From assembly GCA_026985555.1 (NCBI GenBank), contig JALSQF010000003.1, positions 128,605 to 171,877 on the forward strand: a stretch of 43,273 nucleotides of DNA, in the 5' to 3' direction. The stretch's first letter is position 1. Every line of letters starts with the position of its first letter. The stretch comes from Candidatus Moraniibacteriota bacterium (GTDB taxonomy: Bacteria > Patescibacteriota > Minisyncoccia > Moranbacterales > UBA9337). Both the position numbers and the translations under genes were made by a program. The notes beneath the pieces were generated by a model. That model was not told the DNA's origin. It was given only the letters and a program-made list of their open reading frames with translations, and made no database searches. Below are positions 1-43,273 of this stretch, in pieces.

Positions 1-2
1 AA

Positions 3-491
3 AAAGATATTCATTTACATTCTAAACTTTATTTCCAATCAGAGATGGCTGTTTTATTAGGAGGTTATGTGGCAGAAAAAGAAATTTTTGGGGAAGAAAA
101 ATTGACCACAGGAGCATCTAATGATTTAGAGAGAGCTACTCATATGGCTAGAGATTTAGTGACACGTTATGGTATGAGTTCATTAGGTCCAAGAACTTTT
201 GGTAAAAAAGAAGAATTAATTTTTCTTGGAAAAGAAATCAATGAAGAGAAAGATTATGCGGAGAGCACAGCTGAAAAAATCGATCAAGAAGTTTCTCGTT
301 TTATTCAAGAAGCAGAAGAAAAAGCCATACGTATTTTAAAGGAAAAGATGTCTATTCTAGAAAAACTAGCTCAAACATTACTAAAGAAAGAAACCATAGA
401 GAAAGAAGAATTTGATCAAATTGTTTTTGGTGAAAATGAACAAGAAGAAAATTTAGAAGAAAAAAAGAATAATTCAGAAATAAAAAAATAA
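3..491 (+). CDS. ftsH: ATP-dependent zinc metalloprotease FtsH, C-terminal M41 domain (5'-truncated by window edge)
   Basis: Frame is open from position 3. LLGGYVAE, TTGASNDLERAT..A..LVTRYGMS.LGP and IDQEV..FI are M41 motifs. Confidence 0.93.
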   Translation, partial: KDIHLHSKLYFQSEMAVLLGGYVAEKEIFGEEKLTTGASNDLERATHMARDLVTRYGMSSLGPRTFGKKEELIFLGKEINEEKDYAESTAEKIDQEVSRFIQEAEEKAIRILKEKMSILEKLAQTLLKKETIEKEEFDQIVFGENEQEENLEEKKNNSEIKK

Positions 492-535
492 AAACATTTT
501 TTGTTAAATAGTTCAAATACTAATATAAAAATAAA

Positions 536-1531
536 ATGAAAGTTAATTTCATTAAAATTATAAAAAATGCTTGGCAAATAACCTGGTATAACAAATACCT
601 TTGGTGGTTCGGAGCAATTATTTTTTCTAGCGGTATAAGTTTTAATTATACCTTTCCTTTTAGTGAGAATTATAAAAATAAATTAGAATTCAATAAAATT
701 AAAATTGAAACGATAAAAAATTTCAAAATCGCTTTTTTTCATTATGAGACAATTATAATTTTTTTTGTTCTTCTTTTTTTTCTTTTTATTTTTTTCTTAT
801 GGATATTAAGCGCTATTGGCCAGGGGTCTTTAATAGGGTCTTTGTATAAATTAGCTCGGGGAGAAGAAGTGAGTTTTAAAAAAGGATTAAGAGAAGGATT
901 GCATTTTGGAGTGCCTTTATTTTTATTGGGATTATTATTTTTTTTCTTTAATTTAATTTTAATTTTAATTTTATTTCTTCCTGTAACTTGGTTAATTTTT
1001 TCAGCACAATTTATAGCAGGTTTTTTATTGTTTTTTCTAGCCTTACTCATATTATTTCCTTTTATAATTTTTTTCAATTTTCTAAAAATTATAGCCAGTT
1101 TTTATATTGTAATAGGAAAGGTAAAAATAATTGATTCTTTAAATTTAGCCTATATTTTTTTAAAAAAACAATGGAAAAATGTTTTGGTTTTAGCTTTACT
1201 TTTAATGATCATACGAGCAGTTTTTAGTTTTATATTATTAGCTCCATTTTTAATATTTTTCTTTTTAATTTTGTTATTTAGTATTGGTTTAGGACATATT
1301 ATCGCAATACAATATTCTATTTTAATAATTGTATCAATTAGTCTAATTTTAATTTTATTATTATTTAACGGAATACTAAATACTTTTTCTTATGCCAGTT
1401 GGTTTTATTTATTTGTAGAAACTGCTGATAAACAATCCCCAGATGATTTTTCTGAAAAAGATCTTAATTCAGATCTTGAGAAAGATGTTTTATTGCCAGA
1501 AAAAAAAGCGCCCGTAATTAGTAAGAAGTAA
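536..1531 (+). CDS. Multi-pass integral membrane protein, function unknown
   Basis: 331 aa with about 6 very hydrophobic segments; IIKNAWQITW..KYLWWFG start; charged tail. Confidence 0.75.
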   Translation: MKVNFIKIIKNAWQITWYNKYLWWFGAIIFSSGISFNYTFPFSENYKNKLEFNKIKIETIKNFKIAFFHYETIIIFFVLLFFLFIFFLWILSAIGQGSLIGSLYKLARGEEVSFKKGLREGLHFGVPLFLLGLLFFFFNLILILILFLPVTWLIFSAQFIAGFLLFFLALLILFPFIIFFNFLKIIASFYIVIGKVKIIDSLNLAYIFLKKQWKNVLVLALLLMIIRAVFSFILLAPFLIFFFLILLFSIGLGHIIAIQYSILIIVSISLILILLLFNGILNTFSYASWFYLFVETADKQSPDDFSEKDLNSDLEKDVLLPEKKAPVISKK

Positions 1532-1536
1532 TTTTT

Positions 1537-2310
1537 ATGTCTTTAATTAAAACAGAGAAAGAAATAAATCTGATGCGTGCTAGTGGAAAACGTTTAGCTC
1601 AGGTAATGATGGAATTAGAGAAAAATGTTCTGCCAGGAAAAAATACATTATCTCTAGATAATTTAGCGGAAAAATTAATTCTTTCTTTAGGTGGAAAGCC
1701 AGCTTTTAAAAATTATGGAGATCCTGTTAATCCTTTTCCGGCAACAATTTGTGCTTCTCTTAATGAAGAAATAGTGCATGGTATTCCTTCAAAAGAAAAA
1801 ATGTTGAGAGAAGGAGATCTTTTAAAAATTGATATAGGGATGATTTATAAAGGTTATTATTCTGATATGGCAAGAACTTTTCCCGTAGGAAAAATTAGTT
1901 CTGAAGCACAAAAAATAATGGAGGTAGTGCGGAAAAGTTTTTTTTTAGGAATAAAAAGCTTAAAAGAAGGAGCCTGGTTAAGTGATTATTCTAAAGCTGT
2001 GCAAAAATATGTGGAGCAAAAAGGTTTTTCCGTGGTAAGAAATTTAACTGGACATGGAATAGGAAAAGAACTACACGAAGAACCTTCCGTTTATAATTTT
2101 TATGATCAGAAAAACTATAGAGATATGCCTTTGAAAAAAGGAATGACTTTAGCTTTAGAACCGATGATAAATCAGGGAACTTTTGAAACAATTTTAGGGG
2201 AAGATGGTTGGGTTTTTGTTACAGCAGATCGGAAATTAAGCGCTCATTGGGAAAATACAATTTTAATCACAGAAAAAGGAGTAGAAATCTTGACGGAAAC
2301 AAAAAAATAA
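1537..2310 (+). CDS. map: Type I methionine aminopeptidase
   Basis: ICASLNEEIVHGIP, KIDIG, SDMART, GHGIG..LHEEP, LALEPM, SAHWENTI metal-ligand motifs. Confidence 0.97.
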   Translation: MSLIKTEKEINLMRASGKRLAQVMMELEKNVLPGKNTLSLDNLAEKLILSLGGKPAFKNYGDPVNPFPATICASLNEEIVHGIPSKEKMLREGDLLKIDIGMIYKGYYSDMARTFPVGKISSEAQKIMEVVRKSFFLGIKSLKEGAWLSDYSKAVQKYVEQKGFSVVRNLTGHGIGKELHEEPSVYNFYDQKNYRDMPLKKGMTLALEPMINQGTFETILGEDGWVFVTADRKLSAHWENTILITEKGVEILTETKK

Positions 2311-2352
2311 TTAAAATAATAAAAGTAATAATTAATCTATCTATTTAAACAT

Positions 2353-2631
2353 ATGAGTAACGTAAATATTCAACCATTAGGAGACAATCTTCTTTTAGAA
2401 CCAATTGTTAATGATGAACAAAAAACAGAAAGTGGCATTTATCTTCCTGAAACAGCGGAAGGGGAGAAACCACAAGAAGGGTTAGTTGTAGCCACAGGAG
2501 ATGATGAAAAAATAAAAGTAAAGAAAGGAGACAAAGTAATTTTTAAAAAATTTAGTGAAACGGAAATAAAAGTGGAAAACAAAGATTATTATATTATTAA
2601 AAATGAAGATATTCTAGCTGTGATTAAATAA
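2353..2631 (+). CDS. groES: Co-chaperonin GroES
   Basis: IQPLGDNLL, KTESGIYLP mobile loop, VKKGDKVIF, EDILAVI; 92 aa. Confidence 0.95.
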   Translation: MSNVNIQPLGDNLLLEPIVNDEQKTESGIYLPETAEGEKPQEGLVVATGDDEKIKVKKGDKVIFKKFSETEIKVENKDYYIIKNEDILAVIK

Positions 2632-2653
2632 TTTTTTCTTAAACAAACTTAAT

Positions 2654-2662
2654 TGTGGATAA
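2654..2662 (-). promoter_or_regulatory. Consensus DnaA box
   Basis: TGTGGATAA is the reverse complement of TTATCCACA; intergenic single copy. Confidence 0.45.
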
Positions 2663-2679
2663 CTTTAAGATATATTTAT

Positions 2680-2708
2680 TTGACAAGAAACTAAGTTTAT
2701 TTTAAAAT
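2680..2708 (+). promoter_or_regulatory. sigma70-type promoter for the 2770-5496 surface-protein cluster
   Basis: TTGACA (2680-2685), 17 bp, TAAAAT (2703-2708). Confidence 0.65.
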
Positions 2709-2719
2709 AAACTTAGTTT
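2688..2719. repeat. 32-bp perfect palindrome (terminator for groES and/or operator overlapping promoter)
   Basis: AAACTAAGTTTATTTT|AAAATAAACTTAGTTT. Confidence 0.85.
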
Positions 2720-2769
2720 TTGTTTAGATTTGTATTTTTTAAATTTAACTAAAAAATAAAAATAAAAAT

Positions 2770-3918
2770 ATGTTAAAAAAAATATTTTTAGCGTTAGTAA
2801 TTTTAATTGGTATAAGCGCAATCTCTTTTAATGTTGAAGCTGGAAGCAATGATAATGTTAGAGGTTGGTTATGGGCCGGAAGTGATACTAATTTTGGTTG
2901 GATAAGTACTAATAATATTACTGGTGGAGGAAATGTTAATTATGGACTTAATATTCCTGCTAATGATGGTAATGTGACAGGATATGCTTGGAGCGAAAAT
3001 TTAGGATGGATTAATTTTGAGCCTGAAGGTCCTTATCCAGCTGCTCCTAATTATAGCGTTAAAAGAGTAGGTAATAAACTGGAAGGTTGGGCTAGAATAG
3101 TGAGTATTCAAACTGCTAGTTCAATAGGTAATTCTGGCGGTTGGTTGGGTTGGATTAAAATGAGTGGGACAGTTCAAGTTGGAGGTTATTATGGAGTTAC
3201 GATTACCCCTAGTAGTGGTCAGCTAAAGGGTTATGCTTGGTCTGATGAATTAGGTTGGATTGACTTTAGTAGAGCCCAAACTAATCCGACAGTAACACAT
3301 CATTTAAATATTTGTAATATTTGTAGTAGCGGTAATCCTTTGCCAGCATTAACTATGAATATAAATGATACTAGAAATTTAAGAGCTTGTTTAGCTGATA
3401 GTGCTAGTAGTTGTTCGGGAACAGATGTAACTGCTAGTGCTAGCTGGAATGATACAAATAGTCCTCAGGATGCCGTTAGTATTCCTTCTAAAGGAACTGT
3501 TCAAGCTAATAAGGCTGGTAGTGAAAATGTAAATGTTTCATATAATGATAATGGGAATTCTCTAAGTAATAGTTTGCTAGTTAATGTATCAGATAATAGA
3601 AATTTAGTTGTTTGTGAAAATTCTTGTACAGGAGGAACATTAGTAAATACTCTTCAAATGAAAAAAGGAAATACTCAAAATTTAAAAGCTTGTTTAGTTA
3701 CTAACTCTAATAGTTGTTCGGGAATAGATGTAACTACTAGTGCTAGCTGGAATGACACAAATAATCCTCAGGATGCCGTTACTATTCCTTTTAAAGGAAC
3801 TGTTCAAGCTAATAAGGCTGGTAGTGAAAATGTAAATGTTTCATATAATGGTAAAAATACTTCTTTTACAGTTAATGTAACAGGAGGAGTAGATGACTGG
3901 AGAGAGGTAACTCCTTAA
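2770..3918 (+). CDS. Secreted surface protein: G[WY]AWS..GWI repeats plus two Cys-containing Big_2-like Ig repeats; ends DDWREVTP
   Basis: Signal peptide ending VEA; GYAWSENLGWI and GYAWSDELGWI; DVT.SASW..GTVQANKAGSENVNVSYN twice. Confidence 0.8.
   Translation: MLKKIFLALVILIGISAISFNVEAGSNDNVRGWLWAGSDTNFGWISTNNITGGGNVNYGLNIPANDGNVTGYAWSENLGWINFEPEGPYPAAPNYSVKRVGNKLEGWARIVSIQTASSIGNSGGWLGWIKMSGTVQVGGYYGVTITPSSGQLKGYAWSDELGWIDFSRAQTNPTVTHHLNICNICSSGNPLPALTMNINDTRNLRACLADSASSCSGTDVTASASWNDTNSPQDAVSIPSKGTVQANKAGSENVNVSYNDNGNSLSNSLLVNVSDNRNLVVCENSCTGGTLVNTLQMKKGNTQNLKACLVTNSNSCSGIDVTTSASWNDTNNPQDAVTIPFKGTVQANKAGSENVNVSYNGKNTSFTVNVTGGVDDWREVTP
3408..3850 (+). repeat. Intragenic direct repeat, ~140 bp near-identical at 303-bp offset (3408-3547 / 3711-3850)
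   Basis: Direct comparison; both run TAGTTGTTCGGGA...GTTTCATATAATG. Confidence 0.9.
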
Positions 3919-3962
3919 AATTAAAAACGAGAAAATAAAAATAAATATTAAAAAATAAAAAT

Positions 3963-4541
3963 ATGAAATTTTTAAAAAATAACATAATGACCAATAGAAA
4001 GGTTTTAGGTGTAACTATTGTAATTGTATTAATATTTATTTTGGGTTTAATAATCTTTTTAGGTTTTTTTAAGAAGGAATCTTACGAATATTATTTGTCT
4101 AAAATGAATTTAAATAGATTTAAATTTAAAAATTATAATAAAAAGATTCATAAAGAGGTTGATTTTAACAATACACCTCTTTCTGATAAAGAAAAAGAAG
4201 AAATACGCGTTCTTTTGGAAAAAGAAAAAAATAATTCAAGAAATTCAGATTTAACATCGGATCAAGAAAATGAAAATTTCAAAAAAATTGATTCAATTTT
4301 AAAGAAGAGCTTGGTTAGTAACAGACCTCTTTCTGATAAAGAAAAAGAAGAAATACGCGTTCTTTTGGAAAAAGAAAAAAATAATTCAAGAAATTCAGAT
4401 TTAACATCGGATCAAGAAAATGAAAATTTCAAAAAAATTGATTCAATTTTAAAGAAGAGCTTGGTTAGTAACAGACCTCTTTCTGATAAAGAAAAAGAAG
4501 AAATATGCGCTCTTTTGGAAGAAATTCAAAGAAACCGATAA
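3963..4541 (+). CDS. N-terminally membrane-anchored protein with 50-aa tandem repeat
   Basis: Single TM (VLGVTIVIVLIFILGLIIFLGFF); PLSDKEKEEI occurs three times. Confidence 0.75.
   Translation: MKFLKNNIMTNRKVLGVTIVIVLIFILGLIIFLGFFKKESYEYYLSKMNLNRFKFKNYNKKIHKEVDFNNTPLSDKEKEEIRVLLEKEKNNSRNSDLTSDQENENFKKIDSILKKSLVSNRPLSDKEKEEIRVLLEKEKNNSRNSDLTSDQENENFKKIDSILKKSLVSNRPLSDKEKEEICALLEEIQRNR
4175..4520 (+). repeat. 150-bp tandem repeat, 2 identical units plus a partial third
   Basis: ACCTCTTTCTGATAAAG recurs at 4175, 4325 and 4475. Confidence 0.93.
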
Positions 4542-4617
4542 AAAATATTATTAATAAGATATAGTGTAATTGAATTTAAAATAAATAATAATTAATTTAA
4601 TTTAATAAACTAAAACT

Positions 4618-5496
4618 ATGAAAAAAGAAATGAAAACCAATCATTGGTTAGGGATAATTATTACGGGAATTATGTTAGGTGCTTCTATCCAATTTGCAAT
4701 GGCTTGGACAGAACCTTCCTCAAAGCCTCCCAAGGGTAATTTGGCTGCACCACTCAATGTGGGGAATAAATTTCAAGAAAAAGCAGGAGGATTGTTTATC
4801 AATAGAGATAATGTATCTGGATTTGGGTTGATGAATAGAAATTATTTAATTAATTATGGTAGTATTATTGCTATGCATGGGGGAAATGTTATTGCGTCAA
4901 AAGATGTACGTGCCTCTGGTGATGTAATAGCTGATGATCAGGTGTATGCAGGAAGCGGTAAGTATAATCTAATATTAGGAACAGTAAATTCTGTTAGTGA
5001 TTATAGAAAAGTAGATAATATAGGTGGTCCTTGGATTTATGCTTTTAATTCTTCTCCTGACGCACATTCTTTAAATGGATCTATAGGAATTAGAGTTCGT
5101 CCTTTAGGTAGCCAGGCTGGATTGGTAGTAGGAAAAGGTAAGGGAAGATGGGCTGATGTATGGGCAAGGACGTTTCATTATACTTCTGATAAAAGATTAA
5201 AAAAAGACATTAAGACAATTAATAATGCTTTAGAAAAAATAACTAAAATTAGAGGAGTAGAATATAAAATGAAAGATGGTAATGTTCCAGGAATGGGGGT
5301 AATTGCTCAAGAAATTGAAAGTCAATTTCCCGCTTTAGTGAGCACTGGTCCTAGTGGCTATAAAACCGTTGAATATAATGGTTTTATAGGTGTTTTTATA
5401 GAAGCTTTTAAAGAGCAGCAAAAGCAAATAAAAGAACAACAAAAAGAAATTGATGAACTTAAACAAGCTCTTCAAGAGCTAAAAAATAGACAGTAG
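4618..5496 (+). CDS. Secreted fibre-like protein with C-terminal peptidase S74 intramolecular chaperone domain
   Basis: Signal peptide ending AMA then WTEP..PP.GN.AAPLNVG; TSDKRLKKDI..I.NALEKI..IRGVEY, GVIAQEIE..FP.LV; terminal coiled coil. Confidence 0.85.
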   Translation: MKKEMKTNHWLGIIITGIMLGASIQFAMAWTEPSSKPPKGNLAAPLNVGNKFQEKAGGLFINRDNVSGFGLMNRNYLINYGSIIAMHGGNVIASKDVRASGDVIADDQVYAGSGKYNLILGTVNSVSDYRKVDNIGGPWIYAFNSSPDAHSLNGSIGIRVRPLGSQAGLVVGKGKGRWADVWARTFHYTSDKRLKKDIKTINNALEKITKIRGVEYKMKDGNVPGMGVIAQEIESQFPALVSTGPSGYKTVEYNGFIGVFIEAFKEQQKQIKEQQKEIDELKQALQELKNRQ

Positions 5497-5521
5497 AACA
5501 AAATAAATTTCTTTTATAATT

Positions 5522-5551
5522 AAAACCAACCTTTTGGCGAGGTTGGTTTTT
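5522..5551 (+). terminator. Rho-independent terminator
   Basis: AAAACCAACCT, loop, AGGTTGGTTTT(T), just after the 5496 stop. Confidence 0.8.
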
Positions 5552-5552
5552 A

Positions 5553-5751
5553 AAATGGATATTTAAATAGCCAGAAGGAAAAATACTTTTTAAAAATTTA
5601 AAAATATTTTTTGAATTTAAACTTATTGGTTTAAAAATATATAAAATATTTAGAAAATAGAATTAGAAAAAACTATAAATTAAAGAAAAGACTATTAAAG
5701 GAAGTTAATTGTATATCATTTTTTAAAAGTTTGAATAGAGTTTTAGATGAA
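5553..5751. repeat. Dispersed intergenic element copy A: right half (24 bp) of the 48-bp palindrome plus AT-rich tail
   Basis: AAATGGATATTTAAATAGCCAGAA at 5553-5576; tail aligns with 19772-19910 and 20035-20066. Confidence 0.9.
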
Positions 5752-5818
5752 TTTTTAAAAAAAGATTTATATAGGAATATGGAGGAATGTTCAAGATGCA
5801 TTCTTTTAATAGAGTTAT

Positions 5819-5847
5819 TTGACAAAAGTTAAAAATTAATTTACACT
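5819..5847 (+). promoter_or_regulatory. sigma70-type promoter of rpsF operon
   Basis: TTGACA (5819-5824), 17 bp, TACACT (5842-5847). Confidence 0.75.
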
Positions 5848-5872
5848 AGTAAAGTTAAATAAAATATAATTT

Positions 5873-5963
5873 AAAGTCCCTTTTTATTTCACCTCTAAAT
5901 CTTAAGAGGATAAGATAAAAACGTGCCGATAAAGTAGCAGGCAAGGGTCTTTATCGGTTTTTT
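5873..5963 (+). ncRNA. Structured rpsF 5' leader (candidate S6:S18 r-protein leader / attenuator)
   Basis: GC-enriched island; hairpin CCTCT/AGAGG; CCGATAAAG (5926-5934) pairs with CTTTATCGG (5949-5957), followed by T6. Confidence 0.55.
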
Positions 5964-5989
5964 AGTAAGTAAAATAAATTTAAAAAAAT

Positions 5990-6643
5990 ATGGAATATGA
6001 AATTTTGTATTTAATAGGAGAAAGTCAAGAGAATAATTTAGTAACAATTAAAAAAGAAGTAGAAGGTATTATAATTAAACAGGGAGGAAAATTTTTAGAA
6101 GAAGAATGGATAGAGCAAAGAAAATTAGCTTATCCTATTCAGCACGAAAAAAGAGGAACTTATATAGCGCGTCGTTTTGTATTACCTGATAAAGATCAGC
6201 GATTTAAAGATAAGATTAAAAAAGATTTCATTGGTAATATTACTCGTAAATTAAATTTGCAAGATAATATTTTACGTTTTATAATAGTAAAAGCAGAAGA
6301 ATTGCCGCCTTTAGAAAATAAAGAAATTGCAGAAATTAAGCCAGCAAAAGACAAAAAGGAAAATTTAAAAAACAATAAAGAAGAATCAAAGATAGAAAAG
6401 AAAAAAACTGATTCAAAAACGAAAAAAACTGAAACAACAAAACTGAAAAAAGAAGATAAAATAGAAAAAAAAGAAGTTGATAAAAATAAAGAAACTAAAG
6501 CAGAAGTTAAAAAAGATATTCTAGAAGAAAAAGATAAAATGTCTTCTCAAAATACAGAAAACAAGAAAAAAGAAGATTCAACACTAGAAAGTGATAAAGG
6601 TGATGATATTGATAAGAAGTTAGAAGAAATTTTAAACATTTAA
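5990..6643 (+). CDS. rpsF: 30S ribosomal protein bS6 with long charged C-terminal extension
   Basis: YEILYL, RKLAYPI, ILRFIIVK; precedes ssb-rpsR. Confidence 0.93.
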   Translation: MEYEILYLIGESQENNLVTIKKEVEGIIIKQGGKFLEEEWIEQRKLAYPIQHEKRGTYIARRFVLPDKDQRFKDKIKKDFIGNITRKLNLQDNILRFIIVKAEELPPLENKEIAEIKPAKDKKENLKNNKEESKIEKKKTDSKTKKTETTKLKKEDKIEKKEVDKNKETKAEVKKDILEEKDKMSSQNTENKKKEDSTLESDKGDDIDKKLEEILNI

Positions 6644-6696
6644 TTAAAATTAATTTTTTAATCTTTTTCAATTAAAAAAATTGAAAAAATAAAACT

Positions 6697-7212
6697 ATGA
6701 ATGTTAATAAAGTAATTTTAGTAGGTCGTTTAACTCGTGATCCCGAATTAAGAAATACAAATTCTGGACAACCGGTAGCTACAATTAATTTAGCTACTAA
6801 TCGTTTTTGGACTGATCAATCGGGACAAAAACAAGAACAAACAGAATTTCATCGTGTAGTTATGTTTGGAAGATTAGCAGAAACAGTTAGCCAGTATTTA
6901 ATTAAAGGCCAAGAAGCTTACATAGAAGGACGTTTGCAAACTAGAAGTTATACGGATAAAAGTGGAGTAGAAAAATATACTACAGAGGTAATAGCGAATG
7001 ATATTCAATTTGGAAGTAAGCCTCAAGGATCAAATTCTGGAACATATAATCAAAACATTTCTAATCAAAATCAAGCAGTAGAAAAAAATAACGAAAATGA
7101 TACAAAAAATAATGTATCAGGAGAAACTAAAAATACATCAGAAGAAGAAATACCTACTATAAATTTAGATGAAGAAGATGATGAAATAAAAATTGAAGAT
7201 GTTCCTTTTTAA
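6697..7212 (+). CDS. ssb: Single-stranded DNA-binding protein
   Basis: NKVILVGRLTRDPELR, EGRLQTRSY, acidic C-terminal EDVPF. Confidence 0.98.
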   Translation: MNVNKVILVGRLTRDPELRNTNSGQPVATINLATNRFWTDQSGQKQEQTEFHRVVMFGRLAETVSQYLIKGQEAYIEGRLQTRSYTDKSGVEKYTTEVIANDIQFGSKPQGSNSGTYNQNISNQNQAVEKNNENDTKNNVSGETKNTSEEEIPTINLDEEDDEIKIEDVPF

Positions 7213-7262
7213 TAATAAGATTTAAAGTTAGAATTTATATTTAAATATTAAGAAATAATTTT

Positions 7263-7469
7263 ATGGAAAAGAAAAGTTGTTATTTTTGTCAAAATAAAAT
7301 AGATCATATTGATTATAAAGATGCTTATCTTTTAAGACGTTTTTTGAATTCTCAAGGAAAAATTTATCCTCCTAAACGTTATGGCACTTGCGCTAAACAT
7401 CAACGTCGTTTAACTCAAGCAATTAAAAGAGCTAGAATTATGGCGCTAGTTCCTTTTGTGATTAAATAA
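7263..7469 (+). CDS. rpsR: 30S ribosomal protein bS18 (zinc-binding C+ form)
   Basis: CYFC, IDYKD, GTCAKHQR..AIKRAR.MALVPF. Confidence 0.97.
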   Translation: MEKKSCYFCQNKIDHIDYKDAYLLRRFLNSQGKIYPPKRYGTCAKHQRRLTQAIKRARIMALVPFVIK

Positions 7470-7477
7470 TTCTTATT

Positions 7478-8035
7478 ATGTTAGGTATTTCAGAAATTAA
7501 GTCAGGAAAAAATATTGAACTTAATGGTCAGCCCTATAAAGTTCTTTCTCACGAACATTCAAAAATGGGAAGAGCAGGGGCTGTTTTAAGGACAAGATTA
7601 AAAAATTTAAAAACAGGAGCTGTTTTAGAAAAAACTTTTCAAGGAGCAGATAAAGTAAAAGAAGCTGATTTAGAAATTAATCGGGCACAATATCTTTACA
7701 AAGATAATAATGACTATATTTTTATGAATCAGGATAATTTTGAGCAATTTACGATTACTAGTCAAAATTTAGGTGATAGCGCTAATTATTTAATAGAAGG
7801 AACTGAAGTTAATATTTTAATTTATCAAGGAGAACCTATTAACATTGAATTACCGGTTAAAATGAAGTTTAAAGTGGTTGATGCGCCTCCAGGAATAAAA
7901 GGTGATACAGCTTCAGGTGGTAATAAATTAGTAACATTAGAAACCGGAATGAAAATTAGCGCCCCTCTTTTTATAAAAGTTAATGACACAGTGATAATTA
8001 ATACAGAAAAAGGAGAATATGTTTCTAGAGGTTAA
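7478..8035 (+). CDS. efp: Translation elongation factor P
   Basis: QYLY.D..YIFM..DNFEQ, PGIKGDTA, LETG..I..PLFI..INT..GEYVSR. Confidence 0.96.
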   Translation: MLGISEIKSGKNIELNGQPYKVLSHEHSKMGRAGAVLRTRLKNLKTGAVLEKTFQGADKVKEADLEINRAQYLYKDNNDYIFMNQDNFEQFTITSQNLGDSANYLIEGTEVNILIYQGEPINIELPVKMKFKVVDAPPGIKGDTASGGNKLVTLETGMKISAPLFIKVNDTVIINTEKGEYVSRG

Positions 8036-8072
8036 TTTTTTTTATTTTTCTATTTAATTATTTGAAAAAATT

Positions 8073-9299
8073 ATGGTAGATAGTTTACGTAAAAATAAAG
8101 GCCATAATTTAAAGAGTCAAAAAAAATTTAAAGATAAATATAACAATATATCAAAAGAAAAAAACAAAGGAAAGATAAATCAAGAAACACTTTTTATAGT
8201 CAATAAAATTTCTAAAAAACAAATATTTAAACGTTGGTTAAAACGTTTTTTTCTTTTCTGCTTCATTTTATTTTTTTCAATGTTAATGTTAGCAGGATTT
8301 TTATTATTTAGATTTTCTCAGACGAGCAAAAAGGTGATTATTGTAAAAAATAAGCAAAAGTTTTCACAGTCAGAAAATGTATTTGCTACAGCTAAATTAG
8401 CTTTTAATTTGTTGCAGATTAAAAATAAAAATTTTCAAAATATTGATTTAAAAGGTAAGGAAAGAGAACAAATTAATATTTTACTTTTAGGAATTGCAGG
8501 AAAAGGGAAAGCCGGTACTAATTTAACAGATACAATTATGTTAATGAGTTTAAATTTAAAAAAGAAAAAAATTGCTTTACTTTCTTTACCAAGAGATTTA
8601 TATTATCTTAATCACAACTCTCAAGAAGAAGAATTTTCTGGAGCCAAAATAAACTCCTTGTATCAAAGAGGAATCAATCAACATAAGGGAGCTCAATATA
8701 TCGTGAAAGCCGTGGAAAATGTTACAGGTTTGCCTGTTGATTATTACTTTATTTTAGATTTTGATGGTTTTAAAAAAATTATAGATGATATAGGTGGAAT
8801 AGATATTTATTCTGAAAGAGATTATTATGATACACGTTATCCTGGACCTAATTATAGTTATGAAACATTTCAACTGAAGAAAGGCTGGCATCATTTAAAT
8901 GGAGAAACAGCTTTGAAATATGCTAGAGAAAGACACAGTGATCCAGAGGGTGATTTTGGTAGAGCTAAAAGACAACAGCAAGTGATTCAAGCCGTAAGAG
9001 ATAAAATATTTTCACAAAATTGGTTGAATATTTTTAAAATGAATAAATTATTAGGAAATATAGAAAATAATTTGAAGACCAATGTTGATTTAGATGATAT
9101 AGATGATTTTGTTTTTTTAGCTTATAATTTAGATACAAAAAATATTATCAATAAAGCAGTAGATGCTTGGAAACAGGATAGTTTGTTAAGAGTAGATCAT
9201 TTGAATATGAATGGAATAAGAGCTTTTATTTTAGTTCCTAAAAAAGGTTACGCTGATTATTCAGATATTCATCAATTAACTAAAAATTTGTTTCAATAA
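8073..9299 (+). CDS. LytR-CpsA-Psr (LCP) family protein
   Basis: N-terminal TM; NILLLG, TDTIML, SLPRD, KINSLY, GETALKYARER, DFGRAKRQQ. Confidence 0.93.
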   Translation: MVDSLRKNKGHNLKSQKKFKDKYNNISKEKNKGKINQETLFIVNKISKKQIFKRWLKRFFLFCFILFFSMLMLAGFLLFRFSQTSKKVIIVKNKQKFSQSENVFATAKLAFNLLQIKNKNFQNIDLKGKEREQINILLLGIAGKGKAGTNLTDTIMLMSLNLKKKKIALLSLPRDLYYLNHNSQEEEFSGAKINSLYQRGINQHKGAQYIVKAVENVTGLPVDYYFILDFDGFKKIIDDIGGIDIYSERDYYDTRYPGPNYSYETFQLKKGWHHLNGETALKYARERHSDPEGDFGRAKRQQQVIQAVRDKIFSQNWLNIFKMNKLLGNIENNLKTNVDLDDIDDFVFLAYNLDTKNIINKAVDAWKQDSLLRVDHLNMNGIRAFILVPKKGYADYSDIHQLTKNLFQ

Positions 9300-9322
9300 T
9301 TAAAAATTTAAATTATATTAAT

Positions 9323-10156
9323 ATGTCTTATGTTTTCTATCAAGGCAAAGTTAGACCTTTGCGACAAATTAAAATTAATCCTTACGATTTAGGATTTTTA
9401 AGAGGCTATGCTGTTTTTGATGTAATGAAAGTAGTTAATCAAAAACCTTTTTTAATCAAAGAACATTGGAAGCGTTTAAAAAATTCAGCTCAACAACTCA
9501 ATATGAAAATGCCATTAAATTGTCAAGAATACAGAGCTAATGTTAAGCAACTTTTAAAATATAATAAATTTTCTTCCGCTATTTTAAGGACGGTTTTAAG
9601 TGGTGGTTTTTCTCAAGATGGATTTACTTATGAAGGTGATACAAATTTTTTAATTTTTTTAGAAAATGCTGAACCATTATTTCCTTCTCATAAAGTTTAT
9701 ACTCAGGGATCTAAAATTATTAGTGTTCATTATAAAAGGGAGATACCTACAGCTAAGGTAACTAATTATCTAGAAGCTTTGCGTTATCAAAAAGAAAAAA
9801 AGAAAAATAAAGCTTTGGAAATAGTTTTTTTCTGGGAAAATTTGGTTTTAGAAGCTTCTACCTCTAATATTTTTATTGTAAAAAAGAGTACAATTATTAC
9901 TCCACGAGAAAATATTTTATTGGGAATTACTAGAAACTTAGTAATTAAATTAGCGCAAAAAAATAAGTTTCTTGTAAAAGAAAGAGATATTAAAATTAAA
10001 GAATTATTTCAAGCTGACGAAGTTTTTTTGACAGCTTCTAATAAAAATATAGTTCCTGTGGTAAAAGTGGATAATAAATTGATTAAAAACGGAAAAGTTG
10101 GAAGAGTAACTCAGAAATTAATGGACATAATGCAAGATTATTTAAAAAAATATTAG
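9323..10156 (+). CDS. PLP-dependent aminotransferase class IV (D-amino-acid/branched-chain/PabC family)
   Basis: DLGFLRGYAVFD, HWKRL, AKVTNY (catalytic Lys), EASTSNIF, LLGITR, ADEVFLT. Confidence 0.92.
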   Translation: MSYVFYQGKVRPLRQIKINPYDLGFLRGYAVFDVMKVVNQKPFLIKEHWKRLKNSAQQLNMKMPLNCQEYRANVKQLLKYNKFSSAILRTVLSGGFSQDGFTYEGDTNFLIFLENAEPLFPSHKVYTQGSKIISVHYKREIPTAKVTNYLEALRYQKEKKKNKALEIVFFWENLVLEASTSNIFIVKKSTIITPRENILLGITRNLVIKLAQKNKFLVKERDIKIKELFQADEVFLTASNKNIVPVVKVDNKLIKNGKVGRVTQKLMDIMQDYLKKY

Positions 10157-10169
10157 AAATAAGGAGTGT

Positions 10170-10197
10170 TTGACTTATCTTATTTTTAAGTTAAACT
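10170..10197 (+). promoter_or_regulatory. Probable pnp promoter
   Basis: TTGACT, 16 bp, TAAACT. Confidence 0.5.
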
Positions 10198-10224
10198 AAA
10201 GATAATTAGTGTAATTTATAATAA

Positions 10225-10318
10225 TAATTATTATAAGAATCTAGCAGACACGCTATTTTAATTAAGCATAAGTATTTGATTAAAATAAAGTGTTTAGTAG
10301 ATGTTCTTATAATAATTA
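10225..10318 (+). promoter_or_regulatory. Long imperfect stem-loop in pnp 5' UTR
   Basis: TAATTATTATAAGAA pairs with TTCTTATAATAATTA; inner TCTA/TAGA, AGACAC/GTGTTT and TATTTTAATTA/TGATTAAAATA. Confidence 0.75.
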
Positions 10319-10326
10319 AAATTTTT

Positions 10327-12450
10327 ATGTTAGAAGAAAAAAAATGGACTCTTCAGTTAGGAGGAAGGGAATTAATAGTAAAGTCAGGATTATTTGCAGA
10401 GCAAGCTAATGGATCAGTTAGAGTGCGTTATGGAGAAACAGAGGTTTTAGCTACAGCGGTAATGAGCGAAAAACCTTCAGCGAATTTAGGATACTTTCCT
10501 TTAATGGTTGATTATGAAGAACGTTATTATGCGGCGGGAAAAATAAAGGGATCTCGTTTTATCAAAAGAGAAGGTCGTCCTTCAGACGAGGCTATTTTAG
10601 CGGGACGAGCGGTGGATAGATCTATCCGTCCACTTTTTAATTCTAGAATGCGTCAAGATGTGCAAGTAATTATCACTGTTCTTTCTTATGATGGCGAAAA
10701 TGATCCTGATTTTATTTCTATAATAGCTGCTTCTTTAGCTTTAACTATTTCTGATATACCTTGGAATGGTCCCATTGGAGCAGTAAAAATAGGAAAATTA
10801 AATGGTGAGTTTATTTTAAATCCTTTAGTTGAAGAAAAGGAAGAGGGAAGTTTAGATCTAACCGTAGCTGGAACTAGAGATAAAATTAATATGATAGAGG
10901 CAGGCTTAAAAGAAACTCCAGAAGAAGAGATTTTAGCCGCTTTAGAATTAGCGCAAAAAAACATTAGTAAGATAGTAGATTTTATTAATGAAATAAAAAA
11001 AGAAATAGGTAAAGAAAAAAGAGAAGTTTTTCTTTTGCAAGCGGAAAAAGAAATAGAAGAAAAAATAAAGGATATTTTAAATAAAACAGAATTAGAAAAA
11101 ATTATTTTTTCTCAGGAGGAAAAACATGTTAAGGATGAGAAATTAAATCAGTTACAGGATAAAGCTAAGAAATATTTAGAAGAAAATTATACAGGAGAAA
11201 AATTAGAAGAATTGCTTCAAATAGTAACTATTCTTTTTGATGAAATGGCTGATGAAATAGTTCATAAAAATATTTTAGAAAAAGAATTACGCCTAGATAA
11301 ACGCAAATTAAATGAATTGCGTCTTATTAGTAGCCAAGTTAGAGTTTTATCACGAACACATGGTTCAGGATTATTTAATAGAGGAAAAACGCAAGTACTG
11401 ACTGTTACTACTTTGGGTGCTCCAGGTGATGAACAAATAATTGATACAATGGAAACGGATTCTAAAAAACGTTATATTCATCATTATAATTTTCCTCCTT
11501 ATTCTGTGGGAGAAGTGAGATTTATGCGAGGTCCAGGAAGAAGAGAAATCGGGCACGGAGCTTTAGCAGAGAAAGCTTTGTTACCAGTTTTACCAGATAA
11601 AGAAGAATTTCCTTATACTATGTTGTTAGTATCAGAGGTGCTTTCTTCCAATGGTTCTTCTTCTATGGCTTCTACGTGTGGTTCCACTTTATCATTGATG
11701 GATGCAGGTGTGCCAATTAAACGTCCAGTAAGTGGAATTGCTATGGGAGTAATTATTGATGAAAAACAGAAAGATAATTATAAAATATTAACTGATATTC
11801 AAGGAATGGAAGATCATTACGGAGATATGGATTTTAAAGTGGCGGGAACAGAAAAAGGAGTTACAGCTTTGCAAATGGATGTTAAGGTGGAAGGAGTAAG
11901 TATAGATATTTTAAGGCAAGCTTTAAAACAAGCGCGAAAAGCGCGGATGGAAATTTTAGAAGTAATGTTAAAAACCATTGACAAACCTCGTTCTGAATTA
12001 TCTCAATATGCTCCACGAATAATTCATATGAAAATAAATCCAAATAGAATTAGGGATGTAATTGGCTCTGGAGGAAAGGTAATTAATGAAATTATAGATG
12101 AAACAGGAGTAGCTATTGATATAGAAGATGACGGTTCTATCTTTATTACTTCTAGTGATGAGGTTAGCGCGCAAAAAGCTAAAGAATGGATAGAAAATCT
12201 TACTAGAGAAATAAAGGTGGGAGAAGTTTTTAAAGCGCGAATAACCAAAATTATGAATTTTGGGGCTTTTGCGGAAATTTTACCAGGACAAGAAGGGTTA
12301 ATTCATATTTCAGAATTAACTGATCACAGAGTAAATAAGGTGGAAGATGTAGTTAAGGTAGGAGATATTGTTCCAGTTAAAGTTAAAGAAATAGATAGTC
12401 AAGGACGTATTAATTTAAGTAGAAAAGAATTACTGAAAACACAAAAATAA
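10327..12450 (+). CDS. pnp: Polyribonucleotide nucleotidyltransferase (ATG 10327 preferred over TTG 10276)
   Basis: FPLMVDYEE, HHYNFPPYSVGE, RREIGHGALA, SNGSSSMAS, GDMDFKVAG, KH and S1 domains. Confidence 0.98.
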   Translation: MLEEKKWTLQLGGRELIVKSGLFAEQANGSVRVRYGETEVLATAVMSEKPSANLGYFPLMVDYEERYYAAGKIKGSRFIKREGRPSDEAILAGRAVDRSIRPLFNSRMRQDVQVIITVLSYDGENDPDFISIIAASLALTISDIPWNGPIGAVKIGKLNGEFILNPLVEEKEEGSLDLTVAGTRDKINMIEAGLKETPEEEILAALELAQKNISKIVDFINEIKKEIGKEKREVFLLQAEKEIEEKIKDILNKTELEKIIFSQEEKHVKDEKLNQLQDKAKKYLEENYTGEKLEELLQIVTILFDEMADEIVHKNILEKELRLDKRKLNELRLISSQVRVLSRTHGSGLFNRGKTQVLTVTTLGAPGDEQIIDTMETDSKKRYIHHYNFPPYSVGEVRFMRGPGRREIGHGALAEKALLPVLPDKEEFPYTMLLVSEVLSSNGSSSMASTCGSTLSLMDAGVPIKRPVSGIAMGVIIDEKQKDNYKILTDIQGMEDHYGDMDFKVAGTEKGVTALQMDVKVEGVSIDILRQALKQARKARMEILEVMLKTIDKPRSELSQYAPRIIHMKINPNRIRDVIGSGGKVINEIIDETGVAIDIEDDGSIFITSSDEVSAQKAKEWIENLTREIKVGEVFKARITKIMNFGAFAEILPGQEGLIHISELTDHRVNKVEDVVKVGDIVPVKVKEIDSQGRINLSRKELLKTQK

Positions 12451-12473
12451 TTTAATTATTAAAAATAAAATTT

Positions 12474-12890
12474 ATGATTAAAAAAATAACATCAAAAGGA
12501 AGTGTTTTAGTTTTTTCTTTAATTATTATGTTTCTTATTCTTTCGGTAGTTTTAGGAATTACTAAAGTAGTAGTTACTCAACAACAAACCTCTTCTGTTA
12601 CTAGTAAATCAACTCAAGCTATTCAGATAGCCAATAGTGGATTAGAGAAAGTATTAAATAAGAAAAAAGATACTACTAATACTCAAATACAAGACTTAGC
12701 TGATAAACCTAATGATTGTGAAAATGGAATTATATCTTATAGTTTATTAGGAGGACAAGTGACTATATCTTTTTTTAATAATAATAATTCTATTAATAAT
12801 TGTTCTGGTTCTGTTAGTAATATTAAAAAAATAAAGTCAGTGGGTGAAATTAATGGAATCAAGCGCGCTATACAAGTTACTGTTGAATAA
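12474..12890 (+). CDS. PilX-like type IV minor pilin/pseudopilin
   Basis: Class III signal KG|SVLVFSLII with no Glu at +5; S.QA.QIA.SG.E motif; C-terminal IKSVG...IKRAIQV. Confidence 0.75.
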   Translation: MIKKITSKGSVLVFSLIIMFLILSVVLGITKVVVTQQQTSSVTSKSTQAIQIANSGLEKVLNKKKDTTNTQIQDLADKPNDCENGIISYSLLGGQVTISFFNNNNSINNCSGSVSNIKKIKSVGEINGIKRAIQVTVE

Positions 12891-12954
12891 AATAGTTTAG
12901 TTTAAAAATTGAGAAATATTTTAAAAATAAATTAGTTAGTAGATTAATTTTTAG

Positions 12955-15144
<2,190 letters not shown>

Positions 15145-15153
15145 ATAAATTAT

Positions 15154-15182
15154 TTGCTAAAGATGTAAAGATAGTTTATAAT
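15154..15182 (+). promoter_or_regulatory. Probable promoter
   Basis: TTGCTA, 17 bp, TATAAT. Confidence 0.55.
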
Positions 15183-15214
15183 AAATTCAAATTTAAAGCA
15201 TTAGTAAAAAATAC

Positions 15215-16699
15215 ATGTGGAGCTTGATTAAAAAAAATAAAAAAAATAAAAAAGAAAGTAGCAGTAAATCGCGTTTATCTAAAGAGGATTATCAAGACTT
15301 GTTATCCCGTGTGCATACGATGCAAGATGATATAAATAGTGTTGTTAGAAAAAAAACGAGTAAGATATATTATAGTGAAAATGGACAAAAGGATAAAAAC
15401 AAAGAATATGATAAAAAACAGGATTTGCCCATTACAGAATCAAATAGTCCTTTTCTAAATGATGTTGAAAATGACGAAACTACCTTTGATAATTTGGATA
15501 AAAAAATAAAGCAAGTAGAAGAAAATAGAAAAGGGCAGAAGAAAACAGAAAATCAATCTCAAGATCAATCTCAGCTTGATATAAAAAATAACACGAAAGA
15601 ACAAATAGAAGAAAAGACTGAAAATACTTATTTGGATAAGTCTAATAAATATTTTGAAAATGAAGAAATAACAGATGATAAAAATTTTACTCAATTGAGT
15701 GAAAAGGACGAATATAATCAAAAAAAATCAGAAAGAGATAAGCAACAAGAAAATAACAATTTATCTTTTGAAAATCCTTATGCTGATATGTGGAAAAAAG
15801 ATGATAATTTACAAAAATCAGCGATTAATCAAGGAGTTACACAAGAAACTAAAAATGAAATTTCTGAATCTAAAAAAAATAATTATTTCTCTTCTCAAGA
15901 TAAGAATAAAATTAAAAAGTCATTTTCTGATATTGCTCCCGCTCCCGAACCAAAAAATCAAAAGAGTTATTCTTTAAAAACAGGCATTGTAGTAGCTATG
16001 CTTGGCATTATTTTAGTAACCTTAGGTTGGGGAGGATATTATTATTGGAAAAAAAATTATTCTTTGCCAGATTATATAAAAGACTATGATACGAAAGCAG
16101 ACAAAAAACAAATAGAAAATAAAAAAGAATTAGAATATTCTTTAACGGGTCCTAATTATTTTTTATTGGATACAGAAACAACTAATAAGGAAAGCATACG
16201 ACAAGAATTAATAAAAATAAGTCAAAAAATAAATCAAACTGATTATAATAATAAATTAGTTAAGTTTATTGTTACAGATAAAAACAATAATCCCTTAGCA
16301 TTTTCTCGCTTCGCTTATTTATTTAAGCTTAATTTAAACAACAATCTAACCAATCTTTTAGATGAAAAATTTTATTTTTGTTTCTTTAATGATAATGGCA
16401 AGGTTCACTCTGGTTTAATAATTAAAATTAAGAAAGATCAAAAGAATAATTTAAATTCAATGTTATTCAAAGATCAAAACAATTTAGTAAAACAGCTTTC
16501 CCCATTATTTTTAAACAAAAAAATAGATTTTAATAAAAAATATGTTTTTAAAGAAAGTTCTTACAAAGATCTAAAAATTCATTATGTTAATATAGATAAT
16601 CAAGATGGTTCATCCATAGACTATACCTTTACTGATAAATATTTTCTTTTAGGCACGAGTAAAAATACATTAAGAAGTATTATAGATAACTTAGAATAA
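15215..16699 (+). CDS. Single-pass membrane protein with long low-complexity N-terminus and globular C-terminus
   Basis: VHTMQDD near N-terminus, K/E/N/Q-rich linker, TM GIVVAMLGIILVTLGWGGYYYW. Confidence 0.75.
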   Translation: MWSLIKKNKKNKKESSSKSRLSKEDYQDLLSRVHTMQDDINSVVRKKTSKIYYSENGQKDKNKEYDKKQDLPITESNSPFLNDVENDETTFDNLDKKIKQVEENRKGQKKTENQSQDQSQLDIKNNTKEQIEEKTENTYLDKSNKYFENEEITDDKNFTQLSEKDEYNQKKSERDKQQENNNLSFENPYADMWKKDDNLQKSAINQGVTQETKNEISESKKNNYFSSQDKNKIKKSFSDIAPAPEPKNQKSYSLKTGIVVAMLGIILVTLGWGGYYYWKKNYSLPDYIKDYDTKADKKQIENKKELEYSLTGPNYFLLDTETTNKESIRQELIKISQKINQTDYNNKLVKFIVTDKNNNPLAFSRFAYLFKLNLNNNLTNLLDEKFYFCFFNDNGKVHSGLIIKIKKDQKNNLNSMLFKDQNNLVKQLSPLFLNKKIDFNKKYVFKESSYKDLKIHYVNIDNQDGSSIDYTFTDKYFLLGTSKNTLRSIIDNLE

Positions 16700-16704
16700 A
16701 ATAT

Positions 16705-16733
16705 TTTACAATTTTTTTAAAATACCTTATAAT
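16705..16733 (+). promoter_or_regulatory. Probable promoter of second surface cluster
   Basis: TTTACA, 17 bp, TATAAT. Confidence 0.55.
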
Positions 16734-16768
16734 AAAATTAAGTTAAAATAACTAACAAAAATAAAATT

Positions 16769-17539
16769 ATGGAGAAAGAAAATAAAAACAAAATTCTTTA
16801 TTTAGTTTTAGCTATCGTTGTTATTATTGGTTTAGTTATTCTTCTAATGATTATGTTTAACAGAAAGACAACTACCAAATCAATATCAAAACCAGCTAAG
16901 GTTACTAAGAATGTTAAGGAAATTAAGAAAGAAGTTAAGGAGGTTAAAGAAGAAATTGATGATAAAGAACCTCGTTTGGAAATTAAAAGTAATAATAATG
17001 AATTTCATGCTGGAAATAGTGGATATTTTAAATTAATTTATACTAACGAAAAAGGAAAAGAAAAAGATGTAACTCAAGAATCTGAGTGGGCGTCTAATAA
17101 TTCAAAAATATTTTCAATTTATAATTTTCCTAAAAATAAAAAAGGTTTTTTCATTCCTCAGCAGATAGGTAAAGCAGAAATTTATGCTGAATATAATGGA
17201 ATATATACTACTTTTCCAGTAGAAGTAAAACCAACTTTATTAGAATTAGGTTGTGATGTTATTCCTATAACACGAGATTTAAACAAAGTAGAAACAAAAT
17301 CAAAAGATGTTATTACAGCTAGAGTTGGTGAGGAGCTTGAATTTATCTTTACTTATATGCAATCAGGAACTCCTTATTATACTTATGAAGCATTTGGTGA
17401 TGATGGCTTGAAAAGTAATCAGCCAATTTTTAGTTTTATTTATAAGAAACCTGGTATTAAACATGTTTATCTAAAAACTACAGATTTTACTGGTCAGACA
17501 GCAGAAGCTGATTGTCCAATAATTAAAGTGGTTCAGTAA
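16769..17539 (+). CDS. Membrane-anchored protein with Big_2-like Ig domain and PKD-like C-terminal domain
   Basis: N-terminal TM; KDVTQESEWASNN..GKAEIYAEYNG; YKKPG.KHVYLKTTD..GQT. Confidence 0.7.
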   Translation: MEKENKNKILYLVLAIVVIIGLVILLMIMFNRKTTTKSISKPAKVTKNVKEIKKEVKEVKEEIDDKEPRLEIKSNNNEFHAGNSGYFKLIYTNEKGKEKDVTQESEWASNNSKIFSIYNFPKNKKGFFIPQQIGKAEIYAEYNGIYTTFPVEVKPTLLELGCDVIPITRDLNKVETKSKDVITARVGEELEFIFTYMQSGTPYYTYEAFGDDGLKSNQPIFSFIYKKPGIKHVYLKTTDFTGQTAEADCPIIKVVQ

Positions 17540-17570
17540 TAATTTTATTAATTATTTATTTTTTAAAAAA

Positions 17571-19592
17571 ATGATCAATAAAAAAAGAATATTAATTTTT
17601 GACTTTTGGAAACTGTTAGCTTTATTGTTAATAATTTATACATATTTTGGAGGTGTACAATTAAAAGCTGAAGCCAGGGTTTATTTTACGGAGGGTTCGA
17701 TATCTCCTCAGTGTGGTTCTTGTGATCATCCTAATTATGATTATTTTAAAGAAGTTCATTTTGATTCTCCGTTTCAAGGGCAAATTTTTTATCCTGGTAG
17801 TCCTATACACATCAAAGGTTATATAAAAACAAATGAAAAAGCATCTTATCGTTGCAAAGTAGGGGGTAAGTGGACTTGGGGTAAAGTAACTGGTGCTTTA
17901 TTTAATATGATTTTAGGAAAAGATATAAATGGTGTTAGTAATAATGTTTCCTGTACTACCATATGGGCAACTAAGTGTACCTCTGGTTCTTATCCTCATA
18001 TAGGTATTATAAAAAGAAATGATTATGTTTTAAATTCAGGAGGAGGTAATATTCAACATGTCGGTAACGAAGAATCACATAAAAGTTCCAATGGTCGTAT
18101 ATATTTTGATAAAACTTTTACTATTCCTGTAGATTGGGCTAATAATGATAATAATTCAGAAAAAACAGATTATTTACGAATTTATCCCGTATTTTCAACT
18201 TGTAACAGTCAAGATATTGGAGTAAATATAGGTAGTTTTTATTTACCAATCAATATTAGGCCTAACAAAATTAACGGACAATGTGCTATAGGACATTATT
18301 ATTGTTTAAAAGGAAACTCTATCAATCATCATTACAATTCTTCTTCTAGTACTTATACTTGGCAATGTCAAGGAGTTAATGGAGGAACTACAGCTAGATG
18401 TGTTCAGAGATTAGCTATTAATGGTCGATGCGCCCTTATACATAATCAATGTAATAGGGGTGCTTCACGAGATATTCCTGATACATCAACCCAATGGAGA
18501 TGGCAATGTGTAGGAACAAATGGAGGTTCTAATATTACTTGTTCCGAAGATAAACCAACTTTATCTTTCACTGCTAATCCTAATCCAGTTAATTATAATA
18601 CAGCTTCTAATCTAAGATGGACAACTAGTCATGTGCAAAGTTGTTATGCTTCAGGAGCTTGGCGTGGTTGGAAAAGTAACACCGGAGGAAGCCAATCTAC
18701 AGGTCCTTTAACTTCTAGTAAAACATATTCTTTAGAATGTTGGAATTCTCAAGGAAATAGCACGGGAAGAAAAACGGTTACGGTTAATGTTAATAGAGTC
18801 AATGGTCAATGTGCTTCTAGACATAATCAATGTAATAGGGGTGCTTCTCAAGATATTCCTGATACATCAACTCAATGGAAATGGCAATGTTTAGGAACAA
18901 ATGGAGGTTCTAATATTACTTGTTCCGAAGATAAACCAACTTTATTTTTCACTGCTAATCCTAGTTCAGTTGATTATGGTAAAACTTCTAATTTAAGCTG
19001 GACGACTAGTCATGTGCAAAGTTGTTATGCTTCAGGAGATTGGCGTGGTTGGAAAAGTAACACCGGAGGAAGCCAATCTACAGATTCTTTAACTTCTAGT
19101 AAAACATATTCTTTAGAATGTTGGAATTCTCAAGGAGATAGCACGGGAAGAAAAACGGTTACGGTTAATGTTAATGCAGTCAATGGTGAGTGTAATAATG
19201 AGGATGCAAAAACTTATGATTGTCATGCTACAAGTTTTACCAAAGGAATATTTTGTAATAAAGGAACTCCAAACCCAACTAAACCAATCTTTCCTAATAA
19301 AGGAACTTCTACTACTTGGCAATGCTTAGGATTAAATGGAGGTAATAATGATACTTGTACAGCTTCTGTGCAAGCAATAACTAGTGGTAAATGTGGTTCA
19401 GCTAACGGACAAAGTTTTTATACTAGACCAACTTCAAATTTGTGTAATAATGGTACGCCTTCCACTTTAAATTATAATAGTAACACTTCTAAATGGACAT
19501 GGACATGTTCTGGCAATTGCAAAACTTCCGTTAACTGTTCAGCTAACAAAAAAGAACAAAAAACTGAAGACTGGACAGAAGTAGCCCCTTAA
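17571..19592 (+). CDS. Secreted Cys-rich repeat protein (adhesin-like); ends EDWTEVAP
   Basis: Signal peptide ending AEA; repeated NGxC...W.WQC.G.NGG...C modules alternating with P.L.FTANP..V.Y...S.L.W.....SC Ig-like modules. Confidence 0.8.
   Translation: MINKKRILIFDFWKLLALLLIIYTYFGGVQLKAEARVYFTEGSISPQCGSCDHPNYDYFKEVHFDSPFQGQIFYPGSPIHIKGYIKTNEKASYRCKVGGKWTWGKVTGALFNMILGKDINGVSNNVSCTTIWATKCTSGSYPHIGIIKRNDYVLNSGGGNIQHVGNEESHKSSNGRIYFDKTFTIPVDWANNDNNSEKTDYLRIYPVFSTCNSQDIGVNIGSFYLPINIRPNKINGQCAIGHYYCLKGNSINHHYNSSSSTYTWQCQGVNGGTTARCVQRLAINGRCALIHNQCNRGASRDIPDTSTQWRWQCVGTNGGSNITCSEDKPTLSFTANPNPVNYNTASNLRWTTSHVQSCYASGAWRGWKSNTGGSQSTGPLTSSKTYSLECWNSQGNSTGRKTVTVNVNRVNGQCASRHNQCNRGASQDIPDTSTQWKWQCLGTNGGSNITCSEDKPTLFFTANPSSVDYGKTSNLSWTTSHVQSCYASGDWRGWKSNTGGSQSTDSLTSSKTYSLECWNSQGDSTGRKTVTVNVNAVNGECNNEDAKTYDCHATSFTKGIFCNKGTPNPTKPIFPNKGTSTTWQCLGLNGGNNDTCTASVQAITSGKCGSANGQSFYTRPTSNLCNNGTPSTLNYNSNTSKWTWTCSGNCKTSVNCSANKKEQKTEDWTEVAP
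18420..19181 (+). repeat. Intragenic tandem duplication, 2 x 381 bp (127 aa)
   Basis: AATGGT recurs at 18420, 18801 and 19182 with near-identical units between. Confidence 0.92.
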
Positions 19593-19610
19593 AAAACTTT
19601 AAATTTAAGC

Positions 19611-19646
19611 AAAAAACCTGATTTAATTAAAAAATCAGGTTTTTTT
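19611..19646 (+). terminator. Rho-independent terminator
   Basis: AAAAAACCTGATTT, loop, AAATCAGGTTTTTT. Confidence 0.85.
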
Positions 19647-19723
19647 ATTTAAAATAAAATTTTCTATTTTTATTTTTCAATCAACTTAATTAGATTGATG
19701 AAAATAAGAATTTAATTTTATAT

Positions 19724-20066
19724 TTCTGGCTATTTAAATATCCATTTAAATGGATATTTAAATAGCCAGAAGGAAAAATAGGTTTTGAAAAATTTAAAAA
19801 TATTTTTGAATTTAAACTTGTTGGTTAAAAAATATATAAAATATTTAGAAAATAGAATTAGAAAAAACTATAAATTGAAAAAATCATTAAAGAAAGTTAG
19901 TTATATATCACTTACAATTTATAAAACCTTTAACTTAATTGAATTCAAAAAATTAGTTTAATAATTAAATAAAAACAACAAAAACATTAAAAAACTTTAA
20001 TTAAAAATGAAAAAACAATTAAAAGGTAGCTCTGTTTTTAAAAAATTTGAAAGGGTTTTAGATGAA
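19724..20066. repeat. Dispersed intergenic element copy B: full 48-bp palindrome (19724-19771) plus AT-rich tail
   Basis: TTCTGGCTATTTAAATATCCATTT|AAATGGATATTTAAATAGCCAGAA; tail matches 5577-5751 with ~124 bp extra (19911-20034). Confidence 0.92.
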
Positions 20067-20161
20067 AGAATTCTTTAAAAAGCTCATTTTTTAAATATTA
20101 AAAGCAAAAATAGTTAGTAGAATATAATTTTTAAGTTATATTAAAATAAATAAAACAAACC

Positions 20162-20189
20162 TTGACATTTAAACGGAGTTTATTATACT
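20162..20189 (+). promoter_or_regulatory. sigma70-type promoter
   Basis: TTGACA, 16 bp, TATACT. Confidence 0.6.
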
Positions 20190-20218
20190 TGTTTTTAGTG
20201 TAAGAAATTAGGGTTTTA

Positions 20219-21496
20219 ATGGATACTTTTCAATTCTTGAAATGGGGGCAAGAAAAGTTAAAATTAAAACTAATAGAAAGGTTAAGCGCTATTAGTAAAC
20301 AAACTAATACGTTAAAATATAAACGTTTCAATTTTAAAAATCTTCAAAAAAAGATTTATCAAATTCAACAACAAATAGCTAACTTTATCAAGAAACGCAG
20401 AACAATTAAATTGTTACATTTGTGGCAAAATTATGCAGCTATGGCAGTAGTTTTTTCTAGCTCTCTTCTAGTTATAACTACTAATACAACAGCGCAAAAT
20501 AGTTCTAGCGGTTTTTTATTTGGATATTGGAAATCAAAAGATGATAAAACAATTTTTTCTCAAAAAAAAGTATTGTCTAGTGATAAAGATAATTTAGCAG
20601 TAATGCCTTTAGCTAAGGCTAATTTAGCTGTTAATGTAGAAAATTTAGAAAGTTTAGAAAAAAATGAAAATCAAGAATCTAATATGGTAATTTCTTCCCA
20701 ACAAGGTTATATGCTAGCTAGCATGAACAAGGGAATGATAATGAAGGATCCTCAAGAAGGAGAAGGGGTAAAAATATACGAAGTGAAAAAAGGAGATACA
20801 GTGGGGAAAATTGCTCAAAATTTTCATGTTACAGTCAATACTATTTTGTGGGCTAATGATATTGAGAATATTAATTCTATTAAACCAGGTGATAAATTAT
20901 TTATTTTACCAGTGGCAGGTTTAATTCATACAGTAAAACAAGGAGAAACTCTAGATAAAATTGCTAAAAAATATAAGGCTAATAAAGATAGAATTATTGC
21001 TTTCAACGACTTACCTGCTAATGGGGAAATTAAAAAAGGAGAAGAAATTATTATTCCTGATGGGCAAAAGGAAACGCCTAAACCAAAAAATAATAACAAT
21101 CGTTTTGGAATTATGCGTCGTTCCTATGCTACTCCTAGCGGTGGAGTAACACGTGTTTCTGGTTGGAAAAAATTAGAGGGTAAGGCTGGCAAGGGTCATC
21201 GCTTTCCTTATGGATATTGCACTTGGTATGTGGCTCAAAAACGTTATGTTCCTTGGGGAGGTAATGCAGGAACATGGCTTTATCATGCTAAGGCCTTAGG
21301 TTACAAGGTGGGAAGAACTCCTCGTAAAGGTGCTATTATGGTAACTTCTGAATCTTGGTGGGGGCATGTGGCTATTGTAGAAAAAGTAAATAAAAAAACC
21401 ATTACGGTTTCTGAAATGAACAGAATAGGATGGGGAAAAGTAAGCAGAAGAACACTTCCTATTAAAAGTCGGGTAATTAAAGGATTTATATATTAA
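20219..21496 (+). CDS. LysM x2 plus CHAP domain peptidoglycan hydrolase
   Basis: YEVKKGDT..KIA and HTVKQGETL.KIA LysM domains; GYCTWYV, WGGNA..W, GHVAIVE, VSEMN CHAP motifs. Confidence 0.92.
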   Translation: MDTFQFLKWGQEKLKLKLIERLSAISKQTNTLKYKRFNFKNLQKKIYQIQQQIANFIKKRRTIKLLHLWQNYAAMAVVFSSSLLVITTNTTAQNSSSGFLFGYWKSKDDKTIFSQKKVLSSDKDNLAVMPLAKANLAVNVENLESLEKNENQESNMVISSQQGYMLASMNKGMIMKDPQEGEGVKIYEVKKGDTVGKIAQNFHVTVNTILWANDIENINSIKPGDKLFILPVAGLIHTVKQGETLDKIAKKYKANKDRIIAFNDLPANGEIKKGEEIIIPDGQKETPKPKNNNNRFGIMRRSYATPSGGVTRVSGWKKLEGKAGKGHRFPYGYCTWYVAQKRYVPWGGNAGTWLYHAKALGYKVGRTPRKGAIMVTSESWWGHVAIVEKVNKKTITVSEMNRIGWGKVSRRTLPIKSRVIKGFIY

Positions 21497-21662
21497 AATT
21501 ATAATTTTCTTAAAATATAAAAAATATCAGATAGAATAAGATTATATTATCAGAAACACTTTTTTTAAAATACAAAATTGTTTATGAAGTGATTGTCTTG
21601 TATAAATATTTTCTTTCTTTTTAAAAATAATATATAATAATTATTATAAATAATTAAAAAAT

Positions 21663-22802
21663 ATGAGGTCAAAAAAAATTAGTTCAGCTGTGGCTTTATC
21701 TCAGAAAATAGGTGGAAAAATAGAGATTTGTTCTAAACAAAAATTAACTCCAAAAAATTTAGCTACATTATACACACCTGGAGTAGCTGATGTTTCTTTA
21801 GCTATAGCTAGAGAAAAAAAATTATCTTTTCAATATAGTATAAGGAAAAATAGCGTGGCTGTTATTTCGGATGGTAGTGCTGTTTTGGGGCTGGGTAATA
21901 TTGGTCCAGAAGCGGCTTTGCCAGTTATGGAAGGAAAAGCCTTACTTTTTAAAGAATTAGCCAAGGTGGATGCTTTTCCTTTAGTTTTAAAGACTCAAAA
22001 CGAAGATGAAATTGTAAAAATAATAAAAAATATTGCGCCAACTTTTGGTGGAATTAATTTAGAAGATATTTCGGCTCCACGTTGTTTTGAGATAGAAGAA
22101 AAACTGAAAAAAGAGATAACTATTCCAATTTTTCATGATGATCAACACGGAACAGCTATAGTTGTTTTAGCGGGATTAATAAATGCTTTAAAAGTAGTGA
22201 AAAAAAAGAAAAATGAAATTAAAATAGTAATTTCTGGTGCTGGAGCGGCTGGCATAGCTATTGCAAAACTTTTGATGAAATATGGGATAAAAAATATTAT
22301 TTTAGCAGATAGTCAAGGAATTATTTATGCAGGAAGGAAAAAACTTAACCAAGCTAAACAAGAAATAGCTCTAAAAACAAATCTAGACAGGATAAAAGGT
22401 AAAATACAAAAAGCATTAGTGAAAGCTGATGTTTTTATTGGCGTTTCTGCTCCTAATATTTTAAAAGCGGAAGACATAAGATTAATGAATAAAAATTCCA
22501 TTGTTTTTGCTATGAGTAATCCTGTGCCAGAAATAATGCCACGAGAAGCCAAAGAAGGAGGGGCAAAAGTTGTAGCTACGGGAAGAAGTGATTTTCCCAA
22601 TCAAATTAATAATGTCTTGGCTTTTCCTGGAATTTTTAGAGGTGTTTTAGATAATCAAGTAAGAATTATTACTAGTAATCATAAAATTAAAGTAGCGGAA
22701 GCAATTGCTAGTTTGATTAAAAAACCTACTTCTGCTAAAATAATACCAAGTATATTTAATAAGCAAGTAGTTAAAAAAGTGGCGCAAGTATTTCAACAAT
22801 AA
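21663..22802 (+). CDS. NAD(P)-dependent malic enzyme
   Basis: YTPGVA, DGSAVLGLGNIG, PVMEGK, NLEDISAPRCF, FHDDQHGT, GAGAAG, NQINNVLAFPG. Confidence 0.96.
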   Translation: MRSKKISSAVALSQKIGGKIEICSKQKLTPKNLATLYTPGVADVSLAIAREKKLSFQYSIRKNSVAVISDGSAVLGLGNIGPEAALPVMEGKALLFKELAKVDAFPLVLKTQNEDEIVKIIKNIAPTFGGINLEDISAPRCFEIEEKLKKEITIPIFHDDQHGTAIVVLAGLINALKVVKKKKNEIKIVISGAGAAGIAIAKLLMKYGIKNIILADSQGIIYAGRKKLNQAKQEIALKTNLDRIKGKIQKALVKADVFIGVSAPNILKAEDIRLMNKNSIVFAMSNPVPEIMPREAKEGGAKVVATGRSDFPNQINNVLAFPGIFRGVLDNQVRIITSNHKIKVAEAIASLIKKPTSAKIIPSIFNKQVVKKVAQVFQQ

Positions 22803-22837
22803 AAACTTTTTGATAATTAACATAAAAACAAAAAAAT

Positions 22838-23278
22838 ATGAAAATTTATAAAAAAGAAATTGTTATTGAAACAAAGAAAGATATAGAGTTTGTTGATATA
22901 ACTGATAAAGTGCAAGAGATTATTGATAATTCTGGAATTAGAGAAGGACAGGTTTTAATTTATATGCCTCATACCACAATGGGTGTAGCGATTAATCATA
23001 ATGAACCAATGCTTTTACAAGATTTTGCTAGAGTACTTTATAGAATTGCTCCTATTGATGATCAATATTCTCATGATCTATTTGAGCTTAAAAAAGCAAC
23101 TAAATCAGATGGAAGAAGCAATGGGCATTCTCATTGTAAGCAAATTATAGTAGGAGGAAGCGAAGTTGTTCCTATAGAAAAAGGAAAAATGTTTTTAACT
23201 GAACGACAAAGTATTTTTGCAGTAGAATTTGATGGTGGAAGAAAACGTAATTTTTTAGTGCAGGTAACTGGTTTATAA
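22838..23278 (+). CDS. yjbQ: YjbQ/UPF0047 family protein
   Basis: DITD.V, PHTT, NGHSH, Q.IF.VEFDG.R.R. Confidence 0.9.
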   Translation: MKIYKKEIVIETKKDIEFVDITDKVQEIIDNSGIREGQVLIYMPHTTMGVAINHNEPMLLQDFARVLYRIAPIDDQYSHDLFELKKATKSDGRSNGHSHCKQIIVGGSEVVPIEKGKMFLTERQSIFAVEFDGGRKRNFLVQVTGL

Positions 23279-23290
23279 TTTTTTTTAAAT

Positions 23291-23911
23291 ATGAATAGTT
23301 TAGTTAATAGTCTAATTGAGCAGGGATATTTAAAGACAAGTGAAATTATTGATGCTTTTGCTAATATAGAAAGGATAGAATTTGTTCCAGAAGAACTAGA
23401 ATCCGAAGCTAATGTAAATATTCCTCTGCCTATTGGTCATGGTCAAACAATTTCACAGCCACTTACTGTAGCTATCATGTTAGAATTACTTAACCCTCAA
23501 AAAAATCAAAATATTTTAGATGTGGGAAGTGGTTCTGGTTGGACTACAGCTTTGTTGGCTTATATCGTAGGACCTAAGGGAAAGGTAACAGGAGTAGAAC
23601 GTATTAAAGAATTAGCAGAATTAGCTCAACGTAATGTTAATAAATTTGGATTCATAGATGAAGGGAGGGTGGAAATATACAATAGTGATGGTAGTCTAGG
23701 ATTAGAGAAAAATGCTCCTTATGATAGAATTTTAGTTTCAGCTATGGCAGAGGAAGTTCCCCAGGCCCTAAAACGACAACTTAAAATAAAAGGCAAAATG
23801 GTTATTCCAGTGAATAATACTATTTGGTATTTAGAAAAAAAAGGAGAAAATGAATTTTATAAAGAAGAGTTTTCTGGTTTTAATTTTGTTCCTCTAGTGG
23901 TAAAAGGTTAA
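23291..23911 (+). CDS. pcm: Protein-L-isoaspartate O-methyltransferase
   Basis: LPIGHGQTISQP, LDVGSGSGW, APYDRILV, FVPL. Confidence 0.95.
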   Translation: MNSLVNSLIEQGYLKTSEIIDAFANIERIEFVPEELESEANVNIPLPIGHGQTISQPLTVAIMLELLNPQKNQNILDVGSGSGWTTALLAYIVGPKGKVTGVERIKELAELAQRNVNKFGFIDEGRVEIYNSDGSLGLEKNAPYDRILVSAMAEEVPQALKRQLKIKGKMVIPVNNTIWYLEKKGENEFYKEEFSGFNFVPLVVKG

Positions 23912-23918
23912 AAATAAA

Positions 23919-24950
23919 ATGAAACTAAATTTTTCTAAAAAATTTTTTCAGATTTTAGTAGTACTAATAGCCTTAACATTAAGCTATTTTTTTTATTTAC
24001 AGAAACAACTTTCTTTAAGGCAGGTTAAGAATAAAGAGGTTGTTAATATAACAATAAAAAAAGGAATGAGCTGGTGGGAAATATGTCAAACTTTTAATCA
24101 AAAAAAAATAATTAACCAATATCAATTAGCTTTTTATCTTTGGAAAAATCATTTAACTAATAAAATTATCGCTAATCAATATCAAATTTCTCCTCAAATT
24201 AATTTGGCAGAGTTAGCTTATCTAATTACGCACGATAAGAAAAAAAATAATCAAAGTCTTAAGATAACTTTTCCTGAAGGTTGGTCTACTCAACAAATGG
24301 CTGAAAAATTGAAAAAAAATAATTTAGATTATGTTAATTTTTTAGAATTATCTCAAAATTCTTCCTTTTTTTATAAAAAATATCATTATTCGTTTTTAAA
24401 AGATGTTCCTACAAAAAATACTTTAGAGGGTTTTTTGTTTCCAGATACTTATTTTTTTTCTAATCAAATTTCAGGAGAAGAAATTATTAAAAAAATGTTA
24501 GATAATTTTGACAGAAAATTAGATAATCAAATGAGAGTAGATATTAAAAAACAGAAAAAAAGTATCTATCAAGTCATTATAATGGCTAGTCTTTTAGAAA
24601 AAGAAGTGAGATCCTTTGAAGATAAGAAAAGAGTGAGCGATATTTTTTGGAGAAGAGTTCAAGATCAATATCCTTTACAAAGTTGCGCTACTCTAGCTTA
24701 TATTTTAAAGAAAAATAAAAAACAATTTTCCTATGCGGATACGCAAATAAATTCACCTTTTAATACTTATAAAAATATTGGATTACCTCCAGCGCCCATT
24801 GATAATCCTGGCAAGGACGCTATTTTAGCGGCTATTTACCCAGAAAAAAATAGTTACTATTTTTTTCTGAACAATCCAGAAACAGGAGAAACAGTTTTTT
24901 CACGAACGTTACAAGAACATAATTTAAACAAGAAAAAGAATGGATTGTAA
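23919..24950 (+). CDS. mltG: Endolytic transglycosylase MltG (YceG family)
   Basis: N-terminal TM; TFPEG, LEGFLFPDTY, MASLLEKE, SPFNTY..GLPP.PI.NPG. Confidence 0.94.
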   Translation: MKLNFSKKFFQILVVLIALTLSYFFYLQKQLSLRQVKNKEVVNITIKKGMSWWEICQTFNQKKIINQYQLAFYLWKNHLTNKIIANQYQISPQINLAELAYLITHDKKKNNQSLKITFPEGWSTQQMAEKLKKNNLDYVNFLELSQNSSFFYKKYHYSFLKDVPTKNTLEGFLFPDTYFFSNQISGEEIIKKMLDNFDRKLDNQMRVDIKKQKKSIYQVIIMASLLEKEVRSFEDKKRVSDIFWRRVQDQYPLQSCATLAYILKKNKKQFSYADTQINSPFNTYKNIGLPPAPIDNPGKDAILAAIYPEKNSYYFFLNNPETGETVFSRTLQEHNLNKKKNGL

Positions 24951-25173
24951 AAGGATATATTAATACAACTAAACTTAAAAATAAATTTTAAATTTAAAAA
25001 ATAAGTTTAGTTTTTTTGCTCTTTTGTGTAAAAATATATTTAATTTCTATTTTTCAACTTTTCTTTTTTTTATTCTTTTATTTTCAATTAGATAAGCTTT
25101 CGTATGCTACTGATCAGTATTTTTTATTAAGAATGATTAGTAAAGATTAGAAGTAGAATAAAGTTTAGAAATA

Positions 25174-25182
25174 TGTTATAAT
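25174..25182 (+). promoter_or_regulatory. Extended -10 element
   Basis: TGTTATAAT; related TGTTATAtT/cT at 28639, 35798 and 36357. Confidence 0.55.
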
Positions 25183-25253
25183 AAAATTAAATATTTATTA
25201 ATGTTGTTTATTTTATTAAAAATAAATAATAAATAAGAGAGGAGGTGTTTTTT

Positions 25254-25940
25254 ATGAATATAGTAGATAATGTTAGTAGCGCAGTTTTTGTTTCCTGGAG
25301 TCAATTATTAACAGAATTTATTAATTTTATCCCAGTTTTTTTAGGTGCCTTATTGGTTTTTGTAGTAGGATTAATAGTGGCTGTTATTTTGGGTAAATTA
25401 ACAACTAAGATCGTAAAATTAACTAGAATAGATACTATAGTTAATGAAGGAAGGTTAGGGAAATATTTAAGAGAGAAAGATTTACAGTTTAATATTTCTA
25501 CTTTATGTGGAGCATTGATTAAATGGTTCTTAATTTTAGTTTCTTTAATGGCGGCAGCAGATATTTTAGATCTTTATCAAGTAACAGAATTTTTGAACAA
25601 TATTATTCTTTATGTTCCTAATATTATAGTAGCAGTTGTAATTTTAAGTATAGCTTTTTTGCTAGGAAATTTTATCTATCGCATAGTTCGTTCTAGTGTT
25701 AAAGCGGCGGGGATAGTCAGCGCTTCTTTTTTAGCTACATTAGCTAAATGGTCAATTATCATTTTTGGATTATTAGCAGCGCTTATTCAATTGGGCATTG
25801 CTAAATCGTTGGCAGAAATTCTTTTTACAGGAATTGTAGCTGCTCTTTCCTTAGCTTTTGGTTTAGCTTTTGGTTTAGGTGGAAAAGAAGAGGCTAGTTT
25901 AATTTTACGTAAAATAAGAGAAGAAATTGAAAAGGATTAA
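25254..25940 (+). CDS. CmpX/MscS-type TM-helix-repeat membrane protein (ATG 25254 behind GGAGGTG)
   Basis: FIP.FLGALLVF.VG, YVPNIIVAVVIL, ALIQLGI, LAFGLAFGLGGKE.A. Confidence 0.8.
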   Translation: MNIVDNVSSAVFVSWSQLLTEFINFIPVFLGALLVFVVGLIVAVILGKLTTKIVKLTRIDTIVNEGRLGKYLREKDLQFNISTLCGALIKWFLILVSLMAAADILDLYQVTEFLNNIILYVPNIIVAVVILSIAFLLGNFIYRIVRSSVKAAGIVSASFLATLAKWSIIIFGLLAALIQLGIAKSLAEILFTGIVAALSLAFGLAFGLGGKEEASLILRKIREEIEKD

Positions 25941-25957
25941 AACTTTTTCTATAAAAA

Positions 25958-25998
25958 ATTCAACTAAAAAATCGGCTCAGCCGATTTTTTAGTTGAAT
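25958..25998. terminator. Bidirectional terminator between convergent genes
   Basis: 20-bp perfect arms ATTCAACTAAAAAATCGGCT-C-AGCCGATTTTTTAGTTGAAT. Confidence 0.85.
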
Positions 25999-26033
25999 AA
26001 TCAAAATATAAAAATATTAGAAAAATAAAATTT

Positions 26034-26888
26034 TTAATTAGAACTAATTTCTAATCCTTCATTTTTCCATTTTTCTGCGTCAAAACCATCTTGAATAACA
26101 GTAACTAAATTAAATCCTAAATCATAAAGCATTACGCCATATTGAAAAGCTTGTTTACCAGTAGAACTATAAAGAATAATGAAATTATCTAAAGCTATCT
26201 TTTGTCGTTCTTTTTCAAGTTTATAAAAAGGTATATTAATAGCGTCTTTAAGATGGTTTTTTTTATATTCTTGATAATTTCGTATATCAACAAAAGTGGT
26301 AAATTTATTTTTCTTTGCTATTATCTTTTTCAATTCCTCTAGATTTATTTGTTTTACTTTGGATTGATCAACGAAAGATTGTATATCTCCTAAAGAAACA
26401 ACAGGATAAGCATTTTTAATCCAATTGGCTAGACCTCCTTCCAAAATAAAAGTATTTTGTTTTTTTTCAGGATTTAAATTTTCCCAAAGAAGTTTGATTT
26501 CTTTATCATTGGCATAATTAGTGATTAGAACATTTAATTTTTCATTAGAATTATAATTAGGGTTATTATTAAAATCTTGAAAATTAATATTACTAGAATC
26601 TAAAATATGTTCTTTTCTATATTCTTGAGAAGAGCGAATATCCAATAAATTATATTTTAGAACATTTTCTTTTTGAATAGCTTGAAATATTTTTTGAGGA
26701 GAAATAGTGGGGTAATTTATTTTTTTTTCGGTTTTTTGAAAGTTATTTTTTTTAGTTGAGAGAGAGGAAGTGGATCGTAAAAAAATAAAACTAACTATTA
26801 AAATAATCAAAATAAAACCAAATAAAATAATTTTATTGGTATTAAAAGGAGTTTTATTTTGATTAAGATGGTTTTTAGTTTGAAACAT
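26034..26888 (-). CDS. Membrane-anchored tandem rhodanese-like domain protein
   Basis: N-terminal TM; LLDIRS.QEY..EHI..S.NI, LEGGL..W; second VDIR..EY...HL..AINIP. Confidence 0.85.
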   Translation of the reverse strand: MFQTKNHLNQNKTPFNTNKIILFGFILIILIVSFIFLRSTSSLSTKKNNFQKTEKKINYPTISPQKIFQAIQKENVLKYNLLDIRSSQEYRKEHILDSSNINFQDFNNNPNYNSNEKLNVLITNYANDKEIKLLWENLNPEKKQNTFILEGGLANWIKNAYPVVSLGDIQSFVDQSKVKQINLEELKKIIAKKNKFTTFVDIRNYQEYKKNHLKDAINIPFYKLEKERQKIALDNFIILYSSTGKQAFQYGVMLYDLGFNLVTVIQDGFDAEKWKNEGLEISSN

Positions 26889-26891
26889 ATA

Positions 26892-27866
26892 TTATTTTAA
26901 AATACTGCCAATAAAGTGAGGATAACCGTTGATAAATTCTTCTATCATAAAAGCAAATTTTCCTTCTAATTGCACTTTTTCTAAATAAATTATTCCTTGT
27001 CCGGTTTGAACAGCTATTTTTTGAGTATTTTCTTCTTTAAAAACTTTGCCTAAGGGAAATTTTTCTGAGGGATTATTTTTATTATAAGATATTTTAATGA
27101 ATTTAATTCTTTTTAATGTTTCTCTGTCATTCCAAAAAGCAAAAATTCCTGGCCAGGGATAGAGAGCGCGATATTGATTATAGATTTCTTTAGCTGTTTT
27201 TTCAAAAAATATTCTTCCGTCATTTCTTTCAATTAATTGACAAAGAGTAGCTTTAGACTCGTCTTGTTGGCGCGGTTCTATTTTTTGATTTATCCAAAGA
27301 GGAATGGTTTGAACCAATAAATCTCCTCCTAATTCAGCTAATTTTTGTTCTAAAGTTAAAAATGTATCATATTTACTAATATTTTGTTCTTTTTGAGAAA
27401 CAATATCTCCTGTATCAATATTTTCATTCATAATTATAATAGTAACACCTGTTTTTCTTTTTCCTTTCCAGAGAGCATTTTGAATAGGAGATGGTCCTCT
27501 AAGTTTAGGTAATAATGAAGCGTGAACATTAAGACAATTGAAGGTAGGAATTTCTAATACTTCTGGAGGTAGTATTTTTCCATAATCAGCTACAATGATT
27601 AAATCAGGGGATATTTCTTTTAATTTTTCAATTTCTTGTTTATCAAACTTTTTAGGTTGAAATACTTTTATTTTATTTTTTTGAGCTAGATGTTTAACTG
27701 GAGTAGGGATAACTTCTTGCTTTCTTCCAACAGGTTTATCTATTTGCGTATAAACAGCTGTGATATTATACTCTCTTTCCAAGAGAGAAGCGAGAATTTT
27801 TTTGGCGAAATTAGAAGTCCCCATAAAAACAAGATTAATAGAATTAGGTTTTATTTTGAGTTTCAT
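26892..27866 (-). CDS. fmt: Methionyl-tRNA formyltransferase
   Basis: VFMGTS.FA, DKPVGR, NVHASLLP.LRG.SPIQ, D.GDI, PWPG. Confidence 0.97.
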   Translation of the reverse strand: MKLKIKPNSINLVFMGTSNFAKKILASLLEREYNITAVYTQIDKPVGRKQEVIPTPVKHLAQKNKIKVFQPKKFDKQEIEKLKEISPDLIIVADYGKILPPEVLEIPTFNCLNVHASLLPKLRGPSPIQNALWKGKRKTGVTIIIMNENIDTGDIVSQKEQNISKYDTFLTLEQKLAELGGDLLVQTIPLWINQKIEPRQQDESKATLCQLIERNDGRIFFEKTAKEIYNQYRALYPWPGIFAFWNDRETLKRIKFIKISYNKNNPSEKFPLGKVFKEENTQKIAVQTGQGIIYLEKVQLEGKFAFMIEEFINGYPHFIGSILK

Positions 27867-27890
27867 ATTTTTTGTTATTTTTTATTTAAA

Positions 27891-28394
27891 TTATTTAGAA
27901 TTAGTATAATCAATAAATAGTTTTCCTTGCAAATGATCAACTTCATGTTGGATTATTCTAGCTAGCATTCCTTCAGCCATTAATTTTTTTCTTTTTCCTG
28001 AAACGGTTAAATATTGAAGTGATATTTTATTTGATCTTTTTACATTTAAAAATTTTCCAGGAAAACTAAGACAACCTTCTTCGGCTACGTTTTTTTCTTG
28101 GGAAAAAAACGTAATTTTAGGATTTATAAGAATATAAATTTTATTTTGAAAATCTATCACACATAAATTTTTGGCCTGATTAATCTGAGGAGCAGCTAAA
28201 CCAAGCCCGTTGTTATTTTTCATTGTGATTAACATACTCTGAATAAGTTGTTGAATTTCAGGTTTAGTAGGATCTTTAATATCTTCAGTTTTTTGGCGTA
28301 AAATAGGATGTGGATAAATGACGATAGGTAAAGATTGTTTTATTTTTATTGAAAAAATATTTGAATTATGATTATTAGTAAAAAAGTTATCCAT
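27891..28394 (-). CDS. def: Peptide deformylase
   Basis: GLGLAAPQI, EGCLS, QHEVDHLQG. Confidence 0.97.
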   Translation of the reverse strand: MDNFFTNNHNSNIFSIKIKQSLPIVIYPHPILRQKTEDIKDPTKPEIQQLIQSMLITMKNNNGLGLAAPQINQAKNLCVIDFQNKIYILINPKITFFSQEKNVAEEGCLSFPGKFLNVKRSNKISLQYLTVSGKRKKLMAEGMLARIIQHEVDHLQGKLFIDYTNSK

Positions 28395-28498
28395 AGAAGA
28401 TTTAAACAGTTTGTAATTTAAAAACTTATTCCATCCTTTAATTTTACTTTAGCATATTTTTAGCATTAAACAAGTTTATTTATTAAATTAAATTTTTC

Positions 28499-28546
28499 TT
28501 CTGGCTATTTAAATATCCATTTAAATGGATATTTAAATAGCCAGAA
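28499..28546. repeat. Dispersed element copy C: 48-bp perfect palindrome between divergent def and tpiA
   Basis: Identical to 19724-19771. Confidence 0.95.
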
Positions 28547-28659
28547 AGTATTTTTAAATTTTTAAACTTAATTTTTTTAAATTTTTTTCAAGAAAAATTT
28601 TTAAAATATGATGTTAGTTGGAAATTTAAATTAAAATATGTTATATTAAATTTAAATGT

Positions 28660-29448
28660 ATGTTATTAAAAGATAATAAAAAAATTATCATAGCCAACTT
28701 GAAAATGAATATCCTCTCTCTTAGAGAAAGAGATTTGTTTTGGTCATCATTAACTAAAGAAAGTAAGCTAACAAAAAAACAAATTAAAAATAAAACAGAG
28801 GTTATTATCTGTCCCCCATCTATTTATTTAGAAAGTTTCGTAAAACGATTTAAAAAAAATCAGTGGATTAATATAGGAGCACAAAATATTCATTGGGAGA
28901 AAAAAGGGGCTTTTACAGGAGAAATTTCAGTTCCTATGCTTAAGGGTTTGGACATAAAATGGAGCATAATTGGTCATAGTGAAAGAAGAAAATATTTTTG
29001 TGAGACAGATGAAATAGTTAATCAAAAAATATTAATAGCTTTAAAAAACGATATTTTGCCTATTTTTTGCACAGGAGAAACAGCGAAAGAAAAAGAAAAA
29101 GGAAAAAGAAAAGAAGTTTTAACTAATCAAATAATAAAAGGATTAAATCAAGTTAGTAAAGCTAGAGTAGAGAAAATAATTTTTGCCTATGAGCCAGTTT
29201 GGGCGATTGGCACAGGAGAAACACCTTCTGCAGACGACATATTAGAAGCGCGTTTGTTGATTAAAAAAATAATAGCTAAAAAATACAGTCTTAAAATAGC
29301 TGAAAAAATAAAAATAATTTATGGAGGTTCAGTTGTTTCTAAAAATGCTAACCAAGTAATTCTAAAAAGCCAAATGGACGGTGCTTTGGTAGGAGGAGCA
29401 AGCCTTTATCCTAAAGAATTTTTTAAAATAATTGCAAAGATAGTTTAA
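28660..29448 (+). CDS. tpiA: Triosephosphate isomerase
   Basis: NLKMN, GAFTGEIS, IIGHSERR, AYEPVWAIGTG, YGGSV, LVGGASL. Confidence 0.98.
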   Translation: MLLKDNKKIIIANLKMNILSLRERDLFWSSLTKESKLTKKQIKNKTEVIICPPSIYLESFVKRFKKNQWINIGAQNIHWEKKGAFTGEISVPMLKGLDIKWSIIGHSERRKYFCETDEIVNQKILIALKNDILPIFCTGETAKEKEKGKRKEVLTNQIIKGLNQVSKARVEKIIFAYEPVWAIGTGETPSADDILEARLLIKKIIAKKYSLKIAEKIKIIYGGSVVSKNANQVILKSQMDGALVGGASLYPKEFFKIIAKIV

Positions 29449-29481
29449 ATTTATTTCCAATAAAAACTAAAATTAAAAAAT

Positions 29482-30030
29482 ATGTTAAAAAATAGAATAA
29501 AAATAATTTTATTGCCTCTATTGTTAGTTGGTTTTCTAGGATTTAATTTTCAAGGAATTTCTCAGGCTGCGAATTATAATTATCATCCGATGGAAAAAAT
29601 TCCAGGCACAGAAGATATTTCTACTTTTCCTAAATATATAGAAGCTATTTTTCGTTTTGCTGTGTGGACTATTGGCATAGCGGCTTTGTTAATGTTAACT
29701 ATAGGAGGCTATATGTATATAACAGCAGCGGGAAATACTAGCACAATAGAAAAAGCTAAAGATATTATTCGGGATGCTATTCTAGGAGTTTTAGCTGTTA
29801 TTTTGGCTTATTTGCTTTTGTTTGTGATTAATCCAGATTTAGTTAATATTGATTTAGGCAGTTTAAGCAGTAGTAATTTAAATTCTTCTAACAACTCTAA
29901 CAACTCTAACAACTCTAATAACTCTAATAACGCTAATAATTCTTCTAATTCTAATAATAACCAAAATAATAATACTAACAATTCTCAATATAATTACTCA
30001 GAAGAAGAGAATTCGTTACCAGGTCCTTAA
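29482..30030 (+). CDS. CPR-type TrbC/VirB2-like pilin-family membrane protein with Asn/Ser-rich tail
   Basis: Signal peptide; helical hairpin with GGYMYITAAGN...IEKAK..I..AILG; INPDL. Confidence 0.75.
   Translation: MLKNRIKIILLPLLLVGFLGFNFQGISQAANYNYHPMEKIPGTEDISTFPKYIEAIFRFAVWTIGIAALLMLTIGGYMYITAAGNTSTIEKAKDIIRDAILGVLAVILAYLLLFVINPDLVNIDLGSLSSSNLNSSNNSNNSNNSNNSNNANNSSNSNNNQNNNTNNSQYNYSEEENSLPGP
29887..29940 (+). repeat. 9-bp coding tandem repeat, 6 units (TCTAAYAAC, Ser-Asn-Asn)
   Basis: TCTAACAAC x3, TCTAATAAC x2, GCTAATAAT. Confidence 0.9.
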
Positions 30031-30183
30031 AATGTTAACAATAAGTGTGGTTTTAATATTTAGAAAATATGTTTCGTATAATATTAATAATATAAGTACA
30101 GTAGTTAAAAAAATTTTTTATTTAGTTTTGTTTGTTAGTTAATATCCTCATTATTTTTAATTTTTTCATAATATTTTGTTGAT

Positions 30184-31224
30184 ATGTTTAATTTTAATAA
30201 AGTAATTTGCATTGGTTCACTAGGGAAAGATGTTTTTTTCTCTGTTTCTGAAGGAAAAATTTTAAAAACTCCGCAAGATATTTTGTCGCAAGAGAAGATA
30301 GCTTTTGAGTTAGGAGCTAAATATAAGATTAAATCTTATCAAGAGAGTGTAGGAGGATGTGCGGCTAATGTTTCTCAAGGATTATCAAAATTAGGAATTC
30401 AGTCAGCCTGTTGTTCTGTTATTGGCAATGATGATACAGGCCAATGGTTAATAAAGGAATTAAAAAAGAATAAAGTAAAACTAAACAACATAAAAGCTAT
30501 AAAGAAAATTTCTAGTGATATTTCTATAATAGTAGTTGATGATAAAACCCATGATCATGTTATTTTTTATAATCGTCAGGCGAATGAACATTTAAAAATT
30601 GTTTCTAAAGATTTGAAAAAATATAATTGGATTTTTATTGGATCTTTAAATGGAAATTGGACTAATAATTTAGATAAAATAATAGAAGTTGTTAAAAAAG
30701 ATAAGAGAAAAAAAATAGCCTTTAATCCAGGACAAGGAAACATAAAAGAAAATCCTCAAAAAATTATACGAATGTTAAAATTTACAGAAGTTTTATTAGT
30801 TAATAAAGATGAAGCTATAGAAATAGTAATGCATATGAACAATATTCAAAAAGAGGATCTAAGAAAAATAAGTTTTTTATTGAAAAAAATAAGTCAAAAG
30901 GGAGTGAAGCAAGTTATCATTACAGAAGGAAAGAAAGGGGTAAATTATTACAAAACAGGAGATTTATGCTATTATAAAGTTATTAATACTGAAAAAAATA
31001 ATTTGGTTATTGATACCACCGGAGCAGGAGATTCTTTTAATAGTGGATTTTTAGCTGGAACAATAAAAGGGAAAAATTTCAAAAATAATTTGTATTGGGG
31101 AATGGCCAACAGCGAAAGTGTGATTCAATATTATGGAGCGCAAAAAGGATTATTAAATTCTTCCGCTATAAAAAGAAAAAGTCTCAAAAACAAATATCAA
31201 ATTAAAGAAATCAAATTGAAATAA
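30184..31224 (+). CDS. PfkB-family carbohydrate kinase
   Basis: GGCAANVS.GL.KLG, IG.D..G, N.DEA, DTTGAGDSF.SGF. Confidence 0.94.
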   Translation: MFNFNKVICIGSLGKDVFFSVSEGKILKTPQDILSQEKIAFELGAKYKIKSYQESVGGCAANVSQGLSKLGIQSACCSVIGNDDTGQWLIKELKKNKVKLNNIKAIKKISSDISIIVVDDKTHDHVIFYNRQANEHLKIVSKDLKKYNWIFIGSLNGNWTNNLDKIIEVVKKDKRKKIAFNPGQGNIKENPQKIIRMLKFTEVLLVNKDEAIEIVMHMNNIQKEDLRKISFLLKKISQKGVKQVIITEGKKGVNYYKTGDLCYYKVINTEKNNLVIDTTGAGDSFNSGFLAGTIKGKNFKNNLYWGMANSESVIQYYGAQKGLLNSSAIKRKSLKNKYQIKEIKLK

Positions 31225-31237
31225 AATTTTAAAATAT

Positions 31238-32494
31238 ATGTCATTTTTTAATCTTTTTAAAAAATATCCTAGAATCTTATTGGCTTTAGATATAGGAACG
31301 GAAGTAGTAAAAGCTTTAGCAGTAGAGGTGGATAGTGAAAATAAAAAAGGTGTCGTTGTGGGGGTGGGAAAGGTTTATCAAAAAATAGGTAATATGCAAA
31401 GTGGAGCTGTTTCAGATATTAGCGGAGTAATTGAAAGCGCGCGCAGGGCCATTGAAATTGCTAAAAATAATGCGGAGATAAAAAAAACTCCGGATGTGAT
31501 TGTAGGTATTGCAGGAGAACTAGTAAAAGGAACAACTACTATTGTGCATTATGAAAGAGTTAAGCCAGATGTTAAAATTGATAAAGACGAACTTAAAACC
31601 ATTATAGAAAAGGTTCAACAAAAAGCTTATGAAAAAATTAAGAATCAATTGGCTTTAGAAATAGGTCAGTCTGAAATAGATATAAAACTAGTTAATGCTG
31701 CTATAGCAGATGTAACTATTGATGGATATAAAGTTAGTGATCCTTTAGGTTTTCAAGGTAGAGAAGTTTCTATTGCTGTTTTTAATGCTTATGCGCCTAT
31801 GATTCATTTAGGAGCCTTACAGACGATTGCTAGTAAACTAAATATTAATTTAGTTAGTATTGTGGCAGAACCTTATGCTGTAGCTAAATCAGTAGGTTTT
31901 GAAGATGATCCTGAATTTGGAGCTATTTTTGTTGATGTAGGTGGAGGAACGACAGATATTGCAGTAGTGCGTAACGGAGGATTAGAGGGAACAAAAATGT
32001 TTGCTTTAGGTGGTCGCGCTTTTACTAAGCGATTAGCTAGAGAATTAAATATTAGTTTTCGGGAAGCCGAAAAATTAAAAATTCACTATTCTTTAGGAGA
32101 ATTAGGAAAAGATGTTTCAGCTAAAATTAGAACTATTTTTAGAGAGGATAGCAGGGTTTGGCTAAGTGGAATAGAGTTGTCTTTAGAAGAATTTTCAGAA
32201 AATAATTTATTACCACCAAGAATATTTTTGTGTGGCGGAGGATCAGCTTTGCCAGAAATAAAAAAAGTTTTAGATAAGGGAGAATGGTCAAAGAGGTTAC
32301 CTTTTAGTAAACAACCAGTAGTTAGTTTTTTACAACCTAAAGATGTTTATAGAATTATTGATAAAACGGATAAATTAACTAATCCACAGGATGTTACGCC
32401 TATGGGATTAGCTAGTCTTCTAGTTGATTTTGTAGAGGAAAAGCGAGAAATAGCCAGTATTTTACAGGAAGCAATGGAGAATATTAGTAATTAA
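31238..32494 (+). CDS. FtsA-like actin-fold ATPase
   Basis: ALDIGTE.VK, AEPYA, VDVGGGTTD, GG..FT..LA..L.....AEKLK, LCGGGS.L. Confidence 0.85.
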   Translation: MSFFNLFKKYPRILLALDIGTEVVKALAVEVDSENKKGVVVGVGKVYQKIGNMQSGAVSDISGVIESARRAIEIAKNNAEIKKTPDVIVGIAGELVKGTTTIVHYERVKPDVKIDKDELKTIIEKVQQKAYEKIKNQLALEIGQSEIDIKLVNAAIADVTIDGYKVSDPLGFQGREVSIAVFNAYAPMIHLGALQTIASKLNINLVSIVAEPYAVAKSVGFEDDPEFGAIFVDVGGGTTDIAVVRNGGLEGTKMFALGGRAFTKRLARELNISFREAEKLKIHYSLGELGKDVSAKIRTIFREDSRVWLSGIELSLEEFSENNLLPPRIFLCGGGSALPEIKKVLDKGEWSKRLPFSKQPVVSFLQPKDVYRIIDKTDKLTNPQDVTPMGLASLLVDFVEEKREIASILQEAMENISN

Positions 32495-32512
32495 TTTTTT
32501 CTATTTTTTTAT

Positions 32513-34444
32513 ATGGCGAAAGTATTTTATATTGCTGGTGATGAAGAAATTACATCAGTAATTGATAAATTTAGAAGTAGCTCGGTTAAGGAAATAATTT
32601 TTGTAGTTCCTCCAAGAGCTTTAGTTTTGCAAAGTATAGTTAATTTAAAGCTTTTAAAAAGAGAAGCAGATAAATTAAAAAGAAAAATTATTTTAGTTAC
32701 CAAAGATGAAAATGGTAGATCACTAGCTCAAAAGGTGAATATTTTAGTGGTTCAATCCTTAGATGAACTCAGCACCTTAGTGAAAAAGAATGCTATAAAA
32801 GCTCAAATTAAAAAAAATAAATCATTAGCTAAAGTGGTTGCTCTACAAAATAATTCTCAACAATCAAAAAATAGACTAGAAGAATTGGGAAGTGATAAAT
32901 TTTTTCTTCAACCGGCTAGAAAAAAAATAAATAAAATTATTAAAAATAATAGTGATGTTAATAATTCAGTAACTAAAAAAAACATTGTTCCGAGAAAAAC
33001 AATAGAAAAAGAAAGAGAAAAGATTGTAAAAAAAACGAATAATCAAAAGAAAAAAATAATAGATTTTTGGAGAATAACGACAAGAAAAAAAGATAAAACT
33101 TTACAACCAAAAGAAAAAGAAAAATCAAAAGAAAGAAATGAGCAAAAGCTTCACTCAAAATTTTCCTCTAACCATACTAAAGAATTAGAAGAGATTTTTA
33201 GCAAAAGAATATCTCAATCTAATTCTCAATCGCAGGAGAAAACTTCTTCATTTAATTCTCAATTAAAAATTAAAACTGGAGCTAAAAAATATCAAAAAAA
33301 CAAAGTTTCTCTAAAAGCCAAGTTATGGCTAGGAGGATTGTCTTTGTTTTTAGTAGCGTTATCTGTTTTTTTGTTTGTTTATTTATGGTTACCGAAAGCT
33401 TTGGTAAAAATAGATTTAAAGTCCTATGAAAAAGAAGTAGAATTAATTACGCAGTCTTCTATTAAGCCAGTTAATAATGAAATTCCAATGAGAATTATTG
33501 AAGGTGAAGAAGAAATTACAAAAAATTATTTAGCTTCAGGAAAAAGCAAAATAGCAGACAAAAAAGCTAGAGGAGTAGTAACAATTTATAATCAGTCAAG
33601 TAAAAAGCAACCATTAATAGCTACGACACGAATAATGACTAAAGACGGTAAAGTTTTTCGTTTAATAAAGAATGTGATGGTTCCTTCTAAAAATAAAGAT
33701 AATTCTCCAGGAGAAGTTATTGTAGGAGTAGTAGCAGACAAAGCAGGTGAAGATTTTAATATTGGACCGAGTAAATTTACCATTCCTGGATTAGAAGGAA
33801 GTCCGATTTATAAAGATATTTATGCAAAATCTGATAGCAATATGATTGGAGGAGGAGGGGAAACAGAAATGAAGGTGGTTTTAGCTTCAGATATTAAAGA
33901 AGCTCAAGATAAAACCTTAAGACAGTTGATAGATAAGATAGTAAGCAAAGAAAAAGTTAAAATTAAAAAGAATGAAGATTTTACTAAAGATATGCTTCAA
34001 TATGATATTATTGAAAATTTTGCTTTTCCTAGTGAAGGTATGATTACAAAAAGTTTTAGTTATAAGATTAAAGTTAAATATAAATTAGCAGTTTTTGATG
34101 AAGAAATTTTAAAAAAAGAAATTATAAAAAAAGCTCAAGATTTTATTAAAAACAAAAACAATATTGAATGGACGATAAAAGTGAAAGAAATAAATTTTGG
34201 AAAAAATGATTGTGATTATAATAAAAATGTTTGTTTAATTAAAGCCAATGGCAAAATTTCTTTTGATACAGTTTTTGATAAAGATAAATTTAAAAAAGAA
34301 ATTTTAGGAAAGAACGAAAGTGATCTTCAAGGAATAATTAAAAAATATCCTCAAATTCAAAAAATAAAAATTGAATTTTCTCCTAAATATTTACCTATTA
34401 AAATCCCGCTATATTCTAAAAAAGTAGAATTAATTGTTAAATAA
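32513..34444 (+). CDS. Single-pass membrane protein with probable baseplate J-like extracellular domain
   Basis: N-terminal DEEITSVID domain, disordered linker, TM, then A.G.VTIYN, T.DG.VFRL, V.ADKAGEDFNI and M.GG motifs. Confidence 0.6.
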   Translation: MAKVFYIAGDEEITSVIDKFRSSSVKEIIFVVPPRALVLQSIVNLKLLKREADKLKRKIILVTKDENGRSLAQKVNILVVQSLDELSTLVKKNAIKAQIKKNKSLAKVVALQNNSQQSKNRLEELGSDKFFLQPARKKINKIIKNNSDVNNSVTKKNIVPRKTIEKEREKIVKKTNNQKKKIIDFWRITTRKKDKTLQPKEKEKSKERNEQKLHSKFSSNHTKELEEIFSKRISQSNSQSQEKTSSFNSQLKIKTGAKKYQKNKVSLKAKLWLGGLSLFLVALSVFLFVYLWLPKALVKIDLKSYEKEVELITQSSIKPVNNEIPMRIIEGEEEITKNYLASGKSKIADKKARGVVTIYNQSSKKQPLIATTRIMTKDGKVFRLIKNVMVPSKNKDNSPGEVIVGVVADKAGEDFNIGPSKFTIPGLEGSPIYKDIYAKSDSNMIGGGGETEMKVVLASDIKEAQDKTLRQLIDKIVSKEKVKIKKNEDFTKDMLQYDIIENFAFPSEGMITKSFSYKIKVKYKLAVFDEEILKKEIIKKAQDFIKNKNNIEWTIKVKEINFGKNDCDYNKNVCLIKANGKISFDTVFDKDKFKKEILGKNESDLQGIIKKYPQIQKIKIEFSPKYLPIKIPLYSKKVELIVK

Positions 34445-34454
34445 TTTTATTTCA

Positions 34455-35576
34455 ATGAAAATTGCTTTAGTGCATGATTATTTAGTGCAATACGGAGGAG
34501 CCGAGAGAGTATTAGAGTCTTTTGCTGAAATTTTTCCTCAGGCGCATATTTATACAATAGTTTCTGATAAAAAAATTATTAAAAGATCTTTTAGTTCTAA
34601 AATTATTCATACTTCTTTTTTGCAAAAAAATTTATTAGCGCGTCGTTGGCACAGACTTTTTCCCTTACTAATGCCTTTAGCTATAGAACAATTTGATTTT
34701 TCTCAATACGATATAGTTTTATCCGATTCTTCTAGCTATGCTAAAGGAATCATCACTCATCCTCACACCTTACATATTTCTTATGTGCATACTCCTATGC
34801 GATATGCTTGGGATGATTGTCAAAAATATACTCAAGATTTTGGTTTTCCACGTTGGATTAAAAATATGATTCCTTTTGCTATGAATTATTTAAGAATATG
34901 GGATAGGATTAGTTTTTCTAGAGTAGATAAGGTAATAGCTAATTCTAATTTTGTAGCAAAGAGAATTAAAAAATATTATCATCGTTCAGCTCAAGTTATT
35001 CATCCTCCAGTTAATATAGAAAATTTTTATGTTAATTCTCAACAAAAATCTTATTATTTGATGGTGGGTAGATTAATTGCCTATAAGAGACATGATATTG
35101 CTATAAAAGCTTTTAATCAATTAGGATTACCTTTAAAAATTATCGGTCGTGGTCCAGAATTGAAACGTTTGAAAAAAATAGCTAATTCTAATATAGAATT
35201 TTTAGAGAGAGTATCAGATAAAGAATTACCTCATTATTATGCTCAGTGTCAAGCTTTTATTTTTCCGCAAGAAGAAGATTTTGGAATTGTTGCCATTGAA
35301 GCTATGGCATCAGGAAGGCCCTTAATTGCATTTAAAGGGGGAGATATTGTAGAACATTTAGAAAATAATAAAACAGGTATTTTTTTTGAAAAACAAACAC
35401 CAGAAAGTATTATTAAAGCTGTAAAAAAAAGTCAGAAAATCAATTTTAATTCAGCATATATACATTCCCAAGCGCTTAAATTTGATAAGAAAATATTTCA
35501 AAGAAAAATAAAAAAATATATAGAAAAAGAATTTGAAAAACATATAGACAAAAAAAATAAAGGTGTATTGAATTAA
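34455..35576 (+). CDS. GT4 glycosyltransferase (ATG 34455)
   Basis: MKIALVHDYL..GGAERV, HTPMRYAWD, EDFGIVAIEAMASG.P. Confidence 0.93.
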   Translation: MKIALVHDYLVQYGGAERVLESFAEIFPQAHIYTIVSDKKIIKRSFSSKIIHTSFLQKNLLARRWHRLFPLLMPLAIEQFDFSQYDIVLSDSSSYAKGIITHPHTLHISYVHTPMRYAWDDCQKYTQDFGFPRWIKNMIPFAMNYLRIWDRISFSRVDKVIANSNFVAKRIKKYYHRSAQVIHPPVNIENFYVNSQQKSYYLMVGRLIAYKRHDIAIKAFNQLGLPLKIIGRGPELKRLKKIANSNIEFLERVSDKELPHYYAQCQAFIFPQEEDFGIVAIEAMASGRPLIAFKGGDIVEHLENNKTGIFFEKQTPESIIKAVKKSQKINFNSAYIHSQALKFDKKIFQRKIKKYIEKEFEKHIDKKNKGVLN

Positions 35577-35777
35577 ATATTTAAAGATTGTATAAATTAT
35601 GTAAAATAAGATATATTGAAAATATATTAAAAAATAAATGGTAAATTAAAAGTATTTAAAAATTTAAGAGAGGAATTTTTTAGACTTAGTTTTTGGAGAA
35701 TTTAAAATTGAAATTAGAGAAGTTAGTTTGAATTTCAATTGAGTAGTTCATTTTAAAAGTAATCATTTTTCAAAAGC

Positions 35778-35806
35778 TTGCTTACTAAAATAAAATATGT
35801 TATATT
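35778..35806 (+). promoter_or_regulatory. Probable promoter
   Basis: TTGCTT, 17 bp ending TG-T, TATATT. Confidence 0.5.
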
Positions 35807-35875
35807 AGAATAAATTTAATAATTTAAAAAATATTTTAAATTTTAATTTTTTAAAATTTAAAATTTTAGAAAAAT

Positions 35876-36307
35876 ATGGAAGAACAAAAAAATCAAACAA
35901 TAGAAACAGAACAACAGGAATCAAAACAAGAAAATAATGATGTTGAGCAAATGACAATGGAAGCGGATAGTGGAAATAATGCTAGCGATTCTAAAGAAGT
36001 AGATGATAATAAAATTATGGCTATTATTGGTTATATCATTCCTTTGTTGTTTTTTATTCCCTTACTAGATAATGAAAAGAAAAAAATTCCTTTTGTTAAG
36101 TTCCATGCTAATCAACAATTAAATTTATTATTAGCCGGATTTATTGTTAGCACTTTAGGGGGAATTATTCCAGTGTTAGGATGGTTTATAATTTTACCTT
36201 TAGGAATGATAGCTTCATTAGTATTAGCTGTTATAGGAGTAATTAATGCTTCTAAAGGTGAAATGAAAGAATTGCCTCTTATTGGTGGATTTCAATTGAT
36301 TAAATAA
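35876..36307 (+). CDS. DUF4870/Tic20-like membrane protein
   Basis: AIIGY, FVKFHANQ, IPVLG, G.INA.KG....LPLIG. Confidence 0.85.
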   Translation: MEEQKNQTIETEQQESKQENNDVEQMTMEADSGNNASDSKEVDDNKIMAIIGYIIPLLFFIPLLDNEKKKIPFVKFHANQQLNLLLAGFIVSTLGGIIPVLGWFIILPLGMIASLVLAVIGVINASKGEMKELPLIGGFQLIK

Positions 36308-36323
36308 TTTCTTTCAAATATTT

Positions 36324-36357
36324 AAAAAAGAAACTATTGTTGAATAGTTTCTTTTTT
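36324..36357 (+). terminator. Rho-independent terminator
   Basis: AAAAAAGAAACTATT-GTTG-AATAGTTTCTTTTTT. Confidence 0.8.
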
Positions 36358-36425
36358 GTTATACTATTAAAGTTATATAATTTTAAGAATCGTTTTTTTA
36401 TTTATTAAAATAAAAAGATAAAATT

Positions 36426-37856
36426 ATGCAGACTAAAACAAGAATAGTGGCTACTTTAGGTCCGGCGTCAGAAAAAAAAGATATTTTAAAGCAAATGATT
36501 AAAAACGGTATGAGGATAGCACGTTTAAATTTTTCACACGGAAGCTATATTTGGCATCGTAAAGCAATAAAAAATATTCGTGAGTTAGCTAAGGAGTTAA
36601 ATGTTAACATAGGAATTTTAGGAGATTTACAAGGACCAAGAATTAGGGTGCAAATAGCAGAGGATTTAAAAATTGAGAGAGGAGAAAAAATTTTAGTGGT
36701 AGATGGAAGTCAAAAAAAGACGTTTCAACGTTTTGATAGGCCGTTTTTCTTTCTAGATTATCCTCATATTATAAAAAATATCAGGAAGGATAGTGAAATT
36801 TTAATAGAAGATGGTTTAATTAGTTTGAAGGTTCTTGAAAACAGAAAAGAATACTTAGTAACAAAGGTTATAGATGGTGGAATTATACGTAATCATAAGG
36901 GTGTTAATATACCGGGAGTAGATTTAAATATTGATGTTATTACTCAAAAAGACAAGAAGGATTTAGATTTTATTTTAAAAGAAAAACTAGATTTTATTGC
37001 TCTTTCTTTTGTTAGTTCTAGCGAAGATATTCAATATTTAAAACAACTAATTTTCAAAAAAACAAAAAAGAGGGAAAACGTTCCTTGGATAATTGCTAAA
37101 ATTGAAAGACAACAAGCTATTACCAATTTAGGTGAAATTTTGGATGAAGCTGATGGAGTTATGGTAGCGCGTGGGGATTTAGGTATAGAAATGGATGAAA
37201 ATAAATTAGCTGTTTTACAAAAAAGGATTATTGCCGAATCTTTAAAAAGAGCGAAACCGGTTATTGTAGCTACACAAATGTTAGATAGCATGATTAGAAA
37301 TCCTCGTCCTACAAGAGCAGAAGTGAGTGATGTTTCTAATGCTGTTATTGATCATACTGATGCAGTTATGCTTTCAGGAGAAAGTGCTAGTGGAAAATAT
37401 CCTGTAGAAAGTGTTTCTACTATGCAGAAAATTATTTATAGCACGGAAAAATCAATTTGGGACGATGAAAAAGTAAAACCATTAAGCATTAAACTTCAGT
37501 CAGAATATTCTGTTTTAGCTAGAAGCGCTTATGAATTAGCGGAAAGTTTTTCAGCTAAAGCCATTGTAGTAATTAGTTTAAGCGGATTTACGGCGCGATT
37601 AATTTCTCATTTTCGTCCTCAACAAAAAATATTAGTAGCTACTAATAGGCGTAAAACTTTTCATTATTTTTCTTTGTTATGGGGAGTGGAGGCTTATTTA
37701 TTTAAGAAAAAAGAAAAATTAGACTTACTTATAGATAAAACTATTAAGTTAGCCTTAAAAGAAAAATTATTAAAGGAAGGAGATAAAGTGGTTGTTTTGA
37801 TAGGAAGAAATATTAAAGGGAAGAAAATGCGATTAGTTGGAGTAAAATATATTTAA
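36426..37856 (+). CDS. pyk: Pyruvate kinase
   Basis: IVATLGPAS, RLNFSHG, DLQGPRIR, AKIE, MVARGDLG.E, ATQMLDSM..PRPTRAEVSDV.NA, MLSGESA.GKYP. Confidence 0.98.
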   Translation: MQTKTRIVATLGPASEKKDILKQMIKNGMRIARLNFSHGSYIWHRKAIKNIRELAKELNVNIGILGDLQGPRIRVQIAEDLKIERGEKILVVDGSQKKTFQRFDRPFFFLDYPHIIKNIRKDSEILIEDGLISLKVLENRKEYLVTKVIDGGIIRNHKGVNIPGVDLNIDVITQKDKKDLDFILKEKLDFIALSFVSSSEDIQYLKQLIFKKTKKRENVPWIIAKIERQQAITNLGEILDEADGVMVARGDLGIEMDENKLAVLQKRIIAESLKRAKPVIVATQMLDSMIRNPRPTRAEVSDVSNAVIDHTDAVMLSGESASGKYPVESVSTMQKIIYSTEKSIWDDEKVKPLSIKLQSEYSVLARSAYELAESFSAKAIVVISLSGFTARLISHFRPQQKILVATNRRKTFHYFSLLWGVEAYLFKKKEKLDLLIDKTIKLALKEKLLKEGDKVVVLIGRNIKGKKMRLVGVKYI

Positions 37857-37893
37857 TTTTTTATAATAGTTTTAACTGGTGGTTGCTTTATTT

Positions 37894-39279
37894 ATGTCTG
37901 AAATATTAAATAATAATTTATTACTTGTTCAAATAATACATTCGTCTGGGTGGGGTTATGTTTTAGCTTTAGGTGCGTCTTTTTTGGAAACAATTTTGGC
38001 TTTAGGTTTATTTTTGCCCGGTTCTAGTGTAATTATGGTGTTAGGTGCTTTAAGCGCTTATCACTGGCTAAATTTTTATGGGGTGTTAATCTTTGCTATT
38101 ATGGGAGCTGTTTTAGGCGATAATTTAAATTATTATTTAGGAAAAAAATATGCTAGTAGTTATTTGAAAAAAGGTTTTTGGTTTTTGAAACCGGCTTACT
38201 TTAAAAAAGCGCAAATTTATTTTCAAAAACATGGAGGTAAAAGTGTTTTTTGGGGAAGGTTTATCCCTACTTTAAAAGAAGTCATACCTTTTATTGCGGG
38301 TGCCTTTCAAATGTCTCAAAAAGAGTTTATTTTTTGGAATATTTTAGGAGGAATAGGGTGGTCATTAGAATGGGCGGGAGCTGGTTATTTATTTGCTCAA
38401 TCTTTAAATTTAGCTCGGATTTGGTTATCGCGAGCAGGTTTTTTCTTTTTCTTTTTATTTTTATCTTTATCTTTTCTTTTTTATTTGCGTTGGTTAGTGG
38501 CTAAAAGAAAACAACAAGAAAAATATTGGCATTATCCTTTATGGAGATTCGCTTTGAAAATGATATTAAAAAATAAATGGTTACAAAAAAAAGAAAAACA
38601 ATCTCCTCAAACTTTTCTTTTTTTTCGTTCTCGTTTTGATGAAAAAAAGATAACAGGTTTATTTTTGACTTGGACGTTAACAATGTTAATTATTTTAGGG
38701 GGAATAATTATCTGGGGGAAAAAGATTATTTCTCTTCAACAAATTCCATGGTTAGATAAAATTACTATTAACCTAATTCACTTTATTCAAGTTTCAACAA
38801 TAGCTCAATATATAATGATAATAACTTATTTAGGTAAATGGTGGTTTGTTCTAATTTTAGCTGCATTTATTTCTTTATTTTGGTTACGAAAAAAAGAAAA
38901 AATATTTCTTATTCCTTTCTGGATAATTTTGTTAGGAGGGGAGCTTTCCGCTCATTGGATTAAAAAATTAATTGGTCGTCATCGTCCTGAAGCAATTTTT
39001 TCTTTTGAAAAAACCTATTCTTTTCCTAGCGGACACGCTACCTTAGCTATGATTTTTTACGGCTTTTTAACTTACTATTTCATAAAAAAAAGTAAAATAT
39101 GGGAAAAGCAATTAAATTATTTTTGGATAGGAATAAGTTTAATTATATTGATTGGATTTACGCGTCTTTATTTAGGAGTGCATTATTTAAGTGATGTAAT
39201 AGCGGGTTATTTAGTGGGTTTAGTTTGGCTAATATGGGGAATTATTTTAGTTAACTGGCAAATTAAATCAAAAAAATAA
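37894..39279 (+). CDS. DedA-PAP2 fusion (start ATG 37894 or GTG 37879)
   Basis: FLET...G.FLPGS, GD.LNY.LG and GRFIP (DedA); K....R.RP, SFPSGH and R.YLGVHYLSDV (PAP2). Confidence 0.92.
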   Translation: MSEILNNNLLLVQIIHSSGWGYVLALGASFLETILALGLFLPGSSVIMVLGALSAYHWLNFYGVLIFAIMGAVLGDNLNYYLGKKYASSYLKKGFWFLKPAYFKKAQIYFQKHGGKSVFWGRFIPTLKEVIPFIAGAFQMSQKEFIFWNILGGIGWSLEWAGAGYLFAQSLNLARIWLSRAGFFFFFLFLSLSFLFYLRWLVAKRKQQEKYWHYPLWRFALKMILKNKWLQKKEKQSPQTFLFFRSRFDEKKITGLFLTWTLTMLIILGGIIIWGKKIISLQQIPWLDKITINLIHFIQVSTIAQYIMIITYLGKWWFVLILAAFISLFWLRKKEKIFLIPFWIILLGGELSAHWIKKLIGRHRPEAIFSFEKTYSFPSGHATLAMIFYGFLTYYFIKKSKIWEKQLNYFWIGISLIILIGFTRLYLGVHYLSDVIAGYLVGLVWLIWGIILVNWQIKSKK

Positions 39280-39292
39280 TCAGATTGTAATT

Positions 39293-40183
39293 ATGTTGAA
39301 CTTCTATCAACACCTGCCAGAAAAAATTAATCCTTTAATTTTTAATTTTGATTTTTTTTCTTTGCGCTGGTATTCGCTGATGTTTCTTTTTGCATTATTA
39401 ATGGTTTATTTTTTCTTGAAAAAACAAATATTTTTTCAAGAAAAAAATAAAAAGAATATTGATTGGGATATTTTTTTTATTTATATGGCAATAGGAATTT
39501 TATTGGGAGGACGTTTAGGATATGTTTTTTTTTATGATCTATCTTATTATTTGCACCATTGGCAGGAAATTTTTTGGCCATTTTTTTATGATCAAAATCA
39601 ACAAAAATTAATTTGGCAGGGGATTTCAGGAATGAGTTATCATGGAGGATTGATAGGAGCTTTAATAATGGGTATAATTTTTTGCTATCATTACAAAATA
39701 GATTTTCTTTGGTTAGCTGATCAAATTGCATTAGTAACTCCTTTGGGATATTTTTGGGGAAGAATAGGAAATTTTTTGAATAGGGAATTATATGGAAGAC
39801 CTACTCAAAAATTTTGGGGAATGTATTTTAAGGGAGAAAATTTTTTGCGTCATCCTTCTCAATTATATGAAGCTTTAGGAGAAGGAATATTATTATTTTT
39901 TATTTTATTTTTCATTAAAAATAGATGTTGGCAAAAAAGAAAAAGAGAAAAAAACAGCAGTTTTTGTACTCAAAAAGGTTATCTTTTTTTAAGCTATATT
40001 CTTTTTTATAATTTAATTCGTTTTGGAATAGAGTTTTTTCGTCAATCAGACGAACAGATTGGTTTAATCTGGAATATATTAACCTTAGGTCAGATATTAT
40101 CTTTATTTTTTATAATATTTGCTATTCTATTATTTTTCTTCTTTTTTAATTTTGACAACAATAAGGATAAAAAAGAAAAATAG
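39293..40183 (+). CDS. lgt: Prolipoprotein diacylglyceryl transferase
   Basis: LRWY, GGRLGYV.FY, GMSYHGG, GRIGNFLN.ELYGR, RHPSQLYE, RF.IEFFR. Confidence 0.97.
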   Translation: MLNFYQHLPEKINPLIFNFDFFSLRWYSLMFLFALLMVYFFLKKQIFFQEKNKKNIDWDIFFIYMAIGILLGGRLGYVFFYDLSYYLHHWQEIFWPFFYDQNQQKLIWQGISGMSYHGGLIGALIMGIIFCYHYKIDFLWLADQIALVTPLGYFWGRIGNFLNRELYGRPTQKFWGMYFKGENFLRHPSQLYEALGEGILLFFILFFIKNRCWQKRKREKNSSFCTQKGYLFLSYILFYNLIRFGIEFFRQSDEQIGLIWNILTLGQILSLFFIIFAILLFFFFFNFDNNKDKKEK

Positions 40184-40356
40184 AAAAGTATTTAAAATTT
40201 TTTCAAGCTTTTAATGAGATATAAGTATAAGTTTATAGAATGGTTTACGAGAGGATTATTTTGTATAATTTTTTTGTATAATTTTTTAGACAAAATAATA
40301 TTTTTATGTTAGTTTTTATTTGATAGTTATTTAATGAAATTAAAATTCGTTTTTTT

Positions 40357-41445
40357 ATGATGAATAAGTATAAACAATGGAAAAATAAAATAACTGGAAA
40401 ATTTTTTGGAAATCTTTCTAATGATGTAGGTATAGATTTAGGAACGGCTAACACTTTAGTTTATGTTAATGGTAAAGGTATCGTGATTAATGAACCGTCG
40501 GTTGTAGCTATCAACAAAAAGACTGGTCAAATTTTAGCCATAGGAAAAGAAGCTAAAAAAATGGTGGGCAAAACGCCGGGACATATAGTAGCTATTCGTC
40601 CTTTAGTTGATGGTGTAGTGAGTGATTATGAAACAACACAACAGATGTTGCGTTATTTTATTAATAAAGTTCGTAAAAAATCTTTTGCCTTACTTCCTCG
40701 TCCTAGAGTGTTAGTAGGAATTCCTTCGGGAGTAACAGAAGTAGAAAGAAGGGCAGTAATAGAAGCTACTATTAATGCAGGAGCGCGAGAAGCTTATTTA
40801 ATTGATGAACCTATGGCAGCAGCTATCGGAGCACGTTTGCCTGTTATTAATGCCACAGGAAATATGATAGTAGATATTGGAGGAGGAACAAGTGAAATAG
40901 CAGTGATTTCTTTAGGAGGAGTAGTGGTTTCCAGGAGTTTAAGAATTGCAGGAGATGAGATGAACGAAGATATTGTGCGTTATTGTCGGGATAAATTTAA
41001 TTTATTGATTGGGGAAAGAACGGCTGAGGAAGTAAAGATAAGAATAGGAAGCGCTTATCCTCAAGAAAAAAAAGAAAGAATTGTAATTAGAGGTAGGGAT
41101 TTAGTTAGTGGATTACCAAAAGAAATAAAAGCCAATAATGAAGAAATTGAGGAGGCGCTTTCTCGTTCAATTAGAATTATTGTAAACAATATTAGAACTA
41201 TTATTGAAGAAACTCCTCCAGAACTTATAGCTGACATAATGCAACAAGGGATTATTTTAGCTGGCGGAGGGAGCTTAATTAGAGGCTTAGATAAATTAAT
41301 TGCTAATCAAACAGGTATGCCAGTGAGAATGATGGAGGATCCTTTAACAGCGGTAGTAAGAGGGACAGGAATTGTTTTGAATGATTTGGAACACTTAAAA
41401 GATGTTCTTTTAGAAACAGATAAAATTGAAAAACCGCTACATTAA
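40357..41445 (+). CDS. mreB: Rod shape-determining protein MreB
   Basis: GIDLGTANT, EPSVVA, RPL.DGV, EPMAAAIGA, DIGGGT, TPPEL, GGGSL. Confidence 0.98.
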   Translation: MMNKYKQWKNKITGKFFGNLSNDVGIDLGTANTLVYVNGKGIVINEPSVVAINKKTGQILAIGKEAKKMVGKTPGHIVAIRPLVDGVVSDYETTQQMLRYFINKVRKKSFALLPRPRVLVGIPSGVTEVERRAVIEATINAGAREAYLIDEPMAAAIGARLPVINATGNMIVDIGGGTSEIAVISLGGVVVSRSLRIAGDEMNEDIVRYCRDKFNLLIGERTAEEVKIRIGSAYPQEKKERIVIRGRDLVSGLPKEIKANNEEIEEALSRSIRIIVNNIRTIIEETPPELIADIMQQGIILAGGGSLIRGLDKLIANQTGMPVRMMEDPLTAVVRGTGIVLNDLEHLKDVLLETDKIEKPLH

Positions 41446-41489
41446 ATAATAAACAATTCTGTTATTTTTTAAGAAAAAAATAAGAACAT

Positions 41490-42284
41490 ATGGGGATAAA
41501 AAAATTTTTCAATAAAAAACAGAAAATTTTTTGGGTAGGAATAATTATTCTTTTGGTTTTATTTTTAAATTTTTTTCAAGAAAAATTTTTTTTTAATTTT
41601 GTTTTTAGCATAACTTATCCTTTTCAAAAAGTTTTTTATTTAACCTCTCAAAAAGCAAATAATTTTATTTATTTATTTGAAAACATTAGCAAATTAAAAC
41701 AAGAAAATGAAAGACTATATCAAGAAAATATAAGACTATTAGCTAGAAATAATCAATTAGAAAACTTAGAGAAAGAAAATAAACATTTAAGGGAAGAGTT
41801 AGGTTTATTACCTCAAGATAAATTTAAAATAGAAAAAGCGCAAATTATTGGCAGAAGTTCTAATATAAATAACTGGTTATTAATTGATAAAGGAAAAAAA
41901 CAAGGAATTGAGGTGGGTCAACCAGTGGTGATAGCGCAAGGTATTTTTATAGGAAAAGTAAAAAAGGTTTTTCAGTATAGCGCTCAAATTATTTTAATTT
42001 CTAATTCTCAAAGTAATATTAGTGCAATGGATAAAAACACTAATACGAAAGGAATTTTAAAAGGAAAATATGGGTTAGGAGTCTATTTAGATATGGTAAT
42101 GCCCACAGAAGCTATAAATAATAATGATGAAATTGTTACGGTAGCTACGGATAAAACTCCAGAAGGACTTTTAATTGGAAATTTAACCAATATTCATTTA
42201 TCTGATGATCATTTAGTTCAACAAGCGGATGTAGTAATTCCTTATGATTTAAGTAAAATTCATTTTGTGGGAGTTATTAAATAA
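41490..42284 (+). CDS. mreC: Rod shape-determining protein MreC
   Basis: Follows mreB; TM, coiled coil (L..EN..LR.EL), IDKG...GI..G.PV, P.GL.IG. Confidence 0.92.
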   Translation: MGIKKFFNKKQKIFWVGIIILLVLFLNFFQEKFFFNFVFSITYPFQKVFYLTSQKANNFIYLFENISKLKQENERLYQENIRLLARNNQLENLEKENKHLREELGLLPQDKFKIEKAQIIGRSSNINNWLLIDKGKKQGIEVGQPVVIAQGIFIGKVKKVFQYSAQIILISNSQSNISAMDKNTNTKGILKGKYGLGVYLDMVMPTEAINNNDEIVTVATDKTPEGLLIGNLTNIHLSDDHLVQQADVVIPYDLSKIHFVGVIK

Positions 42285-42301
42285 ATATTATTAAATTATC
42301 A

Positions 42302-43273
42302 ATGGAAAATAAAAGAAAAAAAATAATTGGGATTAATGCTTTTTTTTTAAGCCAGCCGAATACAGGTATAGGTCAAGTAACTGTTAGTCTAATAAATTCT
42401 TTTAAACAGGATAATTTTTATCGGAAAAATAAAACTTTAATTTATCTTCAGGATAGATTAAATAAAGAAAAAATTTTTTCAGATTTTCAAACTACAATCA
42501 TGCATTCTTTTTATCAGAGAAAGGATTTATTGCAAAAAATATGGAAAGAAAAAATTTTATTGCCTCGTAATTTTAAAAAAATTAAAGGAGATATTTTTTT
42601 AAGTTTGTATCAATGTCCGAGTGTGTTTTCTGATGCTTATCATTTAATGATAGTGCATGATATTATCCCTCATCTTTTTTCGGAATATCTAAATAATTGG
42701 CGGAAAAAAATTTATTGGAAACTTACTTTACGAGCTATAAAAAAAGCTGATAAAATTATAGCTGTTTCTTATTCTACTAAAAAGGATTTAATTAGTTATC
42801 TTTCTCTCTCACCTTCTCAAATAAAAGTAATTTATCCAGCTATTCATCCAATTTTTTATCAAGAAATTAGTTTTAAGACAAGGGAAAGAGTGCTTCAAAA
42901 ATATAATCTTTCTCCTGGTTATTTATATTATGGAGGAGGATTAGAAAAAAGAAAAAATATAAAGAGAATATTAAAAGCTTATCAAAAATTAAAAGCAGAA
43001 GATTTTAATTTACCTCCTCTGGTTATTTCAGGAAAACTAATGCCCCATTTAGCGCCTTTAGTGACAGATGCGGAAGATTTAGTGAAAAAAATGTCTTTAG
43101 AAGAAGAAGTAAAATTATTAGACTTTGTTCCGCAAAAGGATCTTCCTATTCTTTACTCTTCCGCCTCTCTCTTTCTTTTTCCCTCTCTCTATGAAGGATT
43201 TGGTCTCCCAGTTTTAGAAGCGCAAGCCTTAGGAACTCCCGTAATCACCAGCAATCTTTCTTCTTTGCCAGAA
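42302..43273 (+). CDS. GT4 glycosyltransferase (3'-truncated; absent from the ORF track)
   Basis: Manual translation from ATG 42302 is open to the end: TGIGQ, VHDIIP, ADKIIAVS.STKKD, KRKN, FPSLYEGFGLPVLEA..LGTPV. Confidence 0.92.
   Translation, partial: MENKRKKIIGINAFFLSQPNTGIGQVTVSLINSFKQDNFYRKNKTLIYLQDRLNKEKIFSDFQTTIMHSFYQRKDLLQKIWKEKILLPRNFKKIKGDIFLSLYQCPSVFSDAYHLMIVHDIIPHLFSEYLNNWRKKIYWKLTLRAIKKADKIIAVSYSTKKDLISYLSLSPSQIKVIYPAIHPIFYQEISFKTRERVLQKYNLSPGYLYYGGGLEKRKNIKRILKAYQKLKAEDFNLPPLVISGKLMPHLAPLVTDAEDLVKKMSLEEEVKLLDFVPQKDLPILYSSASLFLFPSLYEGFGLPVLEAQALGTPVITSNLSSLPE

Follow-up and report, generated by a model that had tools for sequence, protein, structure and literature searches.

A conserved C-terminal tail on secreted proteins of Moranbacterales, a probable counterpart of the PilC/PilY1 pilus plug

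Many signal-peptide proteins with otherwise unlike bodies in the order Moranbacterales (class Minisyncoccia, Patescibacteriota) carry the conserved motif W-[KR]-E-[VI]-x-P at their extreme C-terminus. This shared tail matches the plug of pilus-tip adhesins and thus probably marks proteins that this uncultured cell displays on its pili. The explanation that we consider probable is a PilY1-type plug, carried by diverse non-PilY1 proteins and docking on a PilX-like pilin; we infer the binding of the tail, the location at the tip and any role of the tail proteins as adhesins or in host recognition. The window, that is, the whole stretch of DNA analysed, comprises 43,273 nt of a Candidatus Moraniibacteriota genome (GCA_026985555.1, contig JALSQF010000003.1, positions 128,605-171,877, forward strand). 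The genome, designated G000, has 740,893 bases.

Results

Two dissimilar secreted proteins with the same ending

The two tail-bearing proteins of the window are as follows.

2770..3918, + strand: P0001, 382 aa, ending ...GGVDDWREVTP and stop (translation)
P0001, signal peptide: about 24 aa, ending ...VEA, with a putative cleavage site
P0001, domains: GW-repeat β domain, about 27-174; two Ig-like domains, about 175-371; free 11-residue tail
3892..3918, + strand: P0001 tail DDWREVTP and stop, D375-P382, candidate plug (donor β-strand)
17571..19592, + strand: P0002, 673 aa, ending ...KTEDWTEVAP and stop; signal peptide and Cys-rich repeat body
19566..19592, + strand: P0002 tail EDWTEVAP and stop (translation; DNA pattern match at G000:C3:148176-148196)

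The original prediction, made from the letters of this DNA, was that two secreted proteins share a C-terminal motif, and translation at 2770-3918 and 17571-19592 reproduced both endings. It had also described both proteins as having a signal peptide, no membrane anchor and dissimilar bodies, a description in agreement with the hydropathy profile, Pfam, the GW HMM and the AF2 model. Each protein has a single N-terminal hydrophobic segment and none later, the maximum of the 19-aa Kyte-Doolittle profile past residue 45 being 0.69 for P0001 and 0.57 for P0002. The signal-peptide calls, here and below, come from a hydropathy heuristic and not from a dedicated signal-peptide predictor; by this heuristic, the tail proteins are non-pilin proteins with a Sec (SPI) signal peptide. 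The body of P0001 consists of a GW repeat and two Ig-like domains (8 Cys), whereas that of P0002 consists of Cys-rich repeats (32 Cys), for which the Pfam scan returned no family. An NCBIfam scan of both proteins returned nothing relevant, and P0001 was the sole ORF in the genome matched by the GW-domain HMM.

The AF2 monomer model of P0001 had a mean pLDDT of 90.6, and its Ig-like domains matched LigA 8gyr (Foldseek E 2.2e-10; VIA Z 12.7). The last strand spans residues 362-371, and residues 372-382 have no secondary structure (pLDDT about 69-70). In this model the tail is an unstructured appendage outside the last Ig-like domain. The outcome named in advance as fatal to a docking role, namely that the motif folds into the protein's own last domain, was therefore not observed in the monomer model. 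Closure of the tail onto the N-terminal GW domain of the same protein was set aside for the tail proteins generally, because most of them have no GW domain and because the tail is unstructured in the monomer model; P0001 itself may be an exception. Among the tail proteins, only P0001 and seven short orthologues carry the GW domain.

The motif is enriched at the C-terminus and conserved in the order

P0001 and P0002 alone end in W.E[VILM].P, out of 1292 six-frame ORFs (at least 50 aa) across all 740,893 bases of the genome. For the 743 non-overlapping gene-like ORFs, amino acid composition predicts 0.0027 such ends, compared to the 2 observed (Poisson P(≥2) = 3.7e-6). The motif anywhere in these 743 ORFs occurs 4 times against 0.81 expected, and two of the four occurrences are C-termini. 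In the 20 loci and the window, all 19 full-length tail proteins (314-1452 aa) have a hydrophobic N-terminus, compared to 221 of 621 genes of the genome. The original prediction had proposed enrichment at the C-termini of secreted proteins as its check, and both of these comparisons bear it out. No pilin-type N-terminus was found in any of the 21 tail proteins, and a Pfam scan of the long tail proteins returned no family in 9 of 10.

At the DNA level, the pattern TGGNNNGARGTNNNNCCNTAR gave 41 matches in 25 of 41 same-order genomes, compared to 3 for the backwards control. It forms the end of an ORF of at least 100 aa in 27 of 30 retrieved loci, the remaining three being interrupted by the end of a contig or locus. 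The strict pattern is absent from 16 of the 41 genomes, while a PilX-like gene is present in 38 of the 41; at least one of the 16, G001, has a variant tail, NWIETN.

We found 556 homologues of P0001 at E≤0.001. Among 119 homologues, 52 end in W.E[VI].P, 21 have the motif followed by 1-3 residues, 33 carry relaxed variants and 13 have none. Of the 73 motif-bearing homologues, 34 have K and 28 have R at position +1, 69 have V and 4 have I at +3, and all have P at +5. Alignment A1 (61 sequences) shows an invariant E379 and conservation of P382 in at least 90%. P0001 is a member of the conserved family among the tail proteins, and P0002 is a variable one.

A shared ending could also be a remnant of common ancestry, or a cap stabilising the last domain, with no function in docking. 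Many tail proteins do share Cys-rich C-terminal regions and Ig/PKD-like modules, and 20 of 21 join one single-linkage BLAST cluster. However, the six residues of the tail are kept although the stretch preceding them differs in both length and composition, in P0001 homologues and in tail proteins alike. The lack of structure in the monomer model and the tie of the motif to the very end of the protein, in half of its occurrences in the genome, likewise argue against a remnant or cap, and we consider this explanation very improbable.

A general retention signal is unlikely

The tail could have nothing to do with pili and serve as a general signal for surface retention or sorting, either recognised non-covalently by the cell wall or S-layer or acting as the substrate of a transpeptidase of a kind not known, which would attach secreted proteins to the envelope. 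Every tail protein has a signal peptide and no membrane anchor, and sortase was not found in the genome, so that some other retention device would be needed. In addition, the window contains a gene for an LCP enzyme, and 3 loci with P0001 orthologues have a gene for a YkuD L,D-transpeptidase nearby. However, the chain ends 1-4 residues past the motif, unlike in LPXTG and PEP-CTERM signals. A retention signal would also leave unexplained why the same motif ends PilX-like pilins (see below), which are already anchored in the membrane or filament, and why the tail matches the PilC/PilY plug. We therefore regard a retention signal as unlikely. Anchoring of the sortase type in particular is out, since a search of G000 for sortase (PF04203) found none and the chain has no transmembrane segment after the motif.

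The tail resembles the plug of PilC/PilY proteins

PilC/PilY tails are described, in the available text of the reports, as having a conserved W, with R and E often next and hydrophobic residues after them (PMC13711793; the consensus is compared here through its authors' wording), and as docking on PilX/PilK through β-strand augmentation (PMC13711793; PMC13533445; bioRxiv 10.64898/2026.09.18.752573). These three sources thereby bear out, as far as their available text goes, the statement in the original prediction of a W-R-E-type ending in PilY1/PilC. The strand of the tail is reported to complete the sheet of PilK/PilX, and the T2SS, Com and Tad systems are reported to supply this strand in cis (PMC13533445, available text). 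According to the accessible part of the preprint on N. meningitidis, a 12-residue plug is necessary and sufficient and binds PilK (bioRxiv 10.64898/2026.09.18.752573). In Kingella PilC2, which ends at residue 1502, function needs W1498 and I1501, as stated in the available text of PMC13711793; the spacing of the W and the +3 residue near the end is the same in the tails of P0001 and P0002. Both DDWREVTP and EDWTEVAP have the features of a plug: a W, charged residues, a hydrophobic residue at +3 and then the end of the chain. In the literature searched, no paper tied Patescibacteria to a C-terminal plug or sorting motif.

A minimal PilX-like pilin as the proposed acceptor

Two PilX-like pilins are candidate acceptors.

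12474..12890, + strand: minimal PilX/PilK-like minor pilin, 138 aa; proposed acceptor of the tail
C3:5517-6194: PilX-like paralogue of this pilin; alternative acceptor candidate

The N-terminus of the 12474 pilin reads ...SKG/SVLVFSLIIM..., and its four-stranded sheet runs to the C-terminus, ...KRAIQVTVE. It scored below the cut-offs of both relevant families: 21.7 and 23.6 bits for PilX_N (PF14341; cut-off 25.5) and 22.7 bits for NCBIfam ComGG_2 (cut-off 40). The AF2 model (pLDDT 86.6) contains a helix at 11-65 and strands at 86-91, 94-101, 119-126 and 129-136. Its best structural match was the Thermus competence pilin 6qvf_A (VIA-align; Z 8.6, rmsd 2.2 over 75 residues), with further matches to the pseudopilins EpsI, GspI and XcpV and to the pilins PilA5, S. 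sanguinis PilA and ComZ. Besides 6qvf_A, six pilins or pseudopilins are among the top nine VIA-align matches, although the Z values are middling, and Foldseek retrieved no PDB structure for the model at E≤0.001. In the model, then, the product has the predicted fold of a type IV pilin, a long N-terminal helix on a small antiparallel sheet. A word-index search with this pilin found only 3 proteins, none of them named. Short PilX-like homologues are those found in 38 of 41 genomes of the order. In G000, the PilX-like pilins number exactly two, neither of them with the tail, and the secreted proteins that bear the tail are also two. Some PilX-like homologues of the order carry fused domains (293-488 aa); these extensions gave no BLAST match to the bodies of the tail proteins at E≤1e-3.

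The 12474 gene sits between the PNPase and LigA genes and is not encoded together with PilI/PilJ-type minor pilins; the other three minor pilins are on contig C7 (C7:44904-45395, 45430-46035 and 46028-46576). The type IV pilus cluster of that contig comprises PilM/N/O-like proteins, PilB, PilT, PilC, PilD, two pilins and three minor pilins, and contains no PilX-like gene. The PilY1 domain PF05567 had no match in G000 at E≤1 and was absent from the Pfam scans of P0001 and P0002.

A predicted complex with the PilX-like pilin scored 0.46, compared to 0.00 for the best of three controls. Of 80 solved complexes, 58 pass the mark that it passed, as do 2 of 110 mismatched pairs; these counts hold only roughly here, since the alignments were supplied for this run. 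Passing scores of 0.60 or less were obtained for only 7 of the 80 solved complexes, yet for both of the passing mismatches. At least 83% of contacts are shared between runs, and the partner has a pLDDT of at least 73. The score comes without an interface, so that contact by the tail and contact by an Ig-like domain are indistinguishable in it, and the pass may reflect resemblance to solved pilin-strand complexes. Of the docking on the PilX-like pilin that had been suggested, the class of receptor is backed by the long pilins with the strand in cis (below) and by the short pilins of the order, whereas the complex itself passed weakly.

Gene neighbourhood and other possible partners

P0001 is followed in the window by two genes.

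3963..4541, + strand: small single-pass membrane protein with acidic tandem repeats; syntenic with P0001 orthologues
4618..5496, + strand: fibre-like protein with a C-terminal Peptidase_S74 chaperone domain (Pfam PF13884, 55 bits)

The small membrane protein and S74 fibre genes follow P0001 orthologues in 7 of 7 loci. This synteny would fit a tail that docks elsewhere: on the S74 fibre, on the GW barrel of P0001 itself (forming head-to-tail chains), or on a different minor or major pilin. The mature N-terminus of the fibre, AWTEPSSKPPKGN, begins AWTEP and bears a vague likeness to W-x-E, and the weak pass of the complex with the PilX-like pilin also leaves room for another partner. However, the synteny is restricted to the GW family, and other tail proteins, including P0002, have different neighbours. 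Furthermore, the fibre and GW proteins do not have the acceptor features that the literature gives to PilK/PilX, and the family with the strand in cis ties the motif specifically to PilX-like pilins. We consider docking on such another partner quite unlikely.

Clustering of 298 ORFs from the 20 loci and the window recovered the housekeeping neighbours ArgRS, GT4, IleRS and UvrA together with the S74 fibre module, and no pilus genes were among the clustered neighbours of the tail genes. With only these around the tail genes, the neighbourhood was dropped as a route to the partner. A PilX-like gene lies within about 8 kb of a tail gene in only 2 of 21 loci (the window and L042), which speaks against docking on this pilin. 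The proximity of tail and PilX-like genes, within about 17 kb, in G000, G032, G008 and G033 was also rejected as evidence, the genomes being too few and too closely related. No clear signal emerged when residues of the tail were compared for co-variation with the last strand of the PilX-like pilin; within one genus, a single clade, tails ending in V-[RK]-P accompany pilins that read RSVEA. In the window as a whole, Rfam and tRNA scans returned nothing.

The same motif ends long PilX-like pilins in other families of the class

Outside the order, the DNA pattern gave 48 matches across the class, compared to about 44 (a hand count) for the backwards control, and hence no overall enrichment. Only place-by-place retrieval, carried out for 39 of the 48 places, separated true ends from noise. 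Eight of the 48 matches end PilX-like pilins and 7 end secreted proteins; a further 19 are spurious short ORFs, 3 are ambiguous and 2 are truncated by a contig end. The remaining nine, 8 with an in-frame stop and 1 at a contig start, were left unretrieved. The first 20 places were picked by eye for recurring sequences and are biased in that respect; the second batch completed the set.

The eight pilin places are the C-termini of proteins of 404-623 aa whose N-termini match the PilX-like HMM (E 2e-12 to 7e-9) and which end in ...SSGPSGGWxIxxW[GAKQR]E[VI][VIL]P. One of the eight reaches 22.6 bits for PilX_N, under the cut-off of 25.5. The long family has 1360 representatives at E≤0.001; among the best 150 of these, 116 end in W.E[VILMTA].{0,3} and 120 match the PilX-like HMM. 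Its layout is a pilin module, then a domain of 300-500 aa, then the W-x-E-[VI]-x end; L094:2807-4018 encodes one such pilin. Judged from this arrangement in the sequence, the strand would be supplied in cis in these families.

Of 151 class genomes, 82 were found to have the long family, with 0 of the 6 same-order rows among them; a search of the 41 genomes of the window's order also returned none, with 5 of 5 positive controls found. The order has short PilX-like pilins and tail-bearing non-pilin proteins in place of the long family. The two forms are not strictly exclusive, as genome G136 carries both.

Discussion

We propose that the tail W-[KR]-E-[VI]-x-P-COOH is probably the Patescibacterial counterpart of the PilC/PilY1 plug. 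P0001 and P0002 would be exported by Sec with their C-terminal peptide remaining free, and the small sheet of the 12474 pilin, or that of its paralogue at C3:5517-6194, would take up this peptide as an extra β-strand. Once inserted, the strand would stabilise the PilX-like pilin and hold the cargo protein at the tip complex of the type IV pilus. Most other families of the class would combine the acceptor sheet with the donor strand in a single long PilX-like pilin (in cis), while the window's order would have the donor strand on separate secreted proteins that are not pilins and whose bodies are diverse (in trans). A point against docking concerns the cell envelope: if the cells are single-membraned, a soluble secreted protein could diffuse off before its capture.

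A broader scheme, which we put forward tentatively and hold to be possible but somewhat short of an even chance, is that the tail is a modular plug tag. Within one Patescibacterial order, an ancestral long PilK-like pilin with a closing strand of its own would have been replaced by a minimal acceptor together with unrelated secreted proteins, each bearing the six-residue tail as donor strand, so that any Sec-exported domain could be mounted on the pilus tip and exchanged through gene gain and loss.

Type IV pili are the only surface structure for which a role in host contact has been shown in cultivated Patescibacteria, as described in the available text of PMC12206443. For the uncultured majority, if W-[KR]-E-[VI]-x-P is a plug, a simple C-terminal pattern would pick candidate tip proteins straight from metagenomes, and under the plug-tag scheme the tail would provide a listing of host-contact proteins in uncultured episymbionts from sequence only. 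Furthermore, β-strand addition to PilK-type pilins would then work with cargo that lacks the PilY1 propeller. Such addition was described in 2026 for Proteobacteria and Myxococcus (PMC13711793; PMC13533445; available text of both), and a plug on cargo without the propeller is proposed, in the accessible part of the preprint, solely as an engineering prospect (bioRxiv 10.64898/2026.09.18.752573). The fused and split forms in neighbouring lineages would constitute a natural experiment on the evolution of the tip complex.

Comparison with known systems

In known C-terminal sorting signals (LPXTG/sortase and PEP-CTERM/exosortase), a transmembrane helix and a basic tail follow the motif. These signals are likewise short conserved motifs near the C-terminus of secreted surface proteins, but P0001 and P0002 stop at the motif, with neither transmembrane helix nor basic tail.

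The PilC/PilY1 proteins of Neisseria, Kingella, Pseudomonas, Acinetobacter and Myxococcus, as the available text of the reports presents them, are, like the tail proteins, Sec-exported non-pilins in which a conserved W is followed by charged residues and, at +3, by a hydrophobic residue. They are large, end 1-2 residues past the +3 hydrophobic residue and often occur as several paralogues per genome (PMC13711793; PMC13533445; available text). Their β-propeller, PF05567, corresponds to IPR008707 in the accessible part of bioRxiv 10.64898/2026.09.18.752573. Unlike PilC/PilY1, the tail proteins have no PilY1 β-propeller, and their bodies are either a GW barrel with Ig-like domains or made of Cys-rich repeats. 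Two features of the tail count against a plug: its x-P ending, with Pro as the last residue, and a length shorter than that of the 12-residue Neisseria plug. The genes lie outside a minor-pilin operon, the organism is a Patescibacterium and the binding is predicted.

The PilK types with the strand in cis, as far as the available text of PMC13533445 describes them (GspK/XcpX, ComGG, CpaL/TadG, and Thermus and Vibrio PilK homologues with large insertions), have the same layout as the long PilX-like pilins. Unlike these, the PilX-like pilins of the window's own genome do not have the W-x-E-[VI]-x end. The PilX1 and PilX2 proteins of Saccharibacteria, also Patescibacteria, are PilX-like pilins that carry host-binding domains, according to the available text of PMC12206443 and bioRxiv 10.64898/2026.10.06.756255. 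In those proteins, as that text describes them, the adhesin domain is fused to the pilin, whereas the cargo proposed here would be a separate protein joined to the pilin through its tail only.

Two secreted proteins end in the same motif

The original prediction that two secreted proteins with differing bodies share a C-terminal motif was confirmed by their translated ends, which carry the form W-x-E-[VI]-x-P (hereafter the tail):

2770-3918: P0001, 382 aa, 8 Cys, C-terminus DDWREVTP
17571-19592: P0002, 673 aa, 32 Cys, C-terminus EDWTEVAP

Positions 3892-3918 are exactly the final eight codons of P0001 and its stop codon. Each protein has a single hydrophobic segment, at the N-terminus, and no later one. 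The genome (G000) comprises 740,893 bases in 11 contigs at 27.8% G+C, the window being G000:C3:128605-171877. Only P0001 and P0002 end in W.E[VILM].P among its 1292 six-frame ORFs with a length of 50 aa or more. For the 743 gene-like ORFs, 0.0027 such ends were expected and 2 were observed (P(>=2) = 3.7e-6); anywhere in these ORFs the motif occurred four times vs 0.81 expected, two of the four being C-termini.

Several features were noted around P0002 and among its homologues. The hairpin and palindrome region (19590-19778) had no Rfam match.

15215-16699 (+): 494-aa protein of no family, upstream of P0002; first half low-complexity and Lys/Asn/Glu-rich, single hydrophobic segment near residue 250
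19590-19778: region with a terminator-like hairpin directly 3' of the P0002 stop codon (35-nt arms, 80% complementary)
19717-19778: near-perfect palindrome (31-nt arms, 90%) within a 627-base AT-rich spacer

The P0002 homologues P0141 and P0146-P0149 are secreted repeat proteins ending in ...PDFREF, ...PKFNEF, ...PVFKEF, ...DLREI or ...INEEI, which may represent another lineage-specific C-terminal motif.

The tail is conserved on proteins with differing bodies

A DNA pattern encoding W-x-E-V-x-P plus a stop codon was run over 41 genomes of the order to which G000 belongs; it matched 41 times, in 25 genomes, and its reversed form 3 times. Of the 30 loci returned, 27 have the pattern at the end of an ORF spanning 100 aa or more, and three are cut by sequence ends. 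The strict pattern was absent from the other 16 genomes, one of which (G001) has the variant tail NWIETN.

The search with P0001 returned 556 homologues at E<=0.001, and endings were tallied for 119 of them: 52 end in W.E[VI].P, 21 carry the motif plus 1-3 extra residues, 33 have relaxed variants (e.g. YKEVAP, WIETNP, REIPPR, KEIIPFF) and 13 have none. In the 73 homologues with the motif, position +1 is mostly K or R, +3 is V, +4 is A or S, and -1 is N. The homologues have the N-terminal domain and the tail in common, and their middle parts vary.

Twenty larger relative loci and the window yielded 21 tail proteins, 19 of them full-length (314-1452 aa). All 19 have a signal-like hydrophobic N-terminus, vs 221 of 621 genes of G000. 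The N-terminal GW-repeat domain occurs only in P0001 and its seven short orthologues; the others have differing bodies, usually with Cys-rich last 50-70 residues, and Pfam assigned no family in nine of ten scanned. Judged from these sequences, the tail is conserved as an ending that can be carried by differing bodies.

The tail is predicted to lie outside the last domain of P0001

The AlphaFold2 model of P0001, built from a 61-sequence alignment, has a pLDDT of 90.6 and comprises:

2851-3291 (residues 27-174): beta domain (GW-repeat)
up to residue 371: two Ig-like domains

The final 11 residues, after residue 371, are without secondary structure (pLDDT about 70), so that in this model the tail does not appear to form part of the last domain of P0001; had it done so, this would have spoken against a docking signal. 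Structural matches of the Ig-like part were LigA, SbsC, Sap and phage Ig domains. The GW-repeat domain, with motifs GWxW and GYAWSENLGWINF, has no Pfam family. Its model resembles small eight-stranded barrels, with middling matches to hemophilin (7re4, Z 7.3, rmsd 3.2, 104 residues), the HpuA barrel (5ee2, Z 7.0) and PagL (2erv, Z 7.0).

In all seven loci of P0001 orthologues, the gene is followed by S74-chaperone fibre genes and a small membrane protein with acidic repeats. The window has:

3963-4541 (+): membrane protein of 192 aa with a single pass and three acidic repeats, nearly identical and ~48 aa each
4618-5496 (+): fibre-like protein whose C-terminal domain is a Peptidase_S74 (endosialidase chaperone)

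Syntenic ORFs of the former in relatives have the same layout and no sequence similarity. Fibre proteins like the latter are found in the relatives' loci L037-L039, L048, L051 and L052; their mature N-terminus A-W-T-E-P-x-x-x-P-P-x-G-N is conserved, and tandem paralogues are frequent.

A minimal PilX-like pilin is the candidate acceptor

The protein that the original prediction proposed as acceptor of the tail, and its paralogue, are:

12474-12890: PilX-like minor pilin, 138 aa
C3:5517-6194, outside the window: 225-aa paralogue whose pilin module is 52% identical and whose C-terminal part has an added Cys-rich domain of ~85 aa

The N-terminus of the 138-aa protein is PilX_N-like (21.7 and 23.6 bits, under the 25.5 cut-off). 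Modelled at a pLDDT of 86.6, the protein has the "lollipop" shape of a pilin: residues 11-65 form a helix, and the chain ends with the last strand of a four-stranded sheet. The best structural matches were pilins and pseudopilins (top 6qvf_A, Z 8.6, rmsd 2.2 over 75 residues); Foldseek with this model gave no match at E<=0.001. G000 thus has two PilX-like pilins and two tail proteins. PilX-like homologues were found in 38 of the 41 genomes; minimal forms of 146-169 aa are numerous, and fused C-terminal domains occur in some. Fused-domain pilins of eight loci (L063, L064, L067, L069, L073, L080, L087, L090) have 293-488 aa; none has the W-x-E tail, several end in Cys, and repeats in some look sialidase/BNR-like by eye.

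The pilus machinery of G000 lies on contig C7 together with three more minor pilins, and none of these pilus genes is PilX-like. Neither a PilY1 domain nor a sortase was found in G000. Tail genes are unlinked to pilin genes, with loose proximity only in the window and in one relative's locus (L042). The window is otherwise largely housekeeping (FtsH, MetAP, GroES, S6, SSB, EF-P, LCP enzyme, PNPase, LigA, LysM-CHAP hydrolase and others), and the labels on named homologues of its proteins read Candidatus Moranbacteria or Patescibacteria. One further protein of the window was borderline against T4SS_pilin (PF18895; 26.8 bits, cut-off 26.6):

29482-30030 (+): protein of 182 aa, with signal peptide and a low-complexity tail rich in Asn and Ser

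A complex was predicted for pilin residues 28-138 with P0001 residues 285-382 (last Ig-like domain and tail), each with its own family alignment. The score was 0.46 (runs 0.46, 0.41 and 0.47), the best of three controls was 0.00, and no interface was reported. The runs had at least 83% contact agreement and a partner pLDDT of at least 73. In the calibration, 58 of 80 solved complexes and 2 of 110 mismatched pairs passed the mark, counts that are only rough here because own alignments were used; the passes at scores of 0.60 or less comprised only seven of the 80 solved complexes and both of the mismatches. Part of the score may stem from similarity to solved pilin-strand complexes. The predicted complex lends weak support to docking of the tail on the PilX-like pilin, modestly raising its odds and falling short of proof.

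Outside the order, a similar ending is found on long PilX-like pilins

In a scan of 301 genomes of the class, a relaxed DNA pattern gave 48 matches outside the order vs about 44 in the control (hand count). Since there was no overall enrichment, 39 of the 48 places were fetched individually. Eight are the C-termini of proteins of 404-623 aa whose N-termini (...GQAALIAVILML...) match the PilX-like pilin HMM (E 2e-12 to 7e-9); the pilin N-terminus is followed by a 300-500 aa domain and the end ...SSGPSGGWxIxxW[GAKQR]E[VI][VIL]P. Another seven close secreted proteins of PKD, Ig or TSP1 type (...P.W[KR]E[VI].P), and the rest were noise, unclear or truncated.

With a long PilX-like pilin as query, the full-library search gave 1360 representatives at E<=0.001. 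In the top 150, the ending W.E[VILMTA] plus 0-3 residues is found in 116, of which 101 have exactly one residue beyond the hydrophobic one; 120 of the 150 match the PilX-like HMM. The long family was found in 82 of 151 class genomes, with none in the six same-order genomes among them, and in none of the 41 genomes of the order (positive controls 5/5). In G000, only P0001, P0002 and a cytoplasmic PolA-like protein end in W.E[VILMTA].{0,3}, and its only two PilX-like pilins lack this end. Read most simply, one protein provides both donor strand and acceptor sheet in most of the class (in cis), and separate proteins provide them in this order (in trans); one genome, G136, has an in-cis pilin and an in-trans tail protein together.

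Relation to the PilC/PilY plug

Few pilus-tip proteins of this phylum are known. We consider it fairly probable that the tail is a PilC/PilY1-type plug carried by secreted proteins other than PilY1 and docking on a minimal PilX/PilK-like pilin. If so, the tail proteins could be exchangeable adhesins that contribute to host specificity. Our literature searches found no paper describing a plug-type tail on non-PilY1 secreted proteins of this phylum; the plug mechanism itself is known, and the variant proposed here is new.

The mechanism is described in three sources, all from 2026. In PilC/PilY, a conserved W lies within the last ~10 residues, in many cases with R and E next and hydrophobic residues after these, and this tail inserts into the complex of minor pilins, next to the PilX/PilK sheet; Kingella PilC2, whose last residue is 1502, needs W1498 and I1501 for function (PMC13711793). 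The strand completes the PilK sheet, T2SS GspK, ComGG and CpaL supply it in cis, and PilK homologues can have large insertions between acceptor sheet and donor strand (PMC13533445). A preprint reports that piliation in N. meningitidis requires a 12-residue "plug" of PilC, that this plug suffices for it, and that it binds purified PilK (bioRxiv 10.64898/2026.09.18.752573). The W-[KR]-E-V-x-P of the window matches the ends described in these sources in its W, its charged pair, its hydrophobic residue at +3 and its position at the very end of the protein.

Follow-up and report, generated by a model that had tools for sequence, protein, structure and literature searches.

The window, a 43,273-nucleotide stretch of DNA from a Candidatus Moraniibacteriota genome, contains a 48-bp perfect palindrome at positions 19724-19771 and again, identically, at 28499-28546. 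Each copy consists of TTCTGGCTATTTAAATATCCATTT and its reverse complement placed back to back without a loop (modules A B B' A'), as described in the initial annotation. A 673-aa ORF (17571-19592) and a LysM/CHAP gene (20219-21496) border the first. The second sits in the middle of a divergent spacer, with def (27891-28394, minus strand) 104 bp away on one side and tpiA (28660-29448) 113 bp away on the other. A third copy, overlooked in the initial annotation, is a half palindrome (modules B' A' only) at 5553-5576 upstream of rpsF; it is cut approximately 1-3 bp from the dyad centre and is immediately preceded by the hairpin and T-run of the upstream ORF. Five half-site matches were found in the window at up to three mismatches, compared to none in 100 dinucleotide shuffles.

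The internal symmetry reported earlier was confirmed by reading the 48-mer, which carries three ATTTAAAT octamers at a 12-bp period and, in each 24-nt half, one TGGCTATTTAAATATCCA, an 18-bp palindrome with a single mismatched pair. DNA folding of the single-stranded 48-mer predicted a 22-bp stem with a 4-nt loop and a free energy of -22.1 kcal/mol (z -9.1 versus shuffles), and the shorter variants described below gave -19.4 kcal/mol (36-mer) and -7.1 kcal/mol (24-mer). No Rfam family reached its gathering score in the window, and 20 other loci gave rRNA and tRNA matches only.

The source genome is a 741-kb metagenome bin (G000; 94.9% complete, 28% GC, Parcubacteria-like) of a whole of approximately 0.75-0.8 Mb. 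It contains 25 copies, namely 15 of 48 bp, eight of 36 bp, one 24-mer and one half copy, and five further copies on three unbinned contigs from the same metagenome raise the total to at least 30. The palindrome is indeed a dispersed repeat family, and it is the most abundant repeat of the genome, ranking first among its 16-mer repeats. The repeat follows the architecture TTCTGGCT-(ATTTAAAT-NNNN)n-ATTTAAAT-AGCCAGAA, where n is 2 in the 48-bp, 1 in the 36-bp and 0 in the 24-bp form; the length variants differ solely by whole 12-bp modules and each one remains a hairpin. A genome search recovered 39 exact half-sites without any substitution, and no additional ones at one to three mismatches. Decayed copies were absent from the genome, and four sub-site patterns searched genome-wide at zero or one mismatch gave no degenerate or stand-alone sites. 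Neutral or selfish repeat families usually show a spectrum of decay; its absence here may therefore reflect strong selection at each position, as would apply to a site recognised by a protein.

Besides the family, this genome has 51 perfect hairpins whose arms measure 12-26 bp, and the hairpin density including the family is 10 per 100 kb versus 4.7 per 100 kb in relatives, a figure taken from small samples totalling 148 kb of loci. A separate motif, TGTTCCACGTGGAACA, occurs 10 times and forms an array at a GC-skew switch, on contigs from which the 48-mer family is absent. Two simple sequence-target ideas were also considered. A restriction site was rejected, the ATTTAAAT octamer being present 296 times against an expected 192-279 and so not avoided; the candidate palindromic target TTCTAGAA occurs 34 times against 46-59 expected, four of these being intergenic, and these counts were uninformative. 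ParB binds parS, whose consensus is TGTTNCACGTGAAACA and whose sites cluster near the origin; by reading, the 48-mer has no similarity to it.

The strictly intergenic placement noted in the window held for the whole bin. None of the 25 binned copies falls within the ORF map, whose coverage of the large contigs is 85-92%, and a single 69-aa ORF overlaps one palindrome copy. By spacer type, 16 copies are in tandem, eight in divergent and one in convergent spacers, compared to 171, 45 and 22 in the background.

The family was specific to this lineage in the collections searched. A 14-mer search returned 24 and 25 matches on the two strands of G000, zero to two per strand in each of 40 relatives, and zero to four with a reversed-pattern control. 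The initial annotation had proposed that copies confined to these sites and fixed in relatives would argue against a mobile element; instead, the genome proved to hold many copies and the relatives were not above background. The exact 24-mer was not found in a species-representative genome collection or in viral contigs, the region upstream of 16S lacks a long palindrome in each of 13 family relatives, only singletons occur at tpiA in 21 relatives, and two long palindromes of relatives are single-copy. These genomes are only distantly related, with 44-56% identity in TpiA and no more than 91% at the 16S 5' end, so orthologous empty sites could not be aligned. By titles and abstracts, the literature searched held no paper on such a repeat in Patescibacteria, although supplementary files could list repeat families, and the words Patescibacteria, candidate phyla and RAYT are absent from RepRanger (PMC12306157).

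Several copies share homologous flanks that start at base 1-10 from the palindrome. In the window, the repeat at 19772-19913 (plus strand) begins at the edge of the 19724-19771 palindrome and is 89% identical over approximately 142-145 bp to 5577-5721 (plus strand), which adjoins the half copy ending at 5576; it is also 83% identical to G000:C7:71211-71375, downstream of the copy that precedes 16S. Together, the rpsF, LysM and 16S copies have 145-165 bp of flank in common at 81-89% identity. Shorter homologies were found at C11:35548 (38 bp, 95%) and between C10:58568_L and C10:59480_L (50 bp, 84%), and the flank C10:63338_R matches C3:103772_L, that is, the opposite side of that copy. The palindromes themselves are 100% identical although the co-duplicated flanks have diverged by 11-19%. 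In addition, eight of the 30 copies bear copy-specific symmetric extensions of 4-9 bp, whereas mismatched pairs of left and right flanks gave such extensions in 4.7% of cases and none of 10,000 permutations reached the observed count. Left flanks are rich in pyrimidines and right flanks in purines, a symmetric rather than direct pattern, and no target-site duplications were found at the flanks of the copies.

The edge-starting flank homologies, the centre-cut copy and the symmetric extensions point to hairpin-driven recombination, and the flank patterns suggest gene conversion among copies; site-specific insertion beside an older repeat is an alternative source of the shared flanks. The preferred reading, given about an even chance of being correct, is that the 48-mer represents the full-length form within a lineage-specific, non-coding, REP-like hairpin or cruciform repeat family whose copies are kept identical by conversion or selection. 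The palindrome would fold into DNA hairpins during replication or extrude as a cruciform. Such structures would be tolerated, presumably because the genome has no detectable SbcCD; SbcD and SbcC were both sought and not found, which in a 94.9%-complete metagenome bin is not proof of absence. Slippage between the 12-bp modules could then generate the 36- and 24-bp forms, and template switching across the hairpin could extend the symmetry into the flanks. Two reports (PMC7202029, PMC8794818) present it as established that quasi-palindromes are perfected through template switching. Ectopic recombination or gene conversion would repair breaks at the hairpins with other copies as template, and this may both preserve identity and move one-sided flanking DNA from locus to locus. 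Copies would survive only in a tolerated zone, either from a terminator to the next promoter or between back-to-back promoters. For the initial spread to about 30 loci, the simplest guess is a transposase that is now lost or not binned, and a host role as barrier, supercoil sink or RNA 3' hairpin is possible.

A first, unlikely alternative is that the palindromes are sites of a lineage-specific DNA-binding protein (nucleoid-associated, insulator or global regulator) at transcription-unit boundaries, with dimers bound on the dyad-symmetric TGGCTATTTAAATATCCA units or on the ATTTAAAT boxes. The nested dyad symmetry is typical of dimeric binders, and the invariance of 48 positions beside diverged flanks is what such recognition would produce. 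Tandem box number varies with cooperative repressors such as MetJ and Fur, which gives a precedent for the length variants, but the spacing of the outer half-sites shifts by 12 bp between variants. At least one gene 5' end is faced by 24 of the 25 copies; this matches the background, in which 216 of 238 spacers of at least 100 bp are tandem or divergent, and enrichment upstream of genes is not clearly different from background spacers. Nor does the ratio of divergent to convergent spacers (8:1 versus 45:22) differ clearly. Copies between divergent genes are roughly central, about 100 bp from both starts (for example 104/113, 103/98 and 125/92 bp). Strong promoters often lie 47-80 bp from the palindrome edge, but across loci the best promoter can be as close as about 47 bp or as far as 390 bp. 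In the window, the promoters are a promoter-like site of tpiA (28618-28647, plus strand; TTGGAA-18-TATATT, its second hexamer preceded by a TG) 71 bp downstream of its palindrome, and the best sigma-70-like promoters of rpsF (5819-5847, plus strand; TTGACA-17-TACACT) and the LysM/CHAP gene (20162-20189, plus strand; TTGACA-16-TATACT), 242 bp downstream of the half copy and 390 bp downstream of the full palindrome, respectively.

The identity of the neighbouring genes bears on the same alternative. Copies lie upstream of 16S, 23S, tRNA-Gly, tRNA-Met, rpsF and tuf, and the neighbours also include tpiA/def and uvrD. A regulon was rejected, as Pfam or NCBIfam assignments revealed no common function or pathway among 30 neighbouring ORFs and 10 more from unbinned contigs; in one set of 20 neighbouring ORFs, nine had no family assigned. 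The family thus lacks the hallmarks of an operator, having no degenerate-site spectrum, no fixed promoter distance, functionally unrelated neighbouring genes and no counterpart found in relatives, and no candidate protein with a tie to the sites was identified. The multimeric protein-binding site offered in the initial annotation is disfavoured on these grounds. A more specific version, distinctly unlikely, holds that the palindromes act as boundary elements in a minimal chromosome, read as duplex or cruciform by a lineage-specific protein, that insulate transcription units including the unlinked 16S, 23S, tRNAs, rpsF and tuf, and that selection for recognition rather than recent mobility keeps the 48 positions identical. 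One candidate protein for this version is a basic ORFan (G000:C10:58726-59436), the sole gene with copies on both sides (122 bp and 43 bp away), each of which bears a duplicated terminator. The ORFan has no Pfam family and its single match is a 96%-identical protein of 220 aa. Its AlphaFold model was poor (pLDDT 60, pTM 0.36), and Atlas matches had TM values of at most 0.43, none of them usable.

A role at the RNA level, as a hairpin at the 3' end of upstream transcripts acting as terminator, 3'-end stabiliser or RNase III site, is considered quite unlikely. E. coli REPs have been described as RNA-level 3' elements of this kind, and a perfect stem of 22 bp would suffice in length for RNase III. 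In tandem spacers the copy is closer to the upstream 3' end in 13 of 15 cases (median 56 bp from the stop codon versus 190 bp; binomial p = 0.007), and at five loci it lies 4-25 bp past the stop codon with no intervening hairpin. T-runs follow the copies at C7:20913, C10:227049 and C10:63338. The copy at 28499-28546 scored as terminator-like on the plus strand in a pattern scan; no gene enters from that side. Against such a role, a purine stands immediately outside the palindrome in 59 of 60 flanks, followed by an A/G-rich stretch, so that normally no U-run would follow the stem. The ordinary terminators of this genome consist of an A-run, a GC stem and a T-run and are unlike the 48-mer. By eye, at least five copies lie directly behind such a hairpin and T-run, and the neighbourhood of the 19724 copy is one of these cases, with a terminator-like hairpin of the upstream ORF at 19611-19645, 79 bp before the palindrome. 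Eight of the 25 binned copies and two on unbinned contigs are located between divergent genes, where no gene ends. Furthermore, the sequence and not merely the pairing is invariant, which RNA structure leaves unexplained.

The initial annotation had likened the palindrome to a REPIN mobilised by a RAYT (Y1 HUH) transposase. It is highly improbable that the family is a genuine REPIN or MITE and is still moved by a RAYT, or by some other transposase, whose gene sits in the 5% that was not assembled or binned or else on an extrachromosomal element. The layout of two inverted, quasi-palindromic 24-bp halves does agree with a REPIN, copies would be identical following a recent burst, and the placement is strictly intergenic. 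HUH elements make no target duplication, in agreement with the flanks, and the missing part of the bin and the three unbinned copy-bearing contigs leave room for an enzyme. However, PF01797 (Y1 HUH/RAYT) gave no match in G000, while the control was positive in six of 14 reference genomes; rve, DDE_Tnp_1, TnpB-type, IS110 and DDE_3 had no match in the genome either. The 10 ORFs scanned on unbinned contigs L031 and L032 were housekeeping genes only. Tabulation yielded one singlet against 23 doublet-type copies and one 24-mer, with no cloud of sequence variants and no spacer between the halves. By reading, the 48-mer has none of GTAG, CTAC, CGTC and GACG. In the accessible parts of the sources, REPINs are defined as two REPs in inverted orientation (PMC3337134, PMC3116915) and the GTAG or CGTC tetranucleotide as the REP end tag (PMC3733652). 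The inverted doublet layout stands, and the available sequences do not support membership among RAYT-mobilised REPINs.

With respect to other recombinases, the genome encodes two tyrosine recombinases. A serine recombinase at G000:C3:117 kb, of which the N-terminal part was recognised, seems to be a large serine recombinase split into two ORFs and sits between repeated tRNA-like stretches; nothing ties this gene to the palindromes, and it was set aside as the cognate enzyme. A protelomerase target, also raised initially, appears implausible because 30 internal sites have unique flanks on both sides.

Chimeric fold-back reads can yield perfect loopless palindromes, and the contigs of three public runs (presumably built from 31-letter words, as in the index that found them) all break within the palindromes, neither bridging nor contradicting them. 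An assembly or amplification artefact can nevertheless be practically dismissed: unique flanks are present on both sides at 30 loci, contig ends overlap by exactly 127 bases, from which the assembly k-mer is taken to be longer than the 48-bp repeat, the family includes 36- and 24-bp forms as well as a half copy, placement is strictly intergenic, and the break at 28521 recurs in a run from a different sample, with contigs that diverge by approximately 0.7% (45 of 6,361 bases). The left arm at 28499-28521 is present in all three runs.

Candidate phyla radiation genomes are generally regarded as streamlined, with few repeats and little mobile DNA. A genome of approximately 0.75-0.8 Mb is found here to retain about 30 exact loopless palindromes of up to 48 bp without a recognisable transposase or SbcCD. 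If the recombination reading is true, these palindromes would be natural hubs of their own homogenisation, through which DNA from upstream of promoters travels from one locus to another; under the protein-site reading, they would give a minimal cell a simple system of chromosomal boundaries. The practical effect is modest, in that the repeat breaks short-k assemblies at predictable points, and the 48-mer marks the lineage uniquely in the collections searched.

The 48-mer is REP-like in the broad sense. Like the REPs and REPINs of Pseudomonas and Enterobacteria, the copies are short intergenic palindromes in which an inverted quasi-palindromic doublet forms one long hairpin, they lack target-site duplications, and the host tolerates them between genes. 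They differ in having no RAYT found and no GTAG tag, arms with zero spacer and zero mismatch, about 30 copies without variation rather than hundreds, an AT-rich rather than GC-rich stem, and variants by whole 12-bp modules. CGTC-tagged REPs, described in the accessible part of the source as a family without a dedicated transposase in the host, and Rickettsia palindromic elements (PMC3733652) share the feature that no dedicated transposase is findable in the host genome, but the 48-mer has no CGTC, is never inside genes and is identical between copies. MITEs such as Correia/NEMIS are similarly non-coding, formally consist of two terminal inverted repeats near promoters or terminators, and could alter their context; the 48-mer has nothing between its 24-bp ends, no direct target duplications and no parent insertion sequence found. 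Intrinsic (bidirectional) terminators resemble it in the stable hairpin behind stop codons at several loci and in the one terminator-like copy, whereas purines normally follow the 48-mer stem, a real terminator precedes many copies or they are placed between divergent genes, and sequence identity across loci is not a property of terminators. Long DNA palindromes and quasi-palindromes, known as hotspots of recombination and template switching (E. coli SbcCD, PMC4245961; PMC7202029; PMC8794818), form hairpins in replication, break at the dyad and acquire mutations by which their symmetry is extended or perfected, to which the centre-cut half copy, the symmetric flank extensions and the one-sided flank transfer are the counterparts here. 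Those are single experimental palindromes of hundreds of bp or single natural loci, whereas the present case, with SbcCD undetected, is a natural 30-copy family of a 48-bp repeat.

The 24-mer TTCTGGCTATTTAAATATCCATTT directly abuts its own reverse complement at window positions 19724-19771 and 28499-28546, confirming the two 48-bp perfect palindromes reported in the initial annotation. Five half-sites, each corresponding to this 24-mer, were found in the window at up to 3 mismatches, and none across 100 shuffles. The fifth, a half copy at 5553-5576 that had escaped the initial annotation, lies in the spacer between a 292-aa ORF and rpsF-ssb. The 48-mer at 19724-19771 separates a 673-aa ORF from a LysM/CHAP gene, and that at 28499-28546 lies between the divergent genes def and tpiA. 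None of the window's real ORFs contains an in-frame TGA, and the genetic code is therefore the standard bacterial one. The LysM/CHAP gene (20219-21496) encodes a 425-aa protein whose middle part matches LysM-type peptidoglycan-binding families and whose C-terminus matches the hydrolase part of PcsB and amidase families; its presence indicates cell-wall maintenance in this small genome.

The source genome bin (740,893 bp in 11 contigs, ~28% GC, 94.9% complete), in which the window spans G000:C3:128605-171877, was searched for the 24-mer in both orientations, yielding 39 exact half-sites with none added at 1-3 mismatches. The bin holds 25 copies of the family: 15 full 48-mers, 8 36-mers (inner module in one orientation in 3 and in the other in 5), one half copy, and one 24-mer with a slightly different outer arm. 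An exact search of a metagenome collection confined the 24-mer to contigs from one metagenome, one of them identical to contig C8 and three (28.6, 20.7 and 8.1 kb) outside the bin. The latter contribute 3 full copies and 2 36-mers, giving 30 copies overall, and their scanned parts encode housekeeping proteins (ndk, VanW, a phosphoribosyltransferase and an FtsQ-like protein). The 48-mer family heads the ranking of 16-mer repeats in the bin having at least 3 G or C. A separate GC-rich 16-mer series, CTCTCCCGCATCGCCCAAGCCCAAGCCC, has 8-9 occurrences in this 28% GC genome.

All forms follow the module formula TTCTGGCT-(ATTTAAAT-NNNN)n-ATTTAAAT-AGCCAGAA, with n = 2, 1 or 0. The two observed 36-mer types are exactly what slippage between octamers, with loss of one 12-bp module, yields, and by reading both are still hairpins with a 16-bp stem and a 4-nt loop. 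Computed DNA folding gave -22.1, -19.4 and -7.1 kcal/mol for the 48-, 36- and 24-mer, respectively.

Contig ends of the bin overlap by exactly 127 bases, suggesting an assembly k-mer longer than the 48-bp repeat, in which case every copy would have been spanned together with unique sequence to its left and right. The exact overlaps join C11-C1, C11-C6, C3-C8 and C4-C8, some inverted, which suggests either joins that could be resolved or branching at paralogous glycosyltransferase genes. In three public runs, contigs end within the palindromes, at 19750 and 28521, in keeping with a repeat that exceeds their assumed word size (31). One run derives from a different sample; a contig from it, with 45 differing letters over 6,361 bases, also ends at 28521, which places the left arm, at a minimum, at this position in a strain that has diverged slightly. 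Without bridging the site, this lends weak but consistent support to the palindrome being real.

The intergenic placement originally described was upheld for all 25 binned copies, which lie off a greedy ORF map covering 85-92% of the large contigs, bar one overlap by a lone 69-aa ORF that is probably spurious. RNA-gene neighbours, placed by Rfam and ARAGORN, include two tRNA-Gly genes (copy 190 bp upstream), tRNA-Met (65 bp upstream), tRNA-Asn (175 bp downstream), and the 16S and 23S genes (659 and 537 bp upstream, respectively). The rRNA genes are unlinked and on different contigs (16S, locus L017, G000:C7:71870 onward; 23S, locus L013, G000:C3:112585 onward), with a 48-mer 540-660 bp upstream of each. 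Protein neighbours comprise rpsF, EF-Tu, tpiA/def, uvrD, thrS, glycosyltransferases, a DHH protein, a methyltransferase, a GTPase, glutaredoxin and many proteins without family, and no common function was apparent from the protein-family scan.

Of the 25 copies, 16 occupy tandem, 8 divergent and 1 convergent spacers, versus 171, 45 and 22 among background spacers of at least 100 bp; 5'-end enrichment is therefore not clear. Within tandem spacers the copy was closer to the 3' end of the upstream gene in 13 of 15 cases (median 56 vs 190 bp, p = 0.007). By eye, at least 5 copies stand immediately behind an ordinary hairpin with a T-run, and another such hairpin lies 79 bp upstream of the window copy at 19724. 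The best promoter-like sites were located 71, 242 and 390 bp past the three window copies and 47-98 bp past many copies elsewhere. Taken together, placement points to a layout in which the stop codon, and often a terminator, precede the palindrome, which is followed by an AT-rich spacer of variable length, the promoter and the gene.

A rival reading of the family is a protein-recognised site. An operator reading is weakened by the lack of degenerate sites and by variable half-site spacing and promoter distance, but the invariance of all 48 positions keeps a boundary site in contention. Function as a terminator would suit a small number of loci, in which a stop codon stands 4-25 bp before the copy and a T-run comes after it; it does not fit the purine-rich tails, the copies behind true terminators or the 8 in divergent spacers.

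Homology between the flanks of different copies begins directly at the edge of the palindrome. To the right of the rpsF, LysM and 16S copies, 145-165 bp are held in common at 81-89% identity, and C11:35548 shares the first 38 bp (95%). A left flank consisting of a terminator is common to C10:58568 and C10:59480 (50 bp, 84%), the right flank of C10:63338 matches the left flank of C3:103772, i.e. the opposite side of the palindrome, and C10:45958 and C10:58568 have 178 bp in common (67%). None of these flank repeats recurs elsewhere in the bin. Divergence of these flanks reaches 11-19%, yet the palindromes next to them show no difference. The common edge suggests that flank and palindrome were copied as one piece; 48 neutral positions would then seldom remain unchanged, and we infer that selection or conversion acts on the palindrome.

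The half copy ends ~1-3 bp from the dyad centre, and in 8 of 30 copies the symmetry extends by 4-9 bases of copy-specific sequence. Such extension was present in 4.7% of mismatched left/right flank pairs, and 0 of 10,000 permutations reached 8. The first outward base was a purine in 59 of 60 flanks. A further 51 perfect hairpins in the bin are unique, with arms of 12-26 bp and mostly an A-run/GC stem/T-run arrangement (e.g. C8:17428-17481 and C10:229366-229411); they have the shape of bidirectional terminators and are unusually long and perfect. Template switching is an established means of perfecting and extending quasi-palindromes (PMC7202029, PMC8794818), and the centre-cut half copy, the symmetric extensions and the 51 other hairpins may be its footprint. 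The edge-starting flank homologies and identical palindromes would reflect hairpin breaks repaired from other copies. SbcD and SbcC were not found in the 94.9%-complete bin, so SbcCD, described as the main bacterial nuclease attacking DNA hairpins (PMC4245961), appears to be missing.

A RAYT partner, one of the possibilities raised initially for the repeat, was not recovered: the same bin gave no matches to Y1_Tnp (RAYT/IS200), rve, DDE_Tnp_1, TnpB-type zinc ribbon, IS110 or DDE_3, while reference-genome controls were positive. Two tyrosine recombinases (310 and 288 aa), Xer-like at a guess, and one serine recombinase are encoded, and no palindrome copies lie near any of them. The serine recombinase locus (L092, G000:C3:115682-119119) contains a 281-aa ORF directly followed by a 202-aa ORF that, by reading, opens with a Cys-rich segment and contains a long run of charged residues. 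The pair resembles a single large serine recombinase divided between two ORFs; it is flanked on both sides by GC-rich, tRNA-like repeated stretches, and the region, which lies a few kb past the start of 23S, may be what is left of an integrated element. A very basic, all-helical ORFan of 236 aa (G000:C10:58726-59436) lies between two 36-mers (C10:58568-59515; L021:969-1916), both preceded by a near-duplicate terminator hairpin. It matched no family, its sole match was a 96%-identical protein, and its structure model was poor. The gene could represent a cassette that entered through recombination at the palindrome, or its product could be a candidate partner of the repeat.

The family appears specific to this lineage among the genomes searched. 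A 14-mer at up to 1 mismatch gave 24 + 25 matches in the bin, whereas each of 40 relatives from its taxonomic family or order had 0-2 per strand, no more than a reversed-pattern control. The exact 24-mer was not found in a species-representative genome collection or in viral contigs. The best named TpiA relative is a Parcubacteria-group MAG (47% identity). Within the family, TpiA identity is just 44-56% and identity over the 16S 5' end does not exceed 91%, and the relatives examined carried no comparable palindrome upstream of 16S or around tpiA; two long palindromes found in relatives are single-copy. Three relatives belonging to a single genus (G007, G016 and G020; L051:2745-2768, L060:440-463 and L062:2615-2636) have in common a perfect 22-24-bp palindrome, CTTTTGTTCGCTAGCGAACAAAAG, located ~1.25 kb past the 16S 5' end; it is possibly an insertion within or just behind the 16S gene. 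Judged by titles and abstracts, no paper on such a repeat in Patescibacteria was found.

Outside the window, a tandem array of ~62-63-bp period (G000:C1:36840-37110 and G000:C2:1-345) breaks the assembly exactly at the GC-skew sign change, C1 being negative and C2 positive. Every unit contains a perfect 16-bp palindrome, TGTTCCACGTGGAACA, which we take to be parS-like, and the word TTTTCCACA, presumably DnaA-box-like; the array looks like the replication origin region. Since it is this other palindrome that forms an array at the skew switch, parS was rejected as an identity for the 48-mer family. Telomere resolution is implausible, and a classical MITE was rejected in view of the lack of direct target duplication and of a parent element.

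The initial observation was thus confirmed and its interpretation partly supported, as a dispersed palindromic repeat family. Its loopless 48-bp perfection with 12-bp modular variants is unusual, as are the complete identity of ~30 copies within a CPR genome of ~0.75-0.8 Mb and the patterns in the flanks, which suggest self-homogenising recombination hubs. The doublet layout of the 48-mer fits that described for REPINs (PMC3337134, PMC3116915), and this part of the earlier reading stood. Membership in the RAYT/REPIN class did not: the family lacks the transposase, the GTAG tag reported to define REPs (PMC3733652), the singlets and the cloud of variants, with one half copy only in the tally, and a RAYT-mobilised REPIN was rejected. 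The closest category is "REP-like hairpin repeat, transposase not found", since REP families without a dedicated transposase, the CGTC REPs, have already been described (PMC3733652).
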